Counted from the first letter of the stretch, positions 1-64,000 are shown. The stretch: DNA of 64,000 nt from an uncultured Pelagibacteraceae bacterium (GCA_902595115.1 CACJOS010000002.1:34378-98377), one strand, 5' to 3'. Notes: generated by a model from the letters alone, not told the origin. Translations and numbers: made by a program.

Positions 1-1
1 A

Positions 2-454
2 CATAAATTTGTTGTTCTTTATACATCTTCAGCTAAAGATGTTAGTGCAGCGGTTTTCAAGAGGAATGAAAAAGAATTAGATTTTATTGTTGAAAGTAAA
101 GCTTACTGTTATTTTACAAATAATTTAAAAGAAGCTTATTTTTTAGTAGGTTTCTTAAATTCGAATTATGCAAATAAAATGATTAAGGATTTTCAAACTA
201 CAGGTGAATTTGGACATCGTGATATTCATAAACGTATACTTCAAGTACCTTTAACGCAATTTAAAGATAATATTAAAAATCATATCGATATTGCTGTCAT
301 ATCAAAGGAATGTGAATCAATTATAAGAAAGTTTATTAATAGAAAAAAATTGGATGATTTAGGTCCCATAAAACTTGGAAAGTTAAGATTAGAAGCTCGA
401 AAAAAAATATCCAATAATTTAAAAAAAATTGATACTCTTCTTGCAAAACTCTAA
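2..454 (+). CDS. 3' end of probable N6-adenine DNA methyltransferase / type IIG restriction-modification protein (partial, open to window edge)
   Basis: Frame is open from base 2 (HKFVVLYTSSAK...EAYFLVGFLNS...FQTTGEFGHRDIHKRILQVPLTQF). This resembles the C-terminal target-recognition region of Eco57I/TaqI-like MTases. Catalytic motifs are not in the window. Confidence 0.55.
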   Translation, partial: HKFVVLYTSSAKDVSAAVFKRNEKELDFIVESKAYCYFTNNLKEAYFLVGFLNSNYANKMIKDFQTTGEFGHRDIHKRILQVPLTQFKDNIKNHIDIAVISKECESIIRKFINRKKLDDLGPIKLGKLRLEARKKISNNLKKIDTLLAKL

Positions 455-459
455 GTTCC

Positions 460-478
460 GTACAAGTGGTGTACAAGT
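460..478. repeat. Direct repeat GTACAAGT x2 (460-467, 471-478), 11-bp period
   Basis: Read directly: cc-gtacaagt-ggt-gtacaagt-tt. Confidence 0.6.
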
Positions 479-542
479 TTATTAGCTTTTACGATTATTA
501 ATATATATTTCAAGAACAAAATAGTTTAATTCATTCAATATA

Positions 543-1427
543 GTGGCAAAAAATAATAATTTTAATAAAGGAATTTTTCTTACCGCAGCTGGATCATTTT
601 GGTGGGGACTAATAGGAGTCATTTATTTCAAATATATATCTTTTGCTGGTCATGTAGAAGTTGTAATTCATAGAAGTTTATGGACTACAGTGATGTTAAT
701 AATAACATCTGTTCTTCTTTCTAAAATTGATAAAATAAAAATAGTAATAAAAAATAAACAAATAATTTTCACTCTTTTTTTTTCAGGTATACTAATTTTT
801 ACTAATTGGGCAGTTTGGATTTATGCTGTTTCAACTGATCGTGTAATTGATGCAAGTTTTGGATATTTTATTATGCCGATAATAAGTATTTTTTTAGGTT
901 TTTTTTTTTTTAAAGAAACTTTAAGTTCAAAGGGGAAATTATCTGTAATTATTGTAATATTTTCAATTTTATTATTATTTTTTTTAGACTTAAAATCAAT
1001 ACCATGGGTAGGATTAATTGTTGCTTTCAGTTGGAGTTTTTACAACCTATTAAGAAAAAAAGTAAGCGTTGAAACAGACATTGGCCTTCTAATAGAAAGC
1101 TTGTTTATACTGCCAGTAATCCTAATTTCATTTTATTTTATTATTAAAAATAATGTAAATGATTTCGATATATCAAATCCAAAATTAATGTTTGTATTTA
1201 TGTTAGCTGGACCAATGACAGTAATTCCTTTATATTTGTATGTAAGAGGTGTTGAACTTTGTGGTCTCGGTCCAACGGGCATGATATTTTACATAACCCC
1301 AACTTTGCAATTTTTATTAGGATATTTTCTTTATAATGAGCCACTTAATATTGAAAAGTTAATAAGTTTTATTTTTATTTGGATTGCTGTATTTATTTAT
1401 TTAAAGGATCTTTATGAAAATAAGTAA
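543..1427 (+). CDS. rarD: RarD / EamA-family DMT transporter
   Basis: GTG start, about 10 TM helices, motifs HRSLW, ASFGYFIMP, YITPTLQF typical of RarD. Confidence 0.85.
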   Translation: MAKNNNFNKGIFLTAAGSFWWGLIGVIYFKYISFAGHVEVVIHRSLWTTVMLIITSVLLSKIDKIKIVIKNKQIIFTLFFSGILIFTNWAVWIYAVSTDRVIDASFGYFIMPIISIFLGFFFFKETLSSKGKLSVIIVIFSILLLFFLDLKSIPWVGLIVAFSWSFYNLLRKKVSVETDIGLLIESLFILPVILISFYFIIKNNVNDFDISNPKLMFVFMLAGPMTVIPLYLYVRGVELCGLGPTGMIFYITPTLQFLLGYFLYNEPLNIEKLISFIFIWIAVFIYLKDLYENK

Positions 1428-2406
1428 TATTTTTTTATATATCGTTCTATATTTTTCTTTAACTATAAATGTCTCTTATAGTTCAACCTTTGATGAGTGG
1501 AAAAAAAATTTTAAAATATTAGCTTTATCAAAAGGCATATCTGAAAGTACGTTTGATAGCGTTATGAATAATGCAAAATTTCTCCCAAAAGTTATTGAGT
1601 ATGACAGATATCAACCAGAATTTTATGAGGATACAAAAACCTATATTTCGAAAAGAACATCCAAGAAAAAAGTATTATCAGGTTTAAAATATTACAAAAA
1701 TAATAAAGAAATAATTAATAATGTTGATCTAAATTTTGATATAGAAAAAGAATTATTGTTAGCACTAATGGGTATCGAAACAAATTTTGGAAACTACCTA
1801 GGAAAAATGGATATTATTTCATCCTTATCCACTTTAAGCTTTGATAAAAGAAGAAGTGAATTTTTTACAAATGAACTGCTAACTATTTTAGAATTAATTG
1901 ATAAGCAAATAGTGGATCCTTCAATTTTGTATGGATCTTGGGCTGGTGCTTTTGGTAACTTTCAATTTATGCCTTCTACAATTGAAAAATATGCAATTGA
2001 TTATAATGATAATAATTTAATTGAACTGAAAAATAATTCAGACTCATTTGCATCTGCCGCTAATTATTTAAGTAAGATGGGATGGAAAAAAAATCAGCCT
2101 TGCTTCAAAAAAGTTACATTAAAAGCGAACGTACCTGAAAAAATACTAAATACTTCTGCGAGAAATATAAAGAACAAAAAAAAATTAAAATACTACAGAA
2201 AATATATTTCTGATGATTTAAATTTTGATGAAAACATTAAAATAGCTATTATAACACCAGATGCTGATATCGTTGATAATGCCACAAAAAATGAACCTGC
2301 GTATATAGTATTTCAAAATTATGAATTAATTCTTAAATGGAACAGATCTTTGAGATTTGGACTTGCAGTATGTACTTTAAAAAATAAATTTAAAAATGAA
2401 TTATAA
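1414..2406 (+). CDS. mltB: Lytic murein transglycosylase (MltB/SLT_2 family)
   Basis: DRYQPEF, GIETNFG, GSWAGAFGNFQFMPS, ASAANYL, WNRS. Confidence 0.9.
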   Translation: MKISNIFLYIVLYFSLTINVSYSSTFDEWKKNFKILALSKGISESTFDSVMNNAKFLPKVIEYDRYQPEFYEDTKTYISKRTSKKKVLSGLKYYKNNKEIINNVDLNFDIEKELLLALMGIETNFGNYLGKMDIISSLSTLSFDKRRSEFFTNELLTILELIDKQIVDPSILYGSWAGAFGNFQFMPSTIEKYAIDYNDNNLIELKNNSDSFASAANYLSKMGWKKNQPCFKKVTLKANVPEKILNTSARNIKNKKKLKYYRKYISDDLNFDENIKIAIITPDADIVDNATKNEPAYIVFQNYELILKWNRSLRFGLAVCTLKNKFKNEL

Positions 2407-3151
2407 ATTATTAATAATTTTACTTATAATATTATCTTCTTGTGCAAATGTAAATTCTGTAAAAAATTATAATGTAATAGATAAATCAAATAAATTTTCT
2501 AATTATGGATTTACTCTTATATATTCTGATAATTTACACGCTGAAAAAATTGTTAATAAAAAAATAAATGAAAGAGATCTTATAGTTTTCCAAAAAAATC
2601 TAAAAAAAGGTGTCTCTGTTAAAATAACTAATCCTAATAATGGAAAAAGTCTTATTGCTACAGTTGGAAAGAATTCATCATACCCTTTATTTAATAATTC
2701 TGTAATTTCGAAGCGTATAGCCGATGAATTAGAACTTAACGCTAATGAGCCTTATATCAAAATAGAGGAAATTTTACAAAATAGCTCCTTTGTTGCAAAG
2801 AAAGCCAAAACATATGAAGTTGAAAAAACAGTTGCAAACAAAGCTCCTGTTGATGAAATAACTATCAATAATCTAAATAAAAAAAATAAAACAATTAAAG
2901 AAAAAAATATTAGCACTAAATTTAATTATTCTATCAAAATTGCCGATTTCTTTTTTATGAATAGCGCTAAATTATTAAAGGATAGAATTTTAAATGAATC
3001 ACCTGTTAAAAATATTAATATACTTGAAATTTCAAAAAATAAATTTAGAGTAATTTTAGGCCCTTATTTAGATTTAAAGTCGTTACAAAAAGATTATAGT
3101 AATATTTATAATTTAAATTTTGAAAACCTTGAAATTATTAAAAATGATTAA
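2396..3151 (+). CDS. RlpA-like lipoprotein with C-terminal SPOR-like domain (divergent)
   Basis: Lipobox LSSC; VKITNPNNGKS DPBB-like segment; RVILGPY SPOR-like end; lies between mltB and dac. Confidence 0.65.
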   Translation: MNYKLLIILLIILSSCANVNSVKNYNVIDKSNKFSNYGFTLIYSDNLHAEKIVNKKINERDLIVFQKNLKKGVSVKITNPNNGKSLIATVGKNSSYPLFNNSVISKRIADELELNANEPYIKIEEILQNSSFVAKKAKTYEVEKTVANKAPVDEITINNLNKKNKTIKEKNISTKFNYSIKIADFFFMNSAKLLKDRILNESPVKNINILEISKNKFRVILGPYLDLKSLQKDYSNIYNLNFENLEIIKND

Positions 3152-4292
3152 AAAAACAATTATTTTCCTATTCACACTTTTTCTTTTTAATCAAAGTTCA
3201 TATTCAATTGAAATAAAAGCTCCATCTGTAATTCTACAAGATTACTTATCTAAAGAAATTCTTTATGAAAAAGACGCTGATAGAGAAATTTACCCTGCCT
3301 CAATGACTAAAATAATGACAAGTATTATAGCATTCGAGATGCTAAAGAATGGTGATTTAAATTTAGATGATAAATTTTTAGTTTCTGAAAAAGCATGGAA
3401 ATTATCTACAGCAGGATATTCATCAATGTTTATAATGGTAGGAGATGAAGTTTCAGTGGAAGATCTACTTAGAGGTATTATTGTTGCTTCGGGTAACGAT
3501 GCCTGTATTGCTTTAGCCGAAGGTATAGCTGGTTCTGAGGAGGAATTTGCTATATTGATGACTTCTAAAGCTAAAGAATTGGGTATGAATAGTACAAATT
3601 TTTCAAATTCATCTGGCATTAATGATCCTGACAATTATTCCACTCTTAAAGACATTCTTATTATGTCTAACTATTTAATTGAAAATTTTCCTAATTATTA
3701 CACATATTTCAGCGAAACAGAATTCACGTGGGATAGAACAGGAGGTGATCCAATAACACAAGGTAACAGAAATCCACTTTTGTATAAAAATATTGGAGCA
3801 GATGGTATTAAAACAGGATATCTAGCTGTTGAAAAATATTCTTTAGCTTCATCTGTTGAAAGGGGTGGTAGAAGATTAATTGCTGTAGCGAGTGGTTTTA
3901 AAACTAAAAACGATAGATCAAAAGAGTCTATGAAGCTTCATATGTGGGGTTTCACAAATTTTGATACACTGCAAATATCTAAGCAAGGTGAAGATTTCAC
4001 TGAGTTTGATGTTTGGTTAGGAAAAAAAAATACAGTAAAAGGTTATGTTAAAAATGATATTTATAAAACATTTAAAAAAGCTAGAAAGAAAGATATTAAA
4101 GCTATTGCTTCATATAATGGTCCTATACCAGCACCAATTAAAAAAGGCCAAGAAATTGGATTACTCAAAATTTTTTTTAAAAATGAATTAATTGACGAAC
4201 ATAAAATTTTTGCAAGTGAGGATATCAAGAAAGTAAATTTATTTTCTAGATTAATTAAATCAATAAATTATCTTATATGGGGCGATGTATAA
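3144..4292 (+). CDS. dacA: D-alanyl-D-alanine carboxypeptidase (PBP5/6)
   Basis: PASMTK (SxxK), SGN, KTG motifs; ATG at 3144 preferred over upstream TTG. Confidence 0.92.
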   Translation: MIKKTIIFLFTLFLFNQSSYSIEIKAPSVILQDYLSKEILYEKDADREIYPASMTKIMTSIIAFEMLKNGDLNLDDKFLVSEKAWKLSTAGYSSMFIMVGDEVSVEDLLRGIIVASGNDACIALAEGIAGSEEEFAILMTSKAKELGMNSTNFSNSSGINDPDNYSTLKDILIMSNYLIENFPNYYTYFSETEFTWDRTGGDPITQGNRNPLLYKNIGADGIKTGYLAVEKYSLASSVERGGRRLIAVASGFKTKNDRSKESMKLHMWGFTNFDTLQISKQGEDFTEFDVWLGKKNTVKGYVKNDIYKTFKKARKKDIKAIASYNGPIPAPIKKGQEIGLLKIFFKNELIDEHKIFASEDIKKVNLFSRLIKSINYLIWGDV

Positions 4293-4905
4293 TAAACCCA
4301 TTATAGTCTTTGAAGGAATTGAGGGTTCTGGAAAGTCACATCACATCAAAAAAATAGCAAATTTTTTAAAAAAAAAAAAAGCTAAATTTGTAAAAATTAG
4401 GGAGCCTGGTGGTAGCTCCAATTCCGAAAAAATTAGGCGATTAATTCTTAACAACAAATCTGACTTAGATAAATTTTCAGACTTACTTCTCTATTTTGCA
4501 GCAAGGAATGAAAATATTGAAAAAATAATTAAAAAAAATTATAAAAAAAAAATTATTTTAATCGATAGATTTACAGATTCAACAATAGCCTATCAATATT
4601 ATGGTATGGGATTAAACAGGAAAATTATTGATTTAATTAATAATTATTTTTTAAATCAAATACACGTGAGTTTTACTTTCTTAAATATAGTAAGCATGAA
4701 AAACCTAAAAAAAAGACTTAATAAAAGAAAAAATTTAAATAAATATGATAAATTTAATATTAACTTTTATAATAGGGTACAAAAAGGATTTGTAAAAGTT
4801 TCAAAAAATAATAAAAAATATTTAATTATAAATTCAAATGATACCATTAAAGAAAATGAAAAAATCATATTAAATAAAATTAAATTTTTAACGAAAATTA
4901 AATAA
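4285..4905 (+). CDS. tmk: Thymidylate kinase
   Basis: FEGIEGSGKS P-loop, REPGG, DRFTDSTIAYQ. Confidence 0.95.
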   Translation: MYNKPIIVFEGIEGSGKSHHIKKIANFLKKKKAKFVKIREPGGSSNSEKIRRLILNNKSDLDKFSDLLLYFAARNENIEKIIKKNYKKKIILIDRFTDSTIAYQYYGMGLNRKIIDLINNYFLNQIHVSFTFLNIVSMKNLKKRLNKRKNLNKYDKFNINFYNRVQKGFVKVSKNNKKYLIINSNDTIKENEKIILNKIKFLTKIK

Positions 4906-5831
4906 TGGAACCAAGTGTACAAACTAAATTATATGAATATAATGATTTATTTAGTTTACTTATTAGATTACATAATGATTCAAGGCTTCCAAATAAATTC
5001 ATTATATCAGGAAAAAAAGGGATAGGTAAGTCAACTTTTGCTTATCATTTTATAAATTATCTTTTTTCTAAAGATGAAGAGAATAAATATGATTTAAGTA
5101 ATTTCGAAATCAATAAAGATAATAGATCTTACAATTTAGTAAAAAAAAAAACTCACCCTAACTTCTTTTTAATCGATATAGGTGAAAATAAGAAAATAAT
5201 TGACATTTCTCAGATAAGAAACATGTTGGAATTTTCCAATAAATCTTCATTTAATAATAAAAATAAAATAATTTTAATTGATAATATTGAATATTTAAAT
5301 ATCAGTTCAGCAAATGCATTACTTAAAGTTTTAGAAGAACCTAATGAAAAAATTATTTTTATACTTATTCATAATTCAGAAAAAAAAATTTTAAATACCA
5401 TTAAATCTAGATGTATAGTTTTTAATAAAAATATTAAGAGTGATGATAATATAAAAATTTTTGAAAAAGTAAGTAATAAAAGATTTAATCATGACATTAA
5501 TAAAGAATTTATAAATCCCTATATGTCAGTAGGAGATTTATATAGAATTACCAAATTTTCTGAGGAAAATAATTTAAATTTACGTGACATTAATCCAAAA
5601 GACTTTTTAGACATTATTCTTGATGTAGGTAATAAAAAACCTGTAAAAGATTTAAATTTAATTATAAGGTTTATGCAAATTTATTTTTATAACACGTTAT
5701 TGAAAAACTTTTCATATAAATTATTTGATCAACAAAGTTATTTTTACCAAAAATTGAATAATGCTAGTAAATATAATTTAGATTTAGATAATGTTTTTTT
5801 AGAATTTAAAAATAGAGTTCTTAATGGATAA
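4905..5831 (+). CDS. holB: DNA polymerase III subunit delta'
   Basis: GKKGIGKS, SANALLKVLEEP, TIKSRC; lies between tmk and metG. Confidence 0.9.
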   Translation: MEPSVQTKLYEYNDLFSLLIRLHNDSRLPNKFIISGKKGIGKSTFAYHFINYLFSKDEENKYDLSNFEINKDNRSYNLVKKKTHPNFFLIDIGENKKIIDISQIRNMLEFSNKSSFNNKNKIILIDNIEYLNISSANALLKVLEEPNEKIIFILIHNSEKKILNTIKSRCIVFNKNIKSDDNIKIFEKVSNKRFNHDINKEFINPYMSVGDLYRITKFSEENNLNLRDINPKDFLDIILDVGNKKPVKDLNLIIRFMQIYFYNTLLKNFSYKLFDQQSYFYQKLNNASKYNLDLDNVFLEFKNRVLNG

Positions 5832-7353
5832 AAATTTTTATATTACCACACCAATATATTATCCATCCGCAAAACCACATATGGGTCATGCTTATTCCAG
5901 TATTGTATCTGATTTTTTTGCAAGGTTAAAAAAAATACAAGGTTATGATGTTTTTTTCCTAACCGGTACAGATGAGCATGGTCAAAAAATTCAAAGAGCA
6001 GCCGAAAGTAAAGGAAAAGATCCTATTAAATTTTGCGACGAAATTAGTAAAACATTTAAAGATCTCTGCGAAACATTAAATCTTTCAAACAATGATTTTA
6101 TTAGAACAACTGAAGACAGACATAAGAAATCTGTAGAAAATCTTTGGAATATATTAGTAAATAAAAAAGAAATTTATTTATCTAAATATTCTGGATGGTA
6201 TTCAGTATCAGATGAAGCTTTTTATGCTGATGATGAAATAGAGGAGGTTAATGGTTTAAAAATATGTAAAGTATCTGGATCAAAAGTTGAATGGGTTGAA
6301 GAAGAATCTTACTTTTTTAAACTATCCAAATGGCAAAGTTCATTACTAAAATTTTATGAAGATAATCCTGAATTCATCCTACCAGAGACAAGAAAAAATG
6401 AGGTAATAAGTTTTGTTAAAAGAGGTCTTAAAGATTTATCTATAAGTAGAAAATCCTTTTCTTGGGGTATTAAAGTCCCAAATAATGATGATCATGTTAT
6501 TTATGTATGGCTTGATGCATTAACAAATTATTTAAGTGCTCTTAATTATCCTAATGTTAATGATAATTTATATAAAAAATTTTGGCCAGCAACAGTTCAC
6601 ATTATAGGAAAAGATATATTAAGATTTCATGCAATATACTGGCCTGCTTTTCTTTTAGCTGCTGACATAGAGCCACCTAAAAGAGTTTATGGTCACGGAT
6701 GGATACTTTCAGGAGATGAAAAAATGTCAAAGTCAAAAGGTAATATTCTTGATCCAATTGAAATAATCGAAAAATATGGTCTTGATCCATTGAGATATTA
6801 TTTACTAAAAGAAGTTTCATTTGGAAATGATGGCAATATATCAAATGAAAAATTAGAAAATTGTATTAATAGTGATTTAGCAAATAATTACGGAAATTTA
6901 TGTCAAAGAGTAATTTCTTTTTGTGAAAAAAACATTGGTTTAAAAGTCCCAGACATAGATAAATTTAATAAAGATGATATGGAAATTTTAAATAACTTTA
7001 AAGTTAATTTCGAAAATTTAAAAAAACAAATAGATAAACAAAATATAAATTTTTATTTAAATTTTATAGTTGATCAGTTATTTAAAGCTAACAAATATTT
7101 TAACGATCAAGAGCCCTGGAAAAAAAAGACTGATAAAAAAAGATTAAATACGATCGTATATGTTGCACTTGAAATTATAAGAAAAATTTCAATTCTACTT
7201 TACCCAATAATTCCTGAGTCTTCATTAAAGGCTCTTCATATTTTTGATATATCTGAAAAAGATATAGACTTTGAGACAATTTTAGATAATAATTTTCTTA
7301 ATAAAGGAGATAAGATTAATAAAATAGAAATTTTATTTAATAAAATTACATAA
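5824..7353 (+). CDS. metG: Methionyl-tRNA synthetase
   Basis: HMGH and KMSKS motifs, YITTPIYY, GTDEHG. Confidence 0.97.
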   Translation: MDKNFYITTPIYYPSAKPHMGHAYSSIVSDFFARLKKIQGYDVFFLTGTDEHGQKIQRAAESKGKDPIKFCDEISKTFKDLCETLNLSNNDFIRTTEDRHKKSVENLWNILVNKKEIYLSKYSGWYSVSDEAFYADDEIEEVNGLKICKVSGSKVEWVEEESYFFKLSKWQSSLLKFYEDNPEFILPETRKNEVISFVKRGLKDLSISRKSFSWGIKVPNNDDHVIYVWLDALTNYLSALNYPNVNDNLYKKFWPATVHIIGKDILRFHAIYWPAFLLAADIEPPKRVYGHGWILSGDEKMSKSKGNILDPIEIIEKYGLDPLRYYLLKEVSFGNDGNISNEKLENCINSDLANNYGNLCQRVISFCEKNIGLKVPDIDKFNKDDMEILNNFKVNFENLKKQIDKQNINFYLNFIVDQLFKANKYFNDQEPWKKKTDKKRLNTIVYVALEIIRKISILLYPIIPESSLKALHIFDISEKDIDFETILDNNFLNKGDKINKIEILFNKIT

Positions 7354-8117
7354 TGATAGACTCACATTGTCATTTAGATTATGAGCCTATTTCTTCAAAT
7401 TTAGACGATATAATTAAAAGATCTAAAAATGAAGGAATAGAAAAGCTACTTACAATCTGTACAACAAAAGAAAGCTATAAGAATATATTGAAAATTATCA
7501 ATTCAGATAAAATTATTTTTGGTACTTTTGGTATCCACCCTCACGAAGCTGATAAAAATGAAATAAATAAATTTGAAATAATTTCATCCGTAAAACAAAA
7601 TAAAAAGATTATTGGTATTGGTGAAACCGGTTTAGATTTTTTCTATAATAATAGCAAAAAAGAAGCTCAAATTAAAAGCTTTGAAACGCACATAGAAGCT
7701 GCTATCGAATTAAAATTACCCTTAATTGTACATTCAAGAAGCGCAGAAAAAGAAACCTATGAAATTTTAAAAAAAAATTATCATCAAGATCTTAAAATTT
7801 TGATGCACTGCTTCACAGGGAGCACTTCATTTGCAAAAAAATTACTAGAACTTAATGCATTTTTCTCTGCAAGTGGAATTATTACATTTAAAAATTCTAA
7901 TAAACTTCAGGATACGTTTAAAACTATTCCAATTGATAAATTAATGATAGAAACTGATAGTCCTTTTTTAGCACCTGAACCTATGAGGGGTAAAAAAAAT
8001 GAACCTTCATTTATTAAATATACAGCTGATAAATTAGCATTTATAAAAAACGTACCAAGTAAAACCTTAATTGATTTTACCACCAATAACTTTAACAATC
8101 TATTTTTTAAGTCTTAA
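7353..8117 (+). CDS. tatD: TatD family DNase
   Basis: DSHCH, GIHPH, IGETGLD, HCFTG, ETDSPFL. Confidence 0.93.
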   Translation: MIDSHCHLDYEPISSNLDDIIKRSKNEGIEKLLTICTTKESYKNILKIINSDKIIFGTFGIHPHEADKNEINKFEIISSVKQNKKIIGIGETGLDFFYNNSKKEAQIKSFETHIEAAIELKLPLIVHSRSAEKETYEILKKNYHQDLKILMHCFTGSTSFAKKLLELNAFFSASGIITFKNSNKLQDTFKTIPIDKLMIETDSPFLAPEPMRGKKNEPSFIKYTADKLAFIKNVPSKTLIDFTTNNFNNLFFKS

Positions 8118-8118
8118 A

Positions 8119-8889
8119 ATGAAATTTACAATCCTAGGGTGCGGTAGTTCGATGGGTGTACCAAGAGCAGATGGTTTTTTTGGAAAATGTAATCCAAAAA
8201 ACAAAAAAAATTACAGAACAAGATGTTCTGCATTTCTACAAAGTAAAAATACTAACATATTAATTGATACTTCTCCTGACCTACGTATGCAATTATTAAG
8301 TAATAAAATCACTAGTATAGATAAAGTTTTGTATTCACATATGCATGCTGATCAAACACACGGTATAAATGATCTTAGAGTTTTTTTTATAAAAAATAGA
8401 AAAACTCTTGATATTTATGCTGATTTAAATACTAGGAAATATCTTTATAAAAATTTTTCCTATTGTTTTGATACAAACTCATATGAATATCCTGCAACAC
8501 TAAAAATGCATCCTATTAAAAAAAATTTATATTTTAAAAAAAAAAATGAAAAAATTAGAGTAAAATGCATAAGTGTCGAACACGGTAATGTTAAAAGCAT
8601 ATGTTATATATTTAATGATAAGTTAGCTTACATTAGCGATGTAAGTAAAATACAGAAAAAAGATTATAAGCATTTTAAAAATTTAAAATTTTTGATAATT
8701 GACTGCTTGTGGTATAGAAATCATCCCTCACATTTAAATTTAAACAAATCTTTAGAATTAATAGAACTTTTTTCTCCTAAAAAAGCAGTTTTGACAAATT
8801 TACACTCAGATTTAGACTACCATGAATTAAATAACAAACTTAAAAAAAATATAATTCCAGCTCATGATGGATTAAGCTTAGTTTTCTAG
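8119..8889 (+). CDS. MBL-fold metallo-hydrolase (PhnP-like)
   Basis: ILGCGSSMGVP, DTSPD, HMHADQTHG; ATG at 8119. Confidence 0.88.
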   Translation: MKFTILGCGSSMGVPRADGFFGKCNPKNKKNYRTRCSAFLQSKNTNILIDTSPDLRMQLLSNKITSIDKVLYSHMHADQTHGINDLRVFFIKNRKTLDIYADLNTRKYLYKNFSYCFDTNSYEYPATLKMHPIKKNLYFKKKNEKIRVKCISVEHGNVKSICYIFNDKLAYISDVSKIQKKDYKHFKNLKFLIIDCLWYRNHPSHLNLNKSLELIELFSPKKAVLTNLHSDLDYHELNNKLKKNIIPAHDGLSLVF

Positions 8890-9429
8890 CAAAGTTTCAA
8901 TTTTAGATATTATTTTTTTGGACGTAGGATTTGTGAATGAGGAGTATGTTTCTGCTACCTTACCATCTTTATTTATTAGAATTTTATGAAAATTCCATTT
9001 CGGAATTGCTGATTTGCCATGATTTTCTCTTGCCCATTTATAAATTTCATGTGCATCGTCTCCTTTAACACTAGTGATTGAAGTCAGTGGAAAATTAATA
9101 TTAAAATTTACTTCACAAAACTTTTTAACTTCTGAGTCATCGTTTTTTTCTTGATTAAAGGAGTTTGAGGGCACACCAAGCACTAATAATCCCTTATCTT
9201 TATATTTATCCCAAAGTTTTTGCATGTCTGCATATTGATTTGTAAAACCACAATAACTAGCTGTATTTACTATTAGTACAACATTATTTTTATAATCTTT
9301 AAGATTTAATATATCTCCATTATTGCTTTTAATACTAAGGTCAAAAAATAATTTTTTATATTTTGCATTTGCTGTAGAATTGAAATTAAACATTATAATT
9401 ACTAATATAATAAATATTTTTTTTTTCAT
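8878..9429 (-). CDS. Glutathione peroxidase family protein (signal peptide)
   Basis: VNTASYCGFT, PSNSFNQE, PKWNFHK. Confidence 0.92.
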   Translation of the reverse strand: MKKKIFIILVIIMFNFNSTANAKYKKLFFDLSIKSNNGDILNLKDYKNNVVLIVNTASYCGFTNQYADMQKLWDKYKDKGLLVLGVPSNSFNQEKNDDSEVKKFCEVNFNINFPLTSITSVKGDDAHEIYKWARENHGKSAIPKWNFHKILINKDGKVAETYSSFTNPTSKKIISKIETLLEN

Positions 9430-9438
9430 ATTTTTAAA

Positions 9439-10611
9439 TTACCTATTTGGAGTAAGTAATATTAAAAAATATCCTGCTAGAGTGGATAATAATGACCCAG
9501 TTAGAACTCCAATTTTTACACCATCCATATATTGCATATTTTCTACAAACGCTAGATTTCCTACAAATAAGCTCATTGTAAAACCAATACCTGTAAGTAT
9601 TCCAACTCCATAAAAATTATACCAACTTGTATTACTTGGCATTTGAGCAATTTTTAATTTTATTGATATGTATGAAAAAACAAAAACACCTAACTGCTTA
9701 CCTACAAATAATCCAAGTACTATTCCTAGTGGAACTTTATCAAGTAGTGACCCCAGAGATAATCCTTCTAATGAAACACCAGCATTTGCAAATGCAAACA
9801 AAGGCATTATTCCAAATGCAACATATGGACTTATCGCATGTTCAACTTTGATTAATAAAGAGAAATCTTTTTCTTTTTCTCTATGAGGTATAGTCATTGC
9901 AAGAAGTACACCAGCAATTGTTGCATGTATTCCTGAATTGTGGGTAAAATCCCACAAGAATAATCCTATAATTAAATATGGTAGAAATTTCTTAATGTTA
10001 AATTTGTTTATAATTAACAAAATAATAAATGCTAAAAACATTAGCGAAAGATATTTTAAATTAAGATCACCAGAATAAAATATCGCTATAATTAAAATAG
10101 CACCTAAATCATCAATTATTGCTAAAGCTGTTAAGAATACTTTAAGTGATAGTGGTACTCTTTTTCCAAGTAATGACAAAACACCAAGGGAAAATGCAAT
10201 GTCTGTGGCAGATGGGATTGCCCAACCATTTAGTGTTTCTGGGTCACCTAAATTAATTAAAACATATACAAATGCTGGCACTACCATCCCTCCAACAGCT
10301 GCTATTATTGGGAGTAATGCTTGTTTAATATTAGATAGTTCACCTTGTAAAAATTCTCTTTTAATTTCTAATGTTACAAAAAAGAAAAAAATAGCCATAA
10401 GTGCATCATTAATCCAATGAAGCACACTAAGTTTTAATCCAATTTCGTTAAAACCAATAAATATGTATTTTTCAAGATATCCAAAATAATAAGATGAATA
10501 TGATGAATTGCTAATAATTAATGCTAATATAGCACTTATAAGCAATATAAGACCACTAGCAGCTTCTAACTTGAAAAACCATTTAAAAGGTTTTGAAATA
10601 TAATTTATCAT
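9439..10611 (-). CDS. nhaA: Na+/H+ antiporter NhaA
   Basis: WINDALM, ATDIAF, LAIIDDLG, GIGFTMS. Confidence 0.96.
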   Translation of the reverse strand: MINYISKPFKWFFKLEAASGLILLISAILALIISNSSYSSYYFGYLEKYIFIGFNEIGLKLSVLHWINDALMAIFFFFVTLEIKREFLQGELSNIKQALLPIIAAVGGMVVPAFVYVLINLGDPETLNGWAIPSATDIAFSLGVLSLLGKRVPLSLKVFLTALAIIDDLGAILIIAIFYSGDLNLKYLSLMFLAFIILLIINKFNIKKFLPYLIIGLFLWDFTHNSGIHATIAGVLLAMTIPHREKEKDFSLLIKVEHAISPYVAFGIMPLFAFANAGVSLEGLSLGSLLDKVPLGIVLGLFVGKQLGVFVFSYISIKLKIAQMPSNTSWYNFYGVGILTGIGFTMSLFVGNLAFVENMQYMDGVKIGVLTGSLLSTLAGYFLILLTPNR

Positions 10612-10612
10612 T

Positions 10613-11065
10613 TTATCTAATTAAATCTTTAAAGAATAAATATATATCCTTTAGACTTTCATAAAAATTTATCATTAAGAAATCAAAGCCAGGAAGTATA
10701 TTGTTAATTTGAAATCTAAAGGTATCTAATACTATTATAAAAGCTATCAAGCTTATAATAAATAAAAAGAAAAGATTTAATAAATTATAATTAGAAGCAT
10801 TTTTATAAATTGCAACATTATCTTTGGATTTTATATTTTCTGCATCTTTGATTATTTTATCGACTTCATTAGGAATATTTTCTAGTGGATTAATTTTCTT
10901 AATTTTAACTACCTTTTTTTTATCCATGTCATCTTTATTAAAATTTTCTAATTTGTAATGCCATTTACGCCCACATGAACCACACTTTAACAGTCTTCCT
11001 TCTGGAGGAATTAATGAAGCATCAACATTAAATTTTTTTTTGTCACAAGGGCATGTAATTATCAT
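10613..11065 (-). CDS. Zinc-ribbon (MJ0042-type) membrane-anchored protein
   Basis: MIITCPC...GRLLKCGSCGRKW plus C-terminal TM helix. Confidence 0.75.
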   Translation of the reverse strand: MIITCPCDKKKFNVDASLIPPEGRLLKCGSCGRKWHYKLENFNKDDMDKKKVVKIKKINPLENIPNEVDKIIKDAENIKSKDNVAIYKNASNYNLLNLFFLFIISLIAFIIVLDTFRFQINNILPGFDFLMINFYESLKDIYLFFKDLIR

Positions 11066-11159
11066 TTTATCTTTTATACCAGATTCTTATCAAATTTCTT
11101 TTATTTTTGATCTATTTATACTTTGAAATTAACCTTATCTACTGTATTAGTATCACAAT

Positions 11160-11236
<77 letters not shown>

Positions 11237-11241
11237 TTTTT

Positions 11242-11523
11242 ATGAAAAAAGCTTTAATCTATAAACCAACAAAAACATCCATGCAATCGGGAAGAGCTAA
11301 AACCAAAAAATGGATATTGAAATTTAAAGACAAAAAAACTGGTATAAATCCTTTAATGGGATGGGAAAGTTCCACTAATACTGATAGTGAAGTAAATCTT
11401 GAATTTTCAACTGTAGAAAATGCAATTAAATATGCAAAAAAAAATAAAATTAATTATGAAGTGGTTGAGCCAAAAATTAGAAAAATAATTAAAAAATCTT
11501 ACGCTGATAATTTTACAAAATAA
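11242..11523 (+). CDS. ETC complex I subunit (NDUFS4-like)
   Basis: IYKPTKTSMQSG, NPLMGW, KSYADNF. Confidence 0.9.
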   Translation: MKKALIYKPTKTSMQSGRAKTKKWILKFKDKKTGINPLMGWESSTNTDSEVNLEFSTVENAIKYAKKNKINYEVVEPKIRKIIKKSYADNFTK

Positions 11524-12521
11524 TGTTTAAATTTTTTACTGATAAACGATGGCATATGTGGAGTATTGGTGGAACTGTACTTATTCTCGTAGCAACTTGG
11601 TATCAAGTTCAACTTGATGTTAGAATTAATGAGTGGTTTGGTGAGTTTTATGATACTTTGCAAAAAGCTCTTGCTGAACCTGGTGCTGTCTCTGAAAAAG
11701 AATTTATTGCATATCTATTTACATTCGCAAAGATTGCAGCTGTATACATATTAGTTGTAATCTTTAGTGACTATTTCACTAGTCACTGGACATTTAGATG
11801 GAGAACCGCAATGGCTGATTTTTACCATGATAAATGGGATTTTGCGTCTTCAATAGAGGGAGCTTCACAAAGAGTTCAGGAAGACACTCTTAAATTTGCG
11901 AGAATAATGGAAGGACTTGGGGCTGAGCTTTTGAGAAGTGTAATGACGCTAATTGCATTTACACCAATACTTTGGGGGCTTTCAAAAAGTATTACTGTAC
12001 TTCCTTGGATTGGTGAGGTGAATCACGCATTGGTTTGGGTTGCTATTATTTCAGCACTAGGAGGCACATTTATACTTGCGGCGGTTGGTATAAAACTTCC
12101 TGGTATTGAATATGATATTCAAAAAGAAGAGGCAGCATATAGAAAAGAATTAGTTTTAGGTGAAGATTTTAAAGAAAGTGCCAGACCTGAAAAAATAGAT
12201 AACCTTTATGGAGGTGTAAGAAAAATACATTATAAAATGTATTTTCATTATTTATATTTTAATGCAGTAAAATGGAGTTATCTTCAAGGTATGGTAATAG
12301 TTCCTTACTTAGCATTAGCGCCAACAATTGTAACTGGCGCAATTACACTTGGATTTGTTCAGCAAATAATAAGAGCATTTGGAAGAGTAGAGACATCACT
12401 TCAGTATTTAGTCAGAAGTTGGCCAATTATTGTTGAATTAATTTCTGTTTGGAAAAGGTTAAATGAATTTGAAAATAAACTTAAAGTAAATTTAGAAAAA
12501 ACTTCGAAAGAAAATATTTAG
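11523..12521 (+). CDS. SbmA/BacA-like peptide transporter
   Basis: FRWRTAM, IEGASQRVQEDT, EAAYRKELV, IVELISVWKRL. Confidence 0.88.
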   Translation: MFKFFTDKRWHMWSIGGTVLILVATWYQVQLDVRINEWFGEFYDTLQKALAEPGAVSEKEFIAYLFTFAKIAAVYILVVIFSDYFTSHWTFRWRTAMADFYHDKWDFASSIEGASQRVQEDTLKFARIMEGLGAELLRSVMTLIAFTPILWGLSKSITVLPWIGEVNHALVWVAIISALGGTFILAAVGIKLPGIEYDIQKEEAAYRKELVLGEDFKESARPEKIDNLYGGVRKIHYKMYFHYLYFNAVKWSYLQGMVIVPYLALAPTIVTGAITLGFVQQIIRAFGRVETSLQYLVRSWPIIVELISVWKRLNEFENKLKVNLEKTSKENI

Positions 12522-13471
12522 TGTCTTTAGATAAAAAACTTGTTGCCGATATGGTCAAAATTACTTCAAGTGCAGCCATTTCATGTTTAAAATTTTTAGG
12601 TAAAAATGATAAAGAGTTAGTTGATAAAGCAGCAACTGATTCTATGAGAAACGAAATTAATAAACTTAAAATTAATGGTGTTGTTGTAATAGGTGAGGGT
12701 GAACTGGATGAAGCCCCAATGCTTCATATAGGAGAAAAATTAGGAGCTGGTGGAAATTTGGAATTAGATATCGCTGTTGATCCGCTTGAAGGTACAAATT
12801 TTGCTGCTAAAAATTTACCTGGTGCTTTATCTGTAATATCAATTGCTGAAAAAGGAAATTTATTTAATGCGCCAGAAACATATATGGATAAACTTGCCGT
12901 ATCAGGTAAAGTTCCTTTTGAAGCAACAGATTTGGATTTTTCTCTTGAAAAAAATATACAAAATATTGCAGATTCAATGAACAAAGATATTAAAGACGTA
13001 ACTGTATGTTTATTAGATAGACCAAGGCATAAAGAAATTATAACTAAACTGAATGATATGAAAACTAAAATAAAGTTAATAACAGATGGTGATGTGTCAG
13101 GGGCCTTATTAGTTACTGATGATAAATATAGCGTAGATATTTTTTTAGGGATCGGTGGTGGTCCAGAAGGAGTACTTGCTGCGTCTGCAATTGATGCACT
13201 AGGATGTAAATTTCAAGGTAGATTTCTTTTTAAAAATGAAAAAGATATTTCTAGGGCTAAAAAGATGGGAATTAATGATTTAAACAAAAAGTATGATTTA
13301 AAAGAAATTGTAAAGGGCGACAGTATTTTCTGTGCAACTGGTATCACGAATGGTGATTTAGTAAATGGAGTTAATATTAAAGATAACAAATATATAACAG
13401 AAACTTTTGTTACACATAAAAGCACGAATATGAGCAAAACTGTTGTAAGTGAAGACACTATAAAAACTTGA
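12521..13471 (+). CDS. glpX: Fructose-1,6-bisphosphatase class II
   Basis: VIGEGELDEAPML, DPLEGT, DGDV, GGGPEGV, ATGIT. Confidence 0.95.
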   Translation: MSLDKKLVADMVKITSSAAISCLKFLGKNDKELVDKAATDSMRNEINKLKINGVVVIGEGELDEAPMLHIGEKLGAGGNLELDIAVDPLEGTNFAAKNLPGALSVISIAEKGNLFNAPETYMDKLAVSGKVPFEATDLDFSLEKNIQNIADSMNKDIKDVTVCLLDRPRHKEIITKLNDMKTKIKLITDGDVSGALLVTDDKYSVDIFLGIGGGPEGVLAASAIDALGCKFQGRFLFKNEKDISRAKKMGINDLNKKYDLKEIVKGDSIFCATGITNGDLVNGVNIKDNKYITETFVTHKSTNMSKTVVSEDTIKT

Positions 13472-13506
13472 TAAATTTTATTTTTTGCAATAAAAGATGC
13501 AAATTT

Positions 13507-13581
13507 GGTCCCTTCGTCTATCGGTTAGGACACATGGTTTTCATCCATGAAAGAGGGGTTCGATTCCCCTAGGGACCGCCA
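13507..13581 (+). tRNA. tRNA-Glu (TTC)
   Basis: GGTCCCT acceptor, anticodon arm CATGG-TTTTCAT-CCATG, GGTTCGATTCC, CCA end. Confidence 0.97.
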
Positions 13582-13838
13582 TGATGTTTTATCACGTATA
13601 TTTAATCATTTGTAAAAACAAAAATAAGACAATTTCTTATGTAGGATATACAAATAACATTAATAATAGAATCAAATTACATAATAATGGAAAGGGAGCC
13701 AAATTCACCAAAGGTAGAAAATGGAAGTTAATTTATTCTAAAAAGTTTTTATCAAAAAAGATAGCAATGAGAGAAGAATATAAGCTTAAAAAAAATTATA
13801 AACTTAGGAAAGAAATTAAATCTAATGCTAAAGTTTAA
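13581..13838 (+). CDS. GIY-YIG nuclease family protein (UPF0213-like); start may be 13584
   Basis: HVYL...YVGYTNN...RIKLHNNGKGAKFTKGR...AMREEY. Confidence 0.88.
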   Translation: MMFYHVYLIICKNKNKTISYVGYTNNINNRIKLHNNGKGAKFTKGRKWKLIYSKKFLSKKIAMREEYKLKKNYKLRKEIKSNAKV

Positions 13839-14412
13839 AAAAATAAAAGGTAATTTAATCCATCCAACTGCTGTAATTAATTGGAAATCTTTAATCATTG
13901 GTACAGGTAATACTATAGGACCATATGTGGTAATTGGTAATCAAGCACAATGGAAAAATAAAAAAAATAGTGGAAAAATAGTAATTGGTAATGGTAATGT
14001 TTTTAATGAATATACAAATATACACTTACCTACATCTATTAAAAAAAAAACCCATATAGGAAATAACAATTATATAATGAACTCAACAACAATCGATCAT
14101 GATTGCTTTTTAGAGGATGATGTTATTTTAAGTAGCAATGTTATTCTTGGTGGTAACATCCATATAATGAAAAATGCTAATCTAGGCATAAAGACGATTG
14201 TACATCAAAATCAAGTTATAGGATCATTTTCAATGATAGGAATGGGATCAATAATAACAAAAAATAAAAGAATTTTACCAGGTTATATGTATTATGGCAA
14301 ACCTGTAAAAAAAATTAGAAAAAATATTTTAAGTTTAAAAAAGAATAAAATTAATGATAAAAATTTAAAAAGTGAACATGTAAGATTTAAAAAAATTTTA
14401 AAAAATATATGA
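13825..14412 (+). CDS. LpxA-like left-handed beta-helix acyl/acetyltransferase
   Basis: IHPTAVI, hexapeptide repeats, DHDC, VHQ. Confidence 0.8.
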   Translation: MLKFKKIKGNLIHPTAVINWKSLIIGTGNTIGPYVVIGNQAQWKNKKNSGKIVIGNGNVFNEYTNIHLPTSIKKKTHIGNNNYIMNSTTIDHDCFLEDDVILSSNVILGGNIHIMKNANLGIKTIVHQNQVIGSFSMIGMGSIITKNKRILPGYMYYGKPVKKIRKNILSLKKNKINDKNLKSEHVRFKKILKNI

Positions 14413-16487
14413 AAGATATTGCAATATTATTACCATATAAGGAAAACTTTACAGAAAAAAGTGCTGGGGCCGCATCAATTTGGGTAAAAGATTATTTAAA
14501 TAAAAGTCAATTAAAAAAAAGATCATTAGTTTTTGGTAATCTTGAAGATAATTCCAAACCATTATTAAAAAACTTTAAAAATCTGAAAATTGGAAATTCT
14601 TTCGTTAAAAAAAATATATCTTATACAAATAAATTATATAAAGAATATCTTAAATATAATTTTAAAATTATTGAAATTCATAATAGACCTGAATCGTTAC
14701 TTTATTTAATTAAAAAAAAAGTAAAAGCTAAACTTATTTTTGTTTTTCATAATAACCCCCAAGATTTAAGAGCATCATCATCAATTAAAGAAAGAATATT
14801 TATTGCTGAAAATACAGATCAAATTTATTTTGTTAGTAAATGGGTAAAAAATAAATTTTTTGAAGATTTACCATATGATCACCGAAACAATACAGACATT
14901 CTTTACCCTGCTATTAATCCAATTAAAATTTTTCCCCCCAAAAAAAAATTGATAATTTTCACTGGAAAACTTAATTCATCAAAAGGCTTTGATATTTATT
15001 GTAAAGCTGTAATTAAAATATTAGATAAATTTAAAGATTGGAGAGCTTTAGCTATAGGTAATGAGCCTAGAGAAAAATTTAATTTTAAACATGATCGTTT
15101 TAAAGTTTTAGATTGGGTTACTCATGATAAGATATTAAATTATTATAAAAAGTCATCTATTTCTGTCGTTCCGTCTAGATGGCAAGAACCATTCGGTAGA
15201 ACCGCAATGGAATCTGCTGCTTATGGTTGTGCAACGATTACTTCTTTAAAAGGTGGTTTGCCTGAAACATTTGAAAATTCCTTATTTATTAAAAAAATAA
15301 ATGAACAAGAACTGTATAAAATAATTCAAAAACTTATTAAAAATAATAATTATAGAAAATATATTCAAAATCTTAATTTTAAAAATGTTAAACACAAGCT
15401 TGATGATCATGTTGATAAAATTGATAGTGTAAAAAATTTTTTTTTAAATTCTAATTTTAATTTTAATAAAGGTTCGAAGCTTAAAATATTACACATATCT
15501 ACATTTGATGAAAGAAGTGATCATCGTTTATTTAATATATCTATTGCAAATAAACTTTCAAAAGGTTTTATTAGAAATGAACATGATGTAATAAATTTTA
15601 GTTATAGAAATTACTTATCCAAAAATTTAGTAACGAAAAATAATTCACATATTAATGAAAAAATTATAAATATAGCAGATAATTATCGACCAAATTTAAT
15701 TATTTTAGGCCACAATAACATATTAGAGTATGAAACAATATACGAAATTAAATCCAAGTATAATTCAAAAATAATTTTATGGTATGAAGACGCTTTAGGA
15801 TTTAGAGGGGAGGGCCCTAACTGGAAAAATAATCTAAATTTAATTGAAAATAATAATGAATTGATAGATCAATATTATTTGACTACGCATCCTGACGAAA
15901 TAGATACTAAAATAAATAAAAAAAAACTTAATTATTTACCAATTCCTGTAGACCCAAATATAGAAAATTTGAAGATTTATGAATATAAAAATAGGTATAA
16001 AGATTTATTCTTTGCGCTAAGCCATGGGGTAAATTTTGGAAAACTCAAGAAAGGTAAAAGTGATGAACGTGAAATATTTATTAATCAACTAATGAAAATA
16101 TTTCCTAATGTTAAATATAATATCTTGGGTGTATCAAATGAACCACCTAAATGGAATTACAATTTTTATAAAGAATTAATTAAATGTAAAATGTCATTAA
16201 ATTTAAGTAGGGGTAAACCTTTAAAATTTACATCGAGTAACAGAATCGCTGCCCTAATTGGGAATGGAATTTTTACTTTTATAGATGAAAAGACAAAATT
16301 TAAGCATTTTTTTAATGAAAATGAAGTTGGATTTTATAAAAATTTAAATGATTTAGGACATAAGATTGAATACATGTTAAGTAATCCTAAAAAAATAAAT
16401 GAGTATGGTAAAAACGGTAAGTCAAAATATTTCAAACTATTCAACAACAAAATAATTACGAAAAATATTATTGAAAATACATTTTAA
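14409..16487 (+). CDS. Two-module glycosyltransferase (GT4 plus GT-B/CgeB-like)
   Basis: EIHNRP, PSRWQEPFGRTAMES (GT4); second module with LNLSRG, SSNRI. Confidence 0.85.
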   Translation: MKDIAILLPYKENFTEKSAGAASIWVKDYLNKSQLKKRSLVFGNLEDNSKPLLKNFKNLKIGNSFVKKNISYTNKLYKEYLKYNFKIIEIHNRPESLLYLIKKKVKAKLIFVFHNNPQDLRASSSIKERIFIAENTDQIYFVSKWVKNKFFEDLPYDHRNNTDILYPAINPIKIFPPKKKLIIFTGKLNSSKGFDIYCKAVIKILDKFKDWRALAIGNEPREKFNFKHDRFKVLDWVTHDKILNYYKKSSISVVPSRWQEPFGRTAMESAAYGCATITSLKGGLPETFENSLFIKKINEQELYKIIQKLIKNNNYRKYIQNLNFKNVKHKLDDHVDKIDSVKNFFLNSNFNFNKGSKLKILHISTFDERSDHRLFNISIANKLSKGFIRNEHDVINFSYRNYLSKNLVTKNNSHINEKIINIADNYRPNLIILGHNNILEYETIYEIKSKYNSKIILWYEDALGFRGEGPNWKNNLNLIENNNELIDQYYLTTHPDEIDTKINKKKLNYLPIPVDPNIENLKIYEYKNRYKDLFFALSHGVNFGKLKKGKSDEREIFINQLMKIFPNVKYNILGVSNEPPKWNYNFYKELIKCKMSLNLSRGKPLKFTSSNRIAALIGNGIFTFIDEKTKFKHFFNENEVGFYKNLNDLGHKIEYMLSNPKKINEYGKNGKSKYFKLFNNKIITKNIIENTF

Positions 16488-17470
16488 TAAAGTTTATCTA
16501 AAATTTTTAAAATTTTTCTAGCAAAGTCAATATTTGTGAATGGTTTTTTATTATTTTTAATACATCTAAAAAAATATTTTAACTCATCTAAAAGAGGATT
16601 ATTAGATTTTACTTTTGGCGAATAGTTTTTGCCAAAATATATTTTTGCTTTTTGTCTAAAAAACTTATCATTAAATTCCGAGATTTTTGGATACTCTGCG
16701 TATTTATTATATATCACAATTTTATTATCTTTTTTCATTTCATCGAACAACAACATTTTTTTTTTAGTTACAACTGTTATACGTCGAACTTTATCAGGGT
16801 TTAGCCAGCTATTGTGTATGTCTATATATATATTTTTAAACTTAGCACTAAGATTAGATATATCGGGAAGCTTTTTTTTTAAAATAGGATAACTATTTTC
16901 ACAAAGTTTTTTTGGCAAATCTCCGAGAAAATAATATAATATACTTAAATCATGAGAAGATAAATCATAAGATACACTTACATCATTTCTAATAGGTCCT
17001 AAATTTTGTCTTTGGAACTTTAAATATAATATTCTCCCATTTTTTTTATCAGTAACAAATTTTTTTACAAAATTTATATAGTTATTGAACATATAAATAT
17101 AGCCAAACATAAGAATTTTATTATTTTTTAATTTTTTAAAATAATCAATCTCTTTTAAATTTTTAAGGCCAGGTTTTTCAATAAATATATTTTTTTTATT
17201 TTTTATAAATATTTTTAGCAATTTATAGTTTTTACTTGGAGGGGTGGCTAAAATTATATTTTTAATTTTTTTGTTAACAAGAATGTTTGATAGATTTTTT
17301 TCAATATTTATTAAATTTGGAAATCTTTTTTTTAAAATTTTGCAATTATCTTGATTCTCATCAAAAACATAAATAGACTTTTTAATTGCAATTAGTGATT
17401 TTGCTATATTAGTACCCCAATAACCACAACCAATTAAAGCTGTATCGATTTTTTTAGTATTTTTAGACAT
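16484..17470 (-). CDS. Gfo/Idh/MocA oxidoreductase (WlbA/WbpB-like nucleotide-sugar dehydrogenase)
   Basis: IGCGYWGTN, EKP, DLSSHD, SWLNPDKVR. Confidence 0.85.
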   Translation of the reverse strand: MSKNTKKIDTALIGCGYWGTNIAKSLIAIKKSIYVFDENQDNCKILKKRFPNLINIEKNLSNILVNKKIKNIILATPPSKNYKLLKIFIKNKKNIFIEKPGLKNLKEIDYFKKLKNNKILMFGYIYMFNNYINFVKKFVTDKKNGRILYLKFQRQNLGPIRNDVSVSYDLSSHDLSILYYFLGDLPKKLCENSYPILKKKLPDISNLSAKFKNIYIDIHNSWLNPDKVRRITVVTKKKMLLFDEMKKDNKIVIYNKYAEYPKISEFNDKFFRQKAKIYFGKNYSPKVKSNNPLLDELKYFFRCIKNNKKPFTNIDFARKILKILDKLY

Positions 17471-17505
17471 AAAATTGTAATATTTATTGTATTAAGATTG
17501 TTTTC

Positions 17506-18372
17506 ATGGAATTTTCAATCATTATACCAAGCCATAATAATTACAAATACTGCAAATTAACTATAGATTCTATCAAAAAAAATTCATCATTTAATCATGA
17601 AATAATTGTTCATATAAACGGTGAGGATAATGAAACAGAAAATTATCTCAAAAATGAAAGTATTCTTTATTCTAAATCACATGACAATATTGGTCTATGT
17701 AGTGGTGTTAACAGAGCTTACAAATTAAGCTCTAAAAGTTACATTTTATACTCGCACGATGATATGTACTTTTTACCAAATTGGGACAATGCCTTAATTA
17801 AAGAGATGAAAAATATTAATGATAATAATTTTTATCTTTCTATGACCCAAATATCGCCTACTGGTCCAGTTAAAGGTAGTCTTCAGCACATACAATTTAA
17901 TTGTGGTGAAAATATTGATGTTTTTGATGAAGAAAAACTCTTACAAAATTATATGAGTTTTAAATTTAATGATTTACAGGGAAGTCATTGGGCGCCACAT
18001 CTGATACCAAGAGATTTATGGAAAAGAGTAGGGGGATTTAGCGAAGAATATAATCCAGGCTTTGCCTCTGATCCTGATCTTAATATGAAACTGTGGATAG
18101 AGGGTAATAGAATTTTTAAAAGTGTTTCTAACTCAAGAATTTATCATTTTGGGTCAGTTACCACAAGAAAAAATAAGAATATTATAAGAAATAAAGGGAA
18201 AAAAACATTTTTATTAAAGTGGAAGTTTACAGTTGAATTTTTTACGAAACATTATTTGAGACGAGGTAAAATATTTGATGGACCTTTAGAGAAACCAAAA
18301 ATAAATCTAACTTATCTTATTGATTATATAATCAGTAAAATTAAATATATTACTTATAAATTTTTTAAATGA
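17506..18372 (+). CDS. Glycosyltransferase family 2
   Basis: FSIIIPS, HDD, GGFSE, SDPD, YHFGS. Confidence 0.85.
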   Translation: MEFSIIIPSHNNYKYCKLTIDSIKKNSSFNHEIIVHINGEDNETENYLKNESILYSKSHDNIGLCSGVNRAYKLSSKSYILYSHDDMYFLPNWDNALIKEMKNINDNNFYLSMTQISPTGPVKGSLQHIQFNCGENIDVFDEEKLLQNYMSFKFNDLQGSHWAPHLIPRDLWKRVGGFSEEYNPGFASDPDLNMKLWIEGNRIFKSVSNSRIYHFGSVTTRKNKNIIRNKGKKTFLLKWKFTVEFFTKHYLRRGKIFDGPLEKPKINLTYLIDYIISKIKYITYKFFK

Positions 18373-19298
18373 AAAAAAAACTAACCGTTGAAATAGCTGA
18401 AGGTCTTGGAAATCAAATTTTTATGTATGCTTTTGCTTTTTCAATATCCAAAAAGTATAATTATGACCTCTTTATTGATAACCGTAGTGGGTATTCAAGA
18501 AAAAAGAATTTATTAAGACCTCATCAAATATACATGCTTGATAATTTTAATATTGTTCAAAATATTGCAGATAATCAAATGATTTTTGACACACCTTTTA
18601 AAAGACTTAAAAAAAAAATTCAAATATTTTTAGATAATTTTTCCTACAAAAAAAAATTCTTAATTGAAAAAAAAATTGTTGCAGGTAATAAAAAAAATAT
18701 CGAAAAGATAATTAATGTAGATTCAGATAGAATATCTGATAATCTTTATATTCAAGGAAATTTTGAAAATTCTATCTATTTTAGCAATTTTAAATCTGAG
18801 TTAAGTAAAATTTTAACGCCAAAAAAAAAATTGATTGATATAGATAATCCTTTAATTAACAAAATCAAAAATTCAAACTCTATTTCTTTACATATAAGAA
18901 AAAATAGATTTTCAGATCAAATTGATCTTAAAAGTAGTAAAAATATTCACAAGTCAAATTTTTTTACAGAAAACATTATTAATTATACAAATAAATCAAT
19001 TGATTATATTAATTCAAAAGTTTCAAATCCTGAGTATTTTATTTGGTCAAATGATCATAATAATATTAATGATTATTTAAGTAAAATAAAAATTAAAAAT
19101 TATACTTTAGTGAATAATAATGTAATTAATGATTTTAATTTATTTAGTTATTGTAAACACTTTATTGTTGGACCTTCGTCATTCCATTGGTGGGGCGCAT
19201 GGTTAAATCCAAACCCTAATAAAATTTGTATTAGACCTAAAAATATCAATCCTTCAAATAATAAAAATTTTTGGCCTGAAAATTGGATATCAATTTAA
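18369..19298 (+). CDS. Alpha-1,2-fucosyltransferase-like (GT11)
   Basis: GLGNQIF, LHIR, SSFHWWGAWL, WPENW. Confidence 0.85.
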   Translation: MKKKLTVEIAEGLGNQIFMYAFAFSISKKYNYDLFIDNRSGYSRKKNLLRPHQIYMLDNFNIVQNIADNQMIFDTPFKRLKKKIQIFLDNFSYKKKFLIEKKIVAGNKKNIEKIINVDSDRISDNLYIQGNFENSIYFSNFKSELSKILTPKKKLIDIDNPLINKIKNSNSISLHIRKNRFSDQIDLKSSKNIHKSNFFTENIINYTNKSIDYINSKVSNPEYFIWSNDHNNINDYLSKIKIKNYTLVNNNVINDFNLFSYCKHFIVGPSSFHWWGAWLNPNPNKICIRPKNINPSNNKNFWPENWISI

Positions 19299-20248
19299 AT
19301 TTTCACTTTATTTAATGCATTATTTTTAAATATATTCGCTTCTCTAATGTATCTTCTTACCATCTGAGTTGTTTTATGGCCAGTCATTGCCATAATACTA
19401 CGTTCATCTGCTCCAGCCTCAGCAGCAACCGTTGCAAAACCTGATCTTAAGCTATGTCCTGCAAAGTTTTTATTTTCAATTCCTGCTAAATTTAAATACT
19501 CTTTCATTAATAAAACTACTGATTGGTCGGTTAATCTTTTTTCTGTTAGAGCTAAGCCTTTGGAAAATCTTCTAAATATAGGTCCAGACTTAATTTTAGA
19601 AATTTCTAACCATTTTTTAAGATTCACTACAGGGCAATAAGCTTGATTGGAAAAATAGGGTAGTCCTTTGACCATTCCTTCACCGAATTGATCAGTTTTT
19701 GATCTTCTAATAGTGATTTTAAGACCCTCAGGTACAAATTCTAAATCTTCATGATCAATTGAAATAAGCTCTGTTCGTCTAAAGCCACCTCCAAAGCCTA
19801 CTAGGATAATTGACTTGTCTCTAAATTTCTTTAGATTTTGGATTTTTTGCTCATCTATTACATTAATTATTGATTTTAAATGATTGATTAATATAGGTTT
19901 TTTTCCTTTTTGAATGCTTCCTTTTACCCTTTTTATTCCCATTAAATTTTCAACAATAATTGGATGTTTTGTATCTAAATAATGTCCTTTGAGCTTATGC
20001 ACCATGCTAATCGACACTAATCTTCTTCTTATAGTGCTGATTTTTGAATTTTTTGAAAGATGGGTTAAGTATAAAGAAACAATTTTTGGCTCAGATGGCA
20101 ATGAATTCAAACCATGTTTTACACAAAAAGATCCAAAGTCTTTAAAGTCTGATTTATATGCTCTTAAAGTGTTATTTGCTCTAGAGCTTTTAAGGTTATT
20201 TAAAGTTGCCTCATGAAGCAATTTTAGGTCTGTTGTTAGTTCATTCAT
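19295..20248 (-). CDS. Cre-like tyrosine site-specific recombinase
   Basis: Intact catalytic set: R (FRRTEL), K (SKTDQ), HxxR (HSLR), H (TGH), Y (VRRY). N-terminal NTLRAY core-binding domain; no arm-binding domain. Confidence 0.93.
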   Translation of the reverse strand: MNELTTDLKLLHEATLNNLKSSRANNTLRAYKSDFKDFGSFCVKHGLNSLPSEPKIVSLYLTHLSKNSKISTIRRRLVSISMVHKLKGHYLDTKHPIIVENLMGIKRVKGSIQKGKKPILINHLKSIINVIDEQKIQNLKKFRDKSIILVGFGGGFRRTELISIDHEDLEFVPEGLKITIRRSKTDQFGEGMVKGLPYFSNQAYCPVVNLKKWLEISKIKSGPIFRRFSKGLALTEKRLTDQSVVLLMKEYLNLAGIENKNFAGHSLRSGFATVAAEAGADERSIMAMTGHKTTQMVRRYIREANIFKNNALNKVKI

Positions 20249-20251
20249 ATA

Positions 20252-20286
20252 ATTACTATTGATAACAATTAATTATCATTAGTAAT
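20252..20286. other. lox/dif-like recombination site candidate: 14-bp inverted arms with 7-bp asymmetric spacer
   Basis: ATTACTATTGATAA-CAATTAA-TTATCATTAGTAAT; arms match 13/14; 3 bp upstream of the recombinase ATG. Confidence 0.75.
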
Positions 20287-20310
20287 ATTATAACTCATTT
20301 AACAAGTCAA
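20282..20310 (-). promoter_or_regulatory. Putative sigma70 promoter of the recombinase, overlapping the outer arm of the site
   Basis: Minus strand TTGACT-N17-TATTAC. Confidence 0.35.
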
Positions 20311-20334
20311 GCAATTAATGTAAAAGTTTTTTTA

Positions 20335-20499
20335 ATGCCAAGATATGTAATTATAGGACTAGCTGTTATTGTTGGAACATTTCTAATTATGAATTACTGG
20401 CCAAAATTAAAAAACCAGACAAAAACCCGAATATTAATGGGCATATTTGGAATATTTTTTATAAGCATATTTGTCCTCTTATTTTTGTTAATGTATTAA
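20335..20499 (+). CDS. Small 54-aa two-TM membrane protein (not in ORF track)
   Basis: MPRYVIIGLAVIVGTFLIMNYWPKLKNQTKTRILMGIFGIFFISIFVLLFLLMY; two hydrophobic helices with a basic loop. Confidence 0.55.
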   Translation: MPRYVIIGLAVIVGTFLIMNYWPKLKNQTKTRILMGIFGIFFISIFVLLFLLMY

Positions 20500-20505
20500 G
20501 AAACT

Positions 20506-20979
20506 TTGATCGATATTTTTATTATAATTATAGCTGGTATTTTTTCATGCATAATTTTGGATATTTTGGGGTTTTTAATGAAGTTTTTTGGAATTCCCGA
20601 ACCTTCATGGGCTATCGTTGGTCGATGGACCTATTATATGCTAAAAAAAGCCAAATTTTATAACCCTAATATTGCAGAAATGGCTTCATTTAAATATGAG
20701 GTTATTCTAGGTTGGGTTTTTCACTATTACTTATCAATTTGTTGGGCTGTTATATATTACATTTGTTTTATATTTATTGGTCTTAAAATGTCCTATTTTT
20801 CGGGATTCATATTTGGAGCTCTAACTACTTTAGCTCCATTATTGATATTCCTGCCATTTACTGGACAAGGTATATTTGCTATGAATACCAATATACCTGT
20901 AAAAACCTCATTAATTTTTTTGATTAGACATTCAATTTATGGAATTGCTATGTATGAGGGTTTTAGATGGTTCAATTAA
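20506..20979 (+). CDS. DUF2938-like membrane protein
   Basis: WAIVGRW, GWVFHY, LPFTGQGIFA, HSIYG pattern; TTG start. Confidence 0.7.
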   Translation: MIDIFIIIIAGIFSCIILDILGFLMKFFGIPEPSWAIVGRWTYYMLKKAKFYNPNIAEMASFKYEVILGWVFHYYLSICWAVIYYICFIFIGLKMSYFSGFIFGALTTLAPLLIFLPFTGQGIFAMNTNIPVKTSLIFLIRHSIYGIAMYEGFRWFN

Positions 20980-21083
20980 TCAATGAAATAAAGTTATCCC
21001 CACTATTCACTAATTGTAAAAAAAATAAAAAACAATTAAAAAGTGATTAATACAACTTACTATTATTGATATTATTAATTCAA

Positions 21084-21265
21084 TTAAGAGGCAACTCTTA
21101 ACTGGCCAACTGGGGAAAGGCCGAGAGGACCAAGCCCAGGGGGCAGAAAGCTTTGCGGAGTAGCGCTAAAATCGTGAAGCGGGAGGCATGGCGGTAGCGC
21201 CTACAACGACGTGCCAAAACTTACTGTTCTTTGCACCGTAAAAAGTGCAAGGAAACAGGGGTTTT
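21084..21265 (+). ncRNA. Structured GC-rich RNA upstream of MGMT
   Basis: Five stems in a GC-rich patch: TTAAGAG-GCAA-CTCTTAA; CTGGG..CC-GAGA-GG..CCCAG; CTTTGCG..CGTGAAG; GGCATG..CGTGCC; long terminal hairpin followed by a T run. Confidence 0.75.
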
Positions 21266-21269
21266 TCTT
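21216..21269 (+). terminator. Long hairpin (terminator or RBS-sequestering stem) directly before the MGMT start
   Basis: CTGTTCTTTGCAC-CGTAAAAA-GTGCAAGGAAACAG followed by GGGTTTTTCTT. Confidence 0.55.
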
Positions 21270-21539
21270 ATGAAAGGAACTCCATTTCAAGTTAAAGTTT
21301 GGAAATATCTTAGAACCATTCCTAGAGGTAAAGTAATAACTTATAAACAGTTGGCAAAAGCCATAAAAATGCCTAAAGCGGTACGAGCAGTAGCTAATGC
21401 GTGTGCAAAGAATCCTTATGCCCCTAAAATCCCTTGCCATAGAGTGATTAGATCGGATGGAGGCCTTGGTGGTTACTCTGGGCCTGGAGGAATTAGGCAA
21501 AAGATCAGATTATTAAGATCTGAGAAAGTTAAAATATAA
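21270..21539 (+). CDS. ogt: Single-domain O6-methylguanine DNA methyltransferase (MGMT family)
   Basis: FQVKVW, IPRGKVITY, RAVANA, active-site PCHRV; ATG at 21270. Confidence 0.88.
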   Translation: MKGTPFQVKVWKYLRTIPRGKVITYKQLAKAIKMPKAVRAVANACAKNPYAPKIPCHRVIRSDGGLGGYSGPGGIRQKIRLLRSEKVKI

Positions 21540-22003
21540 AACAATTTTCGAGTATTTTTCAGCCAAAAAGGTAATAAAATCAACATTTTTTAAACATTTG
21601 TAATCAAAACTACTTCGATAGAGAAATTCCCCCTTTAGTTGTACCAAAAACAATGATTTGTTAAAAATAGACCCTTCCCTGCTCGTTTAAATGGCATATT
21701 CTAATTATGCATTGCTCACAAAATTACCCTTCAAAGTCTTTAAAAGATCTTAATTTGCAGTTCCTTTAATGGATATTTGTGTTTAAAAAATCATGTATTA
21801 ATGCGATATATTTTATATCAGTCATTTTTTAGGATAAAAATTCATAAATATTTAATTTTTTCATTTATAATTTTATAATTTACTCGATAATTATACAATA
21901 TTTTTGTCATTATTATAATATTTAAAATAATCAATAATTACAGTAATATACAATTGTATATTAAAGTAACACATTAATATATAGTAAATAATTTTGTACT
22001 TTA

Positions 22004-22855
22004 TTAAATATTATTTTTATTAAAGCTGCCCCTTCTAAAAATATAAATACCTGCCGATACAATGATAAATAGACCGAGAAAAGTCCAATTATCAGGAAAA
22101 TCACCAAAGAAATAGTACCCAATTATTATATTAGTAATTATTTCAAAGTAACTAAAAGGAGCTAGTTTAGAAGCATCAGCGTATTTAAGAGATAAAATTA
22201 AAAAGAAATGTCCTATGCAAGCAAATATTCCAACAGCAGCCATTAATGACCATTGGGTTAATGATGGTTGCACCCAAACAATTGGAATGATTAAAGAAAT
22301 AATTATAGCCCCTACTACACCGGTTAATAATAAAGTTAATAGTGGATTATCAGATGAACTTAATTTTCGTGTTATAATTAAATAAAATCCATACAAAATT
22401 CCTGTTATTAATGCTGCTATACTCGCTAAGTTTATATCTACAAATCCTGGTCTAATTACCACCAAAGTACCAACAAAACCTATTATTACAGCTAACCACC
22501 TTCTATAACCAACTTTTTCACCTAAAAAAAAAGGTGAAAATGCTGTGACTATTAGTGGAGCTATAAATGCTAAGGTTAAAGCTTTAGCAAGAGATATTAT
22601 TGATATTGAATAAAAAAAACAAATATTAGCAAGCAAAAGTATCAATCCTCTTAAGAATTGTAATTTAGGATTTGTAGTCCAAACAAGGTATTTTTTAAAT
22701 AAGAAAAACATTATCGGTAAAGTAAAAAAAACTGTAAAAAAATATCTCGCCCACGTAATTTGCAAAACAGGAAGATCAGAACTTAAATATTTCGCAATAC
22801 CATCCATTATTGGGAGCATTACCCAAGCTAGTAAATTAAATGTTACAGCTTTCAT
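22004..22855 (-). CDS. DMT/EamA family transporter
   Basis: About 10 TM; LGEKVG, IRPG, ASKLAPFSY. Confidence 0.88.
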   Translation of the reverse strand: MKAVTFNLLAWVMLPIMDGIAKYLSSDLPVLQITWARYFFTVFFTLPIMFFLFKKYLVWTTNPKLQFLRGLILLLANICFFYSISIISLAKALTLAFIAPLIVTAFSPFFLGEKVGYRRWLAVIIGFVGTLVVIRPGFVDINLASIAALITGILYGFYLIITRKLSSSDNPLLTLLLTGVVGAIIISLIIPIVWVQPSLTQWSLMAAVGIFACIGHFFLILSLKYADASKLAPFSYFEIITNIIIGYYFFGDFPDNWTFLGLFIIVSAGIYIFRRGSFNKNNI

Positions 22856-23757
22856 TAAGGAAAGTAATTTAATGAAATAAATACAATAATTGGAATAGTA
22901 ATAAATGAAATTACTGTAGATACAAAAATCATACTTGCTACATTATCAACATTTTCCTTCGGTGAATACATAGAGCCAACTAAGAAATTTAAAATTGCAC
23001 TTGGCATCGAACATTGTATTAACAATACTCCAGCTGCAAATCCAGATAGATTAAAATAATAAATGATTGCAAAACCAACAACAGGACCAAGAATAACACG
23101 AGCAAATGAAGAGATTAAAGATCTTTTAAATGAAAAAACTTTAAGACGTGTTAATGCTATACCTAAAGACATTAAAATTAAAAAAATTGTAGCATACATT
23201 AATAAAAATGTAGTATTTTCAACAAACACTGGGAGTTCAATATCGTAATAAAGTAATAGCACGGATATAACGATAGTATAAAAAGCGGGACTTTTTAATA
23301 TAACATCAAAACTAAACCTTCTATCAGCTAAAAATACACCTACTGTAAAATGAAAAAGAATTATCAGAGCAGTAATTGCAGCAGCAACACCTAAACCTTC
23401 AAATCCATATGCAAATAAACAAATAGGAAAACCCATATTTCCCGTATTAGGCATCATGAATGGAGGGAGTTCTCTTATAATATCATTTGATTTAACAAAA
23501 AATAAGAAAATAACTCCTATAATAGCAAAACCAAAAATTGCTAATAAATAATACCAAAAATAGTCAACAAATGTATGAAAAGAGATGTTTTTGACGTTCA
23601 GCGCATAAATTATCATGGCAGGTGAACCCACATTAGCAGCAAAGTTAGTGATAAAATTTGTATCGAATTTTTTATCCTTTTTGCCAATATAATATCCAAT
23701 ACCAATGATAAAAAAGACAGGAAATATTACTTCGAAAAGTTTTATATATATTTCCAT
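22855..23757 (-). CDS. AEC (auxin efflux carrier) family transporter
   Basis: NTGNMGFPI, QCSMPSA, multiple TM. Confidence 0.85.
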   Translation of the reverse strand: MEIYIKLFEVIFPVFFIIGIGYYIGKKDKKFDTNFITNFAANVGSPAMIIYALNVKNISFHTFVDYFWYYLLAIFGFAIIGVIFLFFVKSNDIIRELPPFMMPNTGNMGFPICLFAYGFEGLGVAAAITALIILFHFTVGVFLADRRFSFDVILKSPAFYTIVISVLLLYYDIELPVFVENTTFLLMYATIFLILMSLGIALTRLKVFSFKRSLISSFARVILGPVVGFAIIYYFNLSGFAAGVLLIQCSMPSAILNFLVGSMYSPKENVDNVASMIFVSTVISFITIPIIVFISLNYFP

Positions 23758-25046
23758 TAAAATAATCTTATAAGTATGGGTTTTTTAATTATATTTTTTA
23801 TAGAATTAATAGATTTTAAACATTTTTTTGAATTATTTTCTTTAACATTGTGGGTAATAATTATAATTGAAGCCTTTTTCCTAGTGTTGTCAGGTATCTG
23901 TATTAATCTTTGAATTGAAATTTTATATTTTGCTAAATGTTTTGTAATTTGTGATAAAACACCTGGTTTATCATTTACCTCAAATCTTAAATATAATGAA
24001 TTTTCATAATTTTTATCATCATATGTATTAGCATTTTCCCTAGCATTATTTGGTAGTCCAAATGGAAATTTTATATTCCCTCTTAAAATAGATAAAAAAT
24101 CTGACATTAAAGCAGATGAAGTTGGACCGGGACCAGCTCCCTCACCTTGTAAAACTGTTTCTCCCACTGGCATACCCTCAAGAATTACAGCGTTCATGAC
24201 ACCACTGACATTAGCTATATACGTATTTTTCCTAACTAAACATGGGTGGACCCTTTCGAAAAGCTTATTATTTAAAATTTCTGTAATTCCTAAAAGTTTT
24301 ATCCTTAAATTCAATTGCTCTGCCATGTCAAAATCTTTACTTTCAATACTCTCTATACCCTCCATTAAACAATTTGATTTCGAAATTTTTTTATTAAAGG
24401 CTAGTGCAGAAAGAATTTTTACTTTTGCTAAGGTATCATAACCATTTAAATCTAATTTAGGATTACCTGGTTCAGCGTATCCAAGATTTTGTGCTTTTTT
24501 AAGCACATTTTTGAAATCATCCCCTGTTTTTTCCATTTCAGTCAAAATATAATTACAAGTACCATTAAGTATTCCATAAATTTTATGAATTTTATTTGTA
24601 GCAAGTCCTTCTTTGATTGTTCTTAAAATTGGGATACCACCACCTACAGAAGCTTCAAATTCTAAATTGACTTTATTTTTGACTGCTAATTTTGACAGAT
24701 ACTCGCCGTGTTTAGCAATTAATGCTTTATTTGGAGTAATAACATGTATTTTTTTATTAATTGCTTTCTCAACAACTTTTTTTGAAATTCCATCTGACAA
24801 ACCTATGCATTCAAATATTATATCTATTTTTTTTTCCGTAATTATTTTTAAAGGATTTGTATAAAAGATTTTTTTATTAATTTTAAAATTTCTTTTTTTA
24901 TTTTTATTTTTTGCACTTATTGCAACAATATTAATAATTTTACCAGTTTTCTTTTGTATTTCTTTTTTTTTAATTAAGACTTCTTTATAAAGGTAGGAAC
25001 CAATTTGACCTAAACCTATTATTGCTACATTGTATACTTTTTTCAT
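23757..25046 (-). CDS. hom: Homoserine dehydrogenase with ACT domain
   Basis: GLGQIG, EASVGGGIP, GILNGTCNYIL, GAGPGPTSSA, C-terminal ACT. Confidence 0.96.
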   Translation of the reverse strand: MKKVYNVAIIGLGQIGSYLYKEVLIKKKEIQKKTGKIINIVAISAKNKNKKRNFKINKKIFYTNPLKIITEKKIDIIFECIGLSDGISKKVVEKAINKKIHVITPNKALIAKHGEYLSKLAVKNKVNLEFEASVGGGIPILRTIKEGLATNKIHKIYGILNGTCNYILTEMEKTGDDFKNVLKKAQNLGYAEPGNPKLDLNGYDTLAKVKILSALAFNKKISKSNCLMEGIESIESKDFDMAEQLNLRIKLLGITEILNNKLFERVHPCLVRKNTYIANVSGVMNAVILEGMPVGETVLQGEGAGPGPTSSALMSDFLSILRGNIKFPFGLPNNARENANTYDDKNYENSLYLRFEVNDKPGVLSQITKHLAKYKISIQRLIQIPDNTRKKASIIIITHNVKENNSKKCLKSINSIKNIIKKPILIRLF

Positions 25047-25219
25047 TTATCAATATCAGGGTAATTTTTTGATTTATTATAATTCTCGAGTTTTTCCTTA
25101 TATTCAATAATACTTAAATTGTAAAAATTATCAAAATCTACATTCTTAGATAAATTTTTATTATTATTTAGACTACAAGAGCTTAACAAAATCAAGAGGA
25201 ACAAAAATAATCTTATCAT
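25043..25219 (-). CDS. Small 58-aa lipoprotein (not in ORF track)
   Basis: MIRLFLFLLILLSSCSLNNNKNLSK...YPDIDK; lipobox LSSC; ATGA overlaps with both argC and hom. Confidence 0.7.
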   Translation of the reverse strand: MIRLFLFLLILLSSCSLNNNKNLSKNVDFDNFYNLSIIEYKEKLENYNKSKNYPDIDK

Positions 25220-26235
25220 TGAATACCTTCATTTTCTTTTAACCCGAATCTTAAATTCATATTTTGTACTGCCTGACCAGAACCACCTTTAATTAAATTA
25301 TCTATTGCAGACAATATAATTATTTTATCTTTATACTTAGATTTACAAACTGATATTATACATTTATTTGTACCTATCACATCATTAGTACTTAAGAAGG
25401 TATCTTTGTTTGCAATTTTAATAAATTTTTTCCCTTTATAATATTGTTTAAGAATATTTAGTACTTTATTTTGATTAATATTTTTATTCATATCAATATA
25501 TATAGTACTTAGTATCCCGCGAAACATCGGAGTAAGATGTGGCGTAAAAGTAAATTTGATATTACGTTTTGAATAAAAATTTAATTCTTGCATAATTTCC
25601 GAATTATGACGATGTAAAGTTATTCCATAAGCACTTAAAGACTCGTACAAATTTTTATCTTTAAATTTTTTATGTACTCCTCGGCCAGCGCCAGAATATC
25701 CAGATTTTGAGTCAATAATAATATTTTGAGTTTTAATTATTTTTTTTATTATTAATGGAACTAATGGTATTAATATAGATGTAGGATAACATCCTGGACA
25801 AGATATAATTTGGTAATTTTTTAACTTTAAATTTGATAATTCTGGTAAATTATAGACACTCTTTTTAATATTACTTACTGCACTATGTTTTTTTTTGTAC
25901 CATTTTAAGTATTCTTTTGAACTTTTTAAACGAAAATCTCCAGAAAGGTCAATTAAAACATTATGTTCTTTTAAATTTTTTGAAATACTTTGAGCTTCTC
26001 CATTAGGTAGTGCTGAAAATATTATATCACATTCGTTTATTCTAGATTTAGTAATTTTTGTAATTAATGGTAGATTGTATTTAATTGATTTGTCAAAATC
26101 TGTAATTTTTTTTCCAACGGAACTGTTTCCACATAGATACTTAATTTTAACTTTTTTATGTTTTGATAAAATTTTTATTAATTCTATACCTAGATACCCT
26201 GTTGCACCGGCTATTAAAACATTCATTTTAGACAT
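25216..26235 (-). CDS. argC: N-acetyl-gamma-glutamyl-phosphate reductase
   Basis: GATGYLG, PGCYPT, SGYSGAG, DNLIKGGSGQAVQ. Confidence 0.96.
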   Translation of the reverse strand: MSKMNVLIAGATGYLGIELIKILSKHKKVKIKYLCGNSSVGKKITDFDKSIKYNLPLITKITKSRINECDIIFSALPNGEAQSISKNLKEHNVLIDLSGDFRLKSSKEYLKWYKKKHSAVSNIKKSVYNLPELSNLKLKNYQIISCPGCYPTSILIPLVPLIIKKIIKTQNIIIDSKSGYSGAGRGVHKKFKDKNLYESLSAYGITLHRHNSEIMQELNFYSKRNIKFTFTPHLTPMFRGILSTIYIDMNKNINQNKVLNILKQYYKGKKFIKIANKDTFLSTNDVIGTNKCIISVCKSKYKDKIIILSAIDNLIKGGSGQAVQNMNLRFGLKENEGIQ

Positions 26236-26269
26236 TGATTAGTTATAACAGTTTATATTGAAAAAAAAA

Positions 26270-26710
26270 TTATCTTTTAGAAAACTGGAAGCTTCTTCTA
26301 GCTTTTCTATGGCCGTATTTTTTTCTCTCCACGGCTCTAGAGTCTCTCGTGGTTAATTTTTCTTTTTTAAGAGTTGATTTAGACTCAGGGTCAATCATTA
26401 CTAATGCTTTTGAAATACCATTAACCATGGCACCAACTTGTCCTGTTAAACCACCGCCTTTTACCTTGCAATTTACATCATAGGTAGTTTGTTGATTTAA
26501 TATTTCAAAGGGTCTCAGCAATTGCATCTTATGATTAGCTCTTTTAAAATAATTTTCATAATTTTTTCCATTTACAATTATTTTTCCAGTACCTTTTTTA
26601 AGCCATATTCTTGCAATTGACGTTTTTCTTTTACCAGTCGCATATTTAGCATCTTTGAAATTTAAGTCAGATTTACTAATTTCGTTAGATGAGTTTGTAT
26701 TTACTTCCAT
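26270..26710 (-). CDS. rpsI: 30S ribosomal protein S9
   Basis: ATGKRKTS, GGGLTGQ, ERKKYG, QFSKR. Confidence 0.98.
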   Translation of the reverse strand: MEVNTNSSNEISKSDLNFKDAKYATGKRKTSIARIWLKKGTGKIIVNGKNYENYFKRANHKMQLLRPFEILNQQTTYDVNCKVKGGGLTGQVGAMVNGISKALVMIDPESKSTLKKEKLTTRDSRAVERKKYGHRKARRSFQFSKR

Positions 26711-26711
26711 A

Positions 26712-27173
26712 TTAATTTCTAATTAAATTTTTGTTGTTCATTTTAGATACATTTAAAATTTTTGGATTTTGCGCTGAATGAGGATGATTTTCACCTGGAT
26801 AAATTTTTAATTTTCTAAGCTGATTTTTTGATAAAACACCACCAGGTAACATTCTCTTTACTGCCAATTTAAGTATTTCTTCTGGTCTATTTTTCTCACT
26901 CAGTTTTTGTGGAGTAATTTCTTTGATACCGCCAGGATAACCAGTATGTTTATAATATTTTTTATTTTGGAACTTATGTCCTGTAAATTTAATTTTTTCG
27001 ACATTTTTAACAATTACAAAATCACCATGATCAACATGTGGTGAATAAGTATTTTTGTTTTTTCCTCTGAGAATTTTAGTAATTATAGTTGCTAGTCTTC
27101 CGACAACAGCATTTGTTGCATCAATTTCTATCCAATCGGAGCTTATTTCAGATTTTTTGATAAACTTAGTCAT
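26712..27173 (-). CDS. rplM: 50S ribosomal protein L13
   Basis: IDA..GRLA, HTGYPGG, AVKRMLP, HPHSAQ. Confidence 0.98.
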   Translation of the reverse strand: MTKFIKKSEISSDWIEIDATNAVVGRLATIITKILRGKNKNTYSPHVDHGDFVIVKNVEKIKFTGHKFQNKKYYKHTGYPGGIKEITPQKLSEKNRPEEILKLAVKRMLPGGVLSKNQLRKLKIYPGENHPHSAQNPKILNVSKMNNKNLIRN

Positions 27174-27324
27174 TTGTGTGGGATTAATACTTTTAATTAA
27201 TTAGTATGTCAATTGATAGGTTGTATTTTAATCCCAAAAAAAGCTTATACAATAAGGGTTTTTTTAAAAATTGGACATTCAGTCTAGCTGTAATAAAATA
27301 AAATTATAAAAAGGGAGGAAATTA

Positions 27325-28653
27325 ATGTCAAAACAAACAAAAAATCCGGAAACTATTGCATTACATGGTGGTGATTACAGAAGTGATCCAGCTACTACTG
27401 CGGTAGCTGTTCCAATTTATAGAACAACGTCATATCAATTTAACAATACAGGGCATGCTGCAAATTTATTTGCATTAAAAGAATTTGGAAATATTTACAC
27501 AAGAATTATGAATCCAACAAATGATGTACTTGAAAAAAGAGTTGCGGCACTAGAAAATGGTTTAGCCTGTGTAACAGTTGGCTCTGGCCAAGCTGCATCA
27601 ACATTTGCAATAGTTAATGTATGTCAAGCTGGAGATAATTTTGTTAGCTCAACCGATCTTTACGGTGGTACTGTTAACTTATTTACTCATACATTAAAAA
27701 AATTAGGAATAGAGGTAAGATATGCTGATCCATCTGATCCTAAAAATTTTGAAAAAGCTATTGATGAAAAAACTAGATGTTTTTATGCAGAGACTTTACC
27801 AAATCCAGCTCTTCGTGTTTTTCCTATCAAGGAGGTTTCAGATATAGGAAGAAAACATAATATACCGTTGATAATGGATAATACTGCTGCACCAATTATA
27901 TGCAAACCACTTGATCATGGTGCTGCTGTAGTAGTTCATTCATTAACTAAATTTATTGGTGGTCATGGCACTGTAATTGGTGGGTGCTTAGTTGATGGTG
28001 GTAATTTTGATTGGACAGCAGATCCTAAAAGACAACCATTGTTTAATGAACCTGATATGAGTTATGGTGGAGCAAAATGGGGTGAAGTAGTTCCTCAATT
28101 AACTGGTGCAAATGTTTCATTTGCTGTTAGAGCAAGAGTATGTCTACTTAGAGACTTAGGTGCACCGTTAGCACCTGATAATGCATGGGGAATTATTCAA
28201 GGTCTTGAAACAGCTCCTTTAAGAATGCAACAACATTGCTCTAATGCAACAAAAGTTGTCGACTTTCTACAAAAACATAAAAATGTAGAGCGTGTTATAT
28301 ACCCTACCCTTCATAAAGGTGCGATCGGTGATAGGACTAAAAAATACTTTTCTGGAGGTAATGGAGCATTAGTCGGTATTGAAGTTAAGGGCGGTGTAGA
28401 AGCTGGTAAAAAGTTTATAGAAGCTTTAAAAATGTTTTATCATGTTGCAAATATTGGTGATGCAAGAAGCTTAGCAATACACCCGGCAACAACAACACAC
28501 AGCCAATTGACTCCTGAGGAGCTTTTAGCTGCTGGTGTAACGCCTGGTTATGTTAGACTTTCAATTGGTATAGAACATCCAGATGATATTATAGCTGATT
28601 TAAAACAAGCATTGGATGCTTCAGGAAAACCAAGTCTAAAGGCTGTTAGTTAG
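27325..28653 (+). CDS. metY: O-acetylhomoserine aminocarboxypropyltransferase (sulfhydrylase)
   Basis: GNIYTRIMNPT, HSLTKFIGGHG (PLP Lys), ANIGDARSL; strong RBS GGGAGG. Confidence 0.93.
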   Translation: MSKQTKNPETIALHGGDYRSDPATTAVAVPIYRTTSYQFNNTGHAANLFALKEFGNIYTRIMNPTNDVLEKRVAALENGLACVTVGSGQAASTFAIVNVCQAGDNFVSSTDLYGGTVNLFTHTLKKLGIEVRYADPSDPKNFEKAIDEKTRCFYAETLPNPALRVFPIKEVSDIGRKHNIPLIMDNTAAPIICKPLDHGAAVVVHSLTKFIGGHGTVIGGCLVDGGNFDWTADPKRQPLFNEPDMSYGGAKWGEVVPQLTGANVSFAVRARVCLLRDLGAPLAPDNAWGIIQGLETAPLRMQQHCSNATKVVDFLQKHKNVERVIYPTLHKGAIGDRTKKYFSGGNGALVGIEVKGGVEAGKKFIEALKMFYHVANIGDARSLAIHPATTTHSQLTPEELLAAGVTPGYVRLSIGIEHPDDIIADLKQALDASGKPSLKAVS

Positions 28654-29665
28654 TAACTTGTTTGTTTAAATATAAAAAATAAATACAAGAACTGACTAAA
28701 AAAATAGAACTTATCTGGTGCATAGATGCTAAGTAAATCTGTGCACCATTTATTAAAGTAAAAATTCCCAAGATCACTTGAATAATTAAAAATAATCCAA
28801 TTAAATTTATTGGACCATACAATCTTTTAAGCTTGTTTAGATAAATTTTAAAAAGGATATAGATATAAAAGAAAATTATTAAATAAGCTAAATTTCTATG
28901 AATAAATTGAACTAAGGATGGATCATTAAATGCAGATAAAGCAAAAAGGTTAGAAATTTTATTATCGTCAGGAAAATAACTAGGACCCATCAAAGGCCAT
29001 GTATTATATATAGTACCAGCATCCATACCAGAAACAAAAGCACCGATTGAGATTTGAGCATAAATTATGAAAAGTAGAAATAAAGATAGATAAAAACTAA
29101 TACTTCTTTCAGGAAAATTTAAAGCTTTTAAATCAAGGTAATTCCACAAAATTAAAGAAAGTATAATAAAGGCAATCATCAAATGAACGGCTAATCTATA
29201 GTGACTAACATCGATTCTATCTACTAAACCGCTTGAAACCATGTACCAGCCAATAAAACCTTGAAAACAAATTAGGAAAAAAATTATATAATAATTTAAC
29301 ATTTGTTTGAAACTTGTACGATAAGTAAAATAAATTAAAGGAATTAAAAAAGAAATTCCAATTAATCTTCCTAAGAAACGATGAATCCACTCCCACCAAA
29401 AAATGACTTTGAATTCAGCCATAGTCATATCGTAATTTTGTAATTTGAACTCAGGAATTTCTTTATAGAGATCAAAATATTTATTCCACGAAATATCTGT
29501 TAATGGTGGAATAAAACCCGAAAATAATTCCCATTGAGTAATAGATAGACCAGAGTCAGTGAGTCTTGTAAGACCTCCGACTATTATCATGATTGATATA
29601 ATCCAAAACATAAATAAAAGCCATGAAGTAATACTTTTCTTAATTGAAATATTATCTATATACAT
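28646..29665 (-). CDS. ctaA: Heme A synthase (COX15/CtaA type 2)
   Basis: GGLTRLTDSGLSI, WEWIHR, GWYMVSSGL, QFIHR, HQ. Confidence 0.93.
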   Translation of the reverse strand: MYIDNISIKKSITSWLLFMFWIISIMIIVGGLTRLTDSGLSITQWELFSGFIPPLTDISWNKYFDLYKEIPEFKLQNYDMTMAEFKVIFWWEWIHRFLGRLIGISFLIPLIYFTYRTSFKQMLNYYIIFFLICFQGFIGWYMVSSGLVDRIDVSHYRLAVHLMIAFIILSLILWNYLDLKALNFPERSISFYLSLFLLFIIYAQISIGAFVSGMDAGTIYNTWPLMGPSYFPDDNKISNLFALSAFNDPSLVQFIHRNLAYLIIFFYIYILFKIYLNKLKRLYGPINLIGLFLIIQVILGIFTLINGAQIYLASMHQISSIFLVSSCIYFLYLNKQVTN

Positions 29666-29708
29666 AATTGAATAAATATATTAATTTTTGTTAAAACCAA
29701 TTGAATAA

Positions 29709-29999
29709 ATGTCGCCAAAAAATAAAAAAAAACTAAATATTTTAAGAATAAAACTTGATAAATTAGACAATAAATTAATTGATATCATAAAAATAAGGAC
29801 AAATTTAGTAAATGAGGTTGTCAAACTTAAAGAATATAAAAATGAAATTGTAGATAAAAAAAGAATATCTTTGATATTAAAAAAGATAAAAAAGAAATCG
29901 ATTTCTAAAAAAATAGACCCAAAGATAACTAATAGAATATGGAAAAATATGATATGGTCTTATATTGATTACGAAAGAAGAGTTTTTAAAAAAAAATAG
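29709..29999 (+). CDS. Chorismate mutase (AroQ type II)
   Basis: LRIKLDKLD...R...K...VDKKR. Confidence 0.8.
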   Translation: MSPKNKKKLNILRIKLDKLDNKLIDIIKIRTNLVNEVVKLKEYKNEIVDKKRISLILKKIKKKSISKKIDPKITNRIWKNMIWSYIDYERRVFKKK

Positions 30000-30000
30000 T

Positions 30001-30192
30001 TTATTTACTATGCGGTGGCAATTTCTTTTCTACAAAAATTTCATGTTTTCTTGTTGAAGGATTATATTTTCTAGCTTTGAGTTTTACTTTAGCTTTTTCT
30101 CCACCAGCAGGCTTTTTTACATAGTAAAAGAAAGGACTATCAGGTTTAGACTCTGGAACTAATCTAACTTTTACATGTGTTTTTTTTGCCAT
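30001..30192 (-). CDS. rpmG: 50S ribosomal protein L33
   Basis: KLKARKYNP...RKHEIFVEKK. Confidence 0.88.
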   Translation of the reverse strand: MAKKTHVKVRLVPESKPDSPFFYYVKKPAGGEKAKVKLKARKYNPSTRKHEIFVEKKLPPHSK

Positions 30193-30570
30193 TTATTTTT
30201 TCTCTTTTAAATTTTTTAAAATACTTGAAATTTTTTTTAGTCTTAATTTTAAATCGTTTTTTGGTGTATTTATAGGGAGATTTATTTCATCGTCAAGAAT
30301 AAATCGTTCATCTTTAATTATATTTTTAACACCTTTGATTGTCATACCTTGGTCTTTTAATAAAAATTTAATTCTTTTCAATAAATTTATTGTATTTTTA
30401 TCATAATATCTTCTTTTATTATTCATTAGCTTAGGTTTAATTTGCTTAAATTCTTTTTCCCAAAATCTTAAGATGTAGGTATTTAATTTACCATTTTTCT
30501 CGTTTTTAAGATTTAATAGCTCGGCAACTTCTCCAATTGTCTTGTACGCGTTATTAAGTTTTTTGTTCAT
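30193..30570 (-). CDS. MerR family transcriptional regulator
   Basis: KTIGEVA, LRFWEKEF, RRYY, GMTIKGV; follows ihfA as in other alphaproteobacteria. Confidence 0.9.
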   Translation of the reverse strand: MNKKLNNAYKTIGEVAELLNLKNEKNGKLNTYILRFWEKEFKQIKPKLMNNKRRYYDKNTINLLKRIKFLLKDQGMTIKGVKNIIKDERFILDDEINLPINTPKNDLKLRLKKISSILKNLKEKK

Positions 30571-30856
30571 TATTATTTATAAAATTTTTAAATTCTTTTG
30601 ATGGTTTGAACAAAACTACGCTTCTCTCAGGAATAGTCTTTTTTTGTTTGGTTTTAAAATTATAACCTGGCCTACTTTTTTTGGTTTTAACTATAAAGGT
30701 ACCAAAATTTGTAATTTTTAGTTTTTTATATTTTATTAAATTCTCTACAATTTGATCTAAAATATCATCAAAAAGGTTTTCTGAAACTTTTTTAGAAAAA
30801 CCAATTTGCATATATATAGAATTGATTATATCTTTTTTAGTAAGATTAATTCTCAC
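30554..30856 (-). CDS. ihfA: Integration host factor alpha / HU family
   Basis: LTKKDI, KITNFGTF, VLFKPS; lies between plsX and merR; GTG start. Confidence 0.85.
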   Translation of the reverse strand: MRINLTKKDIINSIYMQIGFSKKVSENLFDDILDQIVENLIKYKKLKITNFGTFIVKTKKSRPGYNFKTKQKKTIPERSVVLFKPSKEFKNFINNNEQKT

Positions 30857-31859
30857 GATAGATATTTTCTTTTATTTTATTTATTAAATTTCCTTTTACA
30901 ATTTTTTCACATACAGACAAAGAATTTGAAAATCCTATATAATCTGTCGCTCCATGACTTTTAACAACTGGTGAATCTAGTCCAATAAATATAGCACCAT
31001 TGTACAATCTTGGATCTAATCTTTTTTTAAATTTACTTAAATTAAAATAATTTATCAAACCTGAAAATTTACCTAAAAAATTGTTTTTAAATACATTTTT
31101 TAATTCATTGGTTATAAAATTTGCTGTTCCCTCCGCAGTCTTAAGTGCTACATTACCAGTAAATCCATCAGAAACTATAACATTAACATTGCCATTCATT
31201 AATTCATTTCCCTCTATAAAACCTTTAAATTCAAAATCAGAATTTTTTATATTTGACATTTTTTGATATGTATTTTTTAAAACCTCATTTCCTTTCATTT
31301 CCTCAGATCCAATATTCAATAAAGCAACTTTAGCTTTTTCATCAGGATACAATGATTTAAATATTGAAGCGCCCATAATTGAAAAATCTATTAAATTTTT
31401 TTCATTGCATTCAATATTTGCACCAAGATCTAATACTACGCTCATTCCAATTTTATTAGGCCAAAGTGCCGACAAAGCTGGCTTATCGATATTTTCAATC
31501 ATTTTTAAATTAAGCTTTGAAATAACCAACAAAGCTCCAGTATTTCCTGCAGATATAACAATGTCTGCTTTGTTTTTTTTAACACTTTCTATAGAAAGCC
31601 ACATACTAGTGTTCTTTCCTCTTTTAGCTGCTTCTAAAGGTGTATCTTTGCCTTCTACACGATCCTTGGTATCAATAATTTCATAACAATGATTATGTAA
31701 AGTTTTGGGTATATATTTTAAAATAATCTCTTTATCTCCAAATATTAAGTAATGAATATTTTTAGATTTTTTATTGTGATCAGAAATTCCATCGATAATT
31801 TTTTTTGGTGAACCATCACCACCCATCGCATCTACTGCAATTCTAATTTTCTTATCCAT
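30846..31859 (-). CDS. plsX: Phosphate acyltransferase PlsX
   Basis: AVDAMGGD, SAGNTGA, DLGAN, DGFTGNVALK, KSHG. Confidence 0.96.
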   Translation of the reverse strand: MDKKIRIAVDAMGGDGSPKKIIDGISDHNKKSKNIHYLIFGDKEIILKYIPKTLHNHCYEIIDTKDRVEGKDTPLEAAKRGKNTSMWLSIESVKKNKADIVISAGNTGALLVISKLNLKMIENIDKPALSALWPNKIGMSVVLDLGANIECNEKNLIDFSIMGASIFKSLYPDEKAKVALLNIGSEEMKGNEVLKNTYQKMSNIKNSDFEFKGFIEGNELMNGNVNVIVSDGFTGNVALKTAEGTANFITNELKNVFKNNFLGKFSGLINYFNLSKFKKRLDPRLYNGAIFIGLDSPVVKSHGATDYIGFSNSLSVCEKIVKGNLINKIKENIYREN

Positions 31860-31877
31860 TAATTAATTATAGATTAT

Positions 31878-32057
31878 TTATTCTTTTGGGTCTAAAACTT
31901 GTCTACCTTTATACATGCCGGTTTTAAGATCTAGATGGTGAGACAAACGGTATTCCCCGCTTTTTTTGTCTTCTATAATGTTTTTTGAAGAAACCCTTAT
32001 ATGAGATCTTCTTTTACCAGCTCTAGATTTTGATGTTTTTCGCTTAGGTACTGCCAT
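31878..32057 (-). CDS. rpmF: 50S ribosomal protein L32 (59 aa, not in ORF track)
   Basis: [19 protein letters not shown]...[16 protein letters not shown]. Confidence 0.95.
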
Positions 32058-32059
32058 AA

Positions 32060-32536
32060 CTAAATTTCTAGATTAATTACACCGTTTAAGAATGAATTAA
32101 AAGAATTTTTTTTTAAAAAAATACTATATTTATCGAAGTATTTAACTAATTTAACTGTATCACCATCATAATTAAAAAAACTTTGAAATATATCACTTTT
32201 TTTACTCACATCTTGATTATCCCAATTATCAATTTTTTCTAAAATTGAGTAAAGGGAGTTTATATAAGTTTTCATTTTTTTATTTATTGATGCATCACCA
32301 TAACCAATTTCACGTATACTTATTTCTAGTTCTCTAATAACATAATCAAATACCTCTTGTAGTAATTCTTTATCTTGGGTTTTTTTGTACTCTTTTAAAA
32401 AGAAACCAAAGTGAAAAAAAAAGATTAAAAGTCGATCTGAAAAGGTATCATTATCCGTAAATAAAGAAAAAATTGATTTATTCCTAGAGTATTTAACTAA
32501 ATTGTTATAAATATTAATATAGTTTTTATTAGCCAT
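32060..32536 (-). CDS. Ubiquinol-cytochrome c chaperone (Cbp3-like)
   Basis: [20 protein letters not shown]. Confidence 0.8.
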
Positions 32537-32996
32537 GAAATTTATCTTTTATAGTTTTATATTTATTTTTATTTTAAGTTGTTCGTTTAATAAAGTAGTA
32601 AATCACCACGGTGTTCATTTTTTAGAAAAAAAGTATGAAAAATTAACAATTAATAAAACAAACAAAAATGATATTATTAAAATATTGGGCGAACCATCCA
32701 CAAAAAGCTCATTTGATAATGATGTATGGATTTATATAGAGAGAAAATTTTCTACTGGAAAAATATATAAATTAGGAAGAAATAAAACTTTAGTAAATAA
32801 TGTACTTGTATTAGAGATAGATGAAGTCGGTCTGTTAGCAAGTAAAAAATTGTATAAAAAAGAAGATATGAAAGATTTAAAATTTGCTGAAAATTCTACT
32901 GACCCTGTTTATAGAAAAAGATCTTTTGTTTATGATTTTCTATCTAGTATGAGACAAAAAATAAACGACCCCCTTGGAAAAAGGAAAAAAAAATAA
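32535..32996 (+). CDS. bamE: Outer membrane assembly lipoprotein BamE
   Basis: Lipobox ILSC, HG, LGEPS, WIYI. Confidence 0.82.
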   Translation: MKFIFYSFIFIFILSCSFNKVVNHHGVHFLEKKYEKLTINKTNKNDIIKILGEPSTKSSFDNDVWIYIERKFSTGKIYKLGRNKTLVNNVLVLEIDEVGLLASKKLYKKEDMKDLKFAENSTDPVYRKRSFVYDFLSSMRQKINDPLGKRKKK

Positions 32997-33000
32997 CCTC

Positions 33001-35106
33001 TTATCCAGCTATAACTGCTAATAAAAGTAAGGCTACAATGTTTGTTATCTTAATCATTGGATTAACAGCTGGGCCTGCTGTATCTTTATAAGGATCACCA
33101 ACCGTATCACCTGTAACTGCAGCTTTATGAGCCTCAGAACCTTTGCCTCCAAAGTTTCCATCTTCAATATATTTTTTTGCATTGTCCCAAGCTCCACCAC
33201 CAGCGGTCATAGAAATAGCTACAAATAATCCTGTAATTATTACTCCTAACAACATTGCACCAACTGAAGATAATGCAGCAACTTGTCCACCTATTGGTAA
33301 AATTATTAAATATAGAACTATTGGTGATAATACCGGCAACAATGATGGGACAATCATCTCTTTAATTGCAGCTTTAGTTAATAAATCAACTAATTTACCA
33401 TAATCAGGTTTTGCTTTTCTTTTCATTATACCTGGAATTTTTTTGAATTGTCTTCTTACCTCGACTACAACAGCACCACCCGCTCTACCAACTGCCTGCA
33501 TACCCATAGAGCCAAACAAATAAGGCAACATTCCACCAACTAATAATCCAACTACCACAAATGGATTTGATAAATCAAAAGTTACGACTATACCCTCTAA
33601 TTGAGATCCAGCTACTTTTGAAAAATGTTTTATATCCTCTGTATAAGCTGCAAATAAAACTAAGGCACCTAAACCGGCTGAACCAATTGCATAACCTTTT
33701 GTAACTGCTTTAGTAGTGTTACCTACTGCATCTAATGCATCTGTGGTTTTTCTTACATTTTTTGGTAGATTAGACATTTCAGCAATACCACCTGCATTAT
33801 CAGTAACAGGGCCATAAGCATCTAATGCTACAACCATACCAGCTAATGCAAGCATGGTAGTAACGGCTATTGCAATACCAAAAAGACCAGCAATATAGTT
33901 TGTTAATAATATCCCGCTTACAATAATTAAAGCTGGAACTGCCGTAGCTTCCATAGATACTGCCAATCCTTGGATTACGTTTGTACCATGACCAGTTGTA
34001 GACGAAGACGCAACACTTTTTACAGGTCTATAATTTGTGCCTGTATAATATTCTGTAACCCATATAATCAAACCAGTAATAGCAAGACCAATTATACCGC
34101 AAATGTATAAACTCATACCAGTGAATGATTTGTCAGATATATTATATGAGTTTTCTAAACCTAAAACATAGTCTGTTATTGGATACAATATAGCAACTGA
34201 AGTTACCGCAGTAACTATAAATCCTTTATATAAAGCTGCCATTATATTCTTTGAGTTTCCTAGTTTAACAAAAAAAGTTCCAATAATTGATGTGATTATA
34301 CAAGCTCCACCAATAGATAATGGATAAACCATCATATTTAAATCACCTTGAAAAAATATTGATGATAAAACCATTGTAGCTACAATAGTAACCGCATAAG
34401 TTTCAAATAAATCAGCAGCCATACCAGCGCAGTCACCTACATTATCTCCAACATTGTCCGCAATTACTGCCGGATTTCTTGGATCGTCTTCTGGAATACC
34501 AGCTTCTACTTTTCCTACTAAATCAGCACCTACGTCCGCACCTTTTGTAAAAATTCCGCCACCAAGTCTTGCAAAAATTGAAATTAAAGATGCACCAAAT
34601 CCCAGTGCGACAAGAGCATTTACTATTTCTCTTTCATCAACACCAAAAGATAACAATAAATAATAATAAACAGCGATAGATAAAAGGGCTAAACCAGCAA
34701 CTAACATTCCAGTAACAGCACCAGATTTAAATGCAATTGAGAGTCCTTGGGGTAAACCTTTCCTTGATGCTTCTGCGGTTCGTACGTTTGCTTGTACAGA
34801 TACAAGCATACCAACATAACCTGCCAAACCAGATAAAGCAGCTCCAATTAGATATCCCAAACCAACTAAAATGCTAAAAGCATAACTTATAATAACTAAA
34901 ACTACTACTCCTACAATCGCTATAGTCTTATACTGTCTATTTAGATATGCTCTCGCTCCAACTTGAATAGCTGATGCAATCTCTTGCATTTTTTGATTTC
35001 CAGAACTCGAATTTAATATATTTTTTCCTGTAAAAAAGCCGTAAACAATTGATAGTAAACCCGATAAAATGATCAATTGGAGTATATTTAGTGCTGAGTC
35101 TTCCAT
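33001..35106 (-). CDS. hppA: Membrane-bound pyrophosphatase, K+-independent H+-pumping type
   Basis: [26 protein letters not shown] (Lys at the K+-dependence site), [10 protein letters not shown]. Confidence 0.95.
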
Positions 35107-35188
35107 AAATTCCTTTAATTATAGTTATTTAGTAATGTTAAAAACCCGGACATTACAAAAATAAATACAAAAGGCAATATTTAACTTT

Positions 35189-36148
35189 CTAAAACTTATG
35201 CAAATATCCTTTGTATTTGCTTAATTTTAATGACTTATTATTCAACAAAAGCGTATTTTTTTTATAATTATTATTTATCTCCCCAATAATCGTAACCTTT
35301 TGACTCATTTTATTAGCAATTGATTTAATTAGCTTGCGGTTTTTTTTTGAAGATGTGAATAATATTTGGTAATCATCACCATAAAATACAAATTTTTCCT
35401 TCATTAAATTATTTTTGTTTAAATAACTTTTTAAATTTGAAGAGATAGGAATATTGTTAACATTAAGCTCAAAAGATAGTCTTTGATTGTTAATTAATCT
35501 CTCCATGTCAGAAATTAAACCATCTGATACATCAATGGATGTATTTGCAAATATAGGTAATTTTTTAGAAAAATTATAAGGAATATCTGGACAGTAATAT
35601 TTATTAATAAAATATTTTTCTAATTTTTTCGAAAAAGATTTTTGTTTTTTAATAAATTTTAACCCTAAATAACTATCACCAATATTACCAGTTACATAAA
35701 TATCATCACTCAATTTTGCAGAATTTCTCTCAACAATTTTTTTTGAAAAACCAATTACAGTAACTGAGAAGGACGGAATTTTTGAGTAAACTGTATCACC
35801 ACCACCAATAACAATTGAATATTTTTTTTGTTCATCCTTTAAAGATTTTGAAATTAAAGAAAGATTTTTTTTTGTAAAAATTTTTTTATTACCACCACCT
35901 GATAAAAAGTAGTATTTTGGAACAACTCCTTTGCAAATTAGATCTGATAGTGACGACCTAATAATTTTTTTGATAATATAGTGAGGGTGATCAAAACTTT
36001 TAAAGTGAATATCTGAGTTATAAGTGTCAACAGATACTACTAGCCCGGTATTCTTGTCATGAAAAACATCATCGTTCAGATTTTTTGCAGCTGGGTTGTT
36101 TTTTGATAATACCTTAAAATAATCATTTATTATTTTAAACTCATTCAT
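35189..36148 (-). CDS. thiL: Thiamine-monophosphate kinase
   Basis: MNEFKII, DD, GGDT, DVSDGL, GDDYQIL; ATG at 36148. Confidence 0.92.
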   Translation of the reverse strand: MNEFKIINDYFKVLSKNNPAAKNLNDDVFHDKNTGLVVSVDTYNSDIHFKSFDHPHYIIKKIIRSSLSDLICKGVVPKYYFLSGGGNKKIFTKKNLSLISKSLKDEQKKYSIVIGGGDTVYSKIPSFSVTVIGFSKKIVERNSAKLSDDIYVTGNIGDSYLGLKFIKKQKSFSKKLEKYFINKYYCPDIPYNFSKKLPIFANTSIDVSDGLISDMERLINNQRLSFELNVNNIPISSNLKSYLNKNNLMKEKFVFYGDDYQILFTSSKKNRKLIKSIANKMSQKVTIIGEINNNYKKNTLLLNNKSLKLSKYKGYLHKF

Positions 36149-36542
36149 AATTATTTCTAATATTTTTTCCAAGTTGATCCATAATAGAATGTAGATATTT
36201 GGTTTGTGATGAATTTAAAAAGAAATTTGATGCATTTAAGTATTCCTTAATAATTATTTTGATTGGGGTTTTAGACCTATATAAAAATTCAAAAATTGCA
36301 GCTTTTAGAATAATAACTATAATTTTGTCTAATTTTTTTAAATTATAATTTTGTGAAATTATTGATAATTCATCATTTATAACTTCATCTCTCTCGATAG
36401 TTCCATATACAACATCTTTTATAAATTTTTTAAATCTATGTTTGGGGAAAGAAATAATTTCATCATCATTAAATAACTTTCCATATAATTTTTGAATAAT
36501 TATTACTCTTGAATTTATAATTGTTTTATTAGTATTTGACAT
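36141..36542 (-). CDS. nusB: Transcription antitermination factor NusB
   Basis: SRVIIIQKLY, ILKAAIFE, IIIKEY; lies between ribH and thiL. Confidence 0.85.
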   Translation of the reverse strand: MSNTNKTIINSRVIIIQKLYGKLFNDDEIISFPKHRFKKFIKDVVYGTIERDEVINDELSIISQNYNLKKLDKIIVIILKAAIFEFLYRSKTPIKIIIKEYLNASNFFLNSSQTKYLHSIMDQLGKNIRNNYE

Positions 36543-36545
36543 AAT

Positions 36546-36932
36546 TTATTGACTTAGAACAGAAATTACTGCATTGGCAGCCTCAGCACCTTTTCTTTTT
36601 CTTGCTTTTGCTTGTTTCATGCTTAAACATGTCAAAATTCCATTTCCGATAGGTTTCTTAAAATTGATTGATAAATCCATGATTGCGTTAGTCGCTGCTG
36701 AAGAGATAAACTCAAAATGTGGTGTTTGTCCTTTAATTACACATCCTAAAGCTATAAAAGCATCATATTTTTTAATATTTTTTGAAATTGTAACTGGTAT
36801 TTCAAAAACTCCTGACACTCTTATAATTTTTATTGTATATGAGTTTTTCAACTTTGTTTTTGCTGAATTTAATAAACCAGTTGAAATATCTTTATAATAA
36901 TCGGCTACAATTATAAATATTTTTTTTTTCAT
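36546..36932 (-). CDS. ribH: 6,7-dimethyl-8-ribityllumazine synthase
   Basis: GVFEIP, ALGCVIKGQTPHF, GILT. Confidence 0.95.
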   Translation of the reverse strand: MKKKIFIIVADYYKDISTGLLNSAKTKLKNSYTIKIIRVSGVFEIPVTISKNIKKYDAFIALGCVIKGQTPHFEFISSAATNAIMDLSINFKKPIGNGILTCLSMKQAKARKRKGAEAANAVISVLSQ

Positions 36933-38029
36933 TTTATGATTTCCTGTTTTATTATTTTAATTCCAAAACCCTCTAAACTCACTACCTTTTTTGGTGATCT
37001 AGTTACTAGGATCATTTTTGTAATATTTAAGGATTTAATAATTTGTGCTCCTATACCATAATTTCTAATCATTTGATCTGATTTTTTATAATTTTTATTA
37101 CTTTTGAAGACTGACAAAGTTTGTGTAACAGATTTTAAATTAGTATCTTTGATAAAAACTAAAACACAATTATTGAAATTTTTAAAATATTTAATTGTTT
37201 TGTTAAATAAATCTGGAAATTTTTTACCCATTAAATAATTTTGTACTAAGTTTGACGAAATTACTCTTACTCTAATTTTTTTTCCAGGTATTATTTTACC
37301 TTTAATTAGGGCAAAATTTTCTGATCCATCTAGCATATTTTCAAACACTTTAATTTTATATTTTTGGTTTTGTATTTTAATAGAGTCGGTTTTTTTTAAT
37401 TTCACCAATTTTTCTACCTTTAATCGGTAAGCTATTAAATCGTCTATTCTACCAATTTTAAGTTTATGATTGTTAGCAAATTCTATGAGTTCTTTACCTT
37501 TAGCCATTTTACCATTGTCATTCATTATTTCACATATAACACCAGATGGATTTTTGTTAGCTAATTTTGAAATATCAACAGAACCCTCAGTGTGTCCTGC
37601 TCTAACTAAAACTCCACCATCTTTAGCGATTATTGGAAAGATATGTCCCGGAGAAACTATTTCTTTTTTTTTAACGTTTTGTTTGATAGCTGTTTTAATT
37701 GTTACATATCTATCTTTTGCTGAAATTCCAGTTGTAACTCCCTTTCTTGCCTCTATTGAAACTGTAAATGCTGTTTGATTTCTAGATTTATTTATTGGTG
37801 ACATTAGTGATAAATTTAATTTTTTTGCTTGTTTGCCTGTGAGAGACAAACATATTAGTCCTCTACCATATTTAGCCATAAAATTTATTTTTTTTGCTGT
37901 TATATTAGATGCTGGTACAACTAAATCACCCTCGTTTTCTCTGTTTTCGTCATCCACTAAAATATACATCTCGCCTTTTTTTGCTGCACTTATAATTTTT
38001 TCAATTTTTGTAAAATTATTTTTTTTCAT
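36929..38029 (-). CDS. ribB: DHBP synthase RibB fused to a degenerate RibA-like domain
   Basis: DDENRENEGD, GLIC, RAGHTE, ICEI; C-terminal RNYGIGAQI without the Zn-binding Cys. Confidence 0.92.
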   Translation of the reverse strand: MKKNNFTKIEKIISAAKKGEMYILVDDENRENEGDLVVPASNITAKKINFMAKYGRGLICLSLTGKQAKKLNLSLMSPINKSRNQTAFTVSIEARKGVTTGISAKDRYVTIKTAIKQNVKKKEIVSPGHIFPIIAKDGGVLVRAGHTEGSVDISKLANKNPSGVICEIMNDNGKMAKGKELIEFANNHKLKIGRIDDLIAYRLKVEKLVKLKKTDSIKIQNQKYKIKVFENMLDGSENFALIKGKIIPGKKIRVRVISSNLVQNYLMGKKFPDLFNKTIKYFKNFNNCVLVFIKDTNLKSVTQTLSVFKSNKNYKKSDQMIRNYGIGAQIIKSLNITKMILVTRSPKKVVSLEGFGIKIIKQEIIK

Positions 38030-38609
38030 TAAAAAATTTTTTTATATATTTTGATAAAATGTCTATTTCTATATTTACAATATCATTTTTTTTTAGATCT
38101 TTAAGATTTGTTAATTTTAACGTATGTGGTATAGCCCATATTTGAAAACCATTTTTAGTAACCTTTGAAATAGTCAGTGATACACCATTTATTAAAATTG
38201 AAGCTTTTTCTATAAGATATTTTTTATAATTTACATCTATTGAAAAATCATAAATTGATGATTTATCAACGTTAGAAATTTTACTTACTCTCGCTACTGT
38301 ATCAACATGTCCTTGACAAATATGTCCTGATATTTTTTGCCCATATTTTAATGGTAATTCAAGATTTAAAATATCATTAATTTTTAATTTGCTAAATTTT
38401 GATCGTTTGATTGTTTCTTTTGACAGATAAAACTCAATTATTTTATTTTTAATTGAAATTAAAGTTAGACATACACCATCACAACATATGGAAACACCTA
38501 AATCCTTTTTATATAATTTTAAATTTGACTTTAAAAATAGGTTAATCCCCTTTTTTCTGTTTACAATCTTCTTTACTTTGCCTTGATTAAATATAATTCC
38601 ATTAAACAT
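38016..38609 (-). CDS. ribE: Riboflavin synthase alpha chain
   Basis: MFNGII, GVCLT, GHICQGHVD, NGVSLT, IPHT. Confidence 0.95.
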   Translation of the reverse strand: MFNGIIFNQGKVKKIVNRKKGINLFLKSNLKLYKKDLGVSICCDGVCLTLISIKNKIIEFYLSKETIKRSKFSKLKINDILNLELPLKYGQKISGHICQGHVDTVARVSKISNVDKSSIYDFSIDVNYKKYLIEKASILINGVSLTISKVTKNGFQIWAIPHTLKLTNLKDLKKNDIVNIEIDILSKYIKKFFNEKK

Positions 38610-38611
38610 AA

Positions 38612-39712
38612 TTAATAGTACCTTAAGACTTGGTCATTTTCTGTAAAAGAATTTAATTTTTCAGAGTTATTAAATTTATTTTTTAAGATTTTATCAAGAT
38701 TACGTAATTTAATAGTACCATTTTTCTTTAGTTTTTTATTAGACTTAAAATGAAAAAACTCATTAAACGCATTATGTTTCATAAAATTAGATGTAAGATT
38801 TAGTCCACCTTCAACTATCAAGTAAAAAATATTACTTCTGTATAATTTTTTATATATATCAGCAGGTTGGAAATAATTATTTTTTAAATTGAGTTTAAAT
38901 ATTTTAATACCTTTTTTCTTTAAAAAATTTATCTTTTCTGCATTTTCTTTACTATAAAATATATATGTAGGTATTTGTTTTGCGGTTTTAATTAAATAAC
39001 TATTTTTTTTAAATTCGAGGTTTTTATCTAATATTATTCTAGCTGGAGAATACTTTTCTAAACCATTCAATCGACAATTTAATTTTGGATTATCAGAGTT
39101 TAAAGTTTTATGTGAAATTAAAATACCATGACACCGGTATCTTAATAAATGAGAAATATTTTGTGATTCAGAATTAGTAATAAATCTATATTTTTTAGAT
39201 TTGATAAAACCATCTTTGGAGGATGCAATTTTACCAATAACATATGGTAATTTTTTTTCTTTTATATAAAAATAACTTTTATAAAACTTATTAATTTTTT
39301 TTGATAGTATACCATTTATCACTTGTATATTATTTTTTTTAAAAAATTTTTTTGCCTTTTTATCCGTTCTTTTATCTACATCATGAACACCATAAACAAC
39401 TTTTTTGATTTTTTTATTCTTAATATAATTTGTACATGGTGGAGTTTTTCCAAAATGATTACAAGGTTCAAGTGTAACATATAAAGTTGAACCATTTACT
39501 TTTTCTTTAGAATTTTTGATTGCATTTACCTCGGCGTGTGGTCTGCCATTTAAACCTGTAACACCAGCAGATATAATTTGATTTCTCTTAATTAATACAC
39601 ATCCAACAGATGGGTTTTCACCAGTTAGGCCTAAATTTTTTGAAGCCAAGCTTAAAGCTTGTTCCATAAAGAAATTATCATCTTTACTTGATTTATTTCT
39701 TTTTGAAGACAT
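38612..39712 (-). CDS. ribD: Riboflavin biosynthesis deaminase/reductase
   Basis: NPSVGC, HAE, TLEPC..GKTPPC, EGG. Confidence 0.95.
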
Positions 39713-40151
39713 CTATCTTGTCAACAAATTGTATAAAATCTTTTTCTTCTCTAAAGTTTCTATAAACAGATGCAAATCTTACATATGCAACAGGATCAAG
39801 ATCTTTAAGACCTTCCATAACCATAGTACCGATTGTTGATGATGAAATTTCACTCTGTCCAAGTTCCTCTAATGATCTTGAAATTTTTGTTATAAACTTT
39901 TCGACAGTGTCGGTGTCTATTGGTCTTTTTTTTAATGCTATGTAAATAGATTTAGAAAGTTTCTCTCTGTCGAAAGCTGATTTTCTTCCATTTTTTTTTA
40001 CTACCATTAATTCTCTAAACTGTATCCTTTCAAATGTAGTAAATCTCTCCCCGCATGAGCATAATCTCCTTCTTCTAATTGCAGTTCCATCCTCAGTAGG
40101 ACGTGAGTCAACAACAGAAGTTTCACCTTTTTTTTCGCACGGACAGATCAT
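39693..40151 (-). CDS. nrdR: Transcriptional repressor NrdR
   Basis: VVDSR, IRRRR, RFTTFE, ATP cone, [10 protein letters not shown]. Confidence 0.96.
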
Positions 40152-40169
40152 AAATTTTGTTTTTAAGTA

Positions 40170-41480
40170 CTATCTTAAATGCTTATATATAGGGAAGTTT
40201 GAACAAAGATCTACAACTTCTTTCCTAACCTCAGCTTCTACTTTACTATTATCTTGCGGATTTTCTGACAATCCTTTTATGACTTTTGTGATCAAATTAC
40301 CAACTTTTTCAAATTCCTTTAAACCAAAACCTCTAGTGGTTGCAGCTTGTGATCCTAACCTAATTCCCGATGTAACCATTGGGCTTTCTGTATCAAAAGG
40401 TATTCCATTTTTATTACATGTAATATTTGCTCTTGATAAACTATCTGCAGCTATATTTCCCTTTACTTTAAAAGGTCTTAGATCAACTAACATTAAGTGT
40501 GTGTCTGTACCACCAGAATAAATTTTAAAACCATTATTCTTTAAAGTTTCTGCTAACATTTTTGCATTTGATAAAACTGAACTGATGTATTCTCTAAATT
40601 CTGGTTTTAATGCTTCAAGAAATCCAACAGCTTTGGCAGCAATTATGTGCATTAAAGGTCCACCTTGATATCCAGGAAAAACAGCTGTATTAAATTTTTT
40701 AGCGAGATCCTCGTGATTAGTTAAAATAATTCCTCCTCTTGCGCTTCTAAATACTTTGTGTGTGGTAGATGTAACTACATGTGCATGATCAACGGGATTA
40801 GGATAACCTTTACCAGCTACCAAGCCAGAAAAATGAGCCATGTCAACCATTAGGTATGCTCCAATTTTATCACAAATTTCTCTAAATCTTTTAAAATCAA
40901 TAACTCTTGAATATGCACTTGCTCCAGCAATAATTAATTTAGGTTTATGTTCTAGTGCCATTTTTTCTATTAAATCATAATCAAGTAGTTCAGTTTTTTT
41001 ATCAACATCATAAGAAATAGCGTTAAACCATTTTCCAGACATAGATATTTTTAGACCATGTGTTATATGCCCTCCTGAGTCTAAACTCATACCCATGAAT
41101 GTATCACCAGGTTTTAATAAAGCTAAGAAAACTGCTCCATTTGCTTGTGCACCAGAATGTGGTTGAGAATTTGCAAATTTACAATCAAATAATTTTTTTA
41201 ACCTTTCATTAGCTAATGACTCAGCTACATCAACATGTTCACAACCATTATAGTATCTTTTTCCAGGGTAACCCTCAGCGTATTTGTTTGTTAAAACTGA
41301 ACCCTGTGCTTCAAGAACTGCTTGGGAAACAATATTTTCAGAAGCAATAAGTTCTATATGATTTTGTTGTCTTATAAGTTCATCTGTTACGGCTTTATAA
41401 ACTTCTGGATCTGTTTCAGATAATTTTTTTTCAAAAAAATTTTTATAATCTACATTTAAATATTTACCTTCACTTGACAT
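40170..41480 (-). CDS. glyA: Serine hydroxymethyltransferase
   Basis: [23 protein letters not shown]. Confidence 0.98.
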
Positions 41481-41488
41481 ATTTGCTC

Positions 41489-41914
41489 CTATATCTTTTT
41501 AACTCTTCTTAAATGCCTTCCACCCTCAAATTTTGTATTCAAAAAAGCGCTAATAAATTTCATAGCCTCATTTTTTGAAATTAACCTAGAACCTAATGTA
41601 ATAACATTTGCATCATTATGCAATCTAGATAATTTAGTTGATTTGAGGCTAAAGCATTGAGCAGCTCTAATATTTCTGTGTTTATTCGCCGCTATACTCA
41701 TCCCTGTACCTGAACCACAGATTAAAATACCTACATAATTTTTATTTTTTTTGACATTTTCTGCCAATTTATGTGCATAATATGGGTAATCAACGCTTTT
41801 AGTGGAAAATGGACCCAAATCTTTAAAATTAAATTTTTTTTTGACTAAAAAATTTACTATTTTTTTTTTTAATAAATAACCCGCGTGATCTGAAGAAATG
41901 AAAATTTTTCTCAA
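41489..41914 (-). CDS. rpiB: Ribose 5-phosphate isomerase B
   Basis: SDHAG, DYP, CGSGTG, HNDAN, FEGGRH; TTG start. Confidence 0.95.
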
Positions 41915-41933
41915 GCTAATATTATATATAAAT

Positions 41934-42557
41934 CTAATTAAATTTATAGTCTAAAACACAAGCTACAAGATGAACCCTATTTTCCTCACCACCATTGAAA
42001 GCATTGTGATATTTTAGATTATTTGTAACCCATACAGATCCATCAGCAGGCATATGTTCAGCTCTTTTATCTATAACCATAATGGCTCCTGGATTTGTAT
42101 AAATTGGTATATGTAATCTAGGTTCGGGGTCTCTGTGCCAACTAAGTGTTGATCTTGGTTCTTTTAATAACAATCTAACTCTACCAAGTTTATATTTTTT
42201 TGATAATTCGTCATAAACTTCTTTAAAATAAGTGTGCTCAAATTCTTTTACAAATTCAGTATACTTACTTTCATCTATTTTTACATCTCGTGAAACTTCT
42301 ACACCTGTTGCATCAGGTTTTGTCCAATATACACCTCTAACTTTATTTCCTTTAATGGAGTCTGGGTCACCTGGTATTTGATTAAGAGATATACCAGCGA
42401 AGTGTGGTATTCCTAAGCTAGTATCAAAACCTTTAATTTTTAAAACTTCATTACACGCATTTCTTAATTTATCGATATCAAATTTGATATTTTGTTTTTG
42501 AAAATCGCCTACAAGATTGTTAGCAGAATTTTTATTTAAGGGGGTAACGTTGTTCAT
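41934..42557 (-). CDS. Aspartyl/asparaginyl beta-hydroxylase-like 2OG-Fe(II) oxygenase
   Basis: SWHRD (HxD), RLHIPI.TN, HNAFNGG..NRVHLV. Confidence 0.72.
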   Translation of the reverse strand: MNNVTPLNKNSANNLVGDFQKQNIKFDIDKLRNACNEVLKIKGFDTSLGIPHFAGISLNQIPGDPDSIKGNKVRGVYWTKPDATGVEVSRDVKIDESKYTEFVKEFEHTYFKEVYDELSKKYKLGRVRLLLKEPRSTLSWHRDPEPRLHIPIYTNPGAIMVIDKRAEHMPADGSVWVTNNLKYHNAFNGGEENRVHLVACVLDYKFN

Positions 42558-42627
42558 GTAAAAATTAATACTTTATTTCCTCTTATAATACATATAACTA
42601 TTGTCGCATATAAAAAAATTATTGAGA

Positions 42628-43620
42628 ATGATTATCACTGGAAAATACCCACAACTACGATTGAGAAGAAATCGTTATCACCAATGGTCTCGAAAATTGA
42701 TAACTGAGAATAATTTATCTGTAAATGACCTTATTATGCCAATTTTTATTATAGATGGTAAAAAGAAAAAAATACCTGTCAAAACAATGCCTGGTGTTTT
42801 TAGATATTCTCTTGATAAATTAAATTCAGTTGTTCAATCAGCAATACATTTAGGTATACCAATGGTGGCTCTATTTCCCTATACAAAGGGAAGTCTTAAA
42901 AACCCATTAGGAACAGAATCTTTAAATCCAAATAATTTGGTATGTAGAGCATGTAAACAAATTAAAAAAAAATTTAAAAACAAGATAGGTATTATGTGTG
43001 ATGTTGCACTAGATCCTTATACATCACATGGTCATGATGGGGTTTTTTTAAAAGGGGATGTTGATAATGATGAAACTGTAAAAATCTTATCAGAACAAGC
43101 ATTAATTCAGGCTTCAGCAGGATGTGATGTATTAGCACCATCAGATATGATGGATGGAAGAATTGGTGTAATACGTAAAACATTGGATAAGAACGGTTTC
43201 AAGCATGTACAAATTATTTCTTACGCAGTTAAATTTGCCTCGAATTACTACGGCCCTTTCAGAGATGCTGTGGGATCAAAGAATTTACTCAAAGGAGACA
43301 AACAAACATATCAGATGGATTTTAAAAATTCTGACGAAGCTTTAAGAGAAGTTACCCTTGATATAAAAGAAGGTGCAGATATGATTATAGTTAAACCCGG
43401 TTTACCCTACCTAGATATTATACAAAAAATAAAAAACAAATATAAAATTCCTGTCATAGCCTATCAAGTATCGGGTGAATATAGTATGATATGTAACTCA
43501 ATTGAAAAAAAAATACTTAACCAAGAGGCAATTATAGAGACCCTTATAAGCTTTAAAAGAGCTGGGGCAAATGCAATAATTACTTATTTCGCTGATAAAA
43601 TAGCTAAAAATTTAAAGTGA
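42628..43620 (+). CDS. hemB: Porphobilinogen synthase
   Basis: DVALDPYTSHGHDG, SDMMDGR, YGPFRDA, VKPG, YQVSGEY. Confidence 0.96.
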   Translation: MIITGKYPQLRLRRNRYHQWSRKLITENNLSVNDLIMPIFIIDGKKKKIPVKTMPGVFRYSLDKLNSVVQSAIHLGIPMVALFPYTKGSLKNPLGTESLNPNNLVCRACKQIKKKFKNKIGIMCDVALDPYTSHGHDGVFLKGDVDNDETVKILSEQALIQASAGCDVLAPSDMMDGRIGVIRKTLDKNGFKHVQIISYAVKFASNYYGPFRDAVGSKNLLKGDKQTYQMDFKNSDEALREVTLDIKEGADMIIVKPGLPYLDIIQKIKNKYKIPVIAYQVSGEYSMICNSIEKKILNQEAIIETLISFKRAGANAIITYFADKIAKNLK

Positions 43621-44301
43621 ATTATTTACCAGATTAAGAAAGTCTATTCTTGAATTCGGGATCTTAATATTATTTGGAGATAAAATTTTTTTTTCAAGAT
43701 AGTTACCTAACAATAAAAAACCTTTCAAAAGATCTTTTTTATCTACGTTTTCAATTTTAGTATCAACTAAAAATGTAGGAACTTCTTTTTTTTGTGACGA
43801 TGATTGAACAAAATATGTAGTTTTATTATCTGTAGTTTCCTTTTTTACAATATTTTTAAGATCAAGATCATAGCCAATTTCTTTAAGTAAATTTAATTCC
43901 CAGATAATATAATTTTTAATCCAATTATCTTTTTTTAAAAATGTAAAAAAATCATTTATTAAATAAAAGATTTTCTTATTTGTTTGGTTTTCAACAGTTA
44001 AAAATTTAATCATACTCATCGCAGATGAAATACAATAAAGTTTTTTCTGATTTTCAAAGAAAGTAGGTGTTACAGCATTTATAATTTCAACTTTTAAGGT
44101 TGGGATTCTTACATCGTTTTTAATATTACAATTTAAGTGGAATACATTTCCTATTTGCAGATAGCCTTTAATTTTTTTTGATGTTGCGCCATAAATAATA
44201 CCAGAGAATTTACCATGATCTGAAGTGAAAAAGTTAGCTATTATTGAATTTTCACTATATTTAAGCTTACTTAGCAAATATCCTTTATCCTCCCAATACA
44301 T
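43612..44301 (-). CDS. recO: DNA repair protein RecO
   Basis: WEDKGYLL...YSENS, WELNLL..GY; follows rnc. Confidence 0.88.
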   Translation of the reverse strand: MYWEDKGYLLSKLKYSENSIIANFFTSDHGKFSGIIYGATSKKIKGYLQIGNVFHLNCNIKNDVRIPTLKVEIINAVTPTFFENQKKLYCISSAMSMIKFLTVENQTNKKIFYLINDFFTFLKKDNWIKNYIIWELNLLKEIGYDLDLKNIVKKETTDNKTTYFVQSSSQKKEVPTFLVDTKIENVDKKDLLKGFLLLGNYLEKKILSPNNIKIPNSRIDFLNLVNNSL

Positions 44302-44963
44302 TATAATCCAATTTTATCCAATAATTTACTTGCTGCATTTTGTTCAGCTTCTTTTTTTGATAAGCCGCTTCCTTCAACATATTTATTATTTTTAATTTTA
44401 ACACTTACATTAAATAATGGTTTATGCTTTGGACCCCTTGTGCTTAAAATTTTGTAAATAGGTAAAATTTTAAATTTTTTTAATGAGTACTCCTGCAATT
44501 TAGTTTTTGCGTCAACCTGAGTTTCAACTGAGTTTGATATATTATTAGACCATAAATCTAATATAAATTTCTCAACAATTTTAATGCCTTGATCATAAAA
44601 TATTGCTCCAATTAAAGCCTCACATGCATCAGAAACGATCTTATCCTCAATAATATATGATTTTGTCTGTTTATTACCTGTCATTATAAATTTATTTAAA
44701 TTAAATTTCTTACTAATTTCTAAACATTTATTTTTATTCACTAAGGATGCTAATTTTTTATCTAATATACCTTCTGAGTCAGATGGAAATATTTCTAAAA
44801 GTTTTTTTGCAATTACAAAGCCCAAAATTCTATCACCTATAAATTCTAGCTTTTCATTATTAACATTTTTGTCATAACTTTTATGAGTGATAGCTTGTTT
44901 TAAGAGCGTTTTATTTTTAAAATTAATATTAATTTTTTTTTCAAGCTGATGAAGATTATTCAT
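44301..44963 (-). CDS. rnc: Ribonuclease III
   Basis: NEKLEFIGD, DACEALIGA, dsRBD KTKLQE...AEQNAA. Confidence 0.96.
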   Translation of the reverse strand: MNNLHQLEKKININFKNKTLLKQAITHKSYDKNVNNEKLEFIGDRILGFVIAKKLLEIFPSDSEGILDKKLASLVNKNKCLEISKKFNLNKFIMTGNKQTKSYIIEDKIVSDACEALIGAIFYDQGIKIVEKFILDLWSNNISNSVETQVDAKTKLQEYSLKKFKILPIYKILSTRGPKHKPLFNVSVKIKNNKYVEGSGLSKKEAEQNAASKLLDKIGL

Positions 44964-45685
44964 TTAATTTTTTTAAAAAACCTATCAATTCTAATTAATT
45001 CATGCCATCTCCAGATTTCAAATATACTTCCTTTTCTTGTATCAGATGAGAAAAATATAAATTGCGCTTTTCCAACTAAATTATTTTCATGTACATAACC
45101 GACACTACTTAAAAATCTACTATCTTTAGAACAATCTCTATTATCACCTAAAAAGAAATAATGTTTGTCAGGAACAATAAATTTTTGTGAGTTCTGAAAA
45201 GTATAATATTTACCATATACAGTTTTAAATGTTTTATCAGATAATTTTTCTTCAAAAGTGTTTACATCAATGGTTTTATCACCACAAAAAATTATATCTT
45301 TATCTGATTTTATATCTTTAAAAATCTCTAAATCATTAATATATAGTAAACCATCAATAAATTGTATTGTGTCACCAGGCATACCAATAAGTCTTTTTAT
45401 ATAGTCAGTTCTGTTGTCAGCTGGTGTCTTAAAAACAACAACATCACCGATTTCAGGTCTTTTACTTAAAATTCTGTCTTTGAATATAGGTGGGCTGAAT
45501 GGGAATGAGTGTTTGCTATAACCGTAACTATATTTTGTAACAAAAAGTCTATCTCCAACTAATAAGTTTGGTTCCATTGAAGATGAAGGAATATAAAAAG
45601 GTTGTATAAATATTGACCGTATAAATACAGCAATCACTAATGCATAAGCTAAAGTCTTTAAATTTTCAGAAATAACTTTTTTCAT
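44960..45685 (-). CDS. lepB: Signal peptidase I
   Basis: IPSSSMEP, YIKRLIG, GDNRDCSKDSR; ATG at 45685. Confidence 0.96.
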   Translation of the reverse strand: MKKVISENLKTLAYALVIAVFIRSIFIQPFYIPSSSMEPNLLVGDRLFVTKYSYGYSKHSFPFSPPIFKDRILSKRPEIGDVVVFKTPADNRTDYIKRLIGMPGDTIQFIDGLLYINDLEIFKDIKSDKDIIFCGDKTIDVNTFEEKLSDKTFKTVYGKYYTFQNSQKFIVPDKHYFFLGDNRDCSKDSRFLSSVGYVHENNLVGKAQFIFFSSDTRKGSIFEIWRWHELIRIDRFFKKIK

Positions 45686-46068
45686 AATTTGTTTATTATA
45701 ACATAAGCAATAGAATAACATTTTTCATCAGATAAAGATAAAAAGACATTAAATTTTTTCGACTTAAATTTTTTTACCATTATATTCTTAACTTTATTAT
45801 TAAATAATAATTTTGGTTTTCCTAATCTATTATTTTTGACATAAATATCATTAAAGTTAATATTTTTTCTAAAACCTGTTCCTATAGATTTTACAAATGC
45901 CTCCTTTGCAGCAAATCTTTTAGCAAAAAAGTTAGTTTTATTTTTTATTTTTTTAGAAGCTTTTATTTCGTTCTTTGAAAAAACTCTCAATAAAAACTTA
46001 GGATTTTTTAATAATTTTTTAATTCTTGAATTTTGTATTATATCAACACCGTTTCCAATTATTTCCAT
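45682..46068 (-). CDS. acpS: Holo-ACP synthase
   Basis: GNGVDI, FAKRFAAKEAFVK, GKP. Confidence 0.95.
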   Translation of the reverse strand: MEIIGNGVDIIQNSRIKKLLKNPKFLLRVFSKNEIKASKKIKNKTNFFAKRFAAKEAFVKSIGTGFRKNINFNDIYVKNNRLGKPKLLFNNKVKNIMVKKFKSKKFNVFLSLSDEKCYSIAYVIINKL

Positions 46069-46785
46069 TTATTTGCAAATTTTTTTAAATTTTTTAATTA
46101 CATTTTTTAATCCAAAAAAAATTGACTCTCCAATTATAAAATGGCCTATATTAAATTCAGATATTTCATAAATTTTGGATAATATATTCGTACTTTTGTA
46201 ATCAAGTCCGTGACCAGCATGAACCTCTATGCCTAATGTTTTTGCATATGAAGCACATTTCTTTATTTTCTTTAATTCATTATTAAAATTTTTGTTAGAT
46301 CTAACTAATCTTGATAATTTTCCTGTATGAATTTCTACACATTTTGTATTTATTTTTTTAGAAAGTTTTATATCTTCAATGCTAGGGTTTATAAATAAGC
46401 TAGTTCTAATTTTATTTTTATTAAATAATTGTATTATTTTAGAAATTTTTTTATAGTTTTTTTTTAAGTTAAGTCCACCTTCGGTAGTAACTTCATTTCT
46501 TTTTTCAGGTACCAAACAAATAAACTTTGGTTTACATTTTATGGCTAATCTAATAATTTTTTTATTAGTAGATAGTTCAAGATTTATTGGAATTGTTTTA
46601 AACTTCGATAACGTAATTAGATCTTTGTCATTGATATGTCTTCTATCTTCTCTTAAATGGATAGTAATTGAATCTGCACCAAGTTTCATTACATATCTAG
46701 CTGCATTTAATATACTGGGATGACCCTCACCTCTTGCATTACGTATAGTAGCTACATGATCAATATTTATACCTAGTCTTTTCAT
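46069..46785 (-). CDS. pdxJ: Pyridoxine 5'-phosphate synthase
   Basis: LGINIDHVATIR, HLREDRRHI, TTEGG, HAGHGL, NIGH. Confidence 0.97.
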   Translation of the reverse strand: MKRLGINIDHVATIRNARGEGHPSILNAARYVMKLGADSITIHLREDRRHINDKDLITLSKFKTIPINLELSTNKKIIRLAIKCKPKFICLVPEKRNEVTTEGGLNLKKNYKKISKIIQLFNKNKIRTSLFINPSIEDIKLSKKINTKCVEIHTGKLSRLVRSNKNFNNELKKIKKCASYAKTLGIEVHAGHGLDYKSTNILSKIYEISEFNIGHFIIGESIFFGLKNVIKKFKKICK

Positions 46786-47372
46786 TAAATTCTTCTACTA
46801 CCTGGGCTGCTTATTGGAATTTCTTTTAAATACTTAGGAAGTTTATTTTTTTTGAAAGTCTTAGCATCTATTTTTAATTGGGAAATTAATGGTTTATTTT
46901 TAATTTTTAATTTTGTTTTGTTAGAACGATCAATAATACAGGCAAAACCAACTAATTTAGCTTTAGCTTTTTTTATTAGATTTACACATTCTAAACTAGA
47001 CTTGCCTGTTGTAATTACATCTTCAACAATTAAAACATTAGTATTTTTTTTTATTTTAAATCCCCTTCTTAAAGTAAATTTTTTTTTAACTCTTTCACAA
47101 AAAATAGTTTCCTTTTTTAAAATTTTTCCTATCTCGTAACCAATAACTATTCCTCCGATCGCTGGAGAAAGAATTAAATCAATTTTTTTGAATTTTCTTT
47201 TTATTTTTAGACTTAAAGAATAACAGATTTTTTGAGACAAGTATGGAAAGCTCAATAGTTTTGCACATTGTATATATCTGTCAGAATGTAAACCAGATGA
47301 TAAAACAAAATGTCCTTCTAGAAGTGCGTTAGTTTTTCTTAAAACCTTTAAAGATTCTTTGGAAGAAAGCAT
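46785..47372 (-). CDS. pyrE: Orotate phosphoribosyltransferase
   Basis: EGHFVLSSGLHS, VEDVITTG, PGSR. Confidence 0.95.
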   Translation of the reverse strand: MLSSKESLKVLRKTNALLEGHFVLSSGLHSDRYIQCAKLLSFPYLSQKICYSLSLKIKRKFKKIDLILSPAIGGIVIGYEIGKILKKETIFCERVKKKFTLRRGFKIKKNTNVLIVEDVITTGKSSLECVNLIKKAKAKLVGFACIIDRSNKTKLKIKNKPLISQLKIDAKTFKKNKLPKYLKEIPISSPGSRRI

Positions 47373-49074
47373 ATTTTTTATCTTTTTGTCTAATAATTTT
47401 AAAATTATATTCTTTTTGTTTTAACTCACTTATTAGTTTTGTAAAGTTTTTGAGATCTCCAATGATAAGATTAAATTGAAAATTTATGCTTTCTTTAGTT
47501 TTTTCTACCATTTCGACACTTGATATATTTAAATTATTTTCTCCAATAAGAGACGTTACTTCACCTAATCTTCCTGGTTGATCAGGCAGAGATATCCAAA
47601 GTTTAGTATTGTATATTTTCTTTTTTGTTAAATTTTCAGCATCACGGTATTGCCAGTATCTTCTTATAGCTGCTCTAGCTTTTCCTGTTTTAGTAGAAGT
47701 CAACCAATGAAGTGATGGAGAAACTTTTTTAGAAGTAATAATCTTTATTACATCACCATTTGTTAATATGGATTGCAAAGGACTTTCTTTACCATTTATT
47801 TCACAACCAATTGCAGTATCTCCAACTTGGGTATGGACAGCATAAGCAAAATCAATCGGTGTTGCATTTTTTGGTAATTTTATAACTGATCCTTTGGGGG
47901 TAAAACAAAAAACATTTTCTTGAAACATTTGTAATTTTGTGAACTCATAAAAATCTTCTGGATTTTCATTTCTATCTATTATTTCAACTAGGTCTGCTAA
48001 CCAATCATACTCTTTCCAAGTTAGTGAGTTAAATTTTTCTGAAGATTTATATTTCCAGTGTGAAGCTATTCCTCTTTGTGCAAATTCATGCATTTGCATT
48101 GTACGTAGTTGTATTTCAATTGGTCTTTTATTTGGTCCTATTATTGCAGTATGTAAAGACTCATATTTGTTTATTTTTGGAGAAGATATATAATCTTTAA
48201 ATCGACCTGGTATGCAATTCCATTTACTGTGAAAAATACCTAGTGCTTTATAGCAAGATGAAACATCATCTAAAATTATTCTAAAACCAATAATATCTGT
48301 TATTTGCTCAAGAGAAATTCTTTTTTGTTGTATCTTTCGCCAAATAGAAAAAGGTGTTTTTTCTCGTCCATATATTTTAGCAGTTAACTCATTTTCTTTT
48401 AACAGATTTGAAAAATCCTCTGATATTGTATTAAAATTATTTAAATTATTCTCTTTTATCTGATCTAGTCTATCTTTAATTAACTTTCTTGCATTGGGAT
48501 TCAAAACTTGAAAAGATAGATCTTCTAATTCATCTCTTATTCTATTCATTCCCATTCTATCAGCTAACGGCGCATATATTTCCATTGTTTCTTTAGCTTT
48601 TCTTATCTGTTTTTCTTTTTTTGTTACGAACTGTATAGTTCTCATGTTATGCAGTCTGTCAGCTAATTTTACTAAAAGGACTCTAATATCTTTTGATGTA
48701 GCTAATATTAATTTTCTAAAATTTTCCGCTTTTGAATCACTTGCAGCTTGATTCTCATAAGCTGATATTTTTGTAACTCCATCAACTAGATCAGCAACTT
48801 CTCTACCAAATTCTTTCTCTATGGTTTTATAAGTTGCTTGGGTATCTTCAATGGTATCATGCAACAATCCAGTTGCTATAGTAGCACTATCAAGTTTTAA
48901 GTCAGTTAATATATTGGCTACAGCAACAGGATGAATTATATAAGGTGAGCCTTCATCTCTTTTTTGTTTTTCATGAGCTTTTAATGCAAAATCATAGGCT
49001 TTACTTAAAGTTTCAGGATTAAGAAATTTATTATAAGATTTTACTTTGTTTATTAAGTCATCAGATTTAAGCAT
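47329..49074 (-). CDS. spoT: RelA/SpoT (p)ppGpp synthetase/hydrolase, compact form
   Basis: PYIIHP, LHDTIED, KLADRLHN, YESLHT, EIQLRT, TGS (DFAYAVHT), ACT. Confidence 0.95.
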   Translation of the reverse strand: MLKSDDLINKVKSYNKFLNPETLSKAYDFALKAHEKQKRDEGSPYIIHPVAVANILTDLKLDSATIATGLLHDTIEDTQATYKTIEKEFGREVADLVDGVTKISAYENQAASDSKAENFRKLILATSKDIRVLLVKLADRLHNMRTIQFVTKKEKQIRKAKETMEIYAPLADRMGMNRIRDELEDLSFQVLNPNARKLIKDRLDQIKENNLNNFNTISEDFSNLLKENELTAKIYGREKTPFSIWRKIQQKRISLEQITDIIGFRIILDDVSSCYKALGIFHSKWNCIPGRFKDYISSPKINKYESLHTAIIGPNKRPIEIQLRTMQMHEFAQRGIASHWKYKSSEKFNSLTWKEYDWLADLVEIIDRNENPEDFYEFTKLQMFQENVFCFTPKGSVIKLPKNATPIDFAYAVHTQVGDTAIGCEINGKESPLQSILTNGDVIKIITSKKVSPSLHWLTSTKTGKARAAIRRYWQYRDAENLTKKKIYNTKLWISLPDQPGRLGEVTSLIGENNLNISSVEMVEKTKESINFQFNLIIGDLKNFTKLISELKQKEYNFKIIRQKDKKYAFFQRIFKGFKKN

Positions 49075-49094
49075 TATTCTTTTATATCATGAAA

Positions 49095-49604
49095 TTATAA
49101 AATATTAATACTTCTTAAACTTGTAGAAGGTAAATTATTTAATAATTGGGTAATTTTCTTATTATTTTTTGGATGTTTCCAGTTTTTATCAATTTCAAAC
49201 AATGGAAATAAAACAAAACTCCTATTATGCATCCTGGGGTGAGGTATTTTTAAATCAATATTAGTAAATAACATATTTTTTTGTGAATAATCTATTATAT
49301 CTATATCGCAAGTTCTTGGAGCATTTTTATAAGATTTTGACCTACCTAGAGATTTTTCAATTTTTTTTATAAATACAAATAGTTCTTCTGGATTTAAGAT
49401 TGTGGTGCATTTTAAAACGATATTTAAAAAATATGGATCATTTTTATTTGGCCATGACTCGGTTTTATAAAAGCTGGATGATGATATAATTTTAATTTTT
49501 TTATCAGTGTTTATTAAATACTTAGCTTTTAATATATTATGTTGTTTGTTACCGAGGTTCGATCCTATAGCTAATATTATATTTTTAGCTTGTTTTTCTA
49601 ACAT
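49095..49604 (-). CDS. folK: 2-amino-4-hydroxy-6-hydroxymethyldihydropteridine pyrophosphokinase
   Basis: [25 protein letters not shown]; ATG at 49604. Confidence 0.95.
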
Positions 49605-50055
49605 ATCTAGCCTTAGTTCTATTCCAGTCTCTAGTTTTTTTAGATTGTCTTTTGTCGTATTGTTTTTTACCTTTAGCAACTGCAATTTCGATTTTTGCTT
49701 TACCTTTTTTAAGATATAGTTTTGTTGGAATTAAAGTAAAACCTTCTCTGTTAACTTTCCCTATAAGCCTATTTATCTCACGTCTATTCAATAGGAGCTT
49801 TCTATCTTGAGTTGGATTATGGTCTGAATAACTTGCCTGCTTATATGATGAAATATGTGAGTTAATTAAAATTATTTCTCCATCTCTTTCAATTGCGTAT
49901 GCATCAGAAATATTAACCTTTCCAGATCTAATAGATTTAATTTCGGATCCCTTTAATACTAATCCTGCTTCATAAATATTTTCAAAGAAAAAATTAAAAC
50001 TGGCTTTACGATTTAATGAAATTATTTTTAAACCAGGACTGGTTTTCTGTGTCAT
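49585..50055 (-). CDS. smpB: SsrA-binding protein
   Basis: [30 protein letters not shown]. Confidence 0.97.
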
Positions 50056-50939
50056 TAGGATAATAATTTAGCTGCTAAAAGTGCTTTTTTGACATGATTC
50101 TCAGTTTCCTTTTTAATTTTGACTAAAGGAAGTCTTATTTCATCACCACATAATCCTAAAAGTTTTGCAGCATATTTTACCGGTGCTGGATTACTTTCTA
50201 TGAATAAAGATTTATGAATTGGTTGTAATATTTGATCAATTCTTTCTGCCTCCTTTATTTCGTTATCAGTTTCTGACTTAGAATAATTTTGAAAATCAGA
50301 ACATAATTTTGGGGCAATATTTGCTGTGACAGAAATAATACCAACCCCTCCTCTTTTATTAAACTCTAATGCAAATCCATCTTCTCCAGTTAATTGAATA
50401 AAATCTGGTCCTAGTTTTTTAAGTGTCTCATCAATTCTATTTGGATCACCAGTTGCATCCTTCACACCAGCGATGTTTTTTAACTCAAATAATCTTGCCA
50501 TTGTATCAACTGACATATCAATGACACATCTACTTGGAATATTGTAAATTATAATTGGTAAACTAGTATTATCATTAATGGCTTTATAATGTTGATACAA
50601 ACCCTCTTGAGTAGGTTTGTTATAATATGGTGTTACAATTAATGCACCATTCGCTCCAACTTTTTCCGCATGCTTCGTTAAAGAAATCGCTTCTTCTGTA
50701 GAATTAGATCCTGTGCCTGCAATAACAGGGATCTTTCCATTGCTTTCTTTTATGCAAAGCTCTATGACTTGTTCGTGTTCATCATGATTTAGTGTCGGAG
50801 ATTCTCCTGTGGTACCAGCCGGAACAAGTCCATGAGTTCCATTTTCCAGATGAAAATGAATAAGTTTTACATAAGCCTCTTTATCCAGCTTATTATCCTT
50901 AAATGGAGTGATTAATGCAACATTTGAACCTTTGAACAT
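50055..50939 (-). CDS. dapA: 4-hydroxy-tetrahydrodipicolinate synthase
   Basis: GTTGES, PYYNKP, YNIP, KDATG, ESNPAP. Confidence 0.97.
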
Positions 50940-50981
50940 AAATACTTATAGCATATATATCGTATAAATAGATACGAAATT

Positions 50982-53204
50982 ATGAAAAAATTTTATTTTT
51001 TACTTTTCACATCAATGTTATTTTTATTTATCACTAAACAAGTTTTTTCAGAGGAAAAAAATATATTTCCAAAGAAAAAACCTATTTTAGTTCCTCAAAT
51101 AAAAGAAAAGAAAATATCAAAAAATATTTTATTACCACTTAAAAAACCTGTCAAAAAAGACAAGACGGAAAGTAAAGAAGATGAGATTGTAAAAGAGACA
51201 AAAACTACAACTAAATTGGGTATAATTGTACCTAAAAATAAGCCTAAAATTGTATCAAAAAAGATCAAAACAGCTGAAGTAAAATCAAAATATTTTTCTA
51301 AAAAAAAATTTAGACTTGCAAAAAAATCAATAGAAGCTTTTGAAAAAGGAAGATGGACAGACGCTTTATCATTGGCAAAAAAAACAAAAGATAAAAGTAT
51401 TTATAATTTCGTTCAATGGAGACACTTGTTAACTAGAGGAAATAAGGCAAGTTACTATGATTACCAACAATTTATTTTAAATAATCCAGATTATCCACGA
51501 ATTGGAAGAATAAAGTATTTATCTGAACATAAATTATCAATTGAAAAAATTTCACCTAAGAAAATAATCTCACTATTTGAAAATGAAGAACCTTTAAGTG
51601 GATATGGAGAAATGATTTATGGTGAAAGTTTAATTTCTGAAGGTAGATACGATGATGGTGTTGAATTAATTAAAAAAGGATGGATTACCGCAAAACTAAG
51701 CAAGAGTGATTTAAGATATTTTCGAAAAAAATATAAAAAATATCTTAATAAACAAGATTACATTAAGAGGGCCGATTATCTGGCATGGGAAAATAAATAT
51801 TGGGATTTGCAGAGAATGTTACGTTATCTTCCTAAAGAAGAGCAACTATTATATACAGCAAGGCAATTATTAATGAGCAGATCCTATGGTGTAGATAATG
51901 CTATTTCTAAAGTGCCGCAAAAATATAAGAATGACCCTGGATTAAATTACGATAGACTTAAATGGAGAAGAAAAAGAGGAAGAGTAGACTCATCTTTAGA
52001 AATATTATTAAAAGTAAAAAATAATAAAGATTACTTAGTTAGGCCTGATAAATGGTGGGTTGAAAGAGAAATTATATCTAGATCATTAATTTATAAAAAA
52101 AAATATGAATTAGCATATAAAATTTCTAGCAATCACGCACTATCGGAGGGACCAGAATTTGCAGCTGCAGAATGGATGAGTGGTTGGATTGCACTAAGTT
52201 TTTTAAATGATCCAATATTAGCAATAGAGCACTTTGAAAATTTTTATAACTCTGTGGGTTATCCTATTAGTCTATCTAGAGGAGCATTTTGGCTTGGCAG
52301 ATCATACGAACAAATTGGAAATGCTAAACTTATGGAAAAATGGTATCAAGAATCTGCAAAATTTCCAACAACTTATTATGGACAACTTTCATTTATGAAA
52401 GTCTATCCAGATAAAAAGTATGAACTTAATATGGATGAAAATTTTGATAAAGATTATAAAAAAAAATTTTTTGATAAAGATTTAGTAAAAATTGTATACC
52501 TTCTTGATGAATTAAATAAGTCAAAATATACTAAATTTATACTACGTGGTTTAGCAAATGATAATATAGATAAAGGAAGTGAAATATTTGCTGCTGAACT
52601 AGCAACAAATATTTCTCGTTATGATTTTGCAATTCAAATTGCTAAACTGGCCTCGTATGAAAAAAGATTTATAAATAATTATAATTATCCAATCATAAGC
52701 ACACCAAAATTGATTAATGGGAGAAAAATTCCTGATAGTGCATTTATATTATCAATAATTCGGCAAGAGAGTGAATTTGATATATCAGCAAACAGTTCAG
52801 CTGGTGCAAGAGGTTTAATGCAATTAATGGCCTACACAGCAAAAGTAGTTGCGAAACAAGCTAAGCTTCCATACTCAAAATCAAGATTAACTACCGATCC
52901 GGAGTATAATATTAATTTGGGTTCTCACTACATAGCAGGGCTGATACTAGAATATGATGGTTCCTATCCGTTTGCTATAGCAGCATACAATGCTGGGCCA
53001 AAGAGAGTTAAGTATTGGAAAAGAATAAATAAAAATCCTCAGAAAAAACAAATTGATTATGTCGACTGGATAGAATTGATAAAATTTAAAGAAACAAGAA
53101 ATTATGTCCAGAGAGTTTTGGAAAACTATAATGTGTATAATTATATAGTTCAGAAGAAACCAGTAGAAATTATTGATTTTTTTAAGAATAAACCACTTTA
53201 TTAA
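50982..53204 (+). CDS. slt: Soluble lytic murein transglycosylase (Slt70-like)
   Basis: RQESEF, GARGLMQ, AYNAG, ETRNYVQRV. Confidence 0.92.
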   Translation: MKKFYFLLFTSMLFLFITKQVFSEEKNIFPKKKPILVPQIKEKKISKNILLPLKKPVKKDKTESKEDEIVKETKTTTKLGIIVPKNKPKIVSKKIKTAEVKSKYFSKKKFRLAKKSIEAFEKGRWTDALSLAKKTKDKSIYNFVQWRHLLTRGNKASYYDYQQFILNNPDYPRIGRIKYLSEHKLSIEKISPKKIISLFENEEPLSGYGEMIYGESLISEGRYDDGVELIKKGWITAKLSKSDLRYFRKKYKKYLNKQDYIKRADYLAWENKYWDLQRMLRYLPKEEQLLYTARQLLMSRSYGVDNAISKVPQKYKNDPGLNYDRLKWRRKRGRVDSSLEILLKVKNNKDYLVRPDKWWVEREIISRSLIYKKKYELAYKISSNHALSEGPEFAAAEWMSGWIALSFLNDPILAIEHFENFYNSVGYPISLSRGAFWLGRSYEQIGNAKLMEKWYQESAKFPTTYYGQLSFMKVYPDKKYELNMDENFDKDYKKKFFDKDLVKIVYLLDELNKSKYTKFILRGLANDNIDKGSEIFAAELATNISRYDFAIQIAKLASYEKRFINNYNYPIISTPKLINGRKIPDSAFILSIIRQESEFDISANSSAGARGLMQLMAYTAKVVAKQAKLPYSKSRLTTDPEYNINLGSHYIAGLILEYDGSYPFAIAAYNAGPKRVKYWKRINKNPQKKQIDYVDWIELIKFKETRNYVQRVLENYNVYNYIVQKKPVEIIDFFKNKPLY

Positions 53205-53299
53205 TGGCGGAAGGAGAGGGATTCGAACCCTCGGTACACCTTTTCAAGCGTACGGCGGTTTAGCAAACCGCTGGTTTAAACCAGCTCACCCATCCTTCC
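53205..53299 (-). tRNA. tRNA-Ser (GCT)
   Basis: Minus strand GGAAGGA acceptor, GCGGT-TTGCTAA-ACCGC, long variable arm, GGTTCGAATCC, GCCA end. Confidence 0.96.
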
Positions 53300-53362
53300 G
53301 TATTACCCTGTGTAACTTGAAATCATTGAATATTCAATATTAATCAAGTAATTTCATCAAAA

Positions 53363-54616
53363 ATGAAAAACAAATATTCTATATTTTCGCTAATTAAAAA
53401 TGCTTTTAGCAGCCACGAAAATTGGCAAAGAGCATGGCGTGATCCTGAACCAAAAAAAGAATATGATGCGATAATCGTAGGTGGTGGAGGACATGGATTA
53501 GCAACAGCATATTATTTAGCAAAAAAACATAAAATGACAAATATAGCAGTTGTTGAAAAAGGTTGGATTGGTGGAGGAAACACTGGAAGAAATACAACTA
53601 TTATAAGATCAAATTATTTATGGGATGCAAGTGCAGGATTATACGACCATGCGCTTAAAATTTGGGAAGGTTTATCTCAAGAACTTAATTATAATGTGAT
53701 GTTCAGTCAAAGAGGTGTTATGAATTTAGCACATAACCTTCAAGATGTTCGAGATCTTAAAAGAAGAACGCATGCAAACAGATTAAATGGTATAGATGCA
53801 GTTTGGTTAAATTCTGATGAAGTAAAAAAATTCTGTCCAATCATAAATACTTCACCAGACATTAGGTATCCAGTTTTAGGTGGCACATTACAAAAAAGAG
53901 CTGGTACAGCGCGTCATGATGCAGTTGCTTGGGGATACGCTAGAGGAGCGGATCAGCTTGGTGTAGATATTATTCAGAATTGTGAAGTTAAAGGAATTAA
54001 AAGAGATGGTGATCAAGTAATTGGTATTGAAACATCCAAAGGGTACATAAAATCAAAAAAAATTGGAGTAGTTGCTGCAGGTCATTCAAGTGTAATAGCA
54101 AATATGGCTGGTTTAAAATTACCACTTGAAAGTAAACCACTTCAAGCTTTGGTATCTGAGCCAGTTAAACCAATTATTGATACAGTTGTGATGTCAAATG
54201 CTGTTCATGCTTATGTTAGTCAGTCTGATAAAGGTGAACTGGTTATTGGTGCTGGAACAGACTCATATGTATCTTATACTCAGAAAGGAAGTCATAATAT
54301 TGTGGAGGAGACTTTAAGAGCAATATTAGAACTGTATCCAATTTTTAGTAGAATGAAAATGCTAAGACAATGGGGAGGTATAGTTGACATATGTCCTGAC
54401 GCAAGTCCAATAATCAGTAAAACACAAGTCAAAGGTCTTTATTTCAATTGTGGCTGGGGCACCGGTGGTTTTAAAGCAACACCAGGGTCTGGGGATCTTT
54501 TTGCTCACACCATCGCAAATGATGAACCACACAAATTAAATGCGGCATTTAATATAAATAGATTTGTAAGTGGTGACCTTGTAGATGAACATGGCGCAGC
54601 AGCGGTTGCACACTAA
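53363..54616 (+). CDS. soxB: Heterotetrameric sarcosine oxidase beta subunit
   Basis: [35 protein letters not shown]. Confidence 0.95.
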
Positions 54617-54618
54617 AG

Positions 54619-54897
54619 ATGTTTATAATTAATTGCCCTTATTGTGGAGAAAGAGATCAAACTGAATTTTCATCGGGTGGTGAAGCGCACATAGTGAGAC
54701 CTAAACAACCAACAGAACTAAGTGACGATGAATGGGCTGAGTTTTTATTCATGAGAAAAAATATAAAAGGAATTCAATTTGAAAGATGGAACCACAGTCA
54801 TGGCTGTAGAAAATGGTTTAACGTTGTTAGAGACACTTCTAATGATAAAATTCATGCAGTTTATAAAATGGGTGAAAAACCCCCGGTAAATAAATAA
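54619..54897 (+). CDS. soxD: Sarcosine oxidase delta subunit
   Basis: CPYCG.R, HSHGCRKWF. Confidence 0.95.
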   Translation: MFIINCPYCGERDQTEFSSGGEAHIVRPKQPTELSDDEWAEFLFMRKNIKGIQFERWNHSHGCRKWFNVVRDTSNDKIHAVYKMGEKPPVNK

Positions 54898-57800
54898 TGT
54901 CTCAAGAATTAAGAATAAACAATAATAAATTCATTGATCAGACAACTAGATTATCTTTTAAATTTAATGGTGAAAAATTATATGGTTACAAAGGAGATAC
55001 TTTAGCCTCTGCATTATTAGCAAATAATATACATTTGGTAGGTAGGAGTTTCAAATATCATAGACCAAGAGGAATAATGACATGTGGATCTGAAGAGCCA
55101 AATGCAATTGTTCAAATTGGAAACGATCCGTCACTTACAGACCCAAACGTTAGAGCTACTGAAATAGAACTTTACGAAGGTTTAGAAGCATTCAGTCAAA
55201 ATTGTTGGCCTAATGTAAAATTTGACATTGGTGGTATAAACAACTTTTTGTCCCCTCTTCTGCCAGCTGGATTTTATTATAAAACATTTATGTGGCCTGC
55301 CAGTTTTTGGGAAAAATATGAATTTTTTATACGTCATTCAGCGGGACTTGGTAAATCACCAAGCAAACCTGATCCAGATATATATGATCACAAATATTAT
55401 CACTGTGATGTATTAGTTGTTGGTGGAGGTATTTCAGGCATAATGGCTGCAAAATTATCAGCTGAAAATAATAATGAGACATTGCTACTTGATGATAAAA
55501 ATACTTTAGGAGGTGCAACAATTTATCAAAATAATGATTGTTTTCAAATTGACGGCACTCATACAAATTATTGGTTAGAAAAAGAAATTAAGAAAATTAA
55601 AAATATTAAAAATTTAACCATTAAAACAAGAACAAGTTTAGCGGCTTATCATGGATATAATTATTTACTGGCTAAGGAAAATCTAACTGATCATTTAAGC
55701 CCAGATGAAAGAAAAGGTAAAATAAGACAAAGACTTTGGAAAATAAGAGCTAAAAAAGTTATAATTGCATCAGGTTCTATAGAAAGGCCATTAATTTTTA
55801 ATAATAACGACCGACCTGGTATTATGCTTTCATCTGCAATTAAGAAATTTATTGATTTTTATGGTGTAAAAACAGGAAAAGAAATCTCATTATTTACTAA
55901 TAATGATAGCGCTTATGAGACAGTAATTTCGTTGAAGAAAAGTGGAGTAAATATTGTATCTATTATTGATATTAGAGATAAATCATCATCAAAAATTGTT
56001 AAAGAAGTAGAGAAACATAATATAAAAATTTATTGGAATCATACAATTGTAAATACTGAAGGTTATAGAAGAATTAGTTTTATAGAAATTATGAAACTAT
56101 CAGATGATGGGTCTGGTGTAATAGGAAAAAAAATTAAATTAAAAACTGATTGCTTAGGAATTTCAGGTGGTTGGACACCAATGGTTCATTTATTCACACA
56201 ATCTGGGGGGAAATTAAAATTTAGATCAGATGATAATGTTTTTTTACCAGACAAGAATAAAACCCCATCGGATCAAATAAGTATAGGGTCGTGTAATGGG
56301 GATTTTGATATTAAAGATATAATTTTAAACTCTAATAGAGATGTTAAAACATTTTTAGGTATAGAAAGTTCACCTTTTGATAACTTAAAAGTTGAATCAT
56401 CAAAAGAGGAAAAGAAAAAAAATATTTGGTTGCTACCTTCAGATAAGCCGATCGGAAAAACAAAACCCTTTTTAGATTTTCAAAACGATTCTACAGCAAA
56501 AGATGTCAAACTTGCATTGCGTGAAGGATTCAAATCTATTGAACATGTAAAAAGATATACAACAACTGGAATGGGTACTGATCAAGGAAAATTATCTAAT
56601 ATGCATGCTCTAGGTATTATAGCTGAAACAACTGGAACAAATATGGGTGAGCTAGGTACAACAACTTTTAGACCTCCCTACACTCCTCTTACCTTCGGTG
56701 CAATTGTTGGAAGAAATATTGGAGAATTTTTTGATCATATAAGAAAAACTGCAATGCATAATTGGCATGTTCAAAATAAAGCTAAATTTGAAAATGTAGG
56801 TCAATGGAAAAGAGCTTGGTATTATCCAAAAAATGGTGAGACTATGTTTGAAGCAGTTCAAAGAGAAAGCAAAGCTGCTAGAGAAAGTGTTGGTATACTA
56901 GATGCTTCTACGCTTGGAAAGATTGATATTCAAGGCACTGATGCATCAGAATTTTTAAATCGTGTATATACAAATGCTTGGTCAAAGTTAGCTATAGGCA
57001 AATGTAGATATGGTTTAATGTTAAATGAGGATGGAATGGTTTATGATGACGGAGTTACTACAAGATTAGGTGAAAATCACTATATAATGACGACTACAAC
57101 TGGTGGTGCAGCAAATGTGCTTTCTAAACTAGAAGATTATCTTCAAACAGAGTGGCCTGAGCTAGATGTTTATTTAACAACAGTTACTGATCATTTTTCA
57201 ACAATAAGTATCTGTGGACCTAACTCAAAAAAAATATTGAGTAAAGTCATACCAGATCTAGATTTATCAGATCAAAGCTTTCCTCATATGTCTTTCAAAA
57301 ATTCTAAAATAAATGGAATTAAATGTAGGGTGATGCGAATTAGTTTTACAGGTGAACATAGTTATGAAATTAATATCCAATCAAATTACGCTAAAAATGT
57401 TTGGGAATTGTGTATGGATGCTGGCAAAGATTATAATATAACTCCTTACGGTACTGAAACTATGCACCTATTGAGAGCAGAAAAAGGATTTATAATTACT
57501 GGTCAAGATACGGATGGAACAATGACACCATCAGATTTACAAATGGATTGGATTATTGGTAAGAAAAAATTTGATTTTATTGGTAAAAGATCGCTTTATA
57601 GAAGCGATACAATAAGAGATGATAGAAAACAATTAGTAGGTCTTTTAACTGATGACCCTAGGGAAATTTTAGAGGAAGGTGCACAAATTGTTGAAAAGTT
57701 AAATCAAAAGCCTATCGAGATGTTAGGGCATGTAACATCGAGTTATTTTAGCCCAAATTTAAATAAATCAATTGCTTTAGCAGTAATGAAGAGTGGAAAA

Positions 57801-57908
57801 AAACTAAAAGGTAAAAAATTTTTTGTACCAATGGAAAATAAAAACATTAACGTAACTGTTACTGATACAGTTTTTTTTGATAAGGAAAATAAAAGATTAA
57901 ATGCTTAA
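54897..57908 (+). CDS. soxA: Sarcosine oxidase alpha subunit
   Basis: GRSFKYHRPRG, KRYTTTGMGTDQG, GcvT-like C-terminus. Confidence 0.95.
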   Translation: MSQELRINNNKFIDQTTRLSFKFNGEKLYGYKGDTLASALLANNIHLVGRSFKYHRPRGIMTCGSEEPNAIVQIGNDPSLTDPNVRATEIELYEGLEAFSQNCWPNVKFDIGGINNFLSPLLPAGFYYKTFMWPASFWEKYEFFIRHSAGLGKSPSKPDPDIYDHKYYHCDVLVVGGGISGIMAAKLSAENNNETLLLDDKNTLGGATIYQNNDCFQIDGTHTNYWLEKEIKKIKNIKNLTIKTRTSLAAYHGYNYLLAKENLTDHLSPDERKGKIRQRLWKIRAKKVIIASGSIERPLIFNNNDRPGIMLSSAIKKFIDFYGVKTGKEISLFTNNDSAYETVISLKKSGVNIVSIIDIRDKSSSKIVKEVEKHNIKIYWNHTIVNTEGYRRISFIEIMKLSDDGSGVIGKKIKLKTDCLGISGGWTPMVHLFTQSGGKLKFRSDDNVFLPDKNKTPSDQISIGSCNGDFDIKDIILNSNRDVKTFLGIESSPFDNLKVESSKEEKKKNIWLLPSDKPIGKTKPFLDFQNDSTAKDVKLALREGFKSIEHVKRYTTTGMGTDQGKLSNMHALGIIAETTGTNMGELGTTTFRPPYTPLTFGAIVGRNIGEFFDHIRKTAMHNWHVQNKAKFENVGQWKRAWYYPKNGETMFEAVQRESKAARESVGILDASTLGKIDIQGTDASEFLNRVYTNAWSKLAIGKCRYGLMLNEDGMVYDDGVTTRLGENHYIMTTTTGGAANVLSKLEDYLQTEWPELDVYLTTVTDHFSTISICGPNSKKILSKVIPDLDLSDQSFPHMSFKNSKINGIKCRVMRISFTGEHSYEINIQSNYAKNVWELCMDAGKDYNITPYGTETMHLLRAEKGFIITGQDTDGTMTPSDLQMDWIIGKKKFDFIGKRSLYRSDTIRDDRKQLVGLLTDDPREILEEGAQIVEKLNQKPIEMLGHVTSSYFSPNLNKSIALAVMKSGKKLKGKKFFVPMENKNINVTVTDTVFFDKENKRLNA

Positions 57909-58461
57909 TTTTGAAACTACAGTGCAAGACAGTAAATCATATGGAGATTTAACTTTATCTGAGGTGGAACCTATTTTAAAAATTAACCTAAGAAGTAACA
58001 AAAGAGAATTTTCAACTAAAATAGGCAAACTTCTTTCAATCATACCACCTATAGAAGCAAATACCTCATCCGGTAATGAGGATTATTCTATTTTATGGTT
58101 GAGCCCTGACGAATGGTTAATTTATTCAAATAAAAAAACTCCATATGAACAACAAAATCTATTGGAAGAAAATTTGTTTAACAATATTTCTTATACAAAC
58201 CAAGGCTCTGTCACTAATGTTACTGATCATTGGGTAATGATCAATCTTAAAGGTTCTAAAATTTATGATTTATTATCAAAATCTTCACCATATGATTTTA
58301 AAAACTTTAAAATGAAAAAAGGCTCAGTAGCTCAGACTTTATTAAATCATACTGATGTAATTTTGCATAACATAGACGATAATAATATAAATTTATTTGT
58401 AAGAAGGTCTTTTTCTGAAGATTTATGGCTGTGGATTAACGATAGCGCTCGTTTTCTCTAA
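57901..58461 (+). CDS. soxG: Sarcosine oxidase gamma subunit
   Basis: WLSPDEW, VRRSFS; position in operon. Confidence 0.9.
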   Translation: MLNFETTVQDSKSYGDLTLSEVEPILKINLRSNKREFSTKIGKLLSIIPPIEANTSSGNEDYSILWLSPDEWLIYSNKKTPYEQQNLLEENLFNNISYTNQGSVTNVTDHWVMINLKGSKIYDLLSKSSPYDFKNFKMKKGSVAQTLLNHTDVILHNIDDNNINLFVRRSFSEDLWLWINDSARFL

Positions 58462-59784
58462 TCTTAGTTTTAAATATAATATTAAAATACTAAGATAAAT
58501 TCCTGAAAAAATCCAATTTACTCCTGCCCAAAGCCAAAAAAAAGTTTCAAAACTTGCATTTATATATTTCGCAAAAATAAATACCATTATTGGATTAAAG
58601 CCATTTCTAAATAAATTTGAAATCATTGCATTTTCCGATTTCTTTATTGCCATAAATAAACCGTTTGAAAGAAAAAATATTGGGTATGCAGGTAAAATAA
58701 ATGCACAAATTTTTAAGTATTTAGAACCAAACTCGATAACAACTGGATCACTAGAAAAAAAACTTATTATAAGATCTGACAATATGTACAAAAATATTCC
58801 AGATACAATCATAATAAGAAATGAATATTTTATAGATGTAAAATATGTTTCTTTAACTCTATCGAAATTTTTAGCACCAAAATTTTGAGAAATGATAGAA
58901 ATAATTGCTGTATTAATACCTAATATCGGAAGTAATACTACTTGCTCAATTCTTGTACCTGCCCCGTAACCGGCTACTGCATATTCACCTGATTGACCAA
59001 TATAAGCAAGAACAATTGCTGCTGTTATAGAGTATGCAAATATTGAAATAATAATAGGCATTGATGTAAAGAAAATATTGATAAAATAGAATAATTTTGG
59101 AATAAGAAATTTATTAGTAATTTCTTTAATTCTAGGATTTTTTAAAATTTTAAATAAAATTATAAAAAAAGCTACAGACTGAGAAAATATTGTTGATATT
59201 GCAATTCCTTTAACTCCTAAAGCTGGAAAGAACAAAAGACCAAATATTAAAATTGGATTCAATATTAAATTTATAAAGAATGATAAAATTAAAACATTTC
59301 TGTAGGTTTTTGTATCTCCTTCAGCGTGTAACAATGAATTTAAAGCTACAACTAAAATAAATAATATTGAACCCGAAAAAATTATATCTGTATATTGAAG
59401 ACCTAGTTCAGTAACTTCTTTAGTAGTTACCATTAAAGAAAAAATTTTATCAGAAAAATTTAAACCTATTAATGTAATTACAACCGATATCAAGATGCCA
59501 AAATAAATGATATGTGTGAAATAATTTAATATATTTTCTTTATTCTTTTCACCAATACTATTTCCTATCAAGGAGGTTCCTGCTACAGTAACTCCTATGG
59601 AAGTTGCTACAATAATGAAATATATTGGAAATGATTTACTTAATGCCGCTAATGCCTCGGGTGATATTTTTCCAGCATAAAAAGTATCAACAATATTATA
59701 CAAGGTTTGAAATAACATCCCTACCATAGCGGGTAGCGCTAATTTACGAACTAAATGAGGAATGTTGTCCTTTAGTAAATTCAT
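58423..59784 (-). CDS. MATE family efflux transporter
   Basis: LYNIVDT, GDTKT, LNPILIFG, QNFGA; about 12 TM; ATG at 59784. Confidence 0.9.
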   Translation of the reverse strand: MNLLKDNIPHLVRKLALPAMVGMLFQTLYNIVDTFYAGKISPEALAALSKSFPIYFIIVATSIGVTVAGTSLIGNSIGEKNKENILNYFTHIIYFGILISVVITLIGLNFSDKIFSLMVTTKEVTELGLQYTDIIFSGSILFILVVALNSLLHAEGDTKTYRNVLILSFFINLILNPILIFGLLFFPALGVKGIAISTIFSQSVAFFIILFKILKNPRIKEITNKFLIPKLFYFINIFFTSMPIIISIFAYSITAAIVLAYIGQSGEYAVAGYGAGTRIEQVVLLPILGINTAIISIISQNFGAKNFDRVKETYFTSIKYSFLIMIVSGIFLYILSDLIISFFSSDPVVIEFGSKYLKICAFILPAYPIFFLSNGLFMAIKKSENAMISNLFRNGFNPIMVFIFAKYINASFETFFWLWAGVNWIFSGIYLSILILYLKLRLEKTSAIVNPQP

Positions 59785-59785
59785 T

Positions 59786-60685
59786 TCAAGCTTCTCTTTG
59801 GAAAAAGTATTTTTTTCCATGTTTTTTTGCTAATAATATTTGCTTTTGTCTCATTCTAAATCTCTGTTTTTGTGAATTTGTTAACTTATTATAACAATTT
59901 GGACAACTAACACCTTGCTCATAAAAATTTGATTTTCTCTCAGAAAGTTTTATTGGATTTCTGCAGCCTGGACATATTTTTAAATTTCCAGGCTTCAATC
60001 CATGTTTAATTGATACACGATTATCAAATACGAAGCAGTCCCCACTCCATAAACTATCCTTTTTCTTAACATTATCTAAATAATTTATTATTCCACCTTT
60101 TAATTGGTAAACATTTTTAAAACCTTTTTTTTTTAAATAAGCACTAGCCTTTTCACATCTTATACCACCCGTACAAAACATACCTATGTTTTGATTTTTT
60201 TTTAAAGTTTTAAAATATCTTGGAAAATCTTTAAAATTATTCAATTCTGGATTAATAGATCCTTTAAATGTTCCAACTTTAAATTCAAAACTTTTTCTAG
60301 TATCAATAAGAACAGTTTCTTTTTTTAATATAAACTTATTCCAATCTTTAGGTTCTACCTTGTTTTTTGTAACAATTTTATTTAATTTCATTCCTATTGG
60401 AACAACTTCTTTTTTAATTTTAATTTTGCCTTTTTTAAAAGCTTGATACTTATAATAGGATATATTTTCATTATCTAACTTTCTGATATTTAGTAAATTT
60501 AAAATCTTATTCTTGATTTTTTTATATTTAGTAGGCTTGAAGCTAATTGTACCGTTTATCCCTTCATTAGAAATTATAATGGTACCCCTAACCTGTTCCT
60601 CTTCAATGAAATTTTTGAGATTTTTTTTTAATAATTTTATATTTTTAATCTTCTTAAACTTATAAAAACCAAATATCTTATACAT
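59786..60685 (-). CDS. trhO: tRNA uridine(34) hydroxylase TrhO (UPF0176 rhodanese family)
   Basis: EGINGT, KKEVV, FCTGGIRCEKA, LKGGI..Y, CFVFDNR. Confidence 0.9.
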   Translation of the reverse strand: MYKIFGFYKFKKIKNIKLLKKNLKNFIEEEQVRGTIIISNEGINGTISFKPTKYKKIKNKILNLLNIRKLDNENISYYKYQAFKKGKIKIKKEVVPIGMKLNKIVTKNKVEPKDWNKFILKKETVLIDTRKSFEFKVGTFKGSINPELNNFKDFPRYFKTLKKNQNIGMFCTGGIRCEKASAYLKKKGFKNVYQLKGGIINYLDNVKKKDSLWSGDCFVFDNRVSIKHGLKPGNLKICPGCRNPIKLSERKSNFYEQGVSCPNCYNKLTNSQKQRFRMRQKQILLAKKHGKKYFFQREA

Positions 60686-61341
60686 TATAATTTCCTACAT
60701 ATAGACAAACCGTCACCAATAGGAAGGATTAGAGACTCAACTTTATTATTTTTTTTTATATATGAATTGAATTCCCTTATCTTTACCGTAAGCCTGTCAT
60801 TCTTATGTTCATTGGCGACATCCCCATACCACAATACATTATCTGTAATTATAATTCCCGACTTATTAGTAATTTTTAAAGATTTTTCAAAATAATCTAT
60901 ATAATTCTCTTTATCAGCATCAATAAATACCATATCAAAATATTTATTTGAATTTACTAAATCTTCTAAACTTTTCTTGGCATTATTTACTAATAAATTA
61001 ATTTTTTTACTAAGATTAGCTTTGTCAAAAAATGATCTCGCTGTTTTAGAGGTTTCCTCGTTATTATCTATAGCCGTGATCAAAGTATCATCGTTTGATG
61101 CCAAGGCCATAGTTAAAGTACTTAACCCTGTAAATGTACCAATTTCCAAAATATTTTTTGGATTAGTGATTTTAATAATAAAGTGCAAGAAATGACATTG
61201 GCTAACTGATATTTGCATTTTTTTAATTTCACCAAGTTTTTCGTTATATTTTATGATCTCTTTTTGAACTGGGTGTAAATCAAATGAATTATTATTAATA
61301 TAATTTTCTATTTGAACGTTTAACTGAAGATTTGAACCCAT
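60685..61341 (-). CDS. Class I SAM/cation-dependent O-methyltransferase (CCoAOMT/TrmR-like)
   Basis: LEIGTFTGLS, FIDADK..Y, DNVLW.G, PIGDG. Confidence 0.88.
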   Translation of the reverse strand: MGSNLQLNVQIENYINNNSFDLHPVQKEIIKYNEKLGEIKKMQISVSQCHFLHFIIKITNPKNILEIGTFTGLSTLTMALASNDDTLITAIDNNEETSKTARSFFDKANLSKKINLLVNNAKKSLEDLVNSNKYFDMVFIDADKENYIDYFEKSLKITNKSGIIITDNVLWYGDVANEHKNDRLTVKIREFNSYIKKNNKVESLILPIGDGLSICRKL

Positions 61342-61342
61342 T

Positions 61343-62821
61343 TTAGTTCAATTTTTTTTTTAGTATTTCATTAACTAATTGTGGATTTGCTTTTCCACCA
61401 GAGCTTTTCATAACCTGGCCAACAAAAAAGCCAAATAATTTATCTTTTCCAGATTTGTACAACTCAACATTTTTTGGATTTTCAGATATTATTTTATCTA
61501 TAATTTTTTCTAATTCTTTTGGATCACTTTGTTGTTTTAGACCCTTTTCTTCAACAATTTTTTCTGGATCCTTATCTCCATCAGACATTAATTCAAAAAT
61601 TGTTTTTGCGATTTTTCCTGAAATTACACCCTTTTTGATGAGATTTATTAATTTTGATAAATTTTTAGATGAAATAGGACTTTCGGTAATTTCTAAATTT
61701 TTTTCATTTAATAATGCAAATAATTCACCTGTAATCCAATTTGTAGCGAGTTTTACATCAGAATTTTTTGATACTTCCTCAAAATATTTTGATGTATCAA
61801 TATCAGATACCAGAATATTAGCCTCATAAGGTGATAGCTTAAACTTTTCTATAAATCTTTTCTTTTTTTCATCCGGTAATTCTGGAATATTTTTTTTAAT
61901 ATCGTTAATAAAATTTTCATCTAATTCCAAAGGAAGCAAATCTGGATCTGGAAAGTATCTGTAGTCGTGAGCATCTTCTTTAGATCTCATAGATCTAGTT
62001 TCGTTTTTTTTTGTATCAAATAATCTGGTTTCTTGATCAATAGATCCACCCTCTTCTATAACATCAACTTGTCTATTTGCTTCATAATCAATGGCCATTT
62101 GCATAAATTTGATTGAGTTCACATTTTTTATTTCACATCTTGTTCCAAGTTCCTTGCTACCCTTTTTTCTTACTGAAACATTCACATCAGCTCTTAATGA
62201 TCCCTCTTGCATATTACCATCACATGTACCTAAATATCTCATTATTGATCTTAGTTTTTTTATATATGAATTTACTTCATCTAATGATCTTAAATCAGGT
62301 TTACTTACGATTTCCATCAATGCAACTCCTGATCTGTTTAGGTCAACTAATGTATTATTTGGATCTATATCATGAATGCTTTTACCGGCATCTTGCTCAA
62401 GATGTAATCTTTCAATTCCAATTTTTTTTTCACCATTTGGTAAATCTAATGTGACTGTTCCTTCGCCCACAATAGGGTTTTTGTATTGTGATATTTGATA
62501 TCCCTGAGGTAAATCGGCGTAAAAATAATTCTTTCTATCAAAAATTGATTTTTTATTTATTTTGGCATTAAGTCCTATCCCTGTTTTAATTGCTTGTTTA
62601 ATGCAAAACTCATTTATAACAGGTAACATTCCAGGAAAAGCAGCATCAACTAAGCTTACTTGTGTATTTGGTTCTGAACCAAATTTCGTTGGAGAAGTTG
62701 AGAATAACTTAGACTCAGACAATACTTGAGCATGTACCTCAAGACCAATAACTACTTCATATTCATTTGTATTTCTTTTAATTAAATATTCTTTATTTTC
62801 CTTGCTCAATTTATCCACCAA
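61343..62821 (-). CDS. gatB: Asp/Glu-tRNA amidotransferase subunit B (start may be TTG at 62809)
   Basis: [39 protein letters not shown]. Confidence 0.97.
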
Positions 62822-63999
62822 TCATTAATATTATTTTTAAAATTAATATTTTTTTCAATTGAATAAGCTATATTAAGAATATTTTGTTCATCAAAAGCTT
62901 TGCCTATCACTTGAAGTCCTAAAGGGTAACCTGATTTATCGTGACCAGCCGGTATAGATATAGCTGGTAAACCTGCTAAATTAATGGGTACAGTAAATAT
63001 GTCGTTTAAGTACATTGAAACAGGGTCATTTGTTTTTTCACCAATCTTAAAAGCTGAGCTCGGGGTTGATGGTGTTAATATAGCATCAACCTTTTTATAA
63101 GCATGATCAAAATCATTTTTAATCAATCTTCTTACTTTTTGTGCTTTTAAATAATATGCATCATAATAACCAGAAGAAAGAACATATGTTCCAATCATTA
63201 TTCGTCTTTTTACTTCATCACCAAATCCTTCAGATCTCGTCTTTTCATACATGTCAATCAGATTTTTTCCCTTTGATCTAAACCCATACTTTACGCCATC
63301 GTATCTAGCTAAATTTGACGAAGCTTCTGCAGGAGCTACTATGTAATATGTTGGTAAGGCATAATTAGTGTTTGGTAAATTAATTTCAATTATTTCTCCT
63401 CCATTGTCCTCGATTATTTTCATACCTTTTTTCCAGAGTTCGTCTATTTCTTTTGGCATTCCGTCAACTCTATATTGCTTAGGTATTCCTATTTTTTTTC
63501 CTTTAATATTTTCATTAAGATCTTTTAAATATTGGCCTCTTTTAAAATCAACAGATGTTGAGTCTTTATTGTCATAAGAACTAATAACTTCCAGCATCAA
63601 AGCAGAATCCTTAACGTTTTGAGTCATTGGACCAGCCTGATCTAAAGAGGATGCAAAAGCTACTACGCCATACCTTGAGCAGCTTCCATATGTTGGTTTT
63701 AGTCCAACTGTACCAGTGAAAGAGGCTGGTTGTCTTATTGAACCGCCAGTGTCTGTACCTATTGTAGCAGGTGTTAACTTTGCAGCAAGAGCTGAAGATG
63801 AACCACCAGATGAACCTCCTGGAACTAAATTTTCAGATATAGGATTTTGTACATTTCCAAAAAAACTAGTTTCATTAGACGATCCCATTGCAAATTCATC
63901 GCAATTCAATTTTCCAATGATAATGCCCCCTTCATCTAAAATATTTTGCGTAACAGTCGATTCATATGTTGGAAAAAAATTTTCTAAAATTTTACTTCC
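62806..63999 (-). CDS. gatA: Asp/Glu-tRNA amidotransferase subunit A (partial, 5' end outside window)
   Basis: [40 protein letters not shown]; frame open to window edge. Confidence 0.97.
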
Positions 64000-64000
64000 A

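Follow-up and report, generated by a model that had tools for sequence, protein, structure and literature searches.

Dimer resolution by a single enzyme is already known. According to the available texts on them, XerS/difSL, XerH/difH and XerL/dif each consist of one recombinase and one palindromic terminus site in genomes without XerCD, as at the locus presented here, and for streptococcal and lactococcal XerS and XerH of Helicobacter and Campylobacter the site adjoins the gene, as it also does here. XerS/difSL was described as a single-enzyme terminus system that resolves dimers (PMC1914069, accessible part), and XerL was reported to resolve dimers and to be restricted to Legionellales (10.1101/2021.09.12.459815, accessible part). 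The available sections of PMC2680272 indicate that Cre/loxP can replace XerCD/dif in E. coli, in which case it depends on FtsK guided by KOPS (consensus GGGNAGGG), and that at the engineered dif::loxP site FtsK was needed for simple synapses and not for enzyme activation. Carnoy and Roten (2009, PMC2731167), in the text available, listed Pelagibacter ubique among species without a dif/Xer system, asked what replaces it in such species, and regarded natural Cre/lox-like substitutes as being without evidence.

In Pelagibacteraceae, a tyrosine recombinase and the palindrome adjoining its gene very probably constitute the chromosome dimer resolution system, in place of XerCD/dif. The sequence-only reading had proposed that a plasmid-type module serves as chromosomal dimer resolvase in this lineage, and this was supported by the lack of XerC/XerD, by single-copy conservation, by the skew flip and by KOPS. 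The observations comprise sequence, conservation, copy number, position, exclusivity towards XerC/XerD and the covariation of protein and site. A literature search, with supplements excluded and subscription journals largely outside its reach, retrieved no published description of this SAR11 module, and Pelagibacter is unmentioned in the main text of Kono et al. (2011).

The recombinase, its plasmid relatives and the adjoining palindrome

The window analysed is a stretch of 64,000 nucleotides from an uncultured Pelagibacteraceae bacterium, belonging to a 919,619-bp assembly that is 72% complete; its nearest relatives are Pelagibacteraceae records with 89-97% protein identity. The features at the locus are the following:

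19295..20248, minus strand: gene for a 317-aa tyrosine recombinase that has a core-binding and a catalytic domain, with R157, K184, H265, R268, H291 and Y300, and with Q242
20252..20286, no strand: palindromic site, predicted recombination site, 35 bp, class 1 arms (arms 20252-20265 and 20273-20286, spacer 20266-20272)
20266..20272, minus strand: 7-bp spacer, TTAATTG on the gene's strand
20282..20287, minus strand: putative -10 hexamer, placed from the sequence and a 17-nt spacing; the distal arm's outer 5 bases fall within it
20305..20310, minus strand: predicted -35 hexamer of the recombinase promoter

The gene had been described beforehand as encoding an intact tyrosine recombinase devoid of an arm-binding domain, and this was borne out by the open reading frame, by the catalytic residues and by a Pfam match to Phage_integrase (E 2e-18) accompanied by a SAM-like N-terminal domain, no arm-binding domain being matched in the Pfam domain search of the 317-aa protein. 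The six catalytic residues listed above were unchanged in 70/70 orthologues, and the protein was the sole PF00589 match in the assembly. The label 'Cre-like' held for the fold, since a Foldseek search with the structure predicted for the protein (mean pLDDT 69) matched Cre best (E 7e-13, TM about 0.69), but it was only weakly appropriate to the sequence (22% identity, E 2e-9). As in Cre/loxP of P1, symmetric arms lie close to the gene, and the protein falls in the 300-400 aa class with a palindrome less than 1 kb away; unlike Cre, it has His (H291) for Trp315 and a 7-bp instead of an 8-bp spacer (Cre criteria from PMC10250229). Relatives of the gene were covered by metatranscriptome contigs, which by themselves cannot show transcription.

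The resemblance to XerCD/dif lies in the terminus position, the convergence of KOPS and an FtsK with a gamma domain. The difference lies in the use of one enzyme, which scored 68 (XerD) and 57 (XerC) bits against cut-offs of about 330, and in symmetric arms around a 7-bp centre, where dif is a 28-bp site with a 6-bp centre. Against the XerS model, whose cut-off is 267, the recombinase reached 43 bits, XerH came after Cre in the fold search, at rank 33, and no XerH sequence match was obtained in the PDB search; the inner arm is GATAA here and GAAAA in the difH table as printed in the available text.

In its sequence, the recombinase resembles plasmid resolvases of the IntA/TnpS type more closely than it resembles Cre, and its full-length homology to IntA-type plasmid recombinases was closer than that to Cre or Xer. 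Unnamed plasmid proteins were 35-45% identical to it, several of them with a TCCGATAA-type site nearby. A protein of pWW0, named TnpS-like from its divergent partner gene and from the layout in PMC7157771, showed 28% identity over 311 residues (E 2e-38), and the region upstream of its gene yielded no more than a weak ATAA-N7-TTAT core. An integrase of p42a showed 25% identity (E 9e-23) and adjoins a 23-mer one base off the printed attA, for which reason it is presumably IntA. The link to rhizobial IntA made in the sequence-only reading was corroborated, the 23-bp attA of Rhizobium etli p42a as printed in the accessible part of PMC4928290 having the core of the class 2 arms defined below, with a 7-bp centre. 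This core is shared by IntA/attA, by the plasmid resolvases with TCCGATAA arms and by the 34/180 family genomes that carry a class 2 site. However, the plasmid systems are mobile, patchy and concerned with plasmid cointegration and resolution, whereas the SAR11 pair belongs to the chromosome, occurs almost throughout the family, keeps its place at the terminus and in most cases has apparently derived class 1 arms; the class 1 site of the window shares just GATAA-N7-TTATC with the plasmid-type site TCCGATAA-N7-TTATCGGA. Close relatives outside the family were indeed patchy, being found in 18/297 other genomes of the class, and plasmid-borne. TnpS of Tn4651 (pWW0) works with a divergent helper, TnpT (PMC7157771), in contrast to the present locus, where the upstream neighbours are a DUF2938 gene and an ogt-like gene without tnpT or the context of a Tn3-family transposon. 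In a quick tree the deep branches were long and the long Xer outgroup branch was misplaced, so the deep placement was not used.

The palindrome was found exactly as first described, 3 bp upstream of the recombinase ATG, with 14-bp arms that differ by one mismatch and a 7-bp spacer (14-7-14). Its presence as a single copy was confirmed by a search of the whole 919,619-bp assembly, in which the next best arm-pair match had 6 mismatches, and a 27-base degenerate site pattern matched once in the window against 0.02 expected. Comparably good palindromes are common, with 100 overlapping 13-bp-arm matches genome-wide, many of them terminator-like, and the case for the site is therefore based on conservation and comparison and not on palindrome quality. 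A weak arm look-alike at G000:C10:19007-19041, with 7 mismatches over the arms and without the full core, is probably a chance occurrence.

It had also been suggested that a promoter overlaps the arm. A conserved TTGAC, which would act as the -35 element, was located 33 nt ahead of the site core in 79/80 close loci, and a 17-nt spacer would put the -10 box within the distal arm, in which case binding of the enzyme would lead to autorepression. The generic promoter scan, which performed at chance level, missed this predicted recombinase promoter altogether. Since the spacer also lies within the predicted mRNA leader, its conservation has a second possible cause.

Conservation, arm classes and distribution against XerC/XerD

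The core GATAA-N7-TTATC was present ahead of the gene in 106/106 orthologue loci (107 minus one whose contig begins inside the gene, the locus of the window being counted), and the spacer measured 7 bp in all 106 host loci examined. Across the 80 close loci, core columns were 97-100% conserved and most arm columns 96-100%, two degenerate positions both fell in the distal arm, and the flanks were variable. The spacer itself was identical in 88/104 loci, and 11 more carried a one-base variant. Two classes of arms were recognised, class 1, to which the window belongs, and class 2, TCCGATAA-N7-TTATCGGA; they differ on both arms in a compensatory manner that preserves the palindrome, and at some class 2 loci the outer arm extends as far as the start codon. 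In tallies that include the unpublished genome G076, which entered no other result, the exact class 1 pattern was found in 122/180 and the class 2 pattern in 34/180 family genomes (156/180 together), leaving 24/180 that match neither. Over 200 genomes of the order, the exact patterns always occurred as one copy per genome and never as both classes; they were absent from 20/20 sister-family genomes, and reversed-pattern controls gave 0. Both sets of results, the core in every locus and one site copy per genome, agree with the expectation that gene and palindrome are conserved as a single-copy unit.

The two classes of sites are accompanied by differences in the protein. Residue 242, aligned with Cre R259, which the accessible parts of PMC4957104 and PMC7438526 describe as a specificity residue in helix J, was Q in 39/39 class 1 proteins and K in 31/31 class 2 proteins, and a 12-residue hairpin was missing from class 2 proteins. 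Outside relatives with class 2 arms had mostly K or R at this position, and E in two. The arm-class label changes just twice on the gene tree and related genomes are not independent, so this covariation is suggestive and is no statistical proof; it suggests that the recombinase reads the adjoining site. Both arm classes occurred within each of three genera, and the gene tree rejected the monophyly of two genera (AU p 3e-6 and 2e-4, in tests on 45 of 70 rows with a quick tree, a simple model and groups picked after the tree was seen). This rejection, which comes from the recombinase gene tree and not from a host marker tree, points to exchange of a gene-plus-site cassette between lineages.

A PF00589 match was obtained in 169/180 family genomes, mostly one per genome, and the 11/180 without a match were all fragmented assemblies, one of them 99% complete. 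The orthologue was present in 25/29 genomes of other genera and absent from 20/20 sister-family genomes, where the matches were just 24-30% identical. Among 45 single-contig genomes, the gene was frameshifted in two, G065 (L539) and G095 (L540), through either assembly error or true loss. The absence of xerC/xerD, which the proposal of a replacement implied, was seen in these 45 single-contig family genomes and the assembly of the window, where the search yielded no protein of XerC/XerD grade (82 bits at best on TIGR02225), against two Xer-like genes in each of 4 sister-family genomes, with 314-322 and 244-254 bits, scores that sit just below the cut-off of the curated XerD model. This exclusive distribution indicates that the two families hold alternative systems, the recombinase module in one and an XerC/XerD-like pair in the other. 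In a 2026 preprint (10.64898/2026.10.07.757358), 'XerC and XerD' are attributed to 15 Arctic Pelagibacterales genomes; as far as its available text goes, these names read as automatic annotation labels.

Scans for a canonical dif were less informative: the 16-base core gave matches at chance level in both families, and a longer pattern, whose sensitivity was poor, matched in 3/180 family genomes and in just 2/20 sister-family genomes. A dif-like 28-mer in G069, located at 884.8 kb and far from the terminus, was discarded for its overlap with a start codon. Two canonical-looking dif sites were noticed at the local GC-skew flip in the sister family, L527 (G006:C2:75855-75882) and L528 (G008:C21, near 78290); this is the family with XerC/XerD-like genes.

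Position at the terminus and gene neighbourhood

It had been asked whether the module maps to the GC-skew terminus. Within the window, cumulative GC skew peaks at 20-22 kb, and in G069, the one genome for which a global curve was drawn, the cumulative maximum (427,063) lies 0.9 kb from the site (426,162-180), with the minimum about half a genome away. In 13/13 genomes local skew was positive to the left and negative to the right of the site (20 kb on each side), and the peak fell between -2.8 and +2.4 kb from it. The answer was thus favourable, with a flip within 3 kb in each of the 13 genomes and converging KOPS, although corrected T-A in G069 dissents. In that genome the raw skew follows the orientation of the genes; after correction for orientation, G-C at fourfold sites gave no clear signal, and T-A turned along a broad plateau (~460-540 kb, extreme at 529 kb), 30-110 kb off the site.

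The KOPS-type octamers of the window are all directed at the site (3/3):

15807..15814, plus strand: KOPS-type octamer facing the site from 4.4 kb on its left
21672..21679, minus strand: KOPS-type octamer facing the site from 1.4 kb on its right
28302..28309, minus strand: KOPS-type octamer facing the site from 8 kb on its right

Over 20 of the 45 single-contig genomes, with the origin assumed to lie opposite the site and most genome sizes rounded, 256 KOPS pointed toward the site and 44 away; within 15 kb of the site the counts were 23 and 0, and the nearest KOPS was at most 5 kb away in 11/20 genomes, against 2.2 expected. Around 105 orthologue loci 47 pointed toward the site and 1 away, but a shuffled control octamer was also inward (8 vs 0), so KOPS polarity alone partly reflects skew. 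Enrichment was the more specific measure: among 90 G-rich octamers of like composition, KOPS ranked first for enrichment toward the site, and 11 were seen within 6 kb against 1.7 expected, in 13 genomes of which 12 overlap with the 20-genome set. The gamma domain of FtsK was retained in 5/5 genomes. Many site-proximal KOPS occur in one recurring coding context, 3-4 kb off (L039 at +3.9 kb, L045 at -3.4 kb and similar loci), which is probably a homoserine dehydrogenase gene and uses GGG glycine codons, unusual at 30% GC.

As to the neighbourhood, the three tRNAs of the window are all at least 5.7 kb from the site. An ogt-like gene stood upstream of the site almost invariably in the 80 loci, and no conserved helper gene flanked the site in this set. 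A DUF2938 gene (window 20506-20979), inserted between the site and the ogt-like gene, was found in just 10 compared loci. The region 3' of the recombinase holds surface-polysaccharide genes whose content varied widely across the 80 loci, and at some loci no island genes adjoin the recombinase. In the window, positions 13825-19298, between tRNA-Glu/GIY-YIG and the recombinase, contain acetyltransferase-like, GT1, oxidoreductase-like, GT2 and GT11 genes, and because island content differs so widely among the 80 relatives, this region would be a replacement-type surface-polysaccharide island at the terminus. Relative to the window, the outer gene blocks were swapped about the module in L033, L039, L041, L046, L086, L093 and L097, the module staying put, an arrangement consistent with inversions centred near the terminus.

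Phage copies of the arms, rival readings and proposed function

Complete class 1 arms around a spacer of 7 bp were carried by 33 viral contigs, which had no recombinase match in the fetched flanks. A terminase gene, resembling those of cultured pelagiphages, starts 0.2-1.2 kb from the site in 30/33 class 1 and 40/45 low-GC class 2 viral loci, and a second arm pair, usually class 2-like, lay within 160 bp in 14/33 class 1 loci. Degenerate copies occupy the same place in three cultured phages:

Greip 22465-22499: phage look-alike site
HTVC024P 35155-35218: phage look-alike site
HTVC100P 34317-34393: phage look-alike site

The exact core was absent from the first 50 kb of HTVC023P and HTVC027P. 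The look-alike sites (L142-L174, L331-L410, L558-L581) lie in a non-coding stretch upstream of the terminase, often near G/C runs. Phage spacers measured 6, 7 and 8 bp in 12, 33 and 12 loci and were mostly unlike the host spacer, whose commonest form was exact in 4/45 low-GC class 2 and 3 class 1 viral loci; among the class 1 loci from the arm scan, a common host spacer was present in 0/33. KOPS was not enriched near the phage copies (0 toward and 2 away for 33 loci; 2 and 0 for 45 loci), and no host-phage junction or hybrid was seen among 114 metagenome loci. The idea that HTVC010P-type phages had been reported to integrate at dif was dropped, since Du et al. (2021), in the text available, report integration at tRNA genes only and do not mention 'Xer'.

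A P1-style circularisation of phage DNA, with the host enzyme as its agent, was weighed and given less credence in view of the 6- and 8-bp phage spacers. Spacers free to vary from 6 to 8 bp favour decoys or operators, and binding without recombination would fit the phage copies best; self-recombination of phage DNA and occasional integration would be less probable.

Three other readings of the host locus were weighed against dimer resolution. The palindrome might be just an autorepression operator or an att site, the enzyme serving the glycosyltransferase island or being the fixed relic of a mobile element. The site does overlap a predicted promoter, the genes 3' of the recombinase do vary widely in the 80 loci, and the relatives are plasmid-borne and patchy (18/297); even so, the island has no second bounding site and each genome a single copy, the recombinase has no neighbouring island genes at some loci, and the catalytic residues are invariant in 70/70 proteins. 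As this reading also leaves the skew flip, the convergence of KOPS and the XerC/XerD exclusivity unexplained, it was considered very improbable. Position, KOPS and FtsK would be predicted just as well by a pair that mainly decatenates sisters or anchors the terminus, dimer resolution being minor, and decatenation by FtsK-XerCD has been described (PMC2680272, available sections). However, the characterised single-enzyme terminus systems XerS and XerL resolve dimers, according to the accessible parts of their descriptions, and no datum here is specific to decatenation, so that this function received even less credence as the main one.

The phage contigs bring in a further possibility, that the site is mainly a landing pad for integrase-less phages, like the IMEX elements at dif. 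The phage arms unaccompanied by a recombinase match speak for it, as do the few exact host spacers (4/45 class 2 and 3 class 1 viral loci); but none of the 33 class 1 arm-scan loci had a common host spacer, spacer length varies from 6 to 8 bp, hybrids numbered 0/114 in metagenome loci, two site copies were never seen in 200 genomes, and the tRNA genes are the sole integration targets in what is available of Du et al. (2021). It was held to be the least credible of the three, and chromosome dimer resolution is the reading retained.

For dimer resolution by this module, binding, catalysis, the role of FtsK, autorepression and origin are what we infer. Two recombinase monomers would occupy the two arms of each sister copy of the site, and FtsK guided by KOPS would gather the two sites of a dimer at the septum, where a homotetramer would cut and rejoin DNA across the 7-bp spacer via Y300. 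As with loxP/Cre engineered into the dif position of E. coli, the role of FtsK is probably to align the sites and not to switch the enzyme on. The enzyme, once bound, would mask its own -10 box and thereby keep its level in check. Capture from the widespread family of plasmid resolvases with TCCGATAA (class 2) arms is the probable origin of the module, class 1 representing a derived specificity.

Compared with single-enzyme dimer resolution as already known, the new elements here are the probable origin from a plasmid resolvase, the existence of two specificity classes and the arrays in phages. The module offers a concrete, testable answer to the question of Carnoy and Roten, for a dominant marine lineage, and, if true, it would add another independent way of arriving at dimer resolution with one enzyme, through the capture of a plasmid resolvase. 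A broader synthesis is put forward tentatively and appears doubtful as a whole: the main SAR11 family would have swapped XerCD for a plasmid-derived, factor-independent resolvase with two DNA-specificity classes, exchanged as a cassette at the terminus, and unrelated pelagiphage groups would carry tandem arms of both classes by the terminase to bind, titrate or borrow the enzyme, in an arms race over chromosome segregation. The phage copies do point to an undescribed phage-host interaction. In practical terms, the site provides a precise terminus marker for SAR11 genomes, and recombinase engineering could draw on the natural Q/K pair at the position of Cre R259, with its matched arms, as a ready-made specificity series. 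A further set of plasmid, viral and chromosomal recombinases (L197, L198, L199, L337, L386, L519, L522 and L523) is accompanied by clean TCCGA(T/C)AA palindromes with spacers of 6, 7 or 8 bp, forming a pool of candidate recombinase-site pairs.
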